In this document: positions 1-64,000 of the stretch, in pieces
How the letters are laid out: every line of letters begins with the position of its first letter
Numbering within the stretch: the stretch's first letter is position 1
Assembly (NCBI GenBank): GCA_003971905.1
Contig: RSEE01000005.1
Coordinates: forward strand, 1-64,000
From: Moniliella sp. 'wahieum'
Lineage: Eukaryota
Direction: 5' to 3'
DNA length: 64,000 nucleotides
Program-made: the position numbers and the translations under genes
The notes under the pieces: generated by a model
Databases searched by the model: none
Seen by the model: only the letters and a program-made list of their open reading frames with translations
What the model was told of the DNA's origin: nothing

Positions 1-85
1 CCCCCCCCCTTTCCCTTGTCTCGAGGGTATATGCCCCCCCCCCTTGTGGCCCAGGGCCAGCTGACGCATTTCTGGTCGTTTGCAG

Positions 86-1950
86 GTCGTGGCTGAATCC
101 ATCGATCCACGCACCACACCCGTCAGTGAAATCATGACGCTTTCGCCGATGGTTACACGCGACAGCATGCTAGCGACCGATGCGCTCACACCATGGTCTC
201 CCGTGGCTTCCGCCACTTGCCCGTATGCAACGACGAAGGGGACATTGGTCTCCTGGACATTGCCAAAGTATTTTACGACGCGCTCAAAAAGCTTGAACGA
301 GCGTATGCAAGCCAGTCAACAAAACTGTACACTGCGTCGAGGGCGTGCAGAATGAATGGGGCACTGGCACCGTTGGTAACCAAGACACGATGCGCGATTA
401 CATTGACACGCTCCGGAACAGGACCTTGCCCGACCTGTCCACTTGTCTCGACGAAGGTACTGTCCCCTGCACGGTTTCAGTCCGCCACCTCGTCCTCGAG
501 GCACGGATGATGGCCGAGTACCAGACTACTGCGGTGCTTGTGTGATTGAGGGCAGCGTGCCTTCGGGGGATGTATCGGGCTTTGGGGCTGGAGGCGCCGC
601 AGGGCCCCGATTGGCAGGCATATTTACTTCGAAAGATGTGGTGCTGCGTGTGATCGCGGCCGGCTTGGATCCTCGGACGTGCAGTGTGGTCCGGGTCATG
701 ACTCCGCACCCTGACCGGCCTCACCCACCATGACGATCCAAACGGCGCTGCGCAAGATGCACGATGGTCATTACCTCAACCTCCCTGTGGTGGACCAAGC
801 GGTTGGGCGTAGTTGGAGTGGTCGATGTGCTCCGTCTCACGTGGAAGACACTCGAGATCATCACGGCTATGCAAGAAACCCCGAGGAAGCGGGCGTGGAA
901 GCAAGCGAAGGAGGCCCGATGTGGAACCACTTTTGGAACAGCTTGGGCTCAGGATCGTACTATGGATCGAATGCTGATGATGGAGTGGGCGAGGAGGCAG
1001 TTTCCTCTCGGGCGTCCCACTCGATCCATCCTACGAGGGAGAGTACGATCCGCCCTTCTCTCCCGACGGCAACCTTTCCTCCGACGTTCCCCAATGACAG
1101 TGCATCCGCTGTAGCTGCAGCCCAAGAACTTGCGGAGGTCGAGGCCCCTGCAGGCTCAATGACACACGACAGCAATTCCAAGGTCGGGGGTGTATCGGAT
1201 GCACTGCTTGGTTCCGAGGGAGTGTTGGATGGAGGAGGACCAGAGTTTTGCCTGTTCAAGTTCACCACCCCTTCCAAGCACGTTCACCGCTTCCAAGCTC
1301 CCTTTGACCAACTGGACGTCGTGCAGGACATGGTGGCGTCCAAGTTAGCTCGAGACGAATTCTTTGCCGAAGAACATTTAGGCCGATGGGTACCCAACCC
1401 AAAAGACTTTAAGTTGGGGTATGAGGACGACGACGGGGACAAGGTAACCATCACTACGGATGATGATATGATCGAAGCTGTTCGCCTTGCTCGCCAGCTG
1501 GGAAGAGACCGCGTTACCCTGCTCATCTTTGGTGGCTCCTCTTGGTCAGCACCAGCGTCAGCCACCAGCGTCAGCACCAGCGCTCTCCTCACCCCGCAGT
1601 CTCAAGAACTGGACGATCAGAGGAAAAAGCTACTCCTCACAAGGTTTTCTCGACCATGCGGACCAACCCTCCTCCTCCCGCATCGCTGGCGTACGCCATG
1701 AACCCACCGAGACTCGCTCTCCGGTGATGGATCCCTCGTCCCGCTCGACCGCTTCCACCGCCTCGACTTGCTCGTCAGATGAACTATCAGACCTCGGATC
1801 GAGGCGCAAAGCCAAGAAACAACCCAAGTCTCGAGCGGGAGGAGCGGACCAAAGATCTGGCTCTCCCAGCAGCGATTGGGTTCCTTGGTGTGGTAGTCTT
1901 GGTCGCGGTTGTGATTGCCCGTCGTGCACCACAACGACCGGTACGTTAAC
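86..1950 (+). CDS. CBS-domain plus PB1-domain protein (Mug70-like), 5' part outside the window
   Basis: Exon begins after CTGAC branch point (61) and ttgcag (85). Translated pieces: CBS repeats (MVSRGFRHLPVC, GIFTSKDVVLRVIAAGLDP..CSVVRVMTPHPD, LRKMHDGHYLNLPVVD), PB1 (FKFTTPSKHVHRF...LGYEDDDGDKVTITTDDD) and a C-terminal hydrophobic tail (LPAAIGFLGVVVLVAVVIA). Several frameshifts. Confidence 0.88.
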
Positions 1951-2768
1951 CGTTAACCCTTCTTTTCTCTCTGGTCACTAGGTCTCTCTGTGGAGATTGT
2001 GGGGAGGGTAGCATGCCACTCCATTGCGATGCCTATCTTTCTTCCACTTTGGCCTTTCGAAGATCTGACTGATCGGTACCCGTACAACTATATCTTTTCC
2101 ATCTTGACGACGAGGCCTGCATTCCCTCCTGACTGAGTATTGGGGACTTTCAATACCACACTTCACATTGTCCTTCCAAAACCCATCTCAGTGGCGAATC
2201 AGCCTCGGGAGCTTCTCCCCCCAAACTGCTCCTGCCATTTGCACTTTCATCGCGAGAACACATAACTGGGGAAGAGGGGTAATGTTGTGTGCATATGTGC
2301 CCCTTTTCCCCTCCTGCACTGCCGTGCCAACACGTGACGAAGACCATCCTGCCACGAAGAATCCATTTGACGCCTCTTACCACACGTCCCGCCACCCCCG
2401 TCCACGTTTGTTCTTCCTTCTCTTCTCTTGTGTAGCTCGTTATAGATCCCCTCTTTGCCTCCCGGCATGGCAACCATACCCCCATTCCGGCTCTGGCAAT
2501 CATCTCTACCGCTTTCTCACGTGCCACACTGGTAAGAGGGAGAGAGAAGATCGCTCAGTAGGAACCGTCTTGCCGTTATGTAGGTACTTGATCCTGCTGT
2601 CCAATCTATAGTTGGGCCATCGTGAGCCACCATAGCTGTCGCCTGCCATCTTACTACTACTCCCGCAAAGCTTTAGTCACTGTCACACCGCAGGACGTCA
2701 GCTGTGTAGTTTCACACTCATACGTTCATTGATATATCGAGTCCAAATATCTGATCGCCGTCCGGTGG

Positions 2769-3934
2769 CTGAGGCCTGAGGGCCTGAGGGCCGGACCTGA
2801 GTACCCTGAGTGCTGAGGTTCAGCAGTACCAGGTAGTACCTCAGTACACAGCCACTAGTCCCTTGTGGACATTCGCCTTATGTATGTCCATGACATCCGT
2901 TTAATACACCTGTATGTATGTACGCCGCCACCCCCTGTGTGGAACGGCGCGGTACAATTTATGTACTAAGAACAATCAGAATTGCTTGGCGTTGTCTGCT
3001 AGAGTGCCACTTGGGAGCACTCGCGATCCTACCTAAGAATCAGCTGCAAAGCAGCCTTCAGATCTCAGACAAGGTGTGAAGGCAAGGTGGCGAGCCACAA
3101 TTCTTCAAGCAACGTTTGAAGGGAAGGAGACAGGAGAGAGAGGAGGAGGATGGCGCGAGCAGGCTGGGGTTGTGCAGCCTGCGAGTGGAAGGTTCAACGT
3201 TCACATGTTTGTACGCCCGTGTTGTTGTGCGAGGCGGCCCCCGTTCCGCCTCTGCTCCGCTCCTGCTGTTGCGCCTCCAGGATGCCTAACCCTGATTGCA
3301 TACACACCACCTCCTCCTCCCTTGCCTTGCTTGCCTGCCACTGCCACAGGTGTTTGCATGATTAGCAAGATTCATGAGCATGATTGATGCGTAACACAAA
3401 AGCTCGCATGCCACAAGGTCTCCTCAACTACAGACAGAAGCCAGTCTCTCACTCAGTCAGATAGTACGGACAGCCATTTGTGGGGATGTTTCCCCATTGC
3501 AGCGTATTCGTTGGTGTGCCGGACAAAACCGTGGTCTAACGCAGCCTCCTCTCTCACCCAGTCAGACATGCATAGTGGGAGGCATTATGCATTTACATGT
3601 TACATGTTACGCGTTACGTGTTACATCATATGTTACAGTAGGCGTTTCATGTTTTACAGCCACTGGACCTGCCTCTGGCTTTCTCACACACACACACCCC
3701 GGTTCAGTGCCGATGTTGGCGTGCACGTAATCCACGCGCTATAAGTAAGGTAATCGGTATATCATGGACCAAAAATGCTGCGGTGCTTTTGCCATGTGGC
3801 CAACACGCAACGAGTTGAGAAGTGGCCAGTACGGTGAAATGGCTGTGGATGTGCAAAACGCCCGACGGCCGACGCTGTAGTTTGCCTGAGTACTGAGTTT
3901 AGGCCTTGTCACAATGGCAGCCCTCAGGCCTCAG
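2769..3934. mobile_element. Possible non-autonomous DNA element bounded by a 15-bp inverted repeat
   Basis: ctgaggcctgagggc (2769-2783) is the exact reverse complement of gccctcaggcctcag (3920-3934). The interior has no credible ORF and contains a segment repeated at about 56470. No TSD identified. Confidence 0.3.
3000..3165 (+). repeat. Dispersed repeat, copy 1 (matches about 56470-56610)
   Basis: Shared blocks: agagtgc.acttgggagcactcgcgatccta, ctgcaaagcagccttcaga, gacaagg.gtgaaggcaa, ttgaagggaaggagacagga. Confidence 0.8.
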
Positions 3935-4728
3935 GGACTCAGTAACTCGCACGCGTGGGAAGAAACAAGGGAGGCTGCGGATCGACAATCAGCACCGACA
4001 GCTAATAGTCGACAATCGATAAGCGCTAAGCGCTAAGCGCTAATAAGGCCTCCCAGCGATGCGCTACAACAGGCTCAACCAGGGACTGGGTTACAGTGCG
4101 TACTCGGCACGCTGAGTGCTATTCCCGCGCCCCTGCCCCACAGCGCAGGCTCTTGTTCCTGAGATGGCAGACGCCTTTAAATATTCCCGGCAGGACGGCT
4201 GTGTCGCCCGCCACAAGATACATATTTGCCCCGTAGTACCAGCCTTCCGCCCCGTCCTTCCGGTGCGTCTCTCCGCATCCGCGAAGGACCCTGGCAGCCA
4301 CGCCGCCCCGTGCAGAGCACTGCGCTAGTGCGCCGCTGGGGATGCTCGGGTGCTCCGGTGGCGACTGCCCCAGTGCTCCTTCGCGCCGCCTTGCCAAGAC
4401 CCGGGCTGCGGCAGTGCGCGCATCCTCGCCAGCTGGTATACTCGGTACTCGGTCCGCGGCACTCGGCACGCGGCTACGCAGGCCTCAGGACGTCGGTACT
4501 CGTACTCACCGGTCTCCGGCCCTTGGAGATGGCCGCTCTTCGTTGGTTCGCGAGGGCACAAGTTGTACATCCTGCGCGTGCAGCTCGTTTCCGCAGCCGT
4601 TCTTGCGAAGAATTCAATCCTCCCTTGTGATGCTCGCATCGGAGGAGACCGTGGGACTAGCCGGCCCTCTCGCGATGTATATATAGCCGTACCGTTGTTG
4701 CTCAGCCGCCTTGCTCGCCCACCCCCCA

Positions 4729-6524
4729 ATGCGCTCCCTTTGTCCGTCGTCTTCGCCTACATTGCCGCGAGCGCTCTGGTGGGCGCCCTGCCCATGGGGC
4801 AGGAGCAAGCCAGCAAGCCCCAGCCGCTCAAGCGTCTGAGCCTGCCCTTGTACCATCAATCCTCCCGTCCTTATGCAAACCGCAAGCGTGACTCTCTCAC
4901 CGCACGCGAGGCTGCCGCCCGCTTCGAGGCCGAGGTCGCGTACCTAGAGGCCAAGTATCAGAAACGCAACTCTACCCCACCTGTCGCTGCTCGTGCCGAT
5001 CAGGGCTCCCCTGACCTCCTTTCCAAGCGTCAGCGTGTTGCGCTGACCGATCTCGCATTGGACGTGTCCTACTACGCCCCCGTGAGCATTGGTACCCCTC
5101 CTCAGACTATGAAACTCATACTTGACACGGGAAGCTCCGATCTGTGGTTTATCAGCGACCAGTGCACCTCCGAATCATGTGCGCCCTACTCAAAGTTTGT
5201 TACAGCCGATTCCAAGACACTACGGTATTCAGACCAACCTTGGGAGGATTCGTATGGCATAGGCGACGCTCAGGGGTCTCTCGTCTCGGATCGGGTCGAA
5301 ATGGCTGGAGCGGTTGTCGAATCTCTTTCTTTTGGTGTTGCATCTGAGCTTACCCAGAGTCCCTTCATCCCGCCTGTTTCAGGCATCATGGGCATGGGTC
5401 TTCCCGGATTGAGTACCATGGGCATCACTCCGTTCTGGATGGTGCTCGCCGATTTGCACTCTATCACACCGGCCTTTTCGTTCCAAATGGCACGGAACCC
5501 GGGTGCTAAGAACGTCACCGACGAGGCACCCGGCGGCATTTTTACCTTGGGTGAGATTGACTCTAGCCAGTATTCTGGCGACATCAACTGGATCAACACG
5601 GTGGATAATACTCGTTGGGGTATCCCCCTGGATGCAGTCACGCTGAATGGGAGTACTGCTCCTTTGCAACAGTCGTGGGCGCTCATGGACTCAGGTGCGT
5701 TTATCCCAGTCAGTTCTCTTCCAAGTGCTGACCTTTTGTTCGCTTGACTCTCTGTCAAAAGGAACAACTTTGATCAGCGTACCACCTCAGGTGGCATTAG
5801 CGGTGTATAACTCCATCCCTGGGTCAACTACGCAAGGTGGTGATAGTCGTCGTCGTCGTCGTCATCCCAGAAGTACTTCTACCCTTGTGATACCCAAGTG
5901 GAGCTCTCATTCACCTTGGGAGGTAAGGTATACCCTATTGATCCCGCTGATTTCAACCACGGTCCGGTCAACGACGAAGGTACGATGTGCTATGGTGGCG
6001 TTTTTGCGGGGCCTAGTCTTGGTGATGACTCGCCCGATTTCATCCTGGGAGATGCGTTTCTCAAGTCGTACTTTACTGCCTTCCAGTTGGGTCCGCAAGG
6101 TCCTCAAGTTGGGATTGCGTCGCTTAAAACCAGTACGACGGCCCAGACCATGCCGCAAACTGCAACGTTCGTCTCCAACACCCAACTTGCATCTCTTTGG
6201 GATATCACCACCGATATTTTCGAAACGACCGAGCCGGTAACAGGCGCTGGGATTGATTGGGCTACCGCCCTTTTCTCCGCCCCTGTTGCGTCTGGAACGG
6301 GGGGAGTAAAGACGGCGACTTACATGGGGTACAGCGGTGATGGGCCTCTCACTGCTGCAGGTGGTGCCACGGTTACGGAGAGCGCCGTGAGCGCGGCTAC
6401 CGGCAGTGCCAGTGCGCAAGCTGCTGGTCGTCGGCCAAGAAATCCAGCGCTGGTGGGGGATTGCGCGCCAATGGCCTTGCTCTCTCTCGTTGGAAGTCTG
6501 CTCGCCGGCGCTCTGCTCATGTGA
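4729..6524 (+). CDS. Secreted pepsin-family (A1) aspartic protease, probably GPI-anchored
   Basis: Signal-like N-terminus, KR-ending propeptide and SYYAPVSIGTPPQ..LDTGSSDLW. The second catalytic motif DSG|TT is split by an intron (about 5695-5761, gtgcgt...aaag). Also FILGDAFL, an S/T/A/G-rich tail and a hydrophobic C-terminus (MALLSLVGSLLAGALLM). Confidence 0.92.
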
Positions 6525-6959
6525 AAAGAGCAAAACAACGCGTTACACGCCTTTCTTCAACAAGTTCTCAACAGTTCGATGCCGTTTTCTTTACTTGATT
6601 CTTGCCTTTTCTTCGCTTGCTGCTTCATCATCGACATGTGACCCCTTACTGTCCGGGGGAATTGATTTCCTCTCATGTGGCTACTATGCACAGATCATTA
6701 CACTATACATAACGAGTATATTGATGCACTCGCGGCAATCAGGGACTTTGCTGTATCTATAGCGACCCGTAGAACTGAGGCTCTGACTTAGGAGAAACCT
6801 AGTATCTAAAGCGCACACCGGCCAACGAGGAATTGCCAAGTAACGAGGTATATGTAAGCGGAAGTAAGGGAATGAGAAGGAAAGGTGGTGGCGAAGGGGG
6901 CAGTAGTAGAAACAGCGGGATCGGAGAGTGTAATACCAGCACCAGCACCAGCACCAGCA

Positions 6960-9045
6960 CCTGACGATGGGCCACGTTACCCAACTCCGCCGATGCCTTG
7001 GTTACGACGCGATTTTGGTGGTGGTGGATCGGTTCATCAAAATGGGTCACTTCATTCCCGCTCAAACGACCGATACCGTCACAGCTCGCACTCCAGTTTT
7101 GTTGAGTATCGGACCACATCATCTGGATTTGAGACTCAACAGTTTGGTTCGGCATTGGTTTGGTTCGTCCTGCTTTGTGGGCCAAACGACTTAAGTGGTC
7201 TGAGCTGCAAGGTTCTTTTGCTCGAGTTGTCTTTCTTCTTTTTCCCTACTTTGCGTATAAGTAGGACGACCCCTCGCGGGTATACAATGCTATTCTTCAC
7301 CACACCCACTCCCTTTGGCTTGCATGGTACACTCCGCCCCTTTACAAGTTTGTACACCATGTCTCTTCCGCTACCAGGTCCTTCTCTTACTTCTGGTGAC
7401 TAATTGGGGACCGACCTTCATGAGCCACGTCTGGAAAGCCTTGCGTGTCGACTTGGGTATCAAGCCGAGCGTCTAGCGCCGCTTACCACCCTCAGACGGA
7501 CGGCTAGACCGAGCACCTCAACCAGATCTTCAAATAGCACCTCCGCTGTTACCTCGACGAGCAGCAGTCCAATTGATTCGACCTCCTCCCCACGGCCGAT
7601 GAATATGCCTACAACTTGTCCTTTCACTCTAGCACCCACCAGTCCCCTTTTGTTCTTACTTTGGGTACTCCCGCGGGGGAGTTGAAGCCCGCCCCTCCGC
7701 TCGTGCCCCCGACGCTGCGTCGTACCTTGAAGGTTCGCGTTCGTCCCAGGTGGTGGCCCGCCGGACGCTCGCGCAGCGAGTGAAGAACCCTACAAGCACT
7801 ATGCCGACCAGCAGCGCATCATCGAGGCGGCGCCCTTCACTACTGGCAAGCCTGTCTTGGTCCGCCGGGACGGGTATGTGTCTAACCAGCGACCCTTTGA
7901 CGGCCTCCACTATCGCTACCTCGGCCCCTTTCCCATTGTCCGCGCTGTGGACCGCCGCGTACCAGGTCCGCCTTCCCGACTACCTACCTACACTGCCATG
8001 ACGTGTCTCATGTGTCCTGCTTCCGTGCCTACACTCCCGGTGACATATGGTACCTGCCCGCTTAATTGAGTCCCCGTCTTCTCTTCCCCAATATGCTGAC
8101 AATGATGCGGTTCAAAATGAGATCGAACACGTCCTCGACGATCGCCGCAAGGGCTGTGGAGGTCGCATTGAGTACTTCGTTCACCTCTGTGGCTATCCCG
8201 TCCACGAGCGGGAGTGGGTACCAGCCGCGGGCATGTCTCATGAGAGCCGGTGGTCCGTTTCCATGCCCTTTATGTGACGGGGTAACTGGCTTCCCACGCG
8301 GAGACCTTCCCTGCCCATCGGAGACAGGACTCACGGACGACTGAACGCGTTTCAGATCCAAAGTCCAAGACTCACTGGCGTGAACGTAGGAGGGTGGTGA
8401 GTGATGTTTTGCTCTACGTCGAGCAGAGCCTGAGCAACGGTCTGCGAGCAACGGTCTGCAAGCCGAGGTTGCGTGTGTCGGAGCTCAGGACGGGAAAGCG
8501 GGGAACTCCGACGAGCGAGGGAGGGCGAGCGAGCTGGTCGGAAGGGGTTTCTACTAGAAGTAAAGTGTCTATAAGAAGGGGGAAGGGGAAAGAATGGTCG
8601 GCGGCTTGGGCCATTATTGGATCTAAGAAGAGGCAGGTCTTATAGAAGGGACTGAAGGGGGACAAGGGGAGAGCAAGAGGTCTACAGTGCAAAAGGGGAA
8701 ACGAGTCAAAGGGGAGAAGAGGACCAAGTGCGAGAGAGATGAGACGAGAGACGAGGTGAGGGTCAAGGGCAAAGTGGACCCGAGGTGAGAAACGAGGCGA
8801 GAAACCGAGTCGAAACCAATGTGTGGTGTTTGGATTCTAGACGACTGCGAGCGGAAAAATGATGATTGTTGTGGGTTTTGTAGATAGGAAGAGAATCCGA
8901 GTCACGTTAGCGAAAGAGAAGAGAATCCGAGTCACGATAGGGAAAAAAGCCGAGAAGCGGTAGCGACGATAAAGAAGTGGACGTGGCTGTGCAAGGCGGC
9001 TCAGTCTCGTCGCCCCGTGATACTGTACCCCAATAAGGCCGTGCT
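6960..9045 (+). mobile_element. Degenerate Ty3/gypsy chromovirus: integrase plus chromodomain
   Basis: GYDAILVVVDRFIKMGHFIPA, AAYHPQTDG*TEHLNQ, EYAYN, the GPF motif (YLGPFPIV) and a chromodomain (EIEHVLDDRR..IEYFVHLCGYPVHEREWVPA). In-frame stops are present. The tail FHALYPNK is split by the LTR insertion at 8273. Confidence 0.9.
8273..9022 (-). mobile_element. Solo LTR (about 750 bp) nested in the chromodomain coding sequence
   Basis: Termini tgtgacgggg (8273) and ccccgtgata (9022) form a near-perfect inverted repeat. Flanks cttta and ctgta match 4/5 as a TSD. Removing the insert restores FHALYPNK. Confidence 0.75.
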
Positions 9046-12000
9046 CGCTGACTCGTACGGTATCATCTACTGTTGCTTCTTCCCACGAACAAGTGCTACG
9101 TCCGTTGCCCTAGTCTCGATGAAGAGATGAGGGAAAACGGTATTCAATTATCTAACGAGAGAAGTAAGAAGCCATATGCGGCAGCGGAGCTCAAAGGACA
9201 AAAGGCGGACCAGATTTTATAAAACAGTGAGGGAAAGGAGCTATATGCACCGATGGTCTGTCCATTTTGTTCCCAAACCCGGTTCAGCCGCAAAACTGGA
9301 AGCAATCACAACCATACAGGTACAATAACAAGTTTGCAAGATGGAAGTATCGGACGCAGATATAGGACGCGTCAACTAGGATGAAGAAGAAGGGATACCG
9401 AAAAGGTGCCACAGCAGTATAAATGTTGACTTGGACGAGGCGGATATGCCTTCAGCAGACATAGTCGGTTAAATCCAATATTGAGTAACAGTCCATATTA
9501 CCTCGTTTTTGCAGCACACCACTTTGCTCAGGGCAGTGCCCGACTCAGTTCATGGATTGAGACTCTTCGCTCATCGACCCTGCATACATTGCCCACGACG
9601 AACACAATTCCATGATCACTTCAGGTTTTAAAACTGCACGTCCCATTGGCAACGTCCCCATATGCACTAGTATTATGTGGGCTAGCGGTCACAGTCACGG
9701 GTGCAACTGTAATTAACAACTCGGCGAGGTAATTGCCTATTGCCGAGTTTTCCAGCAGAGTACCTCCCAATCTCCACTGCACACCAGACACCTTTCCAAT
9801 TGAATTATCTGAGAGCTACGGCTTTATGGCACTACTTTTGGGTTGCTCGTGGTTACCATATTGGGTGGTAGATGGATTCTCGAGATTCCGGCTGAGATAT
9901 CCTCCATGAGCAGTGCTAAAGCGCACATGCCTCTCATTATGGACACATATGTACGCCCATTATGTAGAAGATGCTGCAGGGGAACCTGATTATCGGTTGG
10001 ACTTGATCTTGTAGAAAATGTATGGAATATCCAGAGGGCTCGAAGAAGCGAAGGACAAGACACAGTATGTCTACAGCGTGTTACTCTACTCCAGGACCAC
10101 TATGACAATAATCTGTTGAGCAATCGTGTTGCTTGTACATTTGGCCAGTGGCCAGACTCTCGGGTCTAAGAGGCCCACTGATTTCCGATTTTTGTTTTGC
10201 GGCCTCGAGACAGTCGTCAGCCCCGGTGACGCCTAGTTGTGTTATGTGGCCCTGCGTGTTGCTCGTTCGCATAGACTACGCTACCACCACAAGTGCCACT
10301 GCATCACTCTAATGATACTGGTTCAATCTGAGGTCTGGTTTTATAGTCCACTAATGCATGAGTTAATTCTTTCGTCGCATATGTTACCGTGCAAGCAGCT
10401 GATGTTCGAACGTAGCGCCCCCCACATACGGCAGCATCAAAATTGTGACTTCTCCAGGCCAGCAGCATTGTTTTCTGGATTCACGAAGGCAGAACTCGTA
10501 ATCCCAAGTGATTTGCGGGAGCTTTTGTCCTTCAACATCAGCATGTTATCTTCTTCTCCTGCATTACGAGTTATGTACACGATTCTTTGCTAATGAGAGG
10601 GTAATGTAGTACTAGAGCCCCAACAGTTCATGGCATGGCGCAGGGTTGGACTAGATTACACTGCACGATGCCAAAACTAACCAGCGTTGCAAACTAGTGG
10701 AAGGTGTGAGCCATTGGCTAGAAGAGGGATGTCAGAGGTGAAAAACTTCTACATCATCGCAGTGGCCATTCAACTGTTTTTTGGCACGGGGTGCGTGTGA
10801 TCCTGGGTCATGATTAGTTGCAGTGGGGTGGCAGGTGGCCGCTTGATTTTATCGGTCAAGGCATAGAAAATAGCCTGCCGACCGCCCATCACCTTTTTGT
10901 TGCTATCCTTTGAACAGCCTGTGCAGAGGTCCTTAGACTACTGGCAGTTGACAACTAGCCGAGGGTTCACGCATTCAGATAACTTCTTGACGCCCCGCGG
11001 TTGGTATTTTTCGCCCGCTGAACACATCCCGCTCTTGTAACCATGCACAGTTCTATCAGAACTGTAGCCGAAGTCACTGATGCAAGAAAACGGGGAACAA
11101 TGGCAGCCGAATGTGAATCGATGTCGGTAATCACTGTAATTTTCTCGTATCATAAAACAACTACAGGTCCACTTGAGCCATCACGCGGTGAGGTTCAAAT
11201 CTCACGTACTTACTAAAAATAGTAGCCAGAGTTTCACCACTGAATGCAGAATCACATACCCCACTATCAAATATATACTCCATCAACCACAGTAGCCGGG
11301 GGGGCTTGCTCATTCAAATAAGGTGCCCCCCCACTCATGCTACATTGTTCTTGCAATTTTCTGCGCCCGCTGCATTTATCTTTGGCATTGTCTACTATCT
11401 CACTCCGCTATTTAATACTGCTCTCCTTTAGTTTGAACGCGAATTTTCAACCAACAAGAATCTCGCAAAAAAAAAGTGAATGAGTACTGTGAAGTGGTGG
11501 TCGAAACAAATGCCGTTCCTTTTCTGCTCTGTCCTCGGGTATATCACCGTCTCCTGCGGTGTAACAATGTAACATCTGATGATAACCCATTTTGCCATAT
11601 TTTAAGAAAGTCTTTTAGAATGTGGTCCGCCCCATACTGAATTTTCACAATGATCTTAGTCCTACTCATCCATAATGCATACCACTGCCCCTTTTCAGAT
11701 ACTTTCTCTTCTTGGCATGTATGTGTCTGATATACGTGTTACAGATGGGGTGCATAAGCCGACGTCGGTTCTACGTCACCCCCTGACAATGCCCCAAACT
11801 TCGATTGTGTGCCAACCGTGCATTAATGCTCCAAAACCGATATCATCCCGGTCTGTCCCAAACACATAGTGTTGGGTGCGGTGTTGCAAAACCAATCTGG
11901 ATCTCCTTTATGACTATTTGGCGCTCAGGAACATCCAAGTGTATTTGGACGTTCGTACCTGTACTCGACCATATTGCCATGATCAACCCTGCAATAAAAT

Positions 12001-12087
12001 AGTGCTAGAGACCAATTATTGCAACAATATGAGTGGCTAACAGGATTTGCACAAGAAGAGACGATCGATTAGCGAACAACTACTGTA

Positions 12088-13050
12088 TGTGACAGAGAAA
12101 ACAAGCCCTGGAATCAAAGCGGGGGGGTAGAGAGGGATGTAGCGAGTTAGATTAGGAGTGAGATGGGACGAAGACGGGTAGGTGTCAAGGAGTCAGGAGG
12201 CTTTTGAATCTATGAAAACGTGGGGGAAACGGAGACAAGGCCACAGTCGCCGTTGAGCTCTTTACATCTCATCCCCGCCCGCCGTGGATTGGTGATCCTG
12301 GTGACAACATCCCGCTAACGAGCGAGAACTGGAGGACAAATCCAAGAGTGTGAACAAACCCACAAATTCCCAGTATTCATACAGGGAGAAAGGGTAAAGA
12401 AAGCCATGACCCGCGGTAGGGACGAGGAGATGGGTCACTATCGAGTGGATCTGCTCGGCGACACCGTGACACACCGGGTCACGGCCCATAGCCACCGCAG
12501 GAAGGGTGTGTGAAGAGATGGGATCACGACGGGTGGGACTTCGAACGGCCGACGGCATGGGCCCGTAATACGCGAACATTGCCCTTGAGTGAACAGGTCG
12601 TTCAAGTTGGGTGGCCATTCAACTGAGCCAGGCGGTAATTGGCCTTATTGAACTGGACCACCACTTGGTATGGGCGCAGATGCGGTGAAGAGGTCCTGTC
12701 CACCAGAGCCAGCCTTGGGTGCCAGCACTCGAACCAGTGTGGGAGGGGGAAGACCGGGGAGAGCAGCGATGATTCGTCAAGAAAAGGCTGCGCCTCGGGG
12801 CCAGGTTGTACGCCATTCCCGCCTCGAGTCCTACCCATGCGAGGCGCCATGAGTTGGAGAGGGTCGGCAACGCGTACAAGATGACAATGGGCGAAAAGAT
12901 CTCTTCCGGGACACCATGGGCATGAGCGGAGGAAGTGATGTTCTATGCGAAGCAAATGCCATCGAGAAGCAAACCCGGGGGTGCGAGGAGGAAGACATGT
13001 CAACATCTGGGACAAGATCGCCGCGCACATGCCGCAGTCCTTCACCTTCA
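12088..13050 (-). mobile_element. Second LTR retrotransposon remnant: integrase C-terminus plus putative 3' LTR (12088-12471)
   Basis: Minus-strand peptide PYQVVVQFNKANYRLAQLNG resembles the gypsy integrase GPY/F region. It is followed by an approximately 384-bp segment bounded by TGTCACGG...CTGTCACA. Confidence 0.6.
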
Positions 13051-13530
13051 CCGCAGTGTCATCCGTATTATAGCGCCAGAAGAGTTGTATGGCGTGGAAT
13101 AGACTGAGGTACTGCTGCCAGACAAGAAGAACTGCTGCAGCTCCGCAGAGGCGACGGACTACTGCTCGTGGTATTGACCATTGTGATCTTCCTAGGTGGG
13201 CCAGACAGCTTGATCGATCAAAGGCGTAATACAGCGCCTCCTCGACAACCGATCCAGATTATGTTCGGCACCAAAGCAGTAGCAATAAATTCAGAAGATT
13301 GATCCCGGATATCCCGGCTCTGAGTTCTATCTCCGAACGATGAGGAGAGTAGTCTGCAGGACATGTGTATTTTCCACCCCCACAGTTAAGTTCCGTTTAG
13401 TTCCCCTTCCCCAGACTACCTTACCCACCGCGTCAGCAACGTAACCCATCCCGTTTCTCCTATCTACGCTACTACGCGCACCATTTTCATTTCTTTCATC
13501 ACGACGAACGCGAGGTTGCGTTCAAACAAC

Positions 13531-13724
13531 ACTTCTCTTCTCTTCTCTTCTCTTCTCTTCTTCTCTCTCTTCTCTTCTCTTCCTCTCTTCTCTTCTCTTC
13601 TCTTCTCTTCTTCTCTTCTCTCTCTTCTCTCTTCTCTTCTCTCTTCTCTTCTCTTTCTTTCTCTTCTCTCTTCTCTTCTCTTTCTCTTCTCTTCTCTTTC
13701 TCTCTCTTCTCTCTCTTCTCTCTT
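13531..13724. repeat. Polypyrimidine microsatellite, (TCTTC)/(TC)n
   Basis: About 190 bp composed only of C and T. Confidence 0.97.
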
Positions 13725-14454
13725 TGGGACGAGGTGCGTGCCCACTCCGGTTAACTTGGTTCCAGCTGTTGCATTCATATCATCTACAAAGCTTCGGGCT
13801 GGGATAAAGAAACGCTGAGCCTAAACCGACCTGCACCATTTTGATGCTTGCCATTCTCGCTCCCAAACGTGTAGCGCGCGTGGATACGAATGACCACGGT
13901 ACACACGTGAACGGTGAACCGTCATCGACGTCATCTCCAATGAGACTCGTCCGTTAATTCTTTCCAATGAGCCCCAAACAACTGGCACGCCTCCTTGGTG
14001 GTATGGTATCCTCGCGCCGTCATAACTAAGGGGACGAAAGGTTCTTACGGGCGTCCTTGATACTTGACGTCCTTGGTGCATTCCGCTCGGCCCAACAGTC
14101 GATGTAGCTCCTTCTCCCGGCGTTCCAACGGCGTTGCGTTGCGGTTCGATAGCGTACCACCTTCTGGTACGGAAAAAGAAGTTTATAGTCACACGTTACG
14201 GAGCAGCCATGGAGAGAAAACGAGGGAAGCAGAGCAGCGGGCGGGCTGTTCAGCAGAGATTGGTCGAGCGTAGGGAAGAGCAGTCCTCCAGGGTGATGGA
14301 AGGGTTGGGATGGGGGTAAAGGTGACACGAGTGAAGGCGACATACATGATGTGTACGTGGTGAAGGGGGCATGCATGGGAAAAAAGTAGGGTGCAGAGTT
14401 GTGAGGCTGTTAGCTTTGACCTTTGGAATAAGATAACCTGCTTTTAACGTCGTC

Positions 14455-15521
14455 TCACGATTGATCCAAAGGTGCCGACACGAGCAGTACTCCTTCTTCC
14501 CGTCCTCCCAGACAATCCAACAGTACCGGCCGGCCCTGGCGCGGATCCATTGTGAACACGCTGGAACTGCCTGCGAACGTGGTGCCCTTTTCGTGTCCCA
14601 CTCGATCGCATGCGACGACAATGGTGCTGCGATCCGAGGTGGGGTCCGGGTGCGGGTCCGCCTCTGCGCTCCAGAGAGGCGTGCAGCGCCAAGCCCAGTA
14701 GTTGATCGTAGACGTGCTGGGCATGGAGCGGGAGGGTGGATCGTGCTTGTCTGCACGTGTCGTGGTGGTGGGGCCAGCATCGAGAGGATGGACTTCATCT
14801 TGGGGCATGGCCCAGGCCATGGGGACAGCCAGGATATGAGCGTGCACGGTAGCGGCATAGCGAGCCAGCTCAAAAGATTCGAACGGGGCAGTAAACTCAT
14901 AGGGATTCATGTCCATGCAAATGCCGACGGCAAGACGGCCAATGTCCAAGTCGATGCACTGAAACCCAGGGCCAGGGCTGGACCAGTGCTTGTCATCCTC
15001 GTAGAGAAAGTGCTTGGTGAACACATGCAGTACCTTCCCTTTCCGATCAACCAACAGCGCGGCATTGTACAGCCACTCGGTCGGCACAGGGTCAGGGGTA
15101 GGTGGTGGTGGATCCTGATCCACAGGGCGAGAATCAGAGGGGGCGCTGACGCCGACGCTCGGGGGCCAGCTCTGTGTTGCAGAGCGACACGCAAAACCAA
15201 TGAGCACATATGAGTGGAGACGCGTGGCGAGCGTCCGGGCAAGAGACAAGGTGGGTTGATTAGAAGAGGCAGCCGCATCGGTAGGCATCGGTTCGAGGAT
15301 AGACTCGATCTGCGCCCGACCCGAGAACTTGTAGCCGCCCAATGCCATCTCTGGAAGGACGAGCAGTCAACCTGCCCAGGCCGGGAGATGTCAGCGTCCT
15401 GGAGCAGCTGCTGGACGCGTGCTGCGCTTTGATGTGGGGAGGCAAACGTGGGCGCGAGCTGGACAGCTGCGATGCGTGCCTGGGGCTGGGTGGGGCGCGG
15501 TGGTGGGGGCAAGCGAGGCAT
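14455..15521 (-). CDS. NTA1: Protein N-terminal Asn/Gln amidase (carbon-nitrogen hydrolase fold)
   Basis: RIAAVQL, (LP)EMALGGYKF, LYNAALLV, KHFLYEDDKHW and GICMDMNPYEFTAPFESFELA: the E-K-C triad with the NTA1-type CMDxNPY signature. One frameshift near 15360. Confidence 0.85.
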
Positions 15522-16132
15522 GGCGGGTGGGCAAGAGCAGCGTGTAGCCGGAGAGCGGAGGGGAGGGAACGAGGAGCGCAGACAGAGCGAGTGCAAACGA
15601 GTGCGCCGGGGACCATAGGCAGCTGGCCGGCACTCGAATGAGTTTGGTGATGATGGGTACAAGGAACGCCGCCGGGTGCTAAATTACATCAGGATCGACC
15701 AGTGGCGGCCGGCACCGGATCCAAACCCTAGCACCGCGCACCAAATGGGTTTTGAGGCTAAACGTGCTAAACCAGCGCGTTTTTGGTGCGAGACGCTGCC
15801 ATCCAGACCTACGCAGGTAGAACATATACTACAGTTGCAGGTGCAGCAAGCACAGCACGTACCAGTTCGTCTACGTGATCCCATGGTCCCATGGGATGCT
15901 ACCCTCCTCAAGCACAATGTGGTCCAAGACGCAATCCATGTGCGTGCGCACGTCCCTGTCCCACTGCATGAACCCTTGCCTGGACGAGGTCTACGCGCTA
16001 CGCGTGACGCGGGCGGAGCTGGTTTGTCTGATATTGGAGCGTATACCCAACATCCAATCGACATAGACTCCAAGCTCCATTATCGAAACGGAGCCCGGAG
16101 CCCGGAGCCCTATACATGTAAGACCTGGAACG

Positions 16133-16178
16133 TGACAACCTGACAACCTGACAACCTGGACAACCTGACAACCTGACC
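16133..16178. repeat. Tandem 9-mer (tgacaaccc-like, tgacaacc-t) about x5
   Basis: tgacaacctgacaacctgacaacctggacaacctgacaacctgac. Confidence 0.85.
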
Positions 16179-16470
16179 GCAGGGGGCAAGAGAGTGGAGG
16201 TTGGACTTGTGCAAAAGGGGGTACCGGGTATGATACGAGGTTTGGGGGGGGGGACAGTACCCGTGTATAGCGAGAAACAAGGTTACCCTGCCCCTTTGAA
16301 GCTTGACCGGTGACCACAGACAGGTGAGCAGTGCCGGTGAGGACTGAGGCCGGGAGAGGGGTACCGGGTACGGGGACTACAAGTGGCCAGAAAAGCGAAA
16401 CGAAACGGCCCAAAAAAGAAAGAAAGAGAAAGAAAAAAGAACTGGTACAGTTACAGGTACAGTTAAAGAG

Positions 16471-19064
16471 TTACATGACGAGGCACTGGTTATCGTTGAG
16501 TCCCAACTCTTTACGTTCCTCTTGTTTTCGATCGCGTTCGTTCTCGCGATCTTTGGCGCGGACTTCGCGTGGGAACCAAACTTGGAGTAAGTTGGTCATG
16601 GCCGTATCGAGGTTGCGTTCGCCTGCTGATCCAACGGCGTCGATGGCGCGGCAGAGCGGGCAGGCGCGTCGACCTTGTTTTTGTAACTTGACCAAACACC
16701 GAATGCAAAACAAGTGCTGGCAGTCCAGTCGGATCGGGCGCCAGGCCACATCGAGACAAATCGCACAGGAATAGTCGTCGAGTGAAGGTAAGATAGGCAT
16801 CAGTTGATGGGTCATCAACGAAAATAAAATGTGAGCCAACGATTCGCTTTCTTTGCCAGTCGCACTCAACATGCCTCCTGGCCCTGTGAGCGGAAGGAGA
16901 GCTTCGAGCGACGGGACGCACGTCGCAATGGGCGCCAGCGCTCGTGCTCGCCCGCCCGCCCATTCAGCCCCAGTGGGCAAAGCACCTCCGCCCCGTCGAG
17001 CGCGGGCATGTGCGCCGTCAGCCCAGGCGCTTTTTTCCCCTTTCGCCGTAACAGACGAGGGAGCTTTTGGACGTCCAGCTGGGACTGGGACTCACATCGA
17101 GGTGGGGGGTTGGCGGTTGCCAGAAGCGAATCTGGGGCAATGACGCAGATACAACACCTGCCTCTCCCTCCTGCTCCGGCTCCACCTGGAAAACCGTACG
17201 GTCATGTTCGTGTTGCGCCATGAAAGCGCGCAGCCCCGTGCCGGCAGTCAAGGCGGTACGTTTGTCGTGTTTCTTGAGAATCTTGCGTGCTGCCTCGAGG
17301 TTGAGACGCTGGTACTTTTTCACATCGAGCAATGCCACGTTGAGAGTCAAAAAGTCGGTCAAGGCCTGTGCCGACCGGGGGACAACTTTTCTTCCTGCCG
17401 CACCTCGGTGAAGGTAGCCGTACTCCCGACGTCAGGTAGGCCATGCAAGCTGGATGCGACCTGAGCGGTACCGGCCTCTGCACCCGAGGGCGGTGGCAAC
17501 ACATCCTTCGTCGCTACGCGAGAGGGCGTGATGGGACCCTGGAGCCAGCCACGACGGTAGAGTTGGTTGGCAAACCCAATCAACCGACGCTCCGATTCGT
17601 CCGCATCCAGTTCCCCGGCATCCTTCTCGCGTGTTGATTCAAACACTTGCAAGTCGGTGTACAGCTGGAAGATGGCGCCCAAGTGTAGAGGTCCGATTGG
17701 GCTCCGTAGGGAGCTGGCTTGCGCAATGGCTTTGGTCAAGCGTTCGGTGGCGGTGACAAACTCGGTGCGTTGCAGTGCCTGTACACTCTGCACTGCCACC
17801 AGGGCCGAAGTGAACAGGGTCAGGAACAGTTCGTCTGCCACGAGAGGAATCGTCATCTCTCTCACGCGCACGCGCCGGTCGTGCGGACCAGTTGCTGTTC
17901 TCCTCGAATTCGTACTGGGGTGAGGAGATGGGGGAGCTGCTGGGGTGCCAGCGGGGTGGTGTGAAATTGGAAGGGGGTCGAGGTGAACTTCTCATCACTT
18001 GTACTGGATGGCAGGGAGACTGTGAATACTGTGGAGGGGGAGAGGGGACGACGTTGTGTAAAGCAGGGGTCGGCACAACCCGTCTGGCGCGTGGTCCATC
18101 TCCGAATCGCCTTCCCAGTCGGTCTCAGCGCCGGCTCGCAATACGCCTGGGTGTTGCCATAGCGAGTGTCGTAGCGACACGCCGCGTGGACCGGCCACGT
18201 CGGCCCTCCTCGTCGGTGGTAGGCAACTCGCGCATCAAAGCACGTGGAGAAGCGGCGGAAGGTACGGCCTTCATCGTTTCGTTGTCCATCCCTTCCTCTT
18301 CGTCCGACGAAGTGACAGGCGACTCGATTGTAATGCGAATACGGGGGACGGGATGTTCGGTAGTACCTCCCAGCTCGTAGGCGGCATGGGCTCGGCGTCC
18401 CTCGCTGCCCTCGACCCAATCGGTCTGGTCCATCACCACTTCCTCCACCTCCTCCCCCTCCTCCACCTCCTCCTCGTCGCAATCCGCCGCTCGGCGGCGG
18501 CAGCCGAGTGGAATGGATAAGGGTCAGGGGCGTCACATACGCTGGTTTGGACGCGGGACCGAGAGCAAGAAGTTGGTCGTGTGCTGGCCCAGCTGCTGTG
18601 AAGCTGCGACGAGGAGGTGGAGTAGTGGGTGGGAGGGGGCGAAGCGCCGCTGTCGGTAGCGGAGAAGCGTGAGGATCGGTCTTCGGGTCGAAGGGAGCGG
18701 TCGCGATGGTGGGCGGAATGGGGAAGGGACTCGAGCCAGTCTTTGGCGCTGGGTGCGGGTGTGGGGCACCGGCGGGGAGCGCGGCGTGCTGGCAAGCATC
18801 CGCAAGTGGCGCAGATGCCGAGGCAGGAGACACATGCTCAGGCGAAGACGCAGGCGGAGCGGATGTGTTTTGGGCGTCCTTGATGCGCTGCTGCTCCACC
18901 AGCAGCTCGCGCAGCACGGCGGCCGACAGCCCCAGGGACTCGAGCTCGGCCACGACACCGTTGATGAGTTTTTTGAGCTGCTTGTACTCGATGGCGCCGC
19001 GGCGCCAGCGCTCGGGGAAGGAGGGGGAGGCAATGGTCTCCTGGTAGGACTTGCCGAACTTCAT
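16471..19064 (-). CDS. SPX-domain RING E3 ubiquitin ligase (fungal Pqr1 / plant NLA-type architecture)
   Basis: SPX start MKFGKSY...AIEYKQLKKLI, SPX end LNLEAARKILKKHDKRTAL and C3HC4 RING CAICLDVAWRPIRLDCQHLFCIRCL...CPLCR. Ends CLVM*. Frameshifts join four ORFs. Confidence 0.92.
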
Positions 19065-20235
19065 CGCGGCATGAGGCGGGGGTGGGGGTGGGTGGAGGCG
19101 GGGGGAAGGGGTTGCGAGGCGAGCAAGGGGTTACGGGTTAAGCCACATGGCCTGGGGGCGACCGAGTGGTCATGCGCAATGCCGCCTGCCGCCTGCCTGC
19201 ACTACGCCGGCTGTGCTGAGGAAACAGCGCTCGGGTCTGAGTCGGCAGTCCTCCGTAGCGGGGTTGGGCGGCGGGCGGGGTGTAGGGTTGGGCGGCTGCC
19301 GCGGCCCATCGCCGCGTGGGTGCAGGGCTCATGCATCCGACATCCCCACACTGCTGCGGTGCAGCCCCTGCTACGCATGCAGGCAACATGCTGCGTGCCT
19401 GGCCGGCAGGAACAGCATAACCCGCTGCCCTGCGCCACACCCCCGTCTCTCGCCCCCGTGCCTGTGCCTGCCCGCCGCCCCTGGGTCGCTGGAGGCGCCA
19501 CGCGGCGCACCCACATGCACTTCTGTCGTTCATAGACATTGGCCCCTTTCACGTCATTCATATACGGTGTGACATGTGACAGCGCCTACAACGGTATGGG
19601 AAAGGAGACGGAAAGCGACACAGCGGGGCGAAGAAGAAGAGCAATAAGTACGTTTGCTACTACTAGTAGTCTAGTCTGCGCTTGGTCATCCGTCCATGCA
19701 CACTGCACACCGTTCAATCCTACACCTCTCACTGCTTATAGCAACAATAAAGAAGGGATGCTAAAGGAATGCATGTGAGCGTGTAAGCAGTCTTCATAGT
19801 GGCGGTACAATAAACGTCAAAGGGTAAGGGTAGCATTCTCAGCGCCGTCTTCTTCGTAGACCAGAAGACGCACATCAGTGTTCGCCAGAGGATCAAAAAC
19901 CCATAAAAACACCGTAAGGCTCGCAAAAGAACCATTGCACAGGCGCTCGGCCAACACGCCTCTCTTCAATTCACTCAAATAACCGGCGAGAGAGTCCAAA
20001 CGTCCATCACATCATGTAGAAAACTTGAAAACCCCACAATATGGGTCACAGAACAAGGAGGAAACGCAAAACTAGGCTTCCTGTACCTCGGTGTGCGGGG
20101 GGCGTGCGCGCTCAAGGATCCCCAAGGGCTGCGTCGAAGCATCACCAAGTGGAGGGACGGCGGGCAAATTCTTCCCGGGACCCATTTGATCTTGAGCAGC
20201 CGTTGCGACCTCACCATCAGAGGGGGCCAGAGAAG

Positions 20236-23233
20236 CTAGGTTGGGTAGGGGACCAGAAGGCGGACCAGCAGGCGGACCAGCAGGCGGACCAGGAGGAAGT
20301 CCGCCTGGCCCCACACCCGCGCGAGCGGCTTTACGCATCTGGATGGCATTCTTTGTTCGCGCCAAACGAGTAAGGGAAAGAGGGCGAGGAGAAGGACGAG
20401 CCAAGAGACCAAGATGATCCAGCTGATGAAAATATCGATCCCTTTCCCCTGGGAATAGAGCAAGACGAGAAACGCTTTGCGCAAGTTATAAAAGGGCATG
20501 GCGTATGAGATGCGGTAAAACGTGTTGAGCATCGGGATTGGGTACCCGCTCCCGAGACGTTGAGGATGACAAGGAAAGCATCCAAACGCCACGAATTTAG
20601 GCCCGAGGATCTGCAGGGCCACCTCGGTGCACAGACCGAGGACCATCATGCCCGTGTACATAATGGCAAAAAAGGCAAAGAACCCACCCGCACCGTATCC
20701 CCGGAAAGAAACGTGGAATGGGAGGTTGACCAAACTAAAGAGAAACGCTACCAAGAAGTTGGTGGCAAGAGGGATGAGCAAGCGCAACAAGAGCAAGTGC
20801 TTGAACTTGAGAAAGGGAAGAATCGGTTGCCGAGCACCAAAGAGGGCCATGGTAATGTTGAATGCCAAAAGCAAAAGATAGATCAACCCGACAAACGTAG
20901 TGGCAACCGTGACGGATTGATCAAACTCATTGACGTCAATCTCGGAAAAGTCAACCGCGTGGCCAATCGTCTGAGGCGAAGCGAGGGCCAAGTTGATATT
21001 GTTCCGTAGAGTCGCATCGTCATTGTCGGCTACCCTGTTGCCCAGCCAGGTGGCAGTGATGTTCAAGTTGAGCGCATTCATACTCTCGACCAAAATCTTT
21101 TTGTGGGGGCTACAACCTTTTCTTGTACGGCTTGGTAGTTGCGTGCAGTGGCGTACCAGATGGTCACTACATCTTGGGGTTCCCATAAGCCATTGCCAGT
21201 TGTCTGAGCATCAAGCAGAGCGGTTGTTGCATTGTCCATAATCTGAACGATGATCCAAGCCTTTTGGTCGGTCTTGAGGGCTTTAATGATACTGTCGTTG
21301 TCGGGGAACACGCTCCGTGAACACGGCTCCCAATGGAGACGTTCGGTATTGGACTTGTTATCACGACTATTCAGAAAAGCGTTTTCGAATGTAGAACCAA
21401 TCTGGTAGTGGGGGGGATCGCCGTTGATCACGAATCCGACCAGCTCGCGACTGGTGAGCTTGTACAACGATCCCCACTGTGTGTATGCGGGAGCGTCAGC
21501 TTTCACATTTCCCACATAATAAACAACAGTACAAAAAGACGAAGCGTATGCCCACTGAAAAGGAAATGATACTTACAAAGATGGGCACGATGCCCCAAAC
21601 GACAACGATGGAAAGAACAGCAATGAATGGCAGGTAACCATTGAAGATGGGGCGGAAAAGAGGGCGTAACTTGGGGTCGAACAAGTCATGACTTCCAAAT
21701 TCAAGAGGTGGTTTCCCTCCAGGTGGACCGCCGGGGAGAGGGGCTCCTCCAGGGGATGAGCTTCTGAAGGGCCAACAGGCTTGCTGTCCGACATGGACCT
21801 CTTGTGCCCTGCGGGGGCTACCAGGGTTGCCATACTAGACCGATGGGCTGACATGAACGACTTGGTATTGGTGCCCGGGTCCAGGAGAGAGGCGAGAGAT
21901 TTGCGGTGAGAATCGACCAGTGTGGCCGTTGAGGCCCGAGCATGAATGACGGAAGAACGGAGCAACCCTCTGGACTCGCTTGGCGTTGTCACACCAGACC
22001 CGGAACGGGAAGTGAGTGGAATAAGAGGAAGATTGGTTGGATCTCCCTCACTGTTGGGGAGGGGGGTTCCCGTCGCTCTTGCGGGAGAAGGTAGGAGACG
22101 CGCCTTGATGAACGTGGTGTTGCATTGGAAGCTGACGAAGTTAGTTTAGCAAGTGCCGACGCTTGCTGTGTCTCAGTATTCTCCAACGCATCACGCAGGG
22201 CATCAGCGGCGAGATTGTTGAGTGCCATACCACTCGGTACTTCTGGCAAGGTTGAAGGATGGAGGCCTATAGGGGAATCGAGATTGTTTACCGCCCAAAC
22301 ATTGCTGGTCGAGTTCGTTGTGGCGGGAAGGCGATCGTTCAAAGGTGACGGAAGCTGGTGTTGGTTCGAAAAGACTCCTTCGGATCCTTCCATAAGGTGC
22401 GGCTTAGATTGTTCATAGTGAGTCAGAGAGAAAGCAGCGCTTTCTTCGGTAGGCCGCTCAGACGGTGGTAGATCGTAGTACTTCCCAGTCTGTGTCCATG
22501 TGTGTGGGCCAGCATGCTCAGTAGGCCAAGTCGCCAAAAAGCCAGACAATCTGGTCCCAGGAGAAGAGCTCCCTGACGGTACGAGTGGTACATTTCCCAC
22601 ACCAATTTGAAAAATTCGTTGGCCAATTGACTCGTTGTACTCAAATCCCACCTCGGCAGTTTCTTGCTGGGCGTCCGAAGATGACGCTTGCACCGTCACC
22701 AATTGAGGAAGGATGGACCGTATCGGCATGGCAGTCACAGGGGACGGATGGGTCACTACTGATTCAAGTGACAAGTCCTCAATCGCCGAGGTGGGCGCTA
22801 GAGAAATGCTTCGTGGAGAGAGGGGTTCTGGTCCATGGACATAATTGACATGGAGATCAGCCGTCTGGATGGCCAGCAGACGAGCTGGCTCTTGTTGCGA
22901 CTGCCGCAGGGGTCCCGGATCAGGCGTTTCAGGGAAAGAGGCGGGTACAAGCTGATCTCTTATCTCATTGACCGCCGAGCGCGATGACGAAGCAGATGAG
23001 GATGGGAAGACAGTGCTGTGAGCGGCACCCCACGGCACTGGGGGTGCGAGGTCAGGTTCCTCCGCCACAGCAGTGGAGTGGACCGGGCGGGGAGTGTTGG
23101 TCGTGCTGCTGGTGACGGTGGCAGTGGAGGAGGAGGATGAGTGCTGGTGACCATGGGCCCGCTGGACCGCTGCGGACAGACTGGCAAGCGGTGACGACGC
23201 AGAAGCAGAGGGAAGGGGTGCTGGACGGGACAT
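20236..23233 (-). CDS. SNG1/DUF3533-family multi-pass membrane protein with long low-complexity N-terminus
   Basis: VVWGIVPIF|WGSLYK (intron about 21490-21575), WYATARN, VATTFVGLIYLLLLAF, GFFAFFAIMYTGMMVLGL..E, FYRISYAMPFYN. The 3' end is uncertain because of frameshifts. Confidence 0.78.
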
Positions 23234-24178
23234 GATGACGCGCAAAGACCAGGTGGCGGTGGTGTCGTCGGAGAGGCAGACTGCCCGGTATTTTAAGCGT
23301 GAAGAGGCTTCAACATCCGCTGACCAGCGCAATAACGCAGGGATGAGTGGGAGGTGGGCGCCCGTCAGCCAGCCGTGGGTCTCCGGCGACAGGAGCCCCC
23401 CAGCGCTGCTCAAATGGCCCAAAGGCCAAACGCCAAAAGCTAAACGCCAAACGCAAGGCATGGTGCGCAGCTCGGCTCGCTTATGTTCTCTTCGGCGTGC
23501 TCGCGTAGTAAATCCTGCTCTCGGCGATCGGGGGTTCGCAGTTGCCGGGGATGCGCGCTACGCGCCAATATAGCCACCCTTTTCTCTTTCTCTTCCCGTT
23601 GGCCCCTGCCATCCAGTACTGCGCTACCGGTGTTCTCCATCCATGTTCGGTATAGGTCGGGTACCCGAATGTGGGAGGAAGCAGGACAACAACTCCGAAT
23701 GGTATAGGCCTCAAGTCATGACTGGTGGCAGGTTGCACTATTATACTAGTACGCAGATCCCACTCTCTCCTGCTACGTTATATACGAGCCACGCTGACTC
23801 GTCAACTAGCCAGAAAATGTATGAAGATGCCGAGGATGCCAATTATGCCGATGGTGACCATAATGCCATGTGGCCATACAAGCGACAGGAGCATCCCCGA
23901 AGAAAAAAATGTGCACCACAAAGTCAAATGATAGGAGAAAACGACCCTCTTATAGTCCGGCAAGCCGACCCAAGGACGAAGCAAAGGAGGGGGGGGGGGG
24001 GGGGCAGATAAGTTGGACATGCATGAAATATTGCCTGACGGAGCAGGTCCAGCCCAGCCGATCGTAGCCCATTGCATAGCCAGGCGGGAAGGGAGAGATG
24101 TAGTTGAATAATTAAGGGACAAAAAAAGTGAATGAGAGTGAAGAAACAAAGTGACCAACAATAACCGGTAACCGACGA

Positions 24179-25347
24179 TTAAAACGAGAAGACGCCTTTG
24201 GACCGGGTGCGCGAGCCGCCAAACACAATAAAGTTGACTGCCGAAGCGCCAAACAAGCCGACGCTCAACCCCATCGCCGTCGAGATGAGCGTTTGAGCTA
24301 CCTGGAATCCGTTCTGGAACGTAGTGGCGGTTGTGGTGGATGAGTTGCTCTGGGCAAAGAGGAGTAGACCACCACCGTTGCCCAACCCCGAAGGCAGCTG
24401 GTACAACATCCCGGGCACACTCACCACAAACACGCGTCCATCAAAGAAGCGGCCATAGAGGGATGCCAGCACACCCACTGCCAAGCTACTCAGCATGGCC
24501 AAAAAGTCCGAACGGTTGGACAAGGCGGGTCGTTTGCCAGCAAAGTGCCTTACCACCCACCCGATCGCTGCGATGGCTACCATCACGGGGAACTCTTTGC
24601 GCGTCGGCTTGGCTTGGTTGCGCAGCGAAACACAGATGCTGTACGCGGGCACCACGAGGAAGGCCCAGTACAAACTCACCGTGTCCCGCCACGGCTGGCC
24701 CGGGTGGTTCTGCATGGCCTTGCAGGTGGCCGTGTTGGAGGACAAGTTCATTTCCTGGGACGAAACCAAGGTCCACAATGCCGATCCGATCGAGAGCCCA
24801 AACCCTAGATTCGAGGCGGAGTTAGCACGTTTGTCCACGCTACAGAAACATAAGGACAACGACGGGTACGCACCAAGAAGCATACTGTAGATGCATGCCC
24901 AGACCAAATGGACACTTCCGGCCATAACAGATTTGCTCTGCAGTTCCAACGCCGCCGTCAAAAATAGGAAACCAGGCAGGATGAGCACAACGGCACCGCC
25001 GGCCACGGCGCCATAACACCAGTACCCATTGCCACCGTTGAACGCGGCTGCCGCCACAAAGGAGGCGAGACAGGCCATCATGATTTCCACTCCGCTGGAC
25101 AACACGTCCGAAGTGAGGAACTGTTGGGCGATGATGACCAGCGCTCCAAGGGGCGCGGGGGCGAAGGCGGACCGAGGGGCCGGGGCCCAGCTGGGAGAAG
25201 GCGTGCGTGACACCTCCTTCCCCTTGTCGGAGGAGGCGGGGGAGGCGAGCGTGGGGGGCACGAGCTCGGGGATGGCGGGAGCTGACGCCGGCTGGTGGGG
25301 AGCTGAGTCGGCATGGGCCAGCTGATCGGGATCGGGGATGCACTCAT
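24179..25347 (-). CDS. PRM10-like ThrE/DUF1212 (threonine/serine exporter family) membrane protein
   Basis: VLILPGFLFLTAALELQSKSVMAGSVHLVWACIYSMLLG|FGLSIG (intron about 24810-24872), VPGMLYQLPSGL, MGLSVGLF. The N-terminal part of the domain appears to be missing. Confidence 0.82.
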
Positions 25348-26073
25348 GCGGGCAGTGGTGGGGGCGATGGGGAGAGGGAGGAGTGCGAGCGCCCCCAACA
25401 CAAAAGACGGACGGGGTGTTGGGGCTGGGGGCGCGCTGGGGTGCCAGAGTGGAGTCGAGCGGGAGGGTGGGATGGCCGGGTGTGGGATGGCGCGAGCGAC
25501 GACGAAGGCCAGTGGGTCTGTGCGGGGAGAAGGAAGCAGGCCTGGCGAATATATGAGGCCTCCGTATCCTATGCCTATATCAACGTCAGTGCGGCCGATA
25601 ACCCCTCGGCTGTCTCCCGCATGGGACCAGCCACCGTGGAGGGATGGGGCCTGGGGCGGCACGACGCTCATTAATCATTTTCTCTCGGGGTCCCTGGCGC
25701 TGCGTGTGGGCACTGGGCAAGTGTGCGGCCCATCCAGTGTCTCCAGTGTCAGTGCTCAGTTTGGCTTGGCACATTTCCCTCACTCGTGTGTGCTGCCCCC
25801 ACTTGCCACCGCGTGCTGGCTGTATCATGTACCATCGCCACCGACCAGGTCGATCAGCTTGCCCGCCTGCCAGATTGGGCGTGGATCTGGGCCTTGGCGC
25901 CACCTGCACGCAACCATGAGCCACCCCGCTCCCCACTACCCGCGCAGAGTGGGGGCGCCTGCGCAAAGGGCCTGCGCTGTGCGCTGTTACCTGTCTGCTA
26001 CATACCCATGGCGCTACTACCCCAGCCCCACCACATCCACACAATCCACACGCCAAACATGAGTCCGAGCCAG

Positions 26074-27039
26074 TCACGCTACGCAAAGATCGAGTGTCGG
26101 GGTACAGTAAGTAAAGAGGAAAGAAAGTGACCATGAGAGCAACGAATGCGAGCGCACCGATACGCTAAGCTTGGGTCCCATGCACCTCCGGCTCTTCGGC
26201 AGGAACCCAGATGAGCCAAAGCCAAAGTGGATCGGGGTGGGGGTGGCGGTAACTACAGGAATGGATGCAGGGGCAGCCGCACCAAAGCCCTTGCCCAAGA
26301 GCGGTTCCGGTTCTGGCTCTGGCTCTGGCTCAGGTTCAGGCGCGAGTGCAGGAGCAGGGGTGGGCTCAGCTGAAGCATGCGATCCTGACGAAACGACATC
26401 CCATGACCCCTGCGAGTCAGCCGACTGAGCCAATTGCTCGTTCTCGTCAGAACTGTCCTCTACGTCGGACTTCGGGGTGGGCTTGCCCTCGATAGCATCC
26501 AGCTCAGTGTCCACCTCGATAAACTTGAGCACCAGGTCGTGCACCGCTTCCGGCACTGCTTCCGACAGGGCCAGCAAGAGCTGAAACGGGTTGGGGTGGA
26601 CACGCACGATGCGGAAGAAAGCTGCTGCTGCAGGAAGGTAGGACGCCTCACCTTCCTTTAGCAACGTCTCTCCTGCTGGGACTGAGACAGGAGGTAACTC
26701 TCCAACTCGGCCGGAGGAGGGGGCAAGAGACCCTGTCAATTTCCCGTCGGACCGCCTTGACCTGGGCCAGAACGGCGTCCTTGAGGAGCTTTTCAGATTG
26801 GGCCTTTGCTTCGGCTTGGGAGCGGGCCTGGGCGCGCTGCTGTTTTTTACTCTGCTGGTCCAGTTGTCGGCGGAAGGAGGTGGAATGACGACGGCGGTAG
26901 TCAAAGAATCTGTGGCAGCAGGTCCCCGTCAGCGCACGGCTCCCCGGCCTTACGAGAGAGATCCGACGTACAGCGCGTAGCCCGCCACAACCGTGGCGAG
27001 CGTCACGCCGGCAACGACGGCAAAGCTGGATGGTTTCAT
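26074..27039 (-). CDS. TOM20: Mitochondrial import receptor Tom20 with extended C-tail
   Basis: MKPSSFAVVAGVTLATVVAGYAL, intron 26910-26971 (gtacgt..ctgac..cag), then FFDYRRRHSTSFRRQL (the Tom20 FDYxRR motif). TPR part: GETLL...AAAAFFRIVRVHPNPFQLL..VP. The true stop is uncertain. Confidence 0.82.
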
Positions 27040-27504
27040 GCCCACAGGGCCATGCGAGGGAAGCGAGGCAAACGCGGTGGGTCGAACGAACGAGGCAGCG
27101 GAGTCAGAACCTCGGCCGGGCTTGTGCGGCGGGAATTGGGTGGCGGGGCTGAGGCGCTGAGGACATGACGCGTCCTAGCGGCGACGCCCAAGACATTTCC
27201 GCGGCGGAATCTTAATTGTTGGCGCGAGCTTGGTTGGGATTGCTTTTTTCCACAGGTTATAGCGCCCTTTGCAGTGGGCTCTTGGGATTCCCGACGCGCC
27301 ATTGGCCCACAAAACTTGTGTAACCCAATCATACGATTGCAGTGGGCGAATAATACGTGAGGCCTGAGGGCCATCTAACTATCACAGTCGTCAAGAGTGT
27401 ACGAGTCCACCTAGGAAGGGATGGGATGGATGCAAGCGTGCATATATGAATGCGCCAAGCTACAGGCAAAGAAAGGAGATGACCGATGAGGTGTGAGAGA
27501 GAGA

Positions 27505-29144
27505 TCAGCCAAAGAGGCGGAACCCCTCATCATTCGGTGCGTCGTCCTTTTCTGGTTCCGAGGCAGACGAGTCGGCCTCGTTGTCCAAGTGGAGACCCTG
27601 AGCGGCCCCGGCCAGCTGAGAAAAAAGGCGGTCGGTTTGGCCCTGACCCCAGGTGGTACGAGGGATGGGGGGCATAAAGTGCAAGATTTTCTCGTGGGTT
27701 TCGTACCGCAACTTGCGGCCCTTGGAAGCCTTTTGGTCGCGTGGCGCCTTGGGGGCTTTATCCCTCCCCAGGCCAGCCGGGGGGAGGGAGACTCCTGCCT
27801 CGCCCATCCCATTAGCCACGGCTGCCCCACCAGCTGCACGCGACTCGATCAATTCCCGCAAGAGCGAGTGATAAAAGTCGGTATCGTCAAACGCATCCTG
27901 GCCCGAAGAAGAAGTCTCCTCCTCTCCAGGCAAACGAACCGCGCAGGTCCACGCCACGTATGTGCGCGTTCGCGTAGTCGCTCAATGGCCTGCGGGTGCA
28001 ACGCACGCTCAATCTGCGCTGTGGCCGATTGGTTGATGGCTTGAATCCGCGATGGCGCAAATTTGTCGGCTGCCCCACCGAGCGCAGGGTCCGCACGAGC
28101 ACGGGACGACCATTTGTCGAGGACTTTACGTCATGTGCCCAGGCTGCTGATGCTAGCGGTGCCGCATCCGCCAAGTGGCCTCGAGAGCATCTCTTGCGTC
28201 CGACAACGAGCCAAACTTGCGTTTCTTACCGCGATACTTGTCGGCAACGTCGGCCAGTTTGGGGGCAAAGACCCAGTCTCGACATGAGCTCGGTGCGCAA
28301 CTGGAATAGCTCGGCGGATACGTTGAGCAATGAGCTAGCCACCTCGACCAATTTCCCTTGGAGGGCGTCGCCGGACCCAGAGGCGGTCAGCAAGGAGAGT
28401 ACGTTGCTCTGTATCATATGTCAGCAAGTCAAGCCTCACCAGCAAGCCACGTCTTCCACGGGATCAAAGGAGACGGACAGAGAAATGAAAGGAGGAAGGA
28501 GCACGTACATCTACGCCTGCAATGGTGCTGTGACCTTTTGGGATCGGATACGCAAGTCAAGCGCCAGCTCATACGCGGCCCGTTGTTTCTCCACGCTCTT
28601 TCCCCGCTTGGCGTCCTGCTCTCGTTGACGCGCCAGGCTTTTGGCCAACTTGTCCTCATCGGCTTGTTGAGCAGCCAGGGTAGGGCCCTCATCCGCATCC
28701 GCATCCGCATCTTCGCCTTCGTCCTCATCCCCATCCTCCTCCTCCTCTTCGTCCTCATCATCCTCATCCTCATCTTGCCTCTCTTCATCGGACTCTGACT
28801 CTTGTGAACTCGCATCCTCTGATGCGCTGGAGCCCTCCTCACTCGTCCTCGTCCTCGTCCTCGTCCCCGTCCTCCATCCTATCCTCATCCTCATCCTCCG
28901 AGGCATGCCCAAACATCTGGGCCGACGTGGTGGGTATGCCCGCATAGCTCGTCTGCGGTCCCGACCTACGCAATTTGGACGACCGAGCGGAGGCGTCGCC
29001 GTAGGTCGCACGCACCGAACGCAAGTCCTGCGCCCGCTGCTCTTTGCGGCTCGGCTGCGGTGCCGCTTGGGGCGACTGGAGCACCGACTCGTACTCGGAT
29101 TCGCTCTCGGACGAAGATCCGGAATCAGCCTCGAGGCGCGGCAT
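27505..29144 (-). CDS. BFR2: Bfr2/AATF ribosome biogenesis factor
   Basis: Acidic N-terminus, LDLRIRSQK, FKPST/NQ segment and TRAUB domain FDDTDFYHSLLRELIE...KASKGRKLRYETHEKILHFMPP. Intron about 28411-28509. Confidence 0.92.
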
Positions 29145-29540
29145 GGTCAAGGTGGCAGTGGTGGTTGGGGTGGTTGGGGTGGCTGGGATAGTTGTTGGGA
29201 TGTTGGGGATGCTGGGGGGGGAGCTGGGTGCTGGGAGTGATGCGGTTGGGTTAATCAGAGGTTTTGAGGAGGGGCGGGAAAAAAAAGTGGGAGCGTATGT
29301 AGCGAGCAGCGGGGCGGAAGGATCGGTGCAAAGGGCGGATTGAATATTGAATTGAGTGCTCGAGCTCTGGTGATTTTTATTAGGGCCGGCGCCGTTGCAC
29401 TGACCTGCATTGGGTTGGAGATGCTGGTTTGGGTTTGTGTCCAGGATTTGGGGAACTAGCAACCACCTGCCCCGACCTACCCGCTGGACACAGGACACAG
29501 GGCACGGGACGCTTGCAGCGCAAGGGCAGACGACTCGACC

Positions 29541-30940
29541 ATGGCCACCAGCACGACGGGGACGTTTAGGATACATCTTTCGACGCCCGACGATGTATCC
29601 CTCGCGTCGTACAACTACCTTTCGGGCCAGGCCCTGCCGGACGAAGAGGCCGACATGGACGTCGACCGGGACGAGCTGTTGGACGAGGCGGAGGATGGAG
29701 AAGGCGAGGCCAAGGCCGACGAGCGCGTGGCGATGATGCATGCCAAAGTGGCCACGGCTGGTGAACATGTAGCGTCATCGGCAACCTATATGCGGGGACA
29801 TGGGACATACTTGGCACCTCCCCCTGGTGCTCGTGCATCGGGCCAACAAGATGCTCATGCGGAGGCTATGGCGGTTGACGTGGACGATGGCGCGGACCCG
29901 TCGCGCCCTGAAGATGAAGAGGGTGAAGAGGTGGTGAACCTGATTTACTCTTCCCTTGCTGGTCCAGTGATTTGGACAAACAAATTAGTGTCGGTCCGGG
30001 CGCTCAGGGCACGCTATGCGCCCGAGGTGGGCGATTTGGTTGTTGGTCGTGTGGTGGAAGTGCAACCTGGAAGCAAACGGTGGAAGGTGGATATCAATGG
30101 CCGGTCTGAAGCCTCTCTCTTGCTCAGTAGCATCAATTTGCCCGGGGGCGTGCAACGCAAGAAACTCGAGTCGGATGAACTGCAAATGCGTGCATTCTTC
30201 AAGGAAGGCGACCTGCTCGTGGCCGAAGTCCAGGCGGTGAACCACGACGGCAGTGTTATCCTCCACACCCGTAGCCTTCGGTACGGCAAGCTACGCAACG
30301 GACTTCTGGTGGCAGTTCAACCGCAGCTGATCCAACGGCTCAAGTCGCATTTTGTCACCCTCTCCAAGGCCCAGGTCGACCTAGTAGTCGGCATGAACGG
30401 ATACACTTGGGTCGCGAAGCACATTGCGTTCGATATGGATCAAGCCGAAGCTGAGGGAAAGCCTACCGAAGAACCCCTGGTCATGTGCAGGAGGCTGAAG
30501 GCCTCGGGGGGCGTGGGATCGGATTTGACATTGATGCCGGAGACGGCGTGTACGGCGACCAAAACGAGGTGAGTACTAGCCAACATCTTCTCATCCCCCA
30601 ATGGAGGTACTGACGTTTTTTATTGTGTAGTATACCCCCCCTGAGCAACGGGTGGCGATCGCTCAAGTGGCTCAACTCCTCGTCTTACTCTCCGATCGCC
30701 ACATTCCATTTCAGAAACGATCGTTGAGCGAGCCTATGAACTGTGGACAAACCAATTTGCTTCGCGCAAGTCCACGGGGGCAGTAGGACAAGCCGCATTT
30801 TACGACCCTGCGGCCAATGCGGCATCCCAACGGAGGGATACGCTTTTGGCTGCCGCACGGGAAGCCGAAGCGTTGGCTACTGGTCCAAAGGGCGATGAGT
30901 TGGTCCAAGGTCTTATCGGTCTGGCGTGCTGCGTGCATAA
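29541..30940 (+). CDS. RRP4: RNA exosome cap subunit Rrp4
   Basis: YMRGHGTY, RYAPEVGDLVVGRV, WKVDI, LLSSINLPGGVQRKK..DELQMRAFFKEGDLLVAEVQ, LHTRSLRYGKLRNG, VGMNGYTW. Intron 30569-30630. Confidence 0.95.
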
Positions 30941-31053
30941 AAACCCATCTACTGTGACATGAAAACCACGAGGGCCGCATTGGAGACATAGACATAAACG
31001 GACGAGAAAGGAAACATAATGAGAAGGCAAATGTAGGAGTCCACATGGACGCT

Positions 31054-33400
31054 TCATGGCTCTGTCCGTACTGTTCGCCGGGCCGTTGCGGTGCCAATCT
31101 GAGTCGCATTGACCTTGGTAGCAAAGCGAAGCGAACAGAGTGTTTCGTTCTGGTGCTCGGCCAAGGGGGAGAGGTTGAGTAGCATGAGGCTTCAAGGGAG
31201 AAGAAAGGGAAATGGTTAGCTGCCGTCTTCTTCAAGCGGACGCATGGGGAAGAGAAACGCACGTCTTTGAGTTGCCTCCGAGCGAGTTCTTAAGCAGCCA
31301 AGTGAGCGTCGAATTGCGGTACGGCACATGCTGCTCGGCCTTGGCGGAGCGAGAACCTGCTTTACCCAGCGCTGCAATCACGTCACCTAAGGCCGAGAGA
31401 GACTTGTTGATGCTCTGGGCTTCGCGTAGGCGCGCTGGATCGTCAGCCGAGCCCGAGTTGGACAGACGCTCTGAGCCTGCCAGGTCAACCAGGTTCAGTA
31501 CCGCTTCCGTCTTTTCTCCCGTAGCCTCATTGTGGCCTACCACGGCCAAGGTAAATACACTGTGGGAGCGCGAAGAGCGGGCGTTCATGGCGGTAGCGGC
31601 GACTTGCCGCTTAGCCTGGGCTCTTGCCAAAAGGGTCATCACCTGGTCTGGGTTATGCAGTGCCACCTCTTCGGCCCCCACGACAATTGTACGCCCGCCC
31701 TGGCTGTCGTGGCGGATTTCGTGTCGCCCCATAGCCGAAGCTGGGTCGTCGGAGGTTGAGGAAAGAAGATCAATAATGCCATCAAGATAGATCTCGACCA
31801 TCTGGCCCGAAAATGTGTATTGCCATCCTCGGGCTCTGAGCTGATCGGCCACCGACCACAGCATCTGCACCGTTCGGGGAATAAGACCAGCTGATGGATC
31901 GGAGAGAGTAGAACTTGTAGGCGAGCCAGAGCGAGGAGGACCTTCGAGTGTGTACGTCTTGCCACTGCCCGTCTGGCCATAAGCAAAGATGCAAGTATTG
32001 TACCCGTCCAACACGCTCTGGGCCAGGTGTTCTACCTCGCCAAAAATCAGTCTGGGAGGCATGCGGGGGCAGGACCCGATCAAAGCGAAGGAATGGAGGA
32101 CATTGGTGGGCGTACCGCTCGCACTTTCCCCCACGATGGCCACCTGCAACTCCCGCTTCCCGTGGGAAAGGCTCCGGATAGCGTATGTCCGCCATGGTGC
32201 GGTCCCCCGCGCCATTCTGGCTGCCGGCATTAACCGCTGGTCGAACGCGAGCGACAACTCGAATGTTGCCCCGGAGCTCTTGGACTTGATTGTGAAGCTT
32301 GCGTCGCAATCGCTCAGCTGCTCTCAGCTCCTCCTCTTTAGCCTGGACCAGACACTCTACCTCAGCCAATTGCGAGCGGAGGGAGGAGACCAACTGACGC
32401 TCATGGTCCACTTCGTCCCGCAGAGCGTCCGCCTGGGTCCGTAGCACACCCACTTGGGTCTCAAGTGCCAAGTGGCCTGCGGTTTGCTCAGCCAACGCAG
32501 ATTGGAGAGTAGAAATCGTCTGCCGCTCTCGCTCCAACGCAGAGGCAGAGTCGGAACGAACACGGTCCAACTGGGCAGACCAATCGTCGCGGTCGCGCCG
32601 ATGAGTGTCACGAAGTGCATCAAGCTGTGCCTGTAGCTGGATCTCACTGACGCTTGGCCCGGATACCGAGGGGATGCGGATCCCCATTGGGCTTTGAGCT
32701 GGGCAAGCTCCTCCTCGTGCCGTTGTCGGTCCTCCTCAAACCGGGCAATGAGGCCTTGCACTTGCCCCTCGAGGGCATCAACGCGGTTTCCTCCTCGAGC
32801 ACTGGGAGGTGGTGCAGCAGTGCTAGCAGCCCTCAGGCTGGTGGCGGCCGAAGCCGAGACTGAGCGGGAAGTAGCGGTGGGGCGTTTGGTGGGGCGGCTG
32901 GAAGAATGGGTGGCTAAAGGCTCTCGCCGGGGCCGAGACCGCGGCTGGCCTGAGTGCTGCTGCTGACGGTGCGGGTGGATTTCGTTTTGGGTTGCGGCTG
33001 AGCCTTGGTGGACGCGGCGGGTCGGACGGGGTTGGTACGGCGCGGGGTGCGGGCAGGGGCGGGAGCGGGAATGCCCGTGGCAGCTGCTGGATGCGATGGC
33101 ACGGGGAGACGCGAGCCGCCAGGCATCATCCTCGACTTGCTTGACTTGCTCGACTCGACGCACTCAAGTAGGCTGCGTTGATCGACTTGATGGCCGTGAT
33201 GGCCTTGCGGGGATTGGCCTGGACGATGCGCACGAGACCCAACACGATGTGGGGGCACTTTCTCAGGCCCAGCCCATGTTGCTTGCCTCGACGCGGAAAT
33301 TGCAGGGCGCGCCGCAGGTCACGTGCCGGGTGTCTCCAGCTCTTCATTGGTTACGTCATCTCGGCTGCTCCTAGCGTGGTCGAGGCGGAGGAACTAAGCA
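31054..33400 (-). CDS. KAR3: C-terminal-motor kinesin-14 (Kar3-like)
   Basis: Coiled coil, then RRKLHNQVQELRGNIRVVARVRP, FAYGQTGSGKTYT, SSRSHSVF, DLAGSER, HVPYRNSTLTWLL..SLGGNSKT, intron 31190-31262, then LMLLNLSP..ETLCSLRFATKVN. The start codon is not resolved. Confidence 0.9.
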
Positions 33401-33915
33401 GAGCGCGTTCCGTTGATCGGGTTGAGCAGAGTGATAAATGACACCACCTCCCCCCCATGCATCCCTCGCACGCGCCTCGCGCCTCGCCACCACCACCAGC
33501 GCCCCCCAACGCACCTCTTCCCGACGCTTCTGCCCGCATTCCCCTGCCCTCTCTCCCTCATCCTCCCATACCGGATGCGGTACCCGGCCATGTGGCTGCT
33601 CCCCGGCGCGGTACTTTCGACTTGACCAGTCAGAACCATCCTGGCCTTTCCCCTCCTTTCGACCCCCCCTCCATTCCCAGCAAACCACGTCCCCGTCCCC
33701 GTCCAGCACGTCCAGGTCCACCGCGCGAAATATCCCAGAGTGCTACACCCTCGGCTCCTAATCTCGCGCCAGCCTCGGCTCTCCCTCCGCCCACTCTTCC
33801 CCACCATCCCTCCCCATCCACAACAGCTGTACCCCTTCCATCCCTTCCCCTCGCATCCCCCACCCAACTCCAAACTTTGCAGCCCCCATATTTATCCCCT
33901 AGGCCCAGCAACAAG

Positions 33916-35150
33916 ATGGCGCCCATCCCCAGCTCCGACTTGTCAGATGAACCGTCTGAGCGCAACACATCCAGCCAGCTCTCCCAGGCCTCCTTCGCGT
34001 CCTTTGCGGAAGCGTCCGATTGTAGCCGAATCGGAGGAAGATGAGTACCAGCCCGGTCCTTCCACGCGCCGGCCGAGGCACGAAACGCGAATCTCGTCAG
34101 AGGATGTAGCTGCGATCCAGGCGGCTCTGGGTCCCCAGAAACGTCAAACCCGGTCTGCGCGTCAACGCGCGGCTCGCATACCCCATCATGACGAGGTGCC
34201 GGCATCCGATGAGGAACAAGGCTTGTCCAAATCATCGTCCACTCGCTCAAGGCCCAAACGCAGGACACCTTCCCCTACCAAACGGGCACATAAACCCGTT
34301 CACGTAGTCGAATCGGACGATGAAGAGAGCGGGAGGGGATGCGACGGTGCCAACATCCAATTTCGAACAGGTACCACCCTCGGATGATGAGCCATATTGG
34401 ATGGCTTCTCCCAGCCCCCACCTGCCAAACGCGGACGCAAGGAAGCTACTACCAGTAAGGGTACGCGTAAGAGACGATCGCCAAAAATTCACCAACCAAG
34501 AAACCGCCTTGCAAGAACAAGGCAAGATCTTCCCGTCCATCTTTGGCTGTCCATTCCGACCGTGACGAACTTTCTCCCCCCCAACTTCGGAAACCAAAGA
34601 AGCCATGCCTTCGGTCGGGAGACGTCGCCTCCAGCCATCGAGGATACAACGATCCTACCCGTCACCCCTGCTCCGGCTGGTGATGGGGCTCAGTCTTCTT
34701 CAGGGACCGTGCCCACATCTATGGGCGATGTATCATTCGATACGTCCCATGGCAATATCAGCATCACCTCCACCGGCTCCGTATCACAAAAGGGCAGGCG
34801 ATCCTTCTATGGAAAGCGTGCGTATTTTCCTCTGCTTCGCCTATCGATCGTTTCATTCTGTGCTGACTCCTGCGCTCAGCCCTCACTTCCGTCCTCTCTC
34901 CTGGAATGTCTCCTCGAGTTGGTCTGACCCGACGCACGCACATCCCTTCCCTCCACCCGTTTCCACTCGTAAACCCGCTCGCCCCCCCCTCGCGCCGGTA
35001 GACCTTACCGCCAAGCAAACGGTCAAAAAAGGTGGGTCCAGCTTAGGCGCGCATCGGTCTACTCAGATTGTGATACAGAGGAGGAAGAGGAACGGTTGGC
35101 CGAACAGCGACGCAAGCAGTTTGAAGAGATCGACGAGGGCTACCTCTAGG
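33916..35150 (+). CDS. Low-complexity, probably disordered protein with sororin-like C-terminal motif (tentative)
   Basis: MAPIPSSDLSDE start and S/R/E/P-rich frameshifted ORFs with a probable intron near 34817-34880. Ends DCDTEEEEERLAEQRRKQFEEIDEGYL*. Confidence 0.45.
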
Positions 35151-35370
35151 TTGCCCACCCCCCCAAACTTACATTTGGTCCCAGGACCCTGTTATCGCAT
35201 GGACTTCATATTTCTTTCATCAGTACTACCAGAGGGTTCGTGGGGCACGTTGGATGCTGCCTTCAATGGATACAATGAAAACGAGCAACATGTACGAATG
35301 GCAATGTGGGAAATCGGATCGGTGAGAGCAAGTGCTGGGGAAAGGTGCTGTCTGTCTGGTGCTAAGTTTT

Positions 35371-36326
35371 TTACAACTCGTCAAAGGGACCACCTAGCTC
35401 AGCGACAATCTCAGCCGCCGAGGAAATGTGGTGGATGCCCCCGGCAGAGGAGGAGACGGTGATGTAACCAGCCACCAAATCACCCTCGTACAGAGCCGCC
35501 TGATAAGGGCTGCGTGTCTTGTCTAAGCTCTCCACGCCCTTGAGAGGGGGGATGATGCGTGAGGATTTGTGCCCGTTGCTAACCTCAATCAGCTCTTCGG
35601 ACTTTACCTGTAAGATGGCCTGTTTGGCCACCATACAGGTACGGCACTCCTCTGCGACCATAAACCTCGTTCCGGCAAACACGCCCGCTGCACCAAGGGC
35701 TCGAGCGGCAGCCGCGGTGCGGTGATTGTACACACCTCCAGCAGCCAAGACGGGGATGTGGAGGGCATCAACAATTTGTGGTACGATAACCATCGTCGAC
35801 ACATCGTTTCCACTCAGTAGCCCGCCTGATTCGTGCCCTGTTGCAACGTAAATGTGCACCCCAGCCTGCTCGGCAGCCAGGGCTTTTCTAACGGTAGGAG
35901 TGATGTCCCGATACACGATGGTTACACCAGCCGCACGGAATCGGTCCAGGTAAGGAGCTGCCTCAGAGAGCGGGTGGTGGTTGACAAAGATGACGACTGG
36001 CACGTTCTCCTCCACAATCACATCGGCCGCAATGGTAGGCCAGATCGCCATGTAATCCACTGCCCCGTTCGCGGGGGTACGATGAAGTTGACGCCGAAAG
36101 GGTGGGTGGTGAGGGTACGAAGTTGTGCACCTCGGCACATAGCTGCTCGCGCGCCTCGCCCAAGTCGCGCATCGGGGTGGTGCGGGGCACTGGGGCCGAG
36201 GGTGCCCAGTCCACCGGCATTGCTCACTGCCGCAGCTAGCTCAGCAGAGGTGATCCAGGAGCAAGGTGCTTGCACAACGGGGTGTCGGATGCCGAGCAGG
36301 TCCTGCACACGCTTTGTCTCGGTCAT
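35371..36326 (-). CDS. Nitronate monooxygenase / FabK-like FMN oxidoreductase, intronless
   Basis: LLGIRHPVVQAP, LAAAVSNAGGLGTLG, PFGVN, ATGHESGG, IVPQIVDALHIPVLAAGGV, LGAAGVFAGTRF..EC. Confidence 0.92.
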
Positions 36327-37512
36327 CGTGCTCGGTGGGAGAGGGGGGGAGATGGTCGGGGGGTTACAGCGGGGTGCCAGCTTCCCGCCGGGACAGGGGG
36401 GCTGCTTAAATCTACTTGAGCCCACAGTTAAAAGGTCCGGGCCGAACTGGGACTGTGATCAATCAACGTAGTCAATATGTCCGGGCCGAGAAATCCGACG
36501 CATCGGACATGTGATTGTCGCGAGTGGCTGCCAGTGGTCCCGACCTGTCCCGACCGGGGGATCAGGCCGGAACAGCCGGAACGGGAAGGTGTGATCCTGG
36601 TGATCAGTGATCGATCGGTCATCCTTTTTCAAGGGTGTTAATTACTCCCAGCGCTCTCCACGCTATATGATGCATGGCAGCGCAGCATATTTTTGCCACC
36701 TTCTTGCCACCATCACTCAACACCCCCTTCTAGCTAACCTACGAACCACTGGGCGTGCTCCCTGTGTAGTTGCTTTGCTTTTACGTCCGCACCCCACACG
36801 TTTCCGCCCTCCCCCTCTCCCCTTAATTCTCTTACATTTTCCTGTCTCCTCTCTCCACCCATACCTGCATCCCTTTGATATATACGGGACCACACACTGG
36901 CCGCGCGGTTTTCTCGAAGTTATCTCTCGTCGAAGCACACATCGGTCGCGCGATAGTCTCGTAAAACGACAAAGGACAAACGATCCACACTGCGGATATC
37001 CTCCGCAGCCACAGCCACTGTGCGTGCCATATGTCACCGGTGGCCCAAATATTAAGCTCGGCCTGTATAGTGGCCCACACCGCGACAGCGCCAACATGTG
37101 TTAGGGGATTGCCTCATAAACGGTATCGATAAGTCTTGGGGAGGGGACTTTGGGAGGGGACCGCTTGTTCACGACGTTCACGGGATATCGGGGGGTCTTG
37201 GGGCGGGGGTACTTACGCGCGGCGGGAGGCCGCCTGGAGATGGAAAGGGGGCTCCTTGTGGGTCGCAAGGAGGATACGATAAAAACTTTCTCATGCAGGC
37301 TGATGCAGCTGATGTGCCTGATGTCTGGTGTGCCTGACGCAGGACACAATGATTAATGATGGGTTAAACCACAGGCACAGAAGCCCAGGTTGGATTGAAC
37401 GTTGTCTATAGACTGCTGAGCGCTGATATATAATCCCCGCAATCCCGCCTGCAAATTCAACACCGCTGATCGCGCGCCCTAATCCCCCCCCTCTTTGCTA
37501 CCATCAACTTCG

Positions 37513-39823
37513 ATGCTCAACCGCTTTCCCTTTGAGATCCTTCTGCAAATCGCCACCAGCGGCCACCTCGCACCTCGTGAACTCATCCACCTGTCGTGGA
37601 CTTGCCAAGGTACTCGCACCTCCCTCCTGCATGTGCAGCCCCAAGCATCACCCTATGCTAGGAAACGGCGTCTGTAGTATCCATGTCGGATGCGCTAACT
37701 CGCTGTGCTCTTTCCAGGTCTACATGCCACTTTGCAAGACGAAACGCTGTGGCACCATGTCGCTTTAATTCTTCTCCGTCTTCCATCTATGGCCACCACT
37801 CTCCCCGAGGCCGCCCAGTGTGCCGGGTTTAAGGTCGCACCTCGCACGTGGCAGGGACTGCTCGTTGCTTGTGAGATGCTAGAAGAAGTGTTTGGATGGA
37901 CCATGACGGGAACCTCTCTGCGTCCTAAGCGTTCAACCTCTCATCGGATTGGTCATCCATTTATGCGACGACGCGCTCGGCACAAAAAAGAATCCGATTC
38001 ATCTCTATGCCCGCACGTCGCCTCTGCTCTCTCCCTCGTGTTCGGTGCGACGCGCCGGTTGGCCTATGTGAGCGAGCCGAGTTGCCCCTGCCCATGTTTG
38101 CCCCCGGCACGGGCAATGGACCGGCGCCGAGTCAAAGAATTTGACGATCCCCGATTTTATGTGTTGACTGACGTGGTTGTCATGGAAGATGTGTGGAATC
38201 CTCACAATCCGGCCGCATCTGGTCATGTCCGGCACCGGAAGAAGATACTTTTGGCGGGGCGGTGGTACTGGCAGAAGGCTGGCTTTTGCTCAAATGGAGA
38301 ACCAAAATGCCCAAGACGATGTCGGTTGACGATCCCCAGTACCACCGCTCTCGCGTGTCAGTATATCGAACAAGGGAAGACGGCCCTGGTGGATTGCAGA
38401 CCCATGAAAGAGCAAACTGGGACAACGCCTATGACGTGCTGTACTCAGAATATCAATTTGCTGCAATCGTACAGTACCCTTACCTGTTTACCTTGTAAGT
38501 GTATCGTCATCCTAAAATGAGAAGCGTGTGAACACGTTGTGCCTGACTTCTATGTACGATCACGGTGATTTTCATCAGGGGTTCCGTACCCGGCCCATCC
38601 AACACCCAGTCTGAACTCACCACTTACAACCTTCTCACCCAAAAGAGGGAGGCTGTGATACTAAACCTCGATTTAGAGAAGGATATTATGGTCGTATCTG
38701 CCTGCAATCCATGGGAAGTGGGCCTACCTTTGGAACGAACGTGCTTGGAGCGTGTTCGATCGTGAGACCGGCACCGCCTCTCCAATTTTGCTCGGCTCAT
38801 GTCTCCCAAAGCTGGAATGAAGATGCGCCGATCCTATTTTACCTTCCATGGCCTAGCCACATCTCATGGTCACTCGTACCTACAACGCGCGACTACGCTA
38901 CCAGATTTGGACGACCCTGAACCTTTGTGGTGCTTTTCAGCCTGGCCCTTAACAGACACATGGGTCTTTCTGCTCCCCCAGCGAACGGCGGGCCAGATAC
39001 GTCTAGTGTTGGTCAAGAATTACTCTTCCCTATTAACCCCAAACTCCCCAAACCCTGAGCCCTGGATGGCGGCCATTGATATCGGTCCCTCACAGCCCCC
39101 GGAAGTATACCCGACGTATTGGGAGTGGAAGCCAGCCACAGAGGCCAAGTGTGATCTCCTTATTGATGACGGTCGAAGCCTTGTCCCTGTCATGGTTCCC
39201 AACTGGCACGTTCAAGTGTCCCAGGACCAATTAACTGACCGCGTTATTGGCCAATACAAATCGTTCGATGACAAACCTTCCTTCCTGAAGAAACCTCGGC
39301 CTACAACTCAAGTTGTTGGCTCGATGCGGATGGTTTTGATCGATTGGAAGTATGCTTCGCGGGCGGACGAGATTCGCATCACTGACCTCCCCCTGCCTGC
39401 GGTGAGGATAGACGCGTCGAAGCCTGAGCCAATAGTGTTGGGTACGAACTTTTCCCTTCCGGGCCCATGCGCGGAGGGGACCAAATGGCTGGGCATTGTG
39501 CACAGTCCCCGCCAACTCCTACCCACCTCCAGCGTACTCACATCAGCCGGTGCCACCGTCGCATGCACCTCTTTTAGGGCCTCCTTGAAATGGTTATCGC
39601 GCAAGTACGTACTCTTTTCCAATCGGCATACAGTGCAATATGGTTAACCACAGGGTGTCTAGTGTGTGACGAAGGAGAAAGCACGACTGAACACCATCCT
39701 CCAAAAGGCACCCCTCAGGACACCGACGGGCCAAGCGATGGGCTGGGCAAGGAGGCCGACCTGCCCTATGTGGTGCACTGGGACTGGGGCACGCAGGCAC
39801 ATGACTGGCTGAGGACCCATTAA
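37513..39823 (+). CDS. F-box-like protein, copy A (unrecognised C-terminal region)
   Basis: MLNRFPFEILLQIATSGHLAPRELIHLSWTCQ, intron about 37610-37718, then GLHATLQDETLWHHVAL. This fits the F-box consensus (L..LP.EIL..I...L...DL..LS.TC+.L....D..LW). A further intron lies near 39605-39653. Ends AHDWLRTH*. Confidence 0.7.
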
Positions 39824-40804
39824 GTTTTCTGGAGTTGCGGTGGCCATATTGCTGGGGTGCGGCAAGTGCCTGAACTACCTTGGTCTAGTCGTAGTACCCT
39901 GTTGATACATAATCCGCAATACCTTCTTCATCCCTTCATCGATTGCTAATCTGGCGAAGCACCTTCTCAACTATGTGGAGGGCGCCACCAGAGATATCCT
40001 TTTGGATGGTTACGCGTTACGCCCCTCGCAGGCGAGCGTCACCTATCAACTTGGGGCCGCTACGGTGCAGGGGACCTAGCACTAACGGGCCCAAGGATTT
40101 CTATTGACGCTGACAGCCCAATTGGAGGGCAGCCAAATTGCTACCCAGGATGCTTCAGCGAACCTTTTTGGCATAGCATTGCTGTTATTTCTGCCTATGC
40201 AGCCAGTTGCGTACAGGGGGGAACATCATTCTCGCGACGCGTTTCATACCATAGCGCGCTTCGTAATGAAAAAGGGCTAAGAGCACGCGGCTGGACGAGA
40301 AGTGGAGTCGACAAATAGAAACATTGCCATCAAATGTTCATTTCAAATTTAAGTTTAGGGTTGGTCGTCGATTTGTCCACGGCGCAATAAAATGCCGGCG
40401 CATGGGGGAGCCAGTGCCATGCGGGCTCTTTGCTGCGGCCGTGACGGCCAATGGGACAGGGACAGTGCCTTGTTCTCAGTGCAGTACTGCGCTCGCTTTG
40501 CCGGATGTCGGTTGTCTGCTTTCGCAAGCCGACTTCGCGGTTTGCTATCCACCACACCAAGCGATCTGAGGTGAGTCCCAACTTGAGTCGACTCTGGGGC
40601 AGATGAGAGGGAATTGCGTCTCTGGCTACATGGATCCAAGATGGGTGTGCGGCTACGCTTGTCCTGACCCCCTACCTCGGTCCAGGGGTTGCCCTAGCCA
40701 AGGACGGCGGCTTCGATGCCCCTCTCGCAACTTCTTCTGACCGCTTGTTGGGATCTTGACGTACTAATGCGCTGTCATCTCCTTTTCATTCCAGGTCTTT
40801 CGAG

Positions 40805-41270
40805 ATGCAGATCTTCGTCAACTCTGTCCAGGGCAAACCCTGACCCTGGCTGTGGCCCCCGAGGCTACCGTCGAGTCGATCAAGGCTCTCAACTTTGCGC
40901 GTGACGGCATCCCCGCCGCGGAGCAGCGCCTGCTCTACGGTGGCAAGCAGCTCGCCGATGGCCGCACCCTCGCCGACTACGGCATTCAGAAGGACTCGAC
41001 GCTGCACATGTCGCTGAGGTATGTTTGATCCCAACCTACAAGGGACGGACGATGGTGTCTTAGATGTACTGACGGAACTTGGCGTTGTATCTCTGTAGCC
41101 TTCTCGGTGGTATCATTGAGCCCTCGCTCAAGGTGCTCGCCTCTAAGACCAACGTTGAGAAGCAGATCTGCCGCAAGTGCTACGCTCGTCTTCCTCCCCG
41201 TGCGACCAACTGCCGGAAGCGCAAGTGCGGCCACTCGTCGCAGCTGCGCAAGAAGAAGGTCCTTAAGTAA
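40805..41270 (+). CDS. RPL40: Ubiquitin-like-60S ribosomal protein eL40 fusion with divergent ubiquitin moiety
   Basis: Exon 40805-41018, intron 41019-41098, then [54 protein letters not shown]. Probable 5' UTR intron 40571-40794. One base is missing near 40835. Confidence 0.95.
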
Positions 41271-41579
41271 ATGCGACCCCGCTTAGATCTGTCTGGTCTC
41301 TGCCTTTGTCCACTCCCTGGATATTGGTGGAGGCCGACGCCAAAAGATAGGGCCATTGGGGGAGGGTTTTCCTACCCCATTTTGACGTGCTAGGCTTGGG
41401 CACTGTCAAGGACAGTCAGCGCTTGCGCTGGCATGATCATTTTGCTCTCCCTGGCCTTGTTGTCAAGCCACCTTTTCAGTCCCTATGCATGCGCTCCCTA
41501 GCGTGTCTTCATGCATGCTTCTTAACTCATCGGCAAAGACTTGCATAGCGTTGCCCGACAGTTTATGGGACAATCAAGC

Positions 41580-41890
41580 TGGTGCTTTGTTGGTGCGCAC
41601 CGCATGGATGGAAGACGGAGAATACGTAAAGCGGCGCGATACCACAGGGCTCATCTTGCAATGTAGCATGGAGACCTGGGACGAGCACACAGAGATAGCG
41701 ATGTGGGAACTGAGGTCTGGGTACAGTATACAGATGTCTCGCTTCTAACCCCCCCCCACAGGCGATGCTTAGGGGAGCAAGAGGAGGAGCTGCGGGCGCC
41801 TTGGCACATCCATGAGGTCACGAGGTGCGATGTGGGCGCTGGTGGCGATATGCAGTACGATGTCAAAGAGAAGGCAGTCGAGCACCATAG
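41580..41890 (-). pseudogene. 5' relic of the F-box-like family (copy C)
   Basis: MVLDCLLFDIVLHIATSAHIAPRDL, a degenerate intron, then GLHATLQDE..W..AALRILRLPSM. Similarity stops after about 300 bp. Confidence 0.75.
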
Positions 41891-42141
41891 TTGATGATGT
41901 GAAAGAGGACGACCAGTGGCGTTTGCGGGGCTGAGATGAGATATGCACCCGTTGAGATCCCAACCCGGCCCACAACTCAGCCGGGTTAGTCTGCAACATC
42001 ACGCATGCATCACGCACTTCAACAGGTACCTGGTCATAGAAATAGCAGAGCCAACCCCGCAACAAACAGGCTTGAAAACGCTTGCCCCCACCAGGCCCCA
42101 CCCCCTCTGTTCTTGGACCACGGGGACCCACCATCGCCAGC

Positions 42142-43483
42142 ATGCGAATCAAGCTGGCCCCGGCGCTCGCACTCACGTCCTTATTGCCCCCGAGCCCGTG
42201 CACACGCGTCCCCTCTCCCTCCTTGGCAACCAGTATACCATCCAGGGCGAGCCTTCCGCCCACAGTCCGCCAGTTCGCTGCGTGCCCTCCTTGTTCTCGC
42301 CAATGCGACCGGCGTGACCGCGAGTTTTTACCGCTTGTTTGCGCTCTGGTTTGCCTCCCAGGGCGTTGGGGTGGCAACGTTTGACTACGATGGACTGGAC
42401 GCTCTATCCCCCCGGCTACAGTGGCGATGATGGGGTGCGCGCGTGTCCAGACAATGTGAGCTTGACGGGGACATGGGCACGAGAAGACTTCGGCTGGTTA
42501 TCAGTGCGCTAGGGACGAAGCATTTGCCCTTTGGGTGCGGCGGCGGACGAGTTGGAGTTGACAGTGTTGGGTCATTCGTTGGGAGGGCATTTGGCTGCTG
42601 TTCAAGACGCTGCCTTTACTCTTAGGCCGAATCATGGTGGTCGTGGCCAGACCGTCTCTCGCATCCTCACTGTGGGCGGGGCCAACCGCACTGGCGTATG
42701 CACACCCACACCCCCCTGAGGCAGTGAAGCACTTTTGGCAACGCATGATTGTCCCGCGGATGATGGCCGAGGGTGTGTCTTCCGTTCCTCTGCCGCTGGG
42801 CTGGGAGTAGATTATCCTGCCAGCCCTGGGTGGGAGTGGTACGAGTGGTAGGTTCTCTTACCACACATTTGAGGAACCGACGCCAAATACTGACCCGTAA
42901 TGTGTACCAGGATGATGCACCCGCTCTTTAGCTTGGCACGGGAGGAGAATGAGAACCACATGCGTGCCAACTTGGCTTCACATCCGTTGACCATGCTCCA
43001 GTTCCAAGATGACGATATGATTCCCCTGGAGTACGTGTCGTTTCTCTATGGCTGGCGAGTTAGAATGTGTACTTATCATCATCTCTGTGAATGTGTGGAC
43101 CCAGTGCCATGTTTGAAAAGATGGCAAGCCAATATGCGGCGGCACAACCTCTCTACCACATCAAGCTCGATCCGGCACTGCCGCATGTCGAAGGTGTACT
43201 GCCCTATGGAGGGCATGTGCATCTCTTCCGTCCCGGCACTAACGGTGGCCCGTCCATCACCACCGACAGTGTTGTTCTCCGGCGAGAAGATGTCTACTGG
43301 CCGTTCGTGCTCGCCTACGTCTTGCATGGGGAGGTGGACACAGACCTGCTGAGTCAAGTGCGACTGTGCCACCGCACCATAGACTTTGCACGTGCCAGGA
43401 TGAGAGGGAAGCGCGCCGGGAGGAATGCGACGCAGCACGAGTGGCAGGAGAGCCGATTCCGATATTTGAGCGGGCGGATGTAG
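42142..43483 (+). CDS. Alpha/beta hydrolase (COG4757-like)
   Basis: VLANATGVTASFYRLFALWFASQGVGVATFDY, nucleophile elbow VLGHSLGGH, FQDDDMI and catalytic-His region YGGHVHLF. Introns about 42848-42911 and 43032-43103. Confidence 0.8.
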
Positions 43484-43564
43484 AAGAGGCAGAGCCTGCC
43501 ACGAGGCTGCAGCAACATCCCTCTGCCCGGCTTTGATGGCCTACCAACTACTGCAATAGGCTGT

Positions 43565-44558
43565 CTATTGTTACGGGCCGCGTCTCGGATCTAAGATGGT
43601 CTGATTCGAATTAAGGTCCTCCTCCTCTACCCACACCCAGTAGAGCGCGTTCCCTAGTCCAACCAAGTTTGACCGTCGCTGGTCAAACCGTGTACGGTGG
43701 CCCGAGTGATCACGCGTCCGGTCGCACCTTGCTCAAGCTGAAGTCGGTGGCCACAATGAGGCCACCGTCAAGTTGTCGGTTCCTTAATACAACAATACAA
43801 CAATTGTCGCCGCGTTCCCGTTTCTCTCTTTCTCCGTTGTGCCTGTGGCATCCAACCCCCCGTTTCTATGTCCCCCTTTGCACCCCTTCATTGTATGTGT
43901 TTTTCCTTCTTAGATCTAGCCTGGACCCCTGGTTGGTGGGGATCTTTGCCCACCTTTCATTTTCGCTGCCTTCAGCCTTTCCTGTTCACCACATCTGCCT
44001 TTTCTCCAGGCAATTTATTCAAAACCTCGTCTCCACTTAGTTTCCTCCTTGCCATTCGATCTCGCCTTTGAGCTCCCGTCTCCCCGCTCTCAGCGTTTCC
44101 AACAGTCAAGCCGGGTGAGCCCTCCTCTAGCCACGTCGAGTTCAGTCCCAGTCTTGTCGCGTCGGTTTCTATTCCAGCCCCGCCGAATTCGGCCCCTGCC
44201 AAGTCCCAGCTCTCACAGTGTTTGTCCTCTGCTTCCATTTCCCGTCCCTGAGCCTCGAAGGCTTCAGATACGTCAGGACTGCCCAAGCCGGTGCATACCC
44301 AGCCTTGCCACACACCTGCAGATGTCCCTGCTCTACGCCGAGATGCCACTCTCCTTGTGTCCCTATAGCTCTGATGCTCGGATCCCCCAACCAGCTCAAG
44401 CACTAAATTCTTACTTTGGGCTGGAATACTAATCATCTCTGCCGCTGGTCCTCTCGTCGCTCTTCGCGCCCTACCTTGATATATTCCGACTTAGTTTGGG
44501 TGGCTGCCTGCGTGCGAAGGCCGCAGCTCACAGACCCTCCGAGAAGGAGCCGCGTACA
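43565..44558 (+). mobile_element. Putative solo LTR, same family as about 60170-61220
   Basis: Collinear shared blocks with the 60-61 kb copy: acggtggcccgag, gatct.gcctg.acccct.gttg.tggggatc, ggcttcaga.acgt, gcccaagccgg, ctcggatcc.ccaac. TG...CA-like ends. No ORF. Confidence 0.6.
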
Positions 44559-45221
44559 TAGGTCGTTAGACGGTGAAGGGGTCCAGGAGCTCCCAAGTTA
44601 CTCTCTGTTCCTCGCAGCGTTACCACACTCGGAACGCTGTAGTAGGCGGGAACAGACAGAGTCCTACTATAAGAAGAGCAAGCGCTACACTGATGAGGGT
44701 AACCGCGGCTTGCAGCGTACTCGACGTAATAAGTCGTAAATTCGTAAGCGTAAGGGTGGTAGAAGGTGTAAGAGCGAGAGAGGAACGGGTAGTCAGGGAG
44801 ACCAAAGACAGGAGACAGGATGGTCGACACAGCTAGCAAGCCTTAGACATGGCTGCTTAGTATATACAACAGAAGGAATCATTATAATCCGGCCTCAAGT
44901 GCCTCATCACAGAAAGGATAAACAGAATGCGGGGCACTTTCCAGAGAGGTAAAGACTTATGCACAGCCCATGCTCTCAAAGGCGAGATGACGCTGTGTAG
45001 TCGGGCACAGCATGAAGGATTCTGCCAAGGCTGGACACAATGGGCACAAAGCATCGTACCGATGAACCCATGCGACCATGGCGGGCCGCGGATGATAGCC
45101 CGACTGACTCCTTCTCGATAGTCTAACAAGACTGACGCGTGTCCGGCTGAGATGTCTACGACATGTATTAAGGCTCAACGTGCGGAGATAACCGGAGCGC
45201 GTCTTAACAACTGAAGCATAC

Positions 45222-47590
45222 TCAATGGGCCCTCAGCCAATCGCGTGCCCGCGTGCCCCAGTCCCAGTGCACCACATAAGGCTGGCTGGCTTCCTTGCCC
45301 AGTCCATCGCGTCCGTCGCTGTCCTGAGGTGTGACCTTCCGGAGGATGGTGGTCAGCCGTGTCTCCTGCATCGATCATCCCACACCGGGAATCCGGGGGT
45401 TAACCACAGTTGCGCTGTCAATTGGAAAGAGAGTATACGTACTTGCGGTGGATCTTCTACTAATATTAAGTTCAATAAGGAGGCGCTAAAAGCGGTGAAT
45501 GCGACGGTGGCACTGGCCGATGTGAGCAGGCTGGCGGAGGTTGAAATTGAGAACGGCAGTGCACGGTGCTCAAGAGCTGGGTCCCCTCCGCACATGATCC
45601 TGGAAGGGAAAAGTTCGTGCCCAACACTATTTGTTCAGGCTCCGACGCGTCCACCATTATGGCAGGAAGGGGGAGGTCGGTCACGCGAATCTCGTCTGGC
45701 CCCGACGCATGCTTCCAATCCAACAAAACCATTCGCATCGATCCAACAAAATCTTGGGCTTCAGACACAGGCCTGGGCCAAATGGAGGATCTGCCGAACG
45801 ATTGGTACTGGCCAATCACGCCGCAGTGGCTTTGTGTCTGGGTCACTTCCACGTGCCAGTCGGGAACCAAAAAGACAGGGAAAAGAGCTCGGCCATCGTC
45901 GATAGCAAGATCGCATTTGGGGCGGATGACAGTCTGCCGTCCCAAATTGGTCAACAGGCGCATTTCGGAGAGCTGTGGTGGCTCGATAGTAATGAACACC
46001 ATCCACGGATCAGGGCTCAGGCAGTGCGGGCTAATATGGCGCGGTAGTGTTTGACCAGCACTAGATGCACCAAGTCCGTCGTGCTCTCGTGGAACATAAA
46101 GACCCAGGTATCCGATGAGGGCCAGACAGTAAACCCCCACAGAGGTTCATGTGTTACGTCCAAATCTGGCAATGTAGGCGCGGTCTTCAGTAGGAACGGG
46201 TGACCTTGAGGGGTGGCCGGGCCTTGGAGCGTAAAATAGGACCGGGACATCTTCACTCCAGCTTGGGCCGACATGAGCTGGGTAAATTGAAGATGCATGT
46301 GCCAGTCGTACGTTCGATAACGATCCACGTACGTTTGGTCCAAAAATAAGCCCACTTCTGATCGATCCTAAGGTGTTGGGTACCAAATGCATTCCCCAAC
46401 GATAGATCATATCGGCGCGTCTCAGGAGTGCCACTTCATCCCTCCTCTCTTGGGTAAGGAGATTGTAGGTGGTGAGTTCACCCTGGTCGTCGTCATTCGG
46501 TGAGTAGCCTCTGATGAGATTCACCCCGATTGCCCACAGGTCAGGTACAATTGTGCGCACGATGATTCTCATGTTAGGAGGGTTCACACACAAGGTAAAC
46601 AAGTAAGGGTATTGAACGACAGCTGCATCAATTTCCCTGAAGTACAGCACGTCATCGGCTTTGTCCCATTCTTGGCATTCATGGGATCGAAACTCTCCAG
46701 GGGGCATGCCTTTGCCCGATACGCTTCCACACGTTGCAGGACCCCACCGCTGCGCGATAACGCCGTGGCCGTGGGCATTTTGACGATCCACGAGAGCAAA
46801 AGCCAGCCTTCTTCCAGCACCATCCCTCCGTAAAATTGTTCTCCTGCCGGCATCCGGCAAGACCAGATGACGTTGGATGGTGGGCATTTAAACAAATCCG
46901 TCATGACGACCATGTTCCCCTGTCGCTGAATTCGGGGATCGCTAAACTCTTTAATGTTCCGGCGCTGGAGGTTCATAACCGTTGCCGAGGCAAACGTGGG
47001 TATGGGCGATGTGCACCCAACCAGGCCAAACGTCGCATCGCACTGGACACGAGAGGAAACCATAGTAAGATGCGGGTCTGGAGATGGATCGGCGTTTGTT
47101 TGCTGAGGGCGTCGTCCCCAAAATAATGGATCCCTAGTCTTCTGCTGGGGAGGGGGGGGTTTGCTTGGTGAGCAGAGAGGTCCCGGTCATGGTCCACCCA
47201 AACTCTTCCTCCAGTATCTCACAAGCAACGAGCAGTCCCTGCCACGTGCGTGGTGTGACCTCAAACCCGGCACACTGGGCGGCCTCGGGGAGAGTGGTGG
47301 CCATGGATGGCAGATGGAGAAGAAGTAAAGCAACATGGTGCCACAGCGTTTCGTCTTGCAAACTAGCATGGAGGCCTGGAATGAGGACAGAGAGTTAGCG
47401 GATCCGACATGGGCCTGTGGATACTATACAGATGCCGTTTCCTAGCATAGGACGATACTTGGGGTTGCACATGCAGGAGGGAAGTGTGAGTACCTTGGCA
47501 AGTCCACGACAGGTGGATGAGTTCACGAGGTGCAAGGTGGCCGCTCGTGGCGATTTGCAGAAGGATTTCAACAGGAAAGCGGTCGAGCAT
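45222..47590 (-). CDS. F-box-like protein, copy B (inverted paralogue of copy A)
   Basis: MLDRFPVEILLQIATSGHLAPRELIHLSWTCQ, same first intron, DETLWHHVAL..TWQGLLVACE, KCDLAIDDGRAL, VGSMRMVLLDWK.AS..DEIRVTDLPLPA, IVLGTNFSLPG. Ends ARDWLRAH*. Confidence 0.72.
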
Positions 47591-48319
47591 CGAAGTTGAT
47601 GGTGGTATAACGAGAGGGTCCGAGGTGTGTTTGCAAGGATTGCAGGGGTTGGGGGGATTCTCCAAAGCATCGAGGACACTGCGACCGTCCTCATATATAT
47701 ACCGCGAGTGTGGCGCACACAACAGCTATTATATGCATTCCCAGGTTTCAACGCATATTCAGTTGTGGATTGTATAAGAGGGTCTGCATGTCTGTTGCGA
47801 TATATACTGAAGTCAGGTGTCCCTCATGTTGAGCCGTCAGGTGGCTCGTGCTTTGGCCAACGTCGCTTCAATTCCTCCTCAGGCCTAGGAGTTCCGTTGT
47901 TTTCTCTCTCTTGTTTTTCCTTGTTCCGCAGCTTAGCCCCTGGGGGCGACTCGCTGCTCGATGATCCGCTGAAGGCGTTGCTGGTTGGCTTAGCGCACCG
48001 CCACCACCAGTGCGATTGCGATTGCATCATCATCGAGGGCCATCGGGACTCCAGGTCTCATCACCGGCATCACCTCAACCTGTAATTAGGGGGTAGGAGG
48101 AACCCACCACCGCCACAGCTCGAGGTTCCCCCTTCGCTCCGCCCCCTTTGTGAATGAGGCGATCGGGTTATTTTCGAATATAAAGCACCACATTTCGCAG
48201 CCCTCTCATTGATGAAGCACAGATGCCAACTCTATCCCCGGTAATACAGTGTACTACGATATATTAGTGTGAGAATTGAAGATGCTTTCAAAGCTACGGT
48301 TATCCATCGCAGCCGGACA

Positions 48320-48680
48320 TGGAAGGGGCCCCAAACGCCACAATTATCCGTACCCATATTGCGCCCATCTTGCCGAACCTCGTAATTGATGGTCCGTCTG
48401 CGCACCGTTTTCGCAGCGGTTTAGTGCTCTTGAAAAAGGAATATACACGTTCCGTATAACCTGTGATAGCCCTTCTGGTTGATATACCTGCGCCGATCGA
48501 TCAGGGACCTGACCAACGGGACTTGAGGAATATTAAGGACCCGTACGGCAAGTTGGTGCCCACAATACCTAACCAAAACAGGGAGAAGGGCTCGGCCATG
48601 GTCAATCGCACAGTTTGGCCTCTCCGGCATATGGATCATCTATAGGCATACAGAAGTAGACCGGGGGGGGACAGAAAGCA
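48320..48680 (-). pseudogene. Internal relic of the F-box-like family (copy D)
   Basis: PERPNCAIDHGRALLPVLV matches KCDLAIDDGRALFPVFLV of copy B. The later SLIDRR matches VLIDWK. Confidence 0.5.
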
Positions 48681-51056
48681 AAGAGGGCGCGTCAGTTAGG
48701 GGCAGAAGAGGCTCAGTGGAGTCGACAACATTCAGGACAGGGCCCCCTGGCTCTCCCGCTCTTCGATCACTAGATCACTTCCAAAAATCGGATGTAGCGC
48801 GAGTGGATACGAATTATTAGCATGATAGAAATGTGAGCGTTGAACGTCTGCAACGTACGTGTTTGACCCTTCAAGCTCCATTGATATTCTTCAGTCATAT
48901 TCTTCCTGTCCTCTATTAACATCTTTTTTTGCCTCCTCCTTGGTGGCATATGTAATAGTACCCGCGCGTCTCTCTTCGCATAAGTAGGTGATGAGCACAC
49001 ATGTGAGCAGGTTTGAGAAGGATGAGCGCATGTTAGCTCGCCGATTAGTCCCTTTATGGCAAAAAGCTTTTTCGTTATGGTCTCTCCGACGATCTGCTTT
49101 TTGACGGTACCACTTTCACGACGGCAGCCAGGAGACCTATGTGTGGAGAATACATATGCATAGCTTAGTTCCCACACGGACCCCTGTGGATCCCAGTCGA
49201 TAAGTGTGGGTCGACCAAACGACCGTTATTTCGACGCGCACCCGCAAAAACCTGTCTTGCCGGCGGCCCACACATGCGGCGCATCAGATCCATCAGACAT
49301 CCGATCTCCGATCTCAGAAGAGAGGCCCACGCAGCCGCCATCATATCAGGCATTGAATATTGATGTGTGACGCGTGACTGGCTGACTGACAAGACCGCTG
49401 TGTAAGCACCAAATAGACTGGGGCCTACTGGGGCACTGCGCGGCCCGCCGACCAGCCGAAACATCCGGCGCCACGTGCTGTGTCACATGCCACATCACAT
49501 GTCACATGGACACGTCAAACGCCACGCGTCACGCGTCGCCGTTCGCACCTGCGATACATCAGCCTCAGAAGAGGAGAGACCACGCCAGGCCCCCCTGTCG
49601 GGTGAACCAATCTTACGGGGGGGGATCATATATCAGGAAGCTGGGAGAGGGCACGTTCATTACTCTTGTGCTAGCTACTGCTGCGCCAGGGGTGCATATG
49701 CTTCAACCATTTTGGCATATGCAAAATGCATGGCATACATATACTTCCTGAATGTGGCATCACCTCCATCGTCTGCACCACACGCGGATGGTTATCACGT
49801 GGAGAAGAGCACGTGTGTGCAGACTGCGAAAACAGGAGGACAGCCATGCAAGTCATGGATACTGCATTTTATGGCAGACACGAGGTGTTCATCCCAGCAG
49901 CTAAGACACTCCTGGATAACAGCATATTACCCCGGGAGACATCTCGCAGCACAGCGCATTCCACATCCCACCCTCCTCCTCTTTCTCTCTTCCTTTTTTG
50001 TTTTGTGGGTTCATGGAAGCATCACCATGTTCCGTTCACATTCTCCTCCTTGCCGAACTGAACATGCTAATAGACGCCCCACAGATGCCGCACTTCCCTA
50101 GTTAGTATAGTGGCTTTTCGATGTCCACATACGCATCAAAAATACCCGGCTATGTGGCTTTCTGTATACACACACACATCAATTCTTTCGTACAGGGTTG
50201 TCGATAACATGTAACAAAAGTCATGCTTATCGCATTGCGCATCATCTAACGTCGTCTGTTGTTGATGCCTTTTTCACGCGTTGCCTTTCATATGCTAAGT
50301 TATCAGACCACACACCATTTCGTCTATCCGTTTCTTTGGTGGGGTGCGCCAGAATACGGCGTGTTATTCTCATATGCGTTCTCCATCGAAACCACAAATC
50401 GCACACTCCACACGCCAGTGTATAACCGGTGCATGCGGCCCGCCAATCAATATCAAGAGTGCCCAAACACTATAGTTAATCATAGAATACAATGCGTATT
50501 AGCTTAATTACCACAACCATGCCACCACGCTTGGGCATCTGTGGTATATCATTCAGTTAGAAACGCAAGGGACCGCATGCGGCGATGTATATGTGGTAAA
50601 AGTTGAGGGGCAGACAGCATGCCTTTGGAGTACATGTTACGGACACGATTGCTGCTACAGTACGCTTTGAGCAGAAATCAACCCTGAGCATCCACCGCAT
50701 GTATAGCGATCATATGATGTGGTTGTCGTTCACACACACCTTCTTCAAAATGAGCGCTAAGCCCTAAGCCTAAGCGCTGAACCAAAAAGCCACTGTTATT
50801 TCTATCTTGGACACAGCCCACGTTCCCCCCGTGCAGATGGTCCAAATCGATCTATTCAATGATACAAGCTTTATGAGGAGTAGGGGCTACGTACGAAAGA
50901 GCCTCGCACCACAATAATGAACACAAAAACGGACATCCACACCGCCGGAGCAAACGATATAAAGTGCACTCTCTTTTGTGGTGATGACCTTTCCATCTTC
51001 ATCAGTAGCACGCGGATTCTCTTCCTACTTTCATCAGCGCCATCCGCACCCCCAAT

Positions 51057-52398
51057 ATGCAGCTCACCATCTCTTCGCTCTTGGCTCTTGCCACCCTGGC
51101 GAGTGCGGCTCCCCTACAGCCGCGCGGCATGCCACACCAAGTCTCCCGCCCCGAGTCCTGGGTGGGCACGGATCACTTGACCGACGTGAGCGGCCAAGTG
51201 TCTACCACTACAGTCGCACGCAAGTCGACCGACCCTGGCGTGCCTGACCTCCCCTTCCCGGTTGCATGGTACACCCAAGCGGCTGCTTTGGCCCAAGGGT
51301 GCTACTGCACTGGTTCTTTTGAATGCCGGGACGAAAATCGGGGATGCAACCTTGCTTTCTCATGTTGGTGACGGAATGGACGAGCAGCAAAGTATGGTGT
51401 ACGTTTCTGATTCGCTTGGAATCGTCGTTGCCATCCAGGGCACCAACAGCAGTGCCCTCGAAAGCCTGTGGCACGATGTGGACTTTTTGTGGAAGGAGCC
51501 CGATGCCGTTTTGGGTACTCAGGGGGTCGCAGATGGCGCCCTGGTTGATGGAGGGTTCCAAAATGCGTTCCTTGATATTTGGGACTCGGTCCAGTCGATG
51601 GTTTCTCAAGCGCAACAACAGTACCCCGGGCGCAACTTGACGGTTGTCGGCCACTCCCTCGGCGCGTCCATTGCACAATTGGTGGCTGTTGCGTTTGGCA
51701 ACAAGGTCGATACGGTTATCACTTGTACGTTTTCTTTTTCATTATACTTTCCGCCTCTTGCTCTAGATTTCACTGAGAAGAGCGACAAGCAAGAAGAATC
51801 GAAGTCCCTCCATTGACCTGATACTGACCACTGCCTAATCCATATACACACACATCAGTCGGTCAGCCGCGGGTGGGGAACCAAGCCTGGGCCGATTACG
51901 TTGACTCTCTCTTTGGGCCCAGCAAGTTCAACCACGTTACCAACGGTCAGGATTGGGTCCCGCATGTGGTGCCCTATGCCTTTGGCGCGCGTCACCCCCA
52001 AGGGGAAGTATGGATCAACCCTGCCAACTCGACCAGCGTACGTTTATCAGCTTCCTTATCTCCCTCCCCCTACCGTTTCCCCTCATCACACATGCGCTCG
52101 CACCGTCATCCTGGACTGCGATGGGGGGAGAAATCGGATAGTCAAAAACAGGGGGGGGGGAGGAGTACAAACTCGCGTGTGGAAGAGCTCTTTTTCTGAC
52201 CGAAAACCCTTATGCACTCTTGCATTTTTGCTCCATTTGTTGCAGTGGATGTTCTACCCAGGCCAAGAAAACGTGAACGGTGCTGATTCTGTCGCATACG
52301 ACTTATCCTTGCAATGGGGAGACCATGAGGGGTACTATATGCACACCTGGATGGCTGCTAGGGGTGGCAATTGCCCCACCCAGTTGGGGGGGTACTAA
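51057..52398 (+). CDS. Secreted class 3 (Rhizomucor-type) lipase
   Basis: Signal peptide MQLTISSLLALATLASA, IVVAIQGT, GGFQNAF, VVGHSLGAS, T|FGQPRVGN..WADYVD, HVTNGQDWVPHV, HPQGEVWI, DHEGYY. Introns about 51726-51858 and 52038-52245. Confidence 0.93.
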
Positions 52399-52836
52399 TA
52401 TCGAGACTTTCCATATGTCTTGTATGAGGCACTGCTTCATTGGGCCAGGAAAATGTGCCCCTTCCACTCTCTGCCTGGGACTTGTCTCCTTTTGTCATAA
52501 AATACGGGGGCGATGCGATATCAGTACTACGTTCTTTTGTATATTTTGTTCTCAGGCCATCACAGTCTCTCTCTCCACATGCACTTCACAACAGTAGGAT
52601 AGTGTCTATGCATTGAAGTGTATAAAGCGGACGAGAAGAAAAGAAAAAAACGGTACACGGGGTACTAGTTGTGTTCGCGAACACGGACAAGCCACCAGGG
52701 GCCAACATCAGCGCCATCAGCATATAGCAAGGCATGGTGCCATGATGTGCATGATGGGATATATCACTGGGGCTTGCCCAAAAAGGAGGATAGAGTCGGA
52801 CAAAAGAGAGGAGAGGTGGATTTTAGAAACAAAAAA

Positions 52837-52924
52837 CGAATCCTGCCGGGGTCGAACCGACGACCATTACCATAACTCTCGGGCTTAACCGGAAAGTAAC
52901 ACTCTGCCACTGAGCTAAGGATCC
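52837..52924 (-). tRNA. tRNA-Arg(CCG) with 16-nt intron (52873-52888)
   Basis: Acceptor GGATCCT/AGGATTC, D arm GCTC-AGTGGCA-GAGT, anticodon stem TTACT/GGTAA with loop TT-CCG-G[intron]T, T arm GTCGG-TTCGACC-CCGGC, and a T6 Pol III terminator directly downstream. Confidence 0.92.
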
Positions 52925-53223
52925 TTATTGTTTTGGCTGGGCAAACCGAGTGCGGAGGAGCAGTACTGATGTGGTGCCTGCTCTACGTACTCGGCGTAAC
53001 CCCCTAGCACAGCCAAGCACAGCTAAGCACAGCCAAGCACAGCCCCTGAGCGCAGCCCCTGCATCATGACATGCATGATGCATGATGTGTATGACGTCAG
53101 ATAGCCGCCCCTGTGACATGTGACATGTGATGCCTGGTTAAATAAAACCCCCAATAGCTCAAGTTGGCTGCAGCGTTTCTGCGCTGCTTTGGTAGTGCCA
53201 CCATCTCCATCATCGCCTTTTGA

Positions 53224-54000
53224 ATGTCCTCATCGCCAACCTCACCGCCGTCCAAGTCCTCCGGGGACCTGCTTGAACCAGGCCCTCGCTATCCACTCGG
53301 TGCTATATTGGGCGGCTTCATCTTCGGTTGCTTCGAGCTGTTCACGGCCAAAGCCCTCTTATCGGGCTTGACACAGTTTCTTGATACTCCTCACACGCAG
53401 GGGCAAACGGTGATTGCGTACCTCGTGGCGGGCAGGGGGCTTATTTTCCTCTCTTTGGTACCCTGGGTTGGATGGGTCCGCGCCGCAGCCATGGACTTTG
53501 TTGCTTACGGTATCTTGGTGGTTGGGGCTGCGTTAATGTCCCACGGCCATGGCACAGCGGTCGCAGTGCTATGCTTTGGTGTTTTATCTTCTCCATGGCA
53601 GGTCTTTCTAGTACGTCAAATTTTCTCCCTTTCTCCTGCTCGACTCGTTAGCACTGTCCTTGCACGTCCTAGGACAAAGGTTGAGCACGGTCGAGCCAAT
53701 CATCCTCTGTAGCAGTGTTTCCCCCGGCTAACGACATTCCTTGCCAGGGCTGGAATGTGGCCTTGGACGCAGGACGGTGGGTGTGCGCAATGCTCAAATC
53801 GCTTTTGGGTGTGGGGCCAGGCCGTGGCGAGACTGCCGACTTCCCCTATTCTAAGACGTACCACCTATCTTGATCATGTCGCGCCCAAGCCATGGATACC
53901 TCTCCGCGCCGAAGTCAAGGTCGAGCACGTCTTTCCTCAGCCGTACGACCCCGGCTTCCTGGAAGTTTGCCTTTCTATTGTGTCTTACTGGTGCGTTTAA
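53224..54000 (+). CDS. Hypothetical multi-pass membrane protein
   Basis: ATG-initiated ORF with about four hydrophobic segments and a probable intron (gtacgt 53611 to tag 53712). No family recognised. Confidence 0.4.
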
Positions 54001-54288
54001 CGTGATGTTAACGTAGGACGGAGAGCGCTCAGTTCCTTGTGCGTTTGGTTTTCAAAATGCTCGTCGAAATGTAACCCCTTTGCTCAGTCTGTTGCTTTCA
54101 TCTCATCACTTTGGGGATGTTGTGCAATCCGGCTCGCGACTAATGTGATGACTATACACGGTTTGGTGGCAGCGGCTAGTGCAGTCTCTGCCTCAGCTGC
54201 TGCAACAATATCACATCGTATAACTGTATAGATAGTTAGCTAGTAGTTAGAGAAGAAGATGGAGCGGGCAAGAAGGCGCAGGCCCAGT

Positions 54289-54950
54289 CTAGTAGCCAGT
54301 CTCGGTAGAAATCCGGCCGATCAAAGTGCCGTCACTTTGAATAGTAGCCTCGGTGTTCGCCTGGACGCGCTGCTGCAAAAGCAGCAGCACCATCTCCAAC
54401 GTGGTGGCGATGTGAGGTGTGATGAGAAGGGTGTAGTCTTCCTGGCTGCCGTACGCCCGGAGCGGACGTGGTTGTCCAGCAGTGGCTCGGGGTCCGTCAC
54501 GTCCAACCCTGCCCAGGAAATCTCGCCAGCCTCCAGAGCCAAGAGTAAAGCCTCCGCGTCCTCCAACGTACCAGGGCGAAGCTGACAACGATTGTGTGCT
54601 TGGGAAGCAAATTGAGGACATGGTTGTCAATAATCTTGTCTGTTTCCGCAGTTGCTGCGGCAACGATGAAAACATCGACCGTCTCGGGGAGATGCGTGTC
54701 CAGAGCGGTGTGATGAGTCGACGTGCATCTTTGGATGGCTAGCCAGAGACGGCGTTTGTCTTCGCACAACCGTAGTTTGTACCTCGAACGGTTCCAACAG
54801 CGCCAAAAGCGAAATTGTGACCCCTCCCTCGCCAACGAGAACCACCTGAGCACCAAAGAGGGAAGAGCCAGCCGGGACACTCCACCTTGTCTCCTTGGCG
54901 CGCCAAGGGAAGACGCGCAAGGCACAGCCAGCGCCAGCGCCAGCGCATGC
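54289..54950 (-). CDS. D-isomer-specific 2-hydroxyacid dehydrogenase, C-terminal part (degenerate or error-ridden)
   Basis: LPETVDVFIVAAATAETDKIID..VLNLLP, VR(G)..EDAEALLLALEAGEISWAGLDVTDPEPL and LLITPHIA. No intact GxGxxG or N-terminal domain recognised. Confidence 0.7.
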
Positions 54951-55778
54951 TCCGCTACCAGTTGAGCAGATGCACCTTTGCCCGCTGGTAGAGCACCTTT
55001 GCCCGATGTCCATCAGAGCTTCTTTTTCCCCAAATCCGAGGTGATCAGGAGGCATACACATTGATCCCAGCCAAGGGGAGCTTGATCCAGTGGATCTGTG
55101 GGCTGTTCCGCAGAACGGACTGGAGGATGTTAATATGGGTGGGAAGGTAATCGACCCAGACAATGGTGGTCGTCTTTTGCTGTCAATCTGGTCCGACACA
55201 ACCAGACCGCCTTCTGAAACGTGGCGATCCGGTCGGCAAACTGGGGCTCTGGCGGGTAGACGACGAAGGTGCCGTTGGAGCTGGGACGGAGCTCTGATGA
55301 GTCGATAACTTCTCAATTATTTGGTCTCTCTGATCTTGGACGCAAGAAGCGCGCTAGTAAGCCCTCAGTTGAGCCTCCGCGGTGGATCTGGACGTCAGTT
55401 TCCTGATCTGAGCGTCTCTCGTTTTCGGCGGAAGATTCCCTCCTAAAGCTCGCAAGCCTTTTGCGTTTTTAGCTGAGGGCGGAGAACCTGTCCTGTACCT
55501 TGGACATTTTTGCAGAAGACCACAGAGAGCAGGCGGTTGATGGTGTTTTGCATTGTGTACATGAGCTAATAGGAAAATGAACCGGAAGGTTCCAGGCTCT
55601 CAGCATAGCTAATCCTTTAGTTCCATATGCGAGTACCCATCAAAATCCGCCAACAACCCTACTGCTCTTGCCTGCACGTGACGGGCGGGGAGGCTTGCTG
55701 CGCCAGCTGGCTAATAATCGGGCATATCACACCTAAATGACACCTAAGTCGCGTCGACGCGTCCCTCCACTCCCTTAA

Positions 55779-55973
55779 ATGCCCCCTACCCGTGCTCACT
55801 GGCGGTGCCCCCATTGCCGCACCAGTGACCACACTCGCGCCCAGTGTTCCTTCAATCCACGCCGAGAGTTGTGCCGCCACTGCCGTCGCCATGGCCACAA
55901 GGCTGCCGCCTGCGGTAGTTTCGGGTTTGGGCTATTTGATGGATCCAAGCCGAGGAGAAGCCTTTGGGCGTGA
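55779..55973 (+). other. Small ORF with two CCHC zinc knuckles (gag/ORF1 relic or microprotein)
   Basis: CPHCRTSDHTRAQC and CRHCRRHGHKAAAC both fit C-X2-C-X4-H-X4-C. Confidence 0.6.
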
Positions 55974-56469
55974 AGCCGAGGCGGCCGCACGCGCGGAAAG
56001 GCTGTGTATGCGCCGGCTTGGGGGTAGTAACATGTCTGAAGCCTCCGGAGCTTAGGGACGGGTAGATGCTGTGGAGGACAAAGACTGCCAGGGCTGAAGC
56101 TGGGCGGGGGCGGCTGTGGGCGTAGCTGTGAAAGGAACCCACACGATACACTGTGGTAGAGCGAATCGACGCCGCTGAAGGAAGGCTCGCGTGACTGGGC
56201 GGATGGAAAGCTGGAGGACGAGGTTGGATGATGAAGATGAGGCAGCTAAGTGGAGACGAGAGGTTGCCTGTATTACTCAATCAATTGGCTGCAAACGGTC
56301 AGGAGATGGACAAGAAAGGCGGGAAGGAACGAGAATGGAAGGTGGAATAAATGATTCCCACTGACCGAGGATGCTGACTGTTGGTTGACCCCTTTTTGGT
56401 AACCTCCTTCTGTCTAAGCCCCATCGCACTGGGATAGATGTTGACAGAGCGAAGCAGACGAAGCTGCTA

Positions 56470-56610
56470 TAGAGTGCGACTTGGGAGCACTCGCGATCCT
56501 ATGGATCACCTGCAAAGCAGCCTTCAGACAAGGCGTGAAGGCAAAGCTCAAGCAACATCTGAATTGAAGGGAAGGAGACAGGAGGGAGAGAAGGGAGATG
56601 AAGCGAGCAG
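56470..56610 (+). repeat. Dispersed repeat, copy 2 (matches about 3000-3165)
   Basis: Same blocks as copy 1, with small internal deletions. Confidence 0.8.
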
Positions 56611-58081
56611 GGCGCGCGCGCCCTGCAAGCGGAACTCTTCCGCCCGGTTAAGTGAGCGTCGCCGATCCATCGAGGGCCGTGCAGGGGAACCCCAGTACTA
56701 CCCTCCAACAGAAGCAAGCGAAGACTGCGAAGGCACTAAGAATGTCATCCGATAGCACTTCCTCGTCGAAAATGCTGGTAACAAGGTTCCGGATAGATAT
56801 GTGAGGACTACGTACAAAATTCAAGGTGATGGGCAAGGCCCACAAGATTGTGCACAAGAAATTTCGATTAGCTATGAGGCTAATACCGGCACCACTATAC
56901 GCCAGTGTGGCGTCCCAGTTTCCATTCCTGGCGGAGTGTGGGAATGGTCTGTGCTCGTTCTATGGGGAGCCATTGATCTCGATTGATTTCCCCTTTCTTC
57001 GTTGTGTTGCCTATGCCTTATTGATCCAGCCCATGGTAGTGCCCACGGTGTCTTTGCCCACAGAGTACCAACTGGTGGTCAAAACAATGGTGGCGGCTTC
57101 TCCAGCCTGTGTTCACATGTTCACACTCGACGGCGATTCGAAGGACGATGTCGGTGTGCCTGAGGGCGAGCTGACGGTGGGCGACCAGATCCACATTGAC
57201 TTGGATGATAAAAGGCAAAGATTTAGTGTTGGTTCCCATTGTGTCGTCCATGGGAGAGGAGTCGCGTCAAGCTTCAGCAGGAACACGACTATATCCGCTT
57301 TGGGTGCTTGTGTAAACAATCTCTATTTCCACAACACAGACGCAACGGTACTTACGTCATGCTTACCTATTTGTTTGCGCGGGCGGAATGCACCCCACCC
57401 CGCGCGCTCAGCCATGCACATGCACATGGGTGATAAATTCCTCCAGCGTGGAACAGTGGCTACGGTGGCGACGGTGCACCAAGCACCAAGCTGGGGCGAA
57501 GCCCCAGCTGACCGGGCCGTAGGCCCGGTGGTCTTCTAGTAACTGGTAAACTAAGACTGAGGAGGCGGCGGGACGTGGGCGACTGCGTGAAAGAAGGGTT
57601 AATCGATAACCGATGATCGATGAGATCGATGAGATCTGAGACCGCCGCTGGTGGCCGGTGGGCGCTCAGGCTGAGCGCTGAGCCTCAGCGCTGAGCTGCG
57701 GTGGCTGCTTGGATCCGGTGGCGGACACTTGCCGGATGCGTGGCGGGCGGGATGCTGGGGTTGCAATGGTTTAGGTTCTGACCTGGCTAGTCTGAGATCT
57801 GCGGAGGGCCTGACTGGCGGACTAGTGGAGTGGCCAGTGCTAGTGCCAGTGCTAGTGCTCATGACTAGCACTTGTGACTGCGTCACCGGGTCACCAGCGA
57901 CTAGCTGATTGTTGACAACGTTCACACTAATCCCGCTGGCTGGCTGCTGGCCCGGCGGGGGCGCATGAAAAAGCCACCGCCCGCGTCGTCCCTTGCTTCG
58001 CCCAGTGGATAAAGAGGGCGCAGGTCCTCCCCCCCCCCTCTCCCCATCCATCCTGCGCCCCCTCCGCCCCAGCCCACGGAC

Positions 58082-59780
58082 ATGCCACCTCAGACCCTGC
58101 GATCCAGCTTCTTCCCTACCCCCGTGTTGCCCCGTGGCAATCTGGTCGCCACGCTGCACAGCAACCCCAACGGCGCCCCAGACTCGGCCCCGGCCTTTAT
58201 CCGCGCCTCGGATGGCAAGGTGCTCACGCGCGGCGAAGTGATCCACACCTCTTACCGCTTTGCCCATGCATTGGTGCACAAGCTCAACCTTGCCCCGGGG
58301 ATACTGTCGCGCTTGTTGCGGGCAACTCGACGTTGTACCCGGTGATTGTGCATGCCTGCCTCGCTGCGGGCGTGGTGGTGGTGCCGCTCAATGCAGCGTA
58401 TACCTCTGACGAGCTTTCCCACCCCTTTGCCGACGCTGCGGTCAAGTACGTCTTGGTCCAGCCGCAGGATGCATCGGTCGTAGCTGTGCGTACAGCCCTG
58501 GAGAAGATCGGCCACCCACGCGCCAATGCACCAGACACGGTCTGGCTCCTGTCCGACGATGATGTGTTGGCTCAGGGGGCAGGCGGTGAAAAGGATTTAC
58601 GCACCCTGTTGGGTCAAGAGGAGCTTGTACCCATTCCCATTCGCGATCCGGAAAACACACCTGCCTTCATCGCCTATTCGTCGGGAACGACGGGCCGGTC
58701 CAAAGGCGCAATCCTGAGCCATACCAATATGACGTCGTGCTGTGTTTACATGACGGAGATCACCAAGCTCTTCCTCTCGGCTGGAACGATGACCATGGCT
58801 TTCTTCCGATGCAACATGTGTTTTGCCTCACATTCCATGTGCACCACACCTTTTACATTGGTGCGCCGTGTGTCGTGCTCGATTCGTTTTCGCTGGCCAA
58901 GTTTTGTTCGGCCATTCAACAGTTCAAGGTGGAGTGGACCTCGGTTGCTCCTCCCATCCTCCTCCTCCTGGCCAAGAGTCCCGATGTGGAGAAGTACGAC
59001 CTTCGCTCCCTTGTTGCAGTGCAATCGGGTGCGGCGCCACTCTCGTCGGCACTCGTGTCCGAGGTCGAAAAGCGCTTTCCCCATCTCAAGATTGCCAATG
59101 GTTACGGGTTGACCGAAGCCAGTCCCTTGGTCTGCATGGACGACCCCAAAGTTAGTGCAGCGCATGGGAACCGAGGCAGCGCCAACCGTTTGATCCCTGG
59201 GCTGGAAGTGCGCCTGGTGAATGAGGAAGGGAAGGATGTGGGACTGACCGAGGGCGAAGGTCCTGATGGAGCGACGTTATCGGGCGAAGTATGGTTGCGT
59301 GGACCCACGATCTTCCGAGGGTACCTGAATAATGACCAGGCCAATGCCGAATCGTTCGCTGCCGAAGGGTGGTACCGCACCGGCGACCTCGGGTCCTTCC
59401 GCCAAGGTCGGCTGACAATCGAGGAGCGGCTCAAGCAAGTAATCAAAGTGGGCGGAAGGCAAGTGGCCCCGTCGGAGCTGGAGGCGATTCTGCTCACGCA
59501 TCCCAAAGTCGCAGATGCAGCGGTGGTGCCCTTGTACGTGGAGGAAAAGTCGGACGAGTACCCATTGGCGTACATTGTGGTCAAGCCCGAGTTCAAGGGA
59601 GACAAGAGCGTGCCGGAGGATGTACGCGCATACGTGGATGGCAAGGTGGTGTATTACAAGCGCCTTAGGGGAGGCGTGCGCATCATCGATGCCATCCCCA
59701 AGTCCCCGTCGGGCAAGATTCTGCATCGCATCCTCCGGGACCAGCTCAAGGCAGAGCAGGCTCCCAAGGCTAAACTTTAG
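58082..59780 (+). CDS. 4-coumarate-CoA ligase-like / luciferase-like acyl-CoA synthetase with PTS1
   Basis: YSSGTTGRSKG, SGAAPL, GYGLTE, GEVWLRGPTIFRGY, WYRTGD, QVAPSELEAILLTHP, IPKSPSGKIL. C-terminal AKL*. Confidence 0.95.
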
Positions 59781-60169
59781 CAATCTCCCCCCCCCACCTC
59801 GCCGTCGTCATTGGTAGCTTCATCACTCCGAATACGCAATTTCGGCTGACCGGTACAATGGCGATTCCCCTTTCCCTTTCGGGGAAAGAAAGAGACTATA
59901 TATAGGCTCAACAAGTTGAATCGATAAGAATGAGCTGAACTATCCTGCTTTGTCCACTGTTATTGTCAGGAGCCAAGAACGAGAGATGCTGAGGCCTAGC
60001 AGCCAGGAGGCGCGTGGGTATGGGGTAGAGAGAAGAGGTCCACACGTGGGAGTGAACCTTGGGAGAGGTCAGAGAATATTATGGAATGGTGGCCTCGTGG
60101 TCACTGTGGTCTTCAAACCCGGAGGGGACGGGCTCGATAAAGACATCAAGGGATGGAGAAGCAGATGAC

Positions 60170-61220
60170 AGAATGGTGTAAGTTACCCGCCCCTACACCA
60201 GTGTGGCACCGCACTGATCATCTCGACCATCGCTCAAGTGTATGGGGGGGGGATTGCGAGCCCCGGCAGATGAAGAGATCGATATAAGACGGGTTGTGGA
60301 TAGTATCCATTGAGGTCTTCTCATAGCCAGGTGGATGTTTTTACGGGCTGCGTTGGACCCGAGATTGACCGATCCAAGCTAAGGCCCGCTTGCTCCGCAC
60401 GTGCCCAGTGGAGCGTGCTTAGGAGTCCAAAACCAAAAGAGTGATGACGGTTGGTTAACTTAGGAACGGTGGCCCGAGAGGGACCATGCATCCGCGCGAC
60501 AATAGCCCCCCCCCGCCCAAGTCCAAGTCGGCTGGTCTAAATAAGACCACCGAGCTTCCAGTATCTTTGCTACGACTGTCACTCTGTCCCCGCCTCCTTT
60601 TCCTTTCTCGGTCACGCTCGCGCCGACCAACGACTCTTTTGACGTGTCTTCCTTTCTACGCCCCCTCTTGTATCCGTTTTCCCTTTTGATCTTGCCTGTA
60701 CCCCTTGTTGATGGGGATCCTTTTCCCTATACCTTCCATTCTCGTCTTCACTCTCGTCCACCCCTCGTCCTGTCCCTCTTATCCTGGCCGATTCCTGCCC
60801 GTTTTCCAGCCAATTGATCCAGTACAGGCAGCCTCCTCTTTTGTCAGCTCCCGACTCCTCTTCCGACCTCGTCCTCCAGCTCTCCATCAGTCCAGTCATA
60901 CGAACCCTCCTTCAGCCGCGTCGATTTCCTATCTCTATCCGGTCTCAGTTGAGGCAGTGTTTGACCGCCACTGCCTCTTCCCATCCCTAAGCCCCGGGGC
61001 TTCAGACACGTTACTACGGCCCAAGCCGGGGCAGATGCAGCCTTGCTGTGCACAGGTGCAGCCGCCCACCAAACGCCTCTCATCGTTCGTATAGCTCCTC
61101 TCGGATCCACCAACTAGACCAAGCCGGAAACTGCCGAGTCGACCTACCGTCTCCTAAGGGATTGTACCCCAACCCCCCCGGGCGAGCCCCCTGGCGGGGC
61201 CCGCCCACAGTGGATCAGGA
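60170..61220 (+). mobile_element. Putative solo LTR, same family as 43565-44558
   Basis: Collinear similarity with the 43.6-44.5 kb copy. Boundaries are approximate. Confidence 0.55.
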
Positions 61221-61943
61221 CATCGCTCCGCTGAGGCCCTGAGGCCTGAAGGTACTGTTGAGGTGAGTATGCTGAGCGGCTAATTAGGAGTGTACGCGAG
61301 CGCCTAAGGAGCGCTTATGCTGCCGCCAGCGGTCCATTGCTAGACTAATAGCAATAACGAGCGGCTTACGCGAGATTCAAAGAGGTGCTTATGCCGCCTG
61401 CTGGAGGCGGCGTCAGGAGGATGGCGGAGGGAGGCAGCTGGGCAGTGTGCGGCATTGGGCGGGCCTAAGCGAGACAGAAATTGAAACGGCCGCCGCTTGA
61501 ACAGTTTGATTTCTCGGACAGGGTCGGGGGTGCGGATTAGGTAACACCCTGCATCGACCTCCTTCGATCATTGATACCACCATCGGCGGAGGCAGGAGCG
61601 GTGAGCAGCCGATGACTATCTCACCCTCTGGCGATCGTTGGCGTGCTGACGGTGTTCTGAGCCTTGGATCCATCTGCTGACAGCACCTGCTTGGTCTCGA
61701 TGCTCCCACCAGTGCCCGCCACACTCATTCAAACTCCCGCCCGCTCCGCACCTCCACAATCAGATTGCTGAACAGATGTCAAACCGAACTCTAATACTCG
61801 CCGCGTGGCATCCTTCCATCATCCCCTAGTGCTAACGATATCGGTGCGCGTGATGTGCGGCAGCACTGTATATATATGTGACCTGTCTCCCTCCTCGCTC
61901 GACTTGTATCCTTCTTTCCTTACCACCCATCCGTCTTCCAACC

Positions 61944-63668
61944 ATGGCTCTTCAACGCAGCACTCGTCTGGCCCTCCGTACGCTCCAAGCCAAACCTGTT
62001 GCCCCGTTATTGGCGCAGCCATTGGTGCGGATGGTGTCCACCTCCAGTGCCGATCGTCGTCCTGTCATCGCCCCACGAAGAATTGGTTCGGTGCAGCCCC
62101 CTCCCACGCCTCTGATCATGAACCAAGTCCATGCCAACAGCTGCAACCCCCACCCCATTTGGGTTGCCGATCCTACTGCGGGAGGCTGGCTGCGCTCCCC
62201 GTCTCCAGCGGAAAAGACCCAGTTCATGCAAAGTGAAGTGGAGGATGGCTGTCTAGACTTTGGCGTCCGCTACGAGTTTGCAGTCAATCAGCCTGTTTCG
62301 CCCAAAGCGCTGGCAGCGGCTTGGACGGACACTCTTTTCCGTCATCCCATCATCGGTGTAGAGAAACATGTATGTCCCTCCTACTGTCCTTTTCTATAAT
62401 AACCTTTTCGCCTGCGGCCATACCAAATCCGAGAATCATACGAGAACTGACACGTTTGCCATCAGGGCAATTATGAGGATGGCATTTGGTTCTACCCGGA
62501 TTACAGTGTATCATCGAACCAAACCGAATGGCTGAAGGATACCTTTGTCTACCTCCCCAGTGGGGGGACCGAAGCGGTTCAAGAGGTGCTTGATGTGCAG
62601 CTGAGTGAGCGGTACAGCCACAAGTACTCTGCACATTTCACCATTGCTCCGAAAGAGGACGGTGGCTTCTCCGTTGGGATCCACTGCCGCCACGCTGCGT
62701 ACGACATCCAGGGTATATGCATGGTGTTCCGAGCGTTCCAGCAAGCACTTTCGGATGCGCTTCAGAACAAGTTGCCAAGCCGCCAATGGGGGCAAGAAGT
62801 GCGGCGTCTCCCCATCCCTACGGAGCAAGCGGTGCACGACGATATGGGTGCCTTCACCCCGGCTCAGGTGGCCGATGCCAACGCCGAGGTTACGGCGCAC
62901 ATGGCCAAGGTGAACGAGCCCCATTTCAACCTCCCGTACGCCACGGTCCCTAATTGGGCCGCTGTATCGAGTGGTCCGAGCAAGAAGGCTAACGTCCGTC
63001 TGACCCAGCCTGAAACCAAGAATCTAATCCAGGCTGTCAAGAAGGCGGGATTGAGCGTCACACCCTTCATAATTGCATGTGCGATGCACACCCTCAAGAC
63101 GTTCTCCCCTCCCTCGGAGAAGAGCGGCGCCACGTGTTCCTCAATGTCGTCAACCGACGCCGCTGGCTTTCTGAGCACCGTATCACGGACCCTGAGCTGT
63201 CATTCCCTTCTTTGGCAACTCGGTCCAGATTCTCCATGCTCCCAACCATGGCACTGACGTGCTGCAATTGGCCCGGGAGGTGTACAAGCGTCAATGGGCC
63301 GACTTGGCCCCCCACCGTCCCGTTCCGCTGTGGGGGTTGAACCTGCTCAGAAAATGTACGAAGACGCTTTGGTCCCCTTCAACCCGGCCCAAGCGCCAGA
63401 ATATGGGTCGGGCGCGATTTATGTCTCTTCCCCGGGGCCACTGGACAAGGGCAAAGCTGCACCCTTCCCCTCTGAGTTGGAAGATGGTGCGGTGCGGATG
63501 ACCACCAACGATTTTGGTGTTAGCATCCGCATGACCTCGGGTCACTCTCTCTTGCACATCTGGACATTCCGCGGCCAACTTGAACTTCAACTTACCATTC
63601 CCAAGTGGTATGAACAGCGCACGCACAGGAATGGATGGACGCGACGAAACACTTGCTCATCGCTTTGA
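61944..63668 (+). CDS. CoA-dependent acyltransferase (HxxxD, condensation/CAT-like fold) with mitochondrial-type presequence
   Basis: Arg/Leu/Ser-rich, acid-free N-terminus MALQRSTRLALRTLQAK.., AAWTDTLFRHPIIG, active site HAAYDIQG, SSPG, LHIWTFRGQLELQL. Intron about 62370-62466. Confidence 0.72.
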
Positions 63669-64000
63669 GTCAGGACATTGTCGCTGGCAATAACTCAACT
63701 CCGACCGCCAAGTTGTGATCGTTTTGTTGTTGTTGTTGAGGCTCAATTCTCTCACCTTTTTCGCTCTCTTGTCACTCCCTCTATACACATTCACTCACTG
63801 CCTGCGACCACTCTCGTATGTCTCCTTTGGATAATCAACATGCTTCTCACCCCATCGTTTCTTTTTCATCACCATATCGACATGGCATAAAAAGCCTGTT
63901 GAAATGCTCCTCTCCTCCCACAATAAGATGTTCTACTTTTCGCCATCGTCAACTTTGGCATGCGTGTATCAGAGATACGACACGGGCTTTCATTGACGGT

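What the first reader, a model, noticed from the sequence alone, without database searches (positions are those of the whole stretch)
40805..41113. Ubiquitin moiety of the eL40 fusion has drifted to about 54% identity and lost the LRLRGG tail (FUBI-like)
Seen: after restoring one base, the moiety reads [76 protein letters not shown]. My manual count is 41/76 identical to yeast ubiquitin, while the eL40 part stays conserved. R72 becomes S and R74 becomes L, the hydrophobic patch changes (L8V, I44L, V70S), and K6, K29 and K33 are lost. K11, K27, K48, K63 and the diGly are kept. Established: ubiquitin is normally nearly invariant, R72 is a key E1 selectivity residue, and metazoan FUBI-eS30 is a precedent for a diverged ribosomal UBL leader. 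Inference: this is either a non-conjugated folding leader needing a dedicated protease or a lineage-specific modifier. About 35 substitutions cannot be explained by indel-type assembly error.
Basis: partly seen in the sequence, partly recalled or inferred. Interest (0 to 1): 0.82.

Follow-up and report, generated by a model that had tools for sequence, protein, structure and literature searches.

The report
Diverged ubiquitin leader on fungal eL40
A smut-related fungus makes ribosomal protein eL40 behind a ubiquitin copy that has drifted to about half identity yet is still kept by selection, a rare but already known kind of escape from ubiquitin's usual invariance.

Summary
Spliced (intron 41019-41098) and read across a one-base frame break at 40835-40837, the gene encodes a 76-residue ubiquitin-type domain plus a 52-residue eL40. 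eL40 is 46 of 52 identical.

The frame break is probably an assembly error. Related contigs in two public runs carry an extra base there, and two other conserved genes in the window have intron-free frame breaks.

The diverged domain looks functional:
- Relatives keep the derived tail STLHMSLSLL through 7 of 7 synonymous changes.
- Their contigs lack the intron.
- GC3 is 0.83 in both halves against 0.60-0.69 in four other genes.

Neighbouring RRP4 places the window in Ustilaginomycotina. Five other members have canonical Ub-eL40.

Best reading: a cleavable cis-acting leader for eL40 that has left the ubiquitin pool. Conjugation and a second canonical copy could not be tested, because no genome is held.

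It is not unique. Seven of 69 full-length fusions in one list are under 80% identical to ubiquitin, including Microsporum canis and Synchytrium. This scan noted the same pattern in microsporidia. Papers describe it for Giardia and Plasmodium.

The parts
40571..40794 (+). Putative 5'-UTR intron (GTGAGT ... TACTAAT branch-like site at 40762-40768 ... CAG)
   Evidence: Read from the sequence; inferred only. One related contig of run X5 starts at 40793, and another has 14 unlike letters before 40804.
40805..40837 (+). Codons 1-11 of the ubiquitin-like moiety (first frame), ending in the AAA of the frame break
40835..40837 (+). Frame break: one base missing. Relatives have G (run X5, 2 contigs) or T (run X2, 1 contig) put in behind 40836.
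   Evidence: table 4. AAA here is the only A-ending codon of 75 counted, and the other three Lys codons of the moiety are AAG by my reading. The lost base is therefore probably the G of AAG (inference).
40837..41018 (+). Codons 12 to 72 (first two bases of 72) of the ubiquitin-like moiety (second frame)
   Evidence: P0001. PF00240 E=2.8e-19.
41019..41098 (+). Intron, 80 nt, GT..AG
   Evidence: Sequence. Run X5 contig record 16 skips exactly these 80 bases ('skips 80 GT..AG, cut +2'). Three further X5 contigs join the same exons (tables 5, 5c, 8).
41099..41111 (+). End of the ubiquitin-like moiety: third base of S72, then L73, L74, G75, G76
41112..41269 (+). Ribosomal protein eL40, 52 codons; stop codon TAA follows at 41270-41272
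   Evidence: P0002. PF01020 E=9.9e-29. 46 of 52 identical to the eL40 of P0162.

Best explanation
This is the working Ub-eL40 (UBA52/UBI1-type) precursor gene of a fungus of the Ustilaginomycotina. Its ubiquitin-coding part has escaped the forces that normally keep it identical to ubiquitin, namely selection for ubiquitin supply and gene conversion with the other ubiquitin loci.

Proposed mechanism:
- The domain now evolves as a private ubiquitin-fold leader.
- It is translated in front of eL40 and helps eL40 to be produced in cis.
- It is cut off after Gly-Gly by a deubiquitinase, so that eL40 can enter the 60S subunit.
- The released 76-residue protein no longer feeds the ubiquitin pool, because it has lost R72 and R74 and part of the hydrophobic patch.

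The one-base frame break in the window is an assembly error.

Shown here: the sequence, the splice, conservation in relatives, the codon bias, and canonical Ub-eL40 in other Ustilaginomycotina. Inferred: cleavage, the chaperone role, loss of conjugation, and that canonical ubiquitin comes from other loci.
For: 1. Identity and substitutions: 41 of 76, including R72S, R74L, L8V, I44L, V70S, K6N, K29L and K33R. L71, L73 and G75-G76 are kept.

2. Frame break. A 151-nt contig of run X2 covers 40765-40914 with 3 other letters and has an extra T behind 40836. Two contigs of run X5 have an extra G there (tables 4, 8). Intron-free frame switches also occur inside a kinesin motor, at a T5 run near 32045, and inside an AMP-binding gene at 58740-58797. 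The assembly is therefore indel-prone.

3. Purifying selection on the derived sequence.
- One X5 contig encodes STLHMSLSLL, as the window does, with 7 nucleotide differences in 30, all synonymous.
- Two further X5 contigs encode SLSLL and SLLG through different codons.
- Of the 15 differences that one search lists between 40830 and 40986, 10 are synonymous. Of the 9 between 40841 and 40932, 7 are synonymous (my reading); mean depth in X5 there is 35-40, against about 300 at 40934-40995.
- Fifty-three further differences were not shown.

4. Four X5 contigs of 329-363 nt join the two exons without the intron. This is most simply read as spliced transcripts.

5. Codon bias: GC3 0.83 and A3 0.01 in the moiety, 0.83 and 0.00 in eL40. 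Four other genes in the window have GC3 0.60-0.69 and A3 0.12-0.22.

6. Lineage. Neighbouring RRP4 is 65% identical to Tilletiaria anomala, followed by Violaceomyces, Malassezia and Tilletia. Moesziomyces, Sporisorium, Parajaminaea, Pseudozyma and Malassezia have canonical ubiquitin on eL40, so the change is lineage-specific.

7. Canonical-type ubiquitin contigs are present in X5. Depth rises to about 300 over 40934-40995, with I44 and A46 letters.

8. Established background: the Ub moiety of yeast Ubi1 acts as a cis-acting aid to eL40 production, and uncleaved Ubi1 harms 60S function (PMC8122580, passages read).
Against: - No reads of the window's own assembly could be laid, so a genuine recent frameshift in this strain is not excluded.
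- The extra base differs between X2 (T, giving N11, depth 2) and X5 (G, giving K11).
- No genome is held. A second, canonical Ub-eL40 gene, and the presence of polyubiquitin and Ub-eS31, are untested for this organism.
- One X5 contig (record 21, depth 4.5 of 52.7) carries the canonical Y and C letters in eL40. It could be such a second copy, or it could come from another organism.
- Run X5 is of unrecorded kind ('?'). The intron-less contigs could be DNA of intron-less homologues.
- The X5 contigs are 82-86% identical to the window in the moiety. They restore I44 and A46, so the relatives are less diverged at the hydrophobic patch.
- K11, K27, K48, K63 and Gly-Gly are kept, so conjugation is not ruled out.
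- eL40 itself has two unusual changes (KYNC to KTNV), as a relaxed paralogue might.
Confidence: 0.6

Rival explanations
1. It is a second, diverging paralogue. The genome also has a canonical Ub-eL40 gene that supplies most eL40 and ubiquitin, and this copy is a specialised or partly redundant eL40 gene with a relaxed leader.
For: - eL40 here has changes at positions that are otherwise constant in the hits I read (KYNC to KTNV).
- One canonical-type eL40 contig is present in run X5.
- Both a diverged (Biscogniauxia marginata) and a canonical-type (Hypoxylon cercidicola) Ub-eL40 occur among the listed hits. I recall both genera as Xylariales; no call tested that.
Against: - In X5 the contigs with the window-type T and V letters hold about 48 of 52.7 depth units at those sites, and the canonical type holds 4.5.
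- Codon bias is as strong as expected for a main ribosomal-protein gene.
- I recall that fungi without whole-genome duplication usually have one Ub-eL40 gene; this was not tested.
Confidence: 0.27
2. The released moiety is a new lineage-specific modifier. It is conjugated to targets through Gly-Gly by an E1 that tolerates or prefers S72/L74, comparably to NEDD8 or to the conjugation recently claimed for FUBI.
For: - Gly-Gly, K11, K27, K48 and K63 are kept.
- The derived tail is itself under purifying selection, which a mere spacer would not need.
- A 2025 preprint claims FUBI conjugation (10.1101/2025.07.06.663376; search listing and start of abstract only).
Against: - No E1 or E2 candidate could be looked for without a genome.
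- Tail conservation is equally explained by protease recognition.
- R72 is known as a main determinant of recognition by the ubiquitin E1 (recalled, not tested).
Confidence: 0.08
3. It is a pseudogene: the frame break is real and the ubiquitin part is decaying.
For: The window sequence as given has a premature TGA at 40841.
Against: - Relatives have an intact frame at that very site.
- 7 of 7 changes in the tail are synonymous.
- eL40 is intact.
- The splice sites are intact.
- Codon bias is strong.
- Other conserved genes in the window have similar frame breaks.
Confidence: 0.05

Closest known systems
Canonical Ub-eL40 precursor (yeast UBI1/UBI2, human UBA52)
   Same: - Same architecture: a 76-residue ubiquitin-fold domain ending in Gly-Gly, directly followed by a 52-residue eL40 that starts with IIEPSL.
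- The same kind of gene in the same subphylum has canonical ubiquitin.
   Different: - The ubiquitin part is only 41 of 76 identical.
- The tail is LSLLGG instead of LRLRGG.
- K6, K29 and K33 are lost.
- L8V, I44L and V70S are present.
Diverged UbL40-encoded ubiquitin of Plasmodium (Vivax and Ovale lineages) and Giardia lamblia (PMC10457151)
   Same: Same phenomenon: the ubiquitin of the eL40 fusion gene escapes conservation within a lineage while eL40 stays conserved (passages read).
   Different: - The Plasmodium forms differ at 14.5-30.3% of sites and keep all seven lysines and a near-intact hydrophobic patch, as the paper states.
- Here 46% of sites differ, three lysines are lost, and R72 and R74 are lost.
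- The host here is a basidiomycete fungus.
FUBI-eS30 (FAU) of holozoans
   Same: A ubiquitin-like leader with limited identity to ubiquitin, a retained C-terminal Gly-Gly, fusion to a ribosomal protein, and removal before or during subunit maturation (PMC8122580 passage; PMC8354635 abstract).
   Different: - FUBI is fused to eS30, not eL40.
- It is an old, separate family.
- It lacks the lysines used for chains, as stated in PMC8122580, whereas four are kept here.
- Its proteases USP36 and USP16 are known (abstracts); none is known here.
Diverged ubiquitin on eL40 in other fungi: Microsporum canis, Synchytrium microbalum and S. endobioticum, Pleurostoma richardsiae, Biscogniauxia marginata, and microsporidia
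   Same: Annotated Ub-eL40 proteins whose ubiquitin part is 54-70% identical to canonical, with eL40 conserved. Microsporidia are known from this scan's earlier notes e1-599994 and e1-619212, not from a test here.
   Different: - The window's moiety is no closer to any of them (36-41 identical residues) than to canonical ubiquitin (41). These are independent divergences.
- Four of them keep R74 and three keep R72 (read from the tails printed); Microsporum has LDLPGG.
UBL-1/UbS27a-type diverged ubiquitin on eS31 (Caenorhabditis, Apicomplexa, Cryptococcus neoformans and others)
   Same: Escape of a fusion-encoded ubiquitin from conservation. Catic and Ploegh interpreted it as failure to recombine with the other ubiquitin loci (as reported in PMC10457151 and its supplement).
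   Different: The other ribosomal partner (eS31). This is common there, whereas the eL40 fusion was thought to diverge very rarely.

Membership tests
Ub-eL40 fusion precursor (UBA52/UBI1 type) | N-terminal ubiquitin-family domain (PF00240) | tested here: met
   P0001: PF00240 E=2.8e-19, 69.1 bits against a cut-off of 25.4.
Ub-eL40 fusion precursor (UBA52/UBI1 type) | C-terminal eL40 (PF01020), 52 residues, directly after Gly-Gly | tested here: met
   P0002: PF01020 E=9.9e-29. The junction reads [10 protein letters not shown].
Ub-eL40 fusion precursor (UBA52/UBI1 type) | One continuous reading frame | tested here: inconclusive
   The window has a one-base break at 40835-37. Related contigs in runs X2 and X5 have the extra base. 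The strain's own reads are not available.
Ub-eL40 fusion precursor (UBA52/UBI1 type) | Cleavage after G76 by deubiquitinases | not testable with these tools
   Only the retention of L71, L73, G75 and G76 is seen.
Ubiquitin proper (conjugatable, pool-forming) | Near-invariant sequence with an LRLRGG tail including R72 | tested here: not met
   41 of 76 identical; tail LSLLGG; R72S and R74L.
Ubiquitin proper (conjugatable, pool-forming) | Hydrophobic patch L8/I44/V70 and seven lysines | tested here: not met
   L8V, I44L and V70S are present. K6, K29 and K33 are lost. K11, K27, K48 and K63 are kept.
Ubiquitin proper (conjugatable, pool-forming) | Activation by the ubiquitin E1 and conjugation to substrates | not testable with these tools
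   Needs biochemistry.
FUBI (FAU-encoded UBL) | Fusion to ribosomal protein eS30 | tested here: not met
   The partner is eL40 (PF01020). The resemblance is functional only.
FUBI (FAU-encoded UBL) | Sequence kinship with FUBI rather than with ubiquitin | tested here: not met
   All 60 best PDB matches shown are ubiquitin or engineered ubiquitin, and none is FUBI.

The most novel reading that the evidence does not exclude
In this basidiomycete lineage the eL40-linked ubiquitin has become a separate ubiquitin-like protein under its own selection. It is made in ribosomal-protein amounts and released by cleavage. It is either inert towards Uba1 or used by a dedicated conjugation or recognition system. 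It is also one of at least five independent escapes of this kind in fungi, which would make UbL40 divergence a recurrent evolutionary route to new UBLs rather than a curiosity of parasites.
Probability: 0.12. Interest if true: 0.75.

Novelty: new member of a known kind. Interest (0 to 1): 0.42.

Why it matters
Ubiquitin is the textbook example of an almost invariant protein. The eL40 fusion gene is one of its main sources in growing cells.

A free-living or plant-associated basidiomycete has let this copy drift to 54% identity while keeping it under selection. Ubiquitin identity is therefore not needed for the eL40-leader role, and this supports the view that the fusion copies are kept identical by demand for ubiquitin supply or by gene conversion.

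Together with the other fungal cases seen in passing, it suggests such escapes are more frequent than the papers I could search report (Giardia and two Plasmodium lineages). It also offers a natural variant for asking which ubiquitin residues matter for precursor processing and which for E1 activation.

It does not open a new kind of system.

Tried and rejected
- Whole-genome search: no genome is held for this window, so other ubiquitin and eL40 loci could not be sought.
- The search of protein representatives with the 61-residue piece: the 150 best were polyubiquitins ranked by summed score, 33-57% identical. Useless for finding orthologues.
- The search for homologous proteins with P0001, longer proteins: 7 hits among 215 candidates, none above 61% identity, so no orthologue. 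This search also missed P0161, so it is not exhaustive.
- Metagenome scan: the 80 loci kept of 450 confirmed were all 52-59% identical (canonical type).
- The look-up of sequencing runs: no RNA holder listed, and no run with half the words or more. The strain's own reads were not found.
- Parts of the stretch without cover are no evidence.
- ESM Atlas: only generic ubiquitin-family clusters.
- The search of earlier findings by place: nothing on this genome. By sequence: an unrelated bacterial ubiquitin.
- Structure prediction was not run.
- Considered and rejected: that the PF01020-only proteins of 110-218 residues carry novel leaders. Their sequences look like gene models that read through introns.
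- Considered and rejected: kinship of the window's moiety with the 74-residue diverged forms (P0184, P0202, P0213), despite shared TVES.KAL and LLGG motifs. Pairwise identities are no higher than to canonical ubiquitin.

Full report
**What is in the sequence**

The + strand between 40805 and 41272 holds a two-exon gene of fungal type.
- From the ATG at 40805, frame 1 reads eleven codons ([11 protein letters not shown]) and then runs into TGA at 40841.
- A second frame is open from 40837 and reads 61 residues of a ubiquitin-family domain (P0001; PF00240 E=2.8e-19).
- The last codon of the first frame (AAA, 40835-37) and the first codon of the second (ACC, 40837-39) share one base, so exactly one base is missing.
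- Exon 1 ends at 41018 in front of GTATGT. The intron is 41019-41098 (80 nt, ending TAG). Exon 2 begins at 41099.
- The split codon AG|C is Ser, followed by Leu-Leu-Gly-Gly (to 41111).
- A 52-codon eL40 follows (41112-41269; PF01020 E=9.9e-29), then TAA.
- There is no other ubiquitin-like stretch in the 64 kb window.

I spliced the gene by coordinates in a script. I compared it with the canonical 76-residue ubiquitin contained in a database protein (P0162, residues 9-84).
- The moiety is 41 of 76 identical.
- K11, K27, K48, K63 and G75-G76 are retained, and so are L71 and L73.
- eL40 is 46 of 52 identical to that of P0162.

Only the end coordinate is 2 nt too far.

**The frame break**

No genome is held for this window, and no public run holds more than 12% of the sampled words. 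The strain's own reads could therefore not be examined.

Laying the contigs of four coded runs at 80% likeness was still informative.
- In run X2 (a metagenome), one 151-nt contig covers 40765-40914 with only 3 other letters. It has a T put in behind 40836.
- In run X5, two contigs have a G put in at the same place.
- So the closest sequences available have an intact frame at exactly this site.

Two other conserved genes in the window also change frame with no room for an intron.
- A kinesin motor changes frame at a T5 run near 32045. Frame a reads ..FLRFDRVLPPHASQTDF and frame b reads [31 protein letters not shown].
- An AMP-binding enzyme changes frame between 58740 and 58797.

The AAA at the break is the only A-ending codon among the 75 counted in the moiety. 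The other three lysine codons of the moiety are AAG by my reading of the sequence. The lost base is therefore probably the G of AAG, as in X5; this is inference.

I conclude that the break is most likely an assembly error. A real, very recent mutation is not excluded.

**Is the diverged moiety functional?**

Three lines of evidence say yes.

(i) Relatives conserve the derived sequence.
- Four X5 contigs (records 16-19; 161-224 aligned bases, 25-33 other letters each) are of the diverged type.
- The loose end of a further contig encodes STLHMSLSLL, identical to the window. It has 7 nucleotide differences in 30, all synonymous.
- The letters between the joints of two other contigs encode SLSLL and SLLG through other codons.
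- Of the 15 differences that one search lists between 40830 and 40986, 10 are synonymous.
- Of the 9 between 40841 and 40932, 7 are synonymous (my reading). Mean depth in X5 there is 35-40, against about 300 at 40934-40995.
- Fifty-three more differences were not shown, so this is a partial count.

(ii) These contigs join exon 1 to exon 2 without the intron, and one does so with the exact 80-base GT..AG skip. The simplest reading is spliced mRNA. The run's kind is not on record, so intron-less genomic homologues are a possible alternative.

(iii) Codon bias.
- The moiety has GC3 0.83 and A3 0.01.
- eL40 has GC3 0.83 and A3 0.00.
- Four other genes in the window have GC3 0.60-0.69 and A3 0.12-0.22.
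- A decaying sequence would not keep the codon bias of a highly expressed ribosomal-protein gene.

Points against a simple picture:
- The X5 relatives have the canonical letters at I44 and A46. The window is therefore more derived than they are.
- One minor X5 contig (depth 4.5 of 52.7) has canonical Y and C in eL40 where the window has T and V. It could be a canonical paralogue or another organism.

**Which organism, and how wide is the change?**

- The RRP4 gene at 29460-30572 is 65% identical to that of Tilletiaria anomala. Violaceomyces, Malassezia and Tilletia follow.
- The window is therefore from the Ustilaginomycotina, with no close named relative in the database.
- The Ub-eL40 proteins of Moesziomyces, Sporisorium, Parajaminaea, Pseudozyma and Malassezia have canonical ubiquitin where their gene models are complete.
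- So the divergence arose within a narrower lineage.
- No orthologue with the same diverged sequence was found in the protein databases or in JGI metagenome contigs. None of those searches was exhaustive.

**How unusual is it?**

In the papers I could search:
- A diverged ubiquitin encoded by the eL40 fusion gene is described only for Giardia and for two Plasmodium lineages, at 14.5-30.3% of sites. It is called previously "extremely rare".
- Diverged ubiquitin on eS31 is common, including in Cryptococcus neoformans (PMC10457151: passages of the main text, and places in the supplement found by term search).
- Searches for fungal or basidiomycete cases found nothing further.

The protein list tells another story.
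- Of its 120 listed eL40 relatives, 69 have at least 70 alignable ubiquitin columns directly before eL40.
- Seven of these 69 are under 80% identical to canonical ubiquitin.
- The seven are Microsporum canis (54%, tail LDLPGG), Synchytrium microbalum and S. endobioticum (61% and 59%), Pleurostoma richardsiae (62%), Biscogniauxia marginata (70%), and two metagenome proteins (72% and 57%).
- The window's moiety shares 36-41 residues with each of these and 41 with canonical ubiquitin. It is an independent divergence.
- Earlier notes of this scan describe the same pattern in the microsporidian Encephalitozoon (e1-599994 and e1-619212; not tested here).

The finding is thus a further, rather extreme member of a recurring but under-described phenomenon.

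**Mechanism**

Established work in yeast shows three things (PMC8122580, passages):
- The ubiquitin moiety of Ubi1 raises eL40 production in cis.
- SUMO can partly replace it.
- It must be cleaved off, because uncleaved Ubi1 disturbs 60S maturation and elongation.

A ubiquitin-fold domain with a Gly-Gly junction is all that this role needs, and that is what has been kept here.

R72 is known as a main determinant for the ubiquitin E1; this is recalled and not tested here. Its replacement, together with R74L and V70S, makes it likely that the released protein no longer joins the ubiquitin pool. The pool would then be fed by polyubiquitin and Ub-eS31 genes. Canonical-type ubiquitin contigs are abundant in X5, but for the window's own genome this is untested.

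I commit to the reading "private, cleaved leader of eL40" at 0.6. The rivals are:
- a diverging paralogue beside a canonical copy, 0.27;
- a new conjugated modifier, 0.08;
- a pseudogene, 0.05.

**Verdict**

The finding is real and well observed. It is functionally constrained and lineage-specific. In kind it matches FUBI-eS30, UBL-1-eS31 and the diverged UbL40 forms of Giardia and Plasmodium, and comparable fungal cases already sit unremarked in public annotation. It is of moderate interest and is a new member of a known kind.

Noticed in passing
window 32030-32065 (- strand), within the kinesin ORFs 31232-32323 and 31782-32735: A kinesin motor domain changes reading frame at a T5 run with no room for an intron (..HASQTDF / [31 protein letters not shown]). 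It looks like a one-base assembly indel.
   Followed up: partly
window 58740-58797 (+ strand), ORFs 57931-59112 and 58590-59780: An AMP-binding enzyme gene switches frame at Pfam profile position 210 within about 20 bases, with no intron. This is a second probable indel error.
   Followed up: partly
database proteins P0270, P0210, P0225, P0184, P0213, P0161, P0202 (one search list): Seven of 69 full-length Ub-eL40 proteins in one hit list have ubiquitin parts only 54-72% identical to canonical. They include Microsporum canis, two Synchytrium species, Pleurostoma richardsiae and Biscogniauxia marginata. Three of them, and P0205, share a two-residue deletion near residues 7-10. Divergence of the eL40-linked ubiquitin seems recurrent in fungi, but it is not described in the papers I could search.
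   Followed up: partly
window 41145-41161 (eL40 codons 12-17): eL40 reads KTNVEK where every other eL40 sequence I read has K[YF]NC[DE]K or, in one, KYNQEK. Most related X5 contigs keep the T and V letters, so the change is typical of the lineage.
   Followed up: partly
database proteins P0183, P0186, P0189, P0190, P0194, P0201, P0204, P0206, P0248 and others: Many basidiomycete 'eL40-only' proteins of 110-218 residues look like faulty gene models that translate intron sequence in front of ..[11 protein letters not shown], not like new leaders.
   Followed up: no
window 40571-40794: A probable 224-nt intron in the 5' untranslated region (GTGAGT .. TACTAAT .. CAG), ending 10 nt before the ATG.
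   Followed up: no
window 29460-30572: An RRP4 exosome subunit gene. The best named relative is only 65% identical (Tilletiaria anomala), so the organism has no close named relative in the protein database used.
   Followed up: yes
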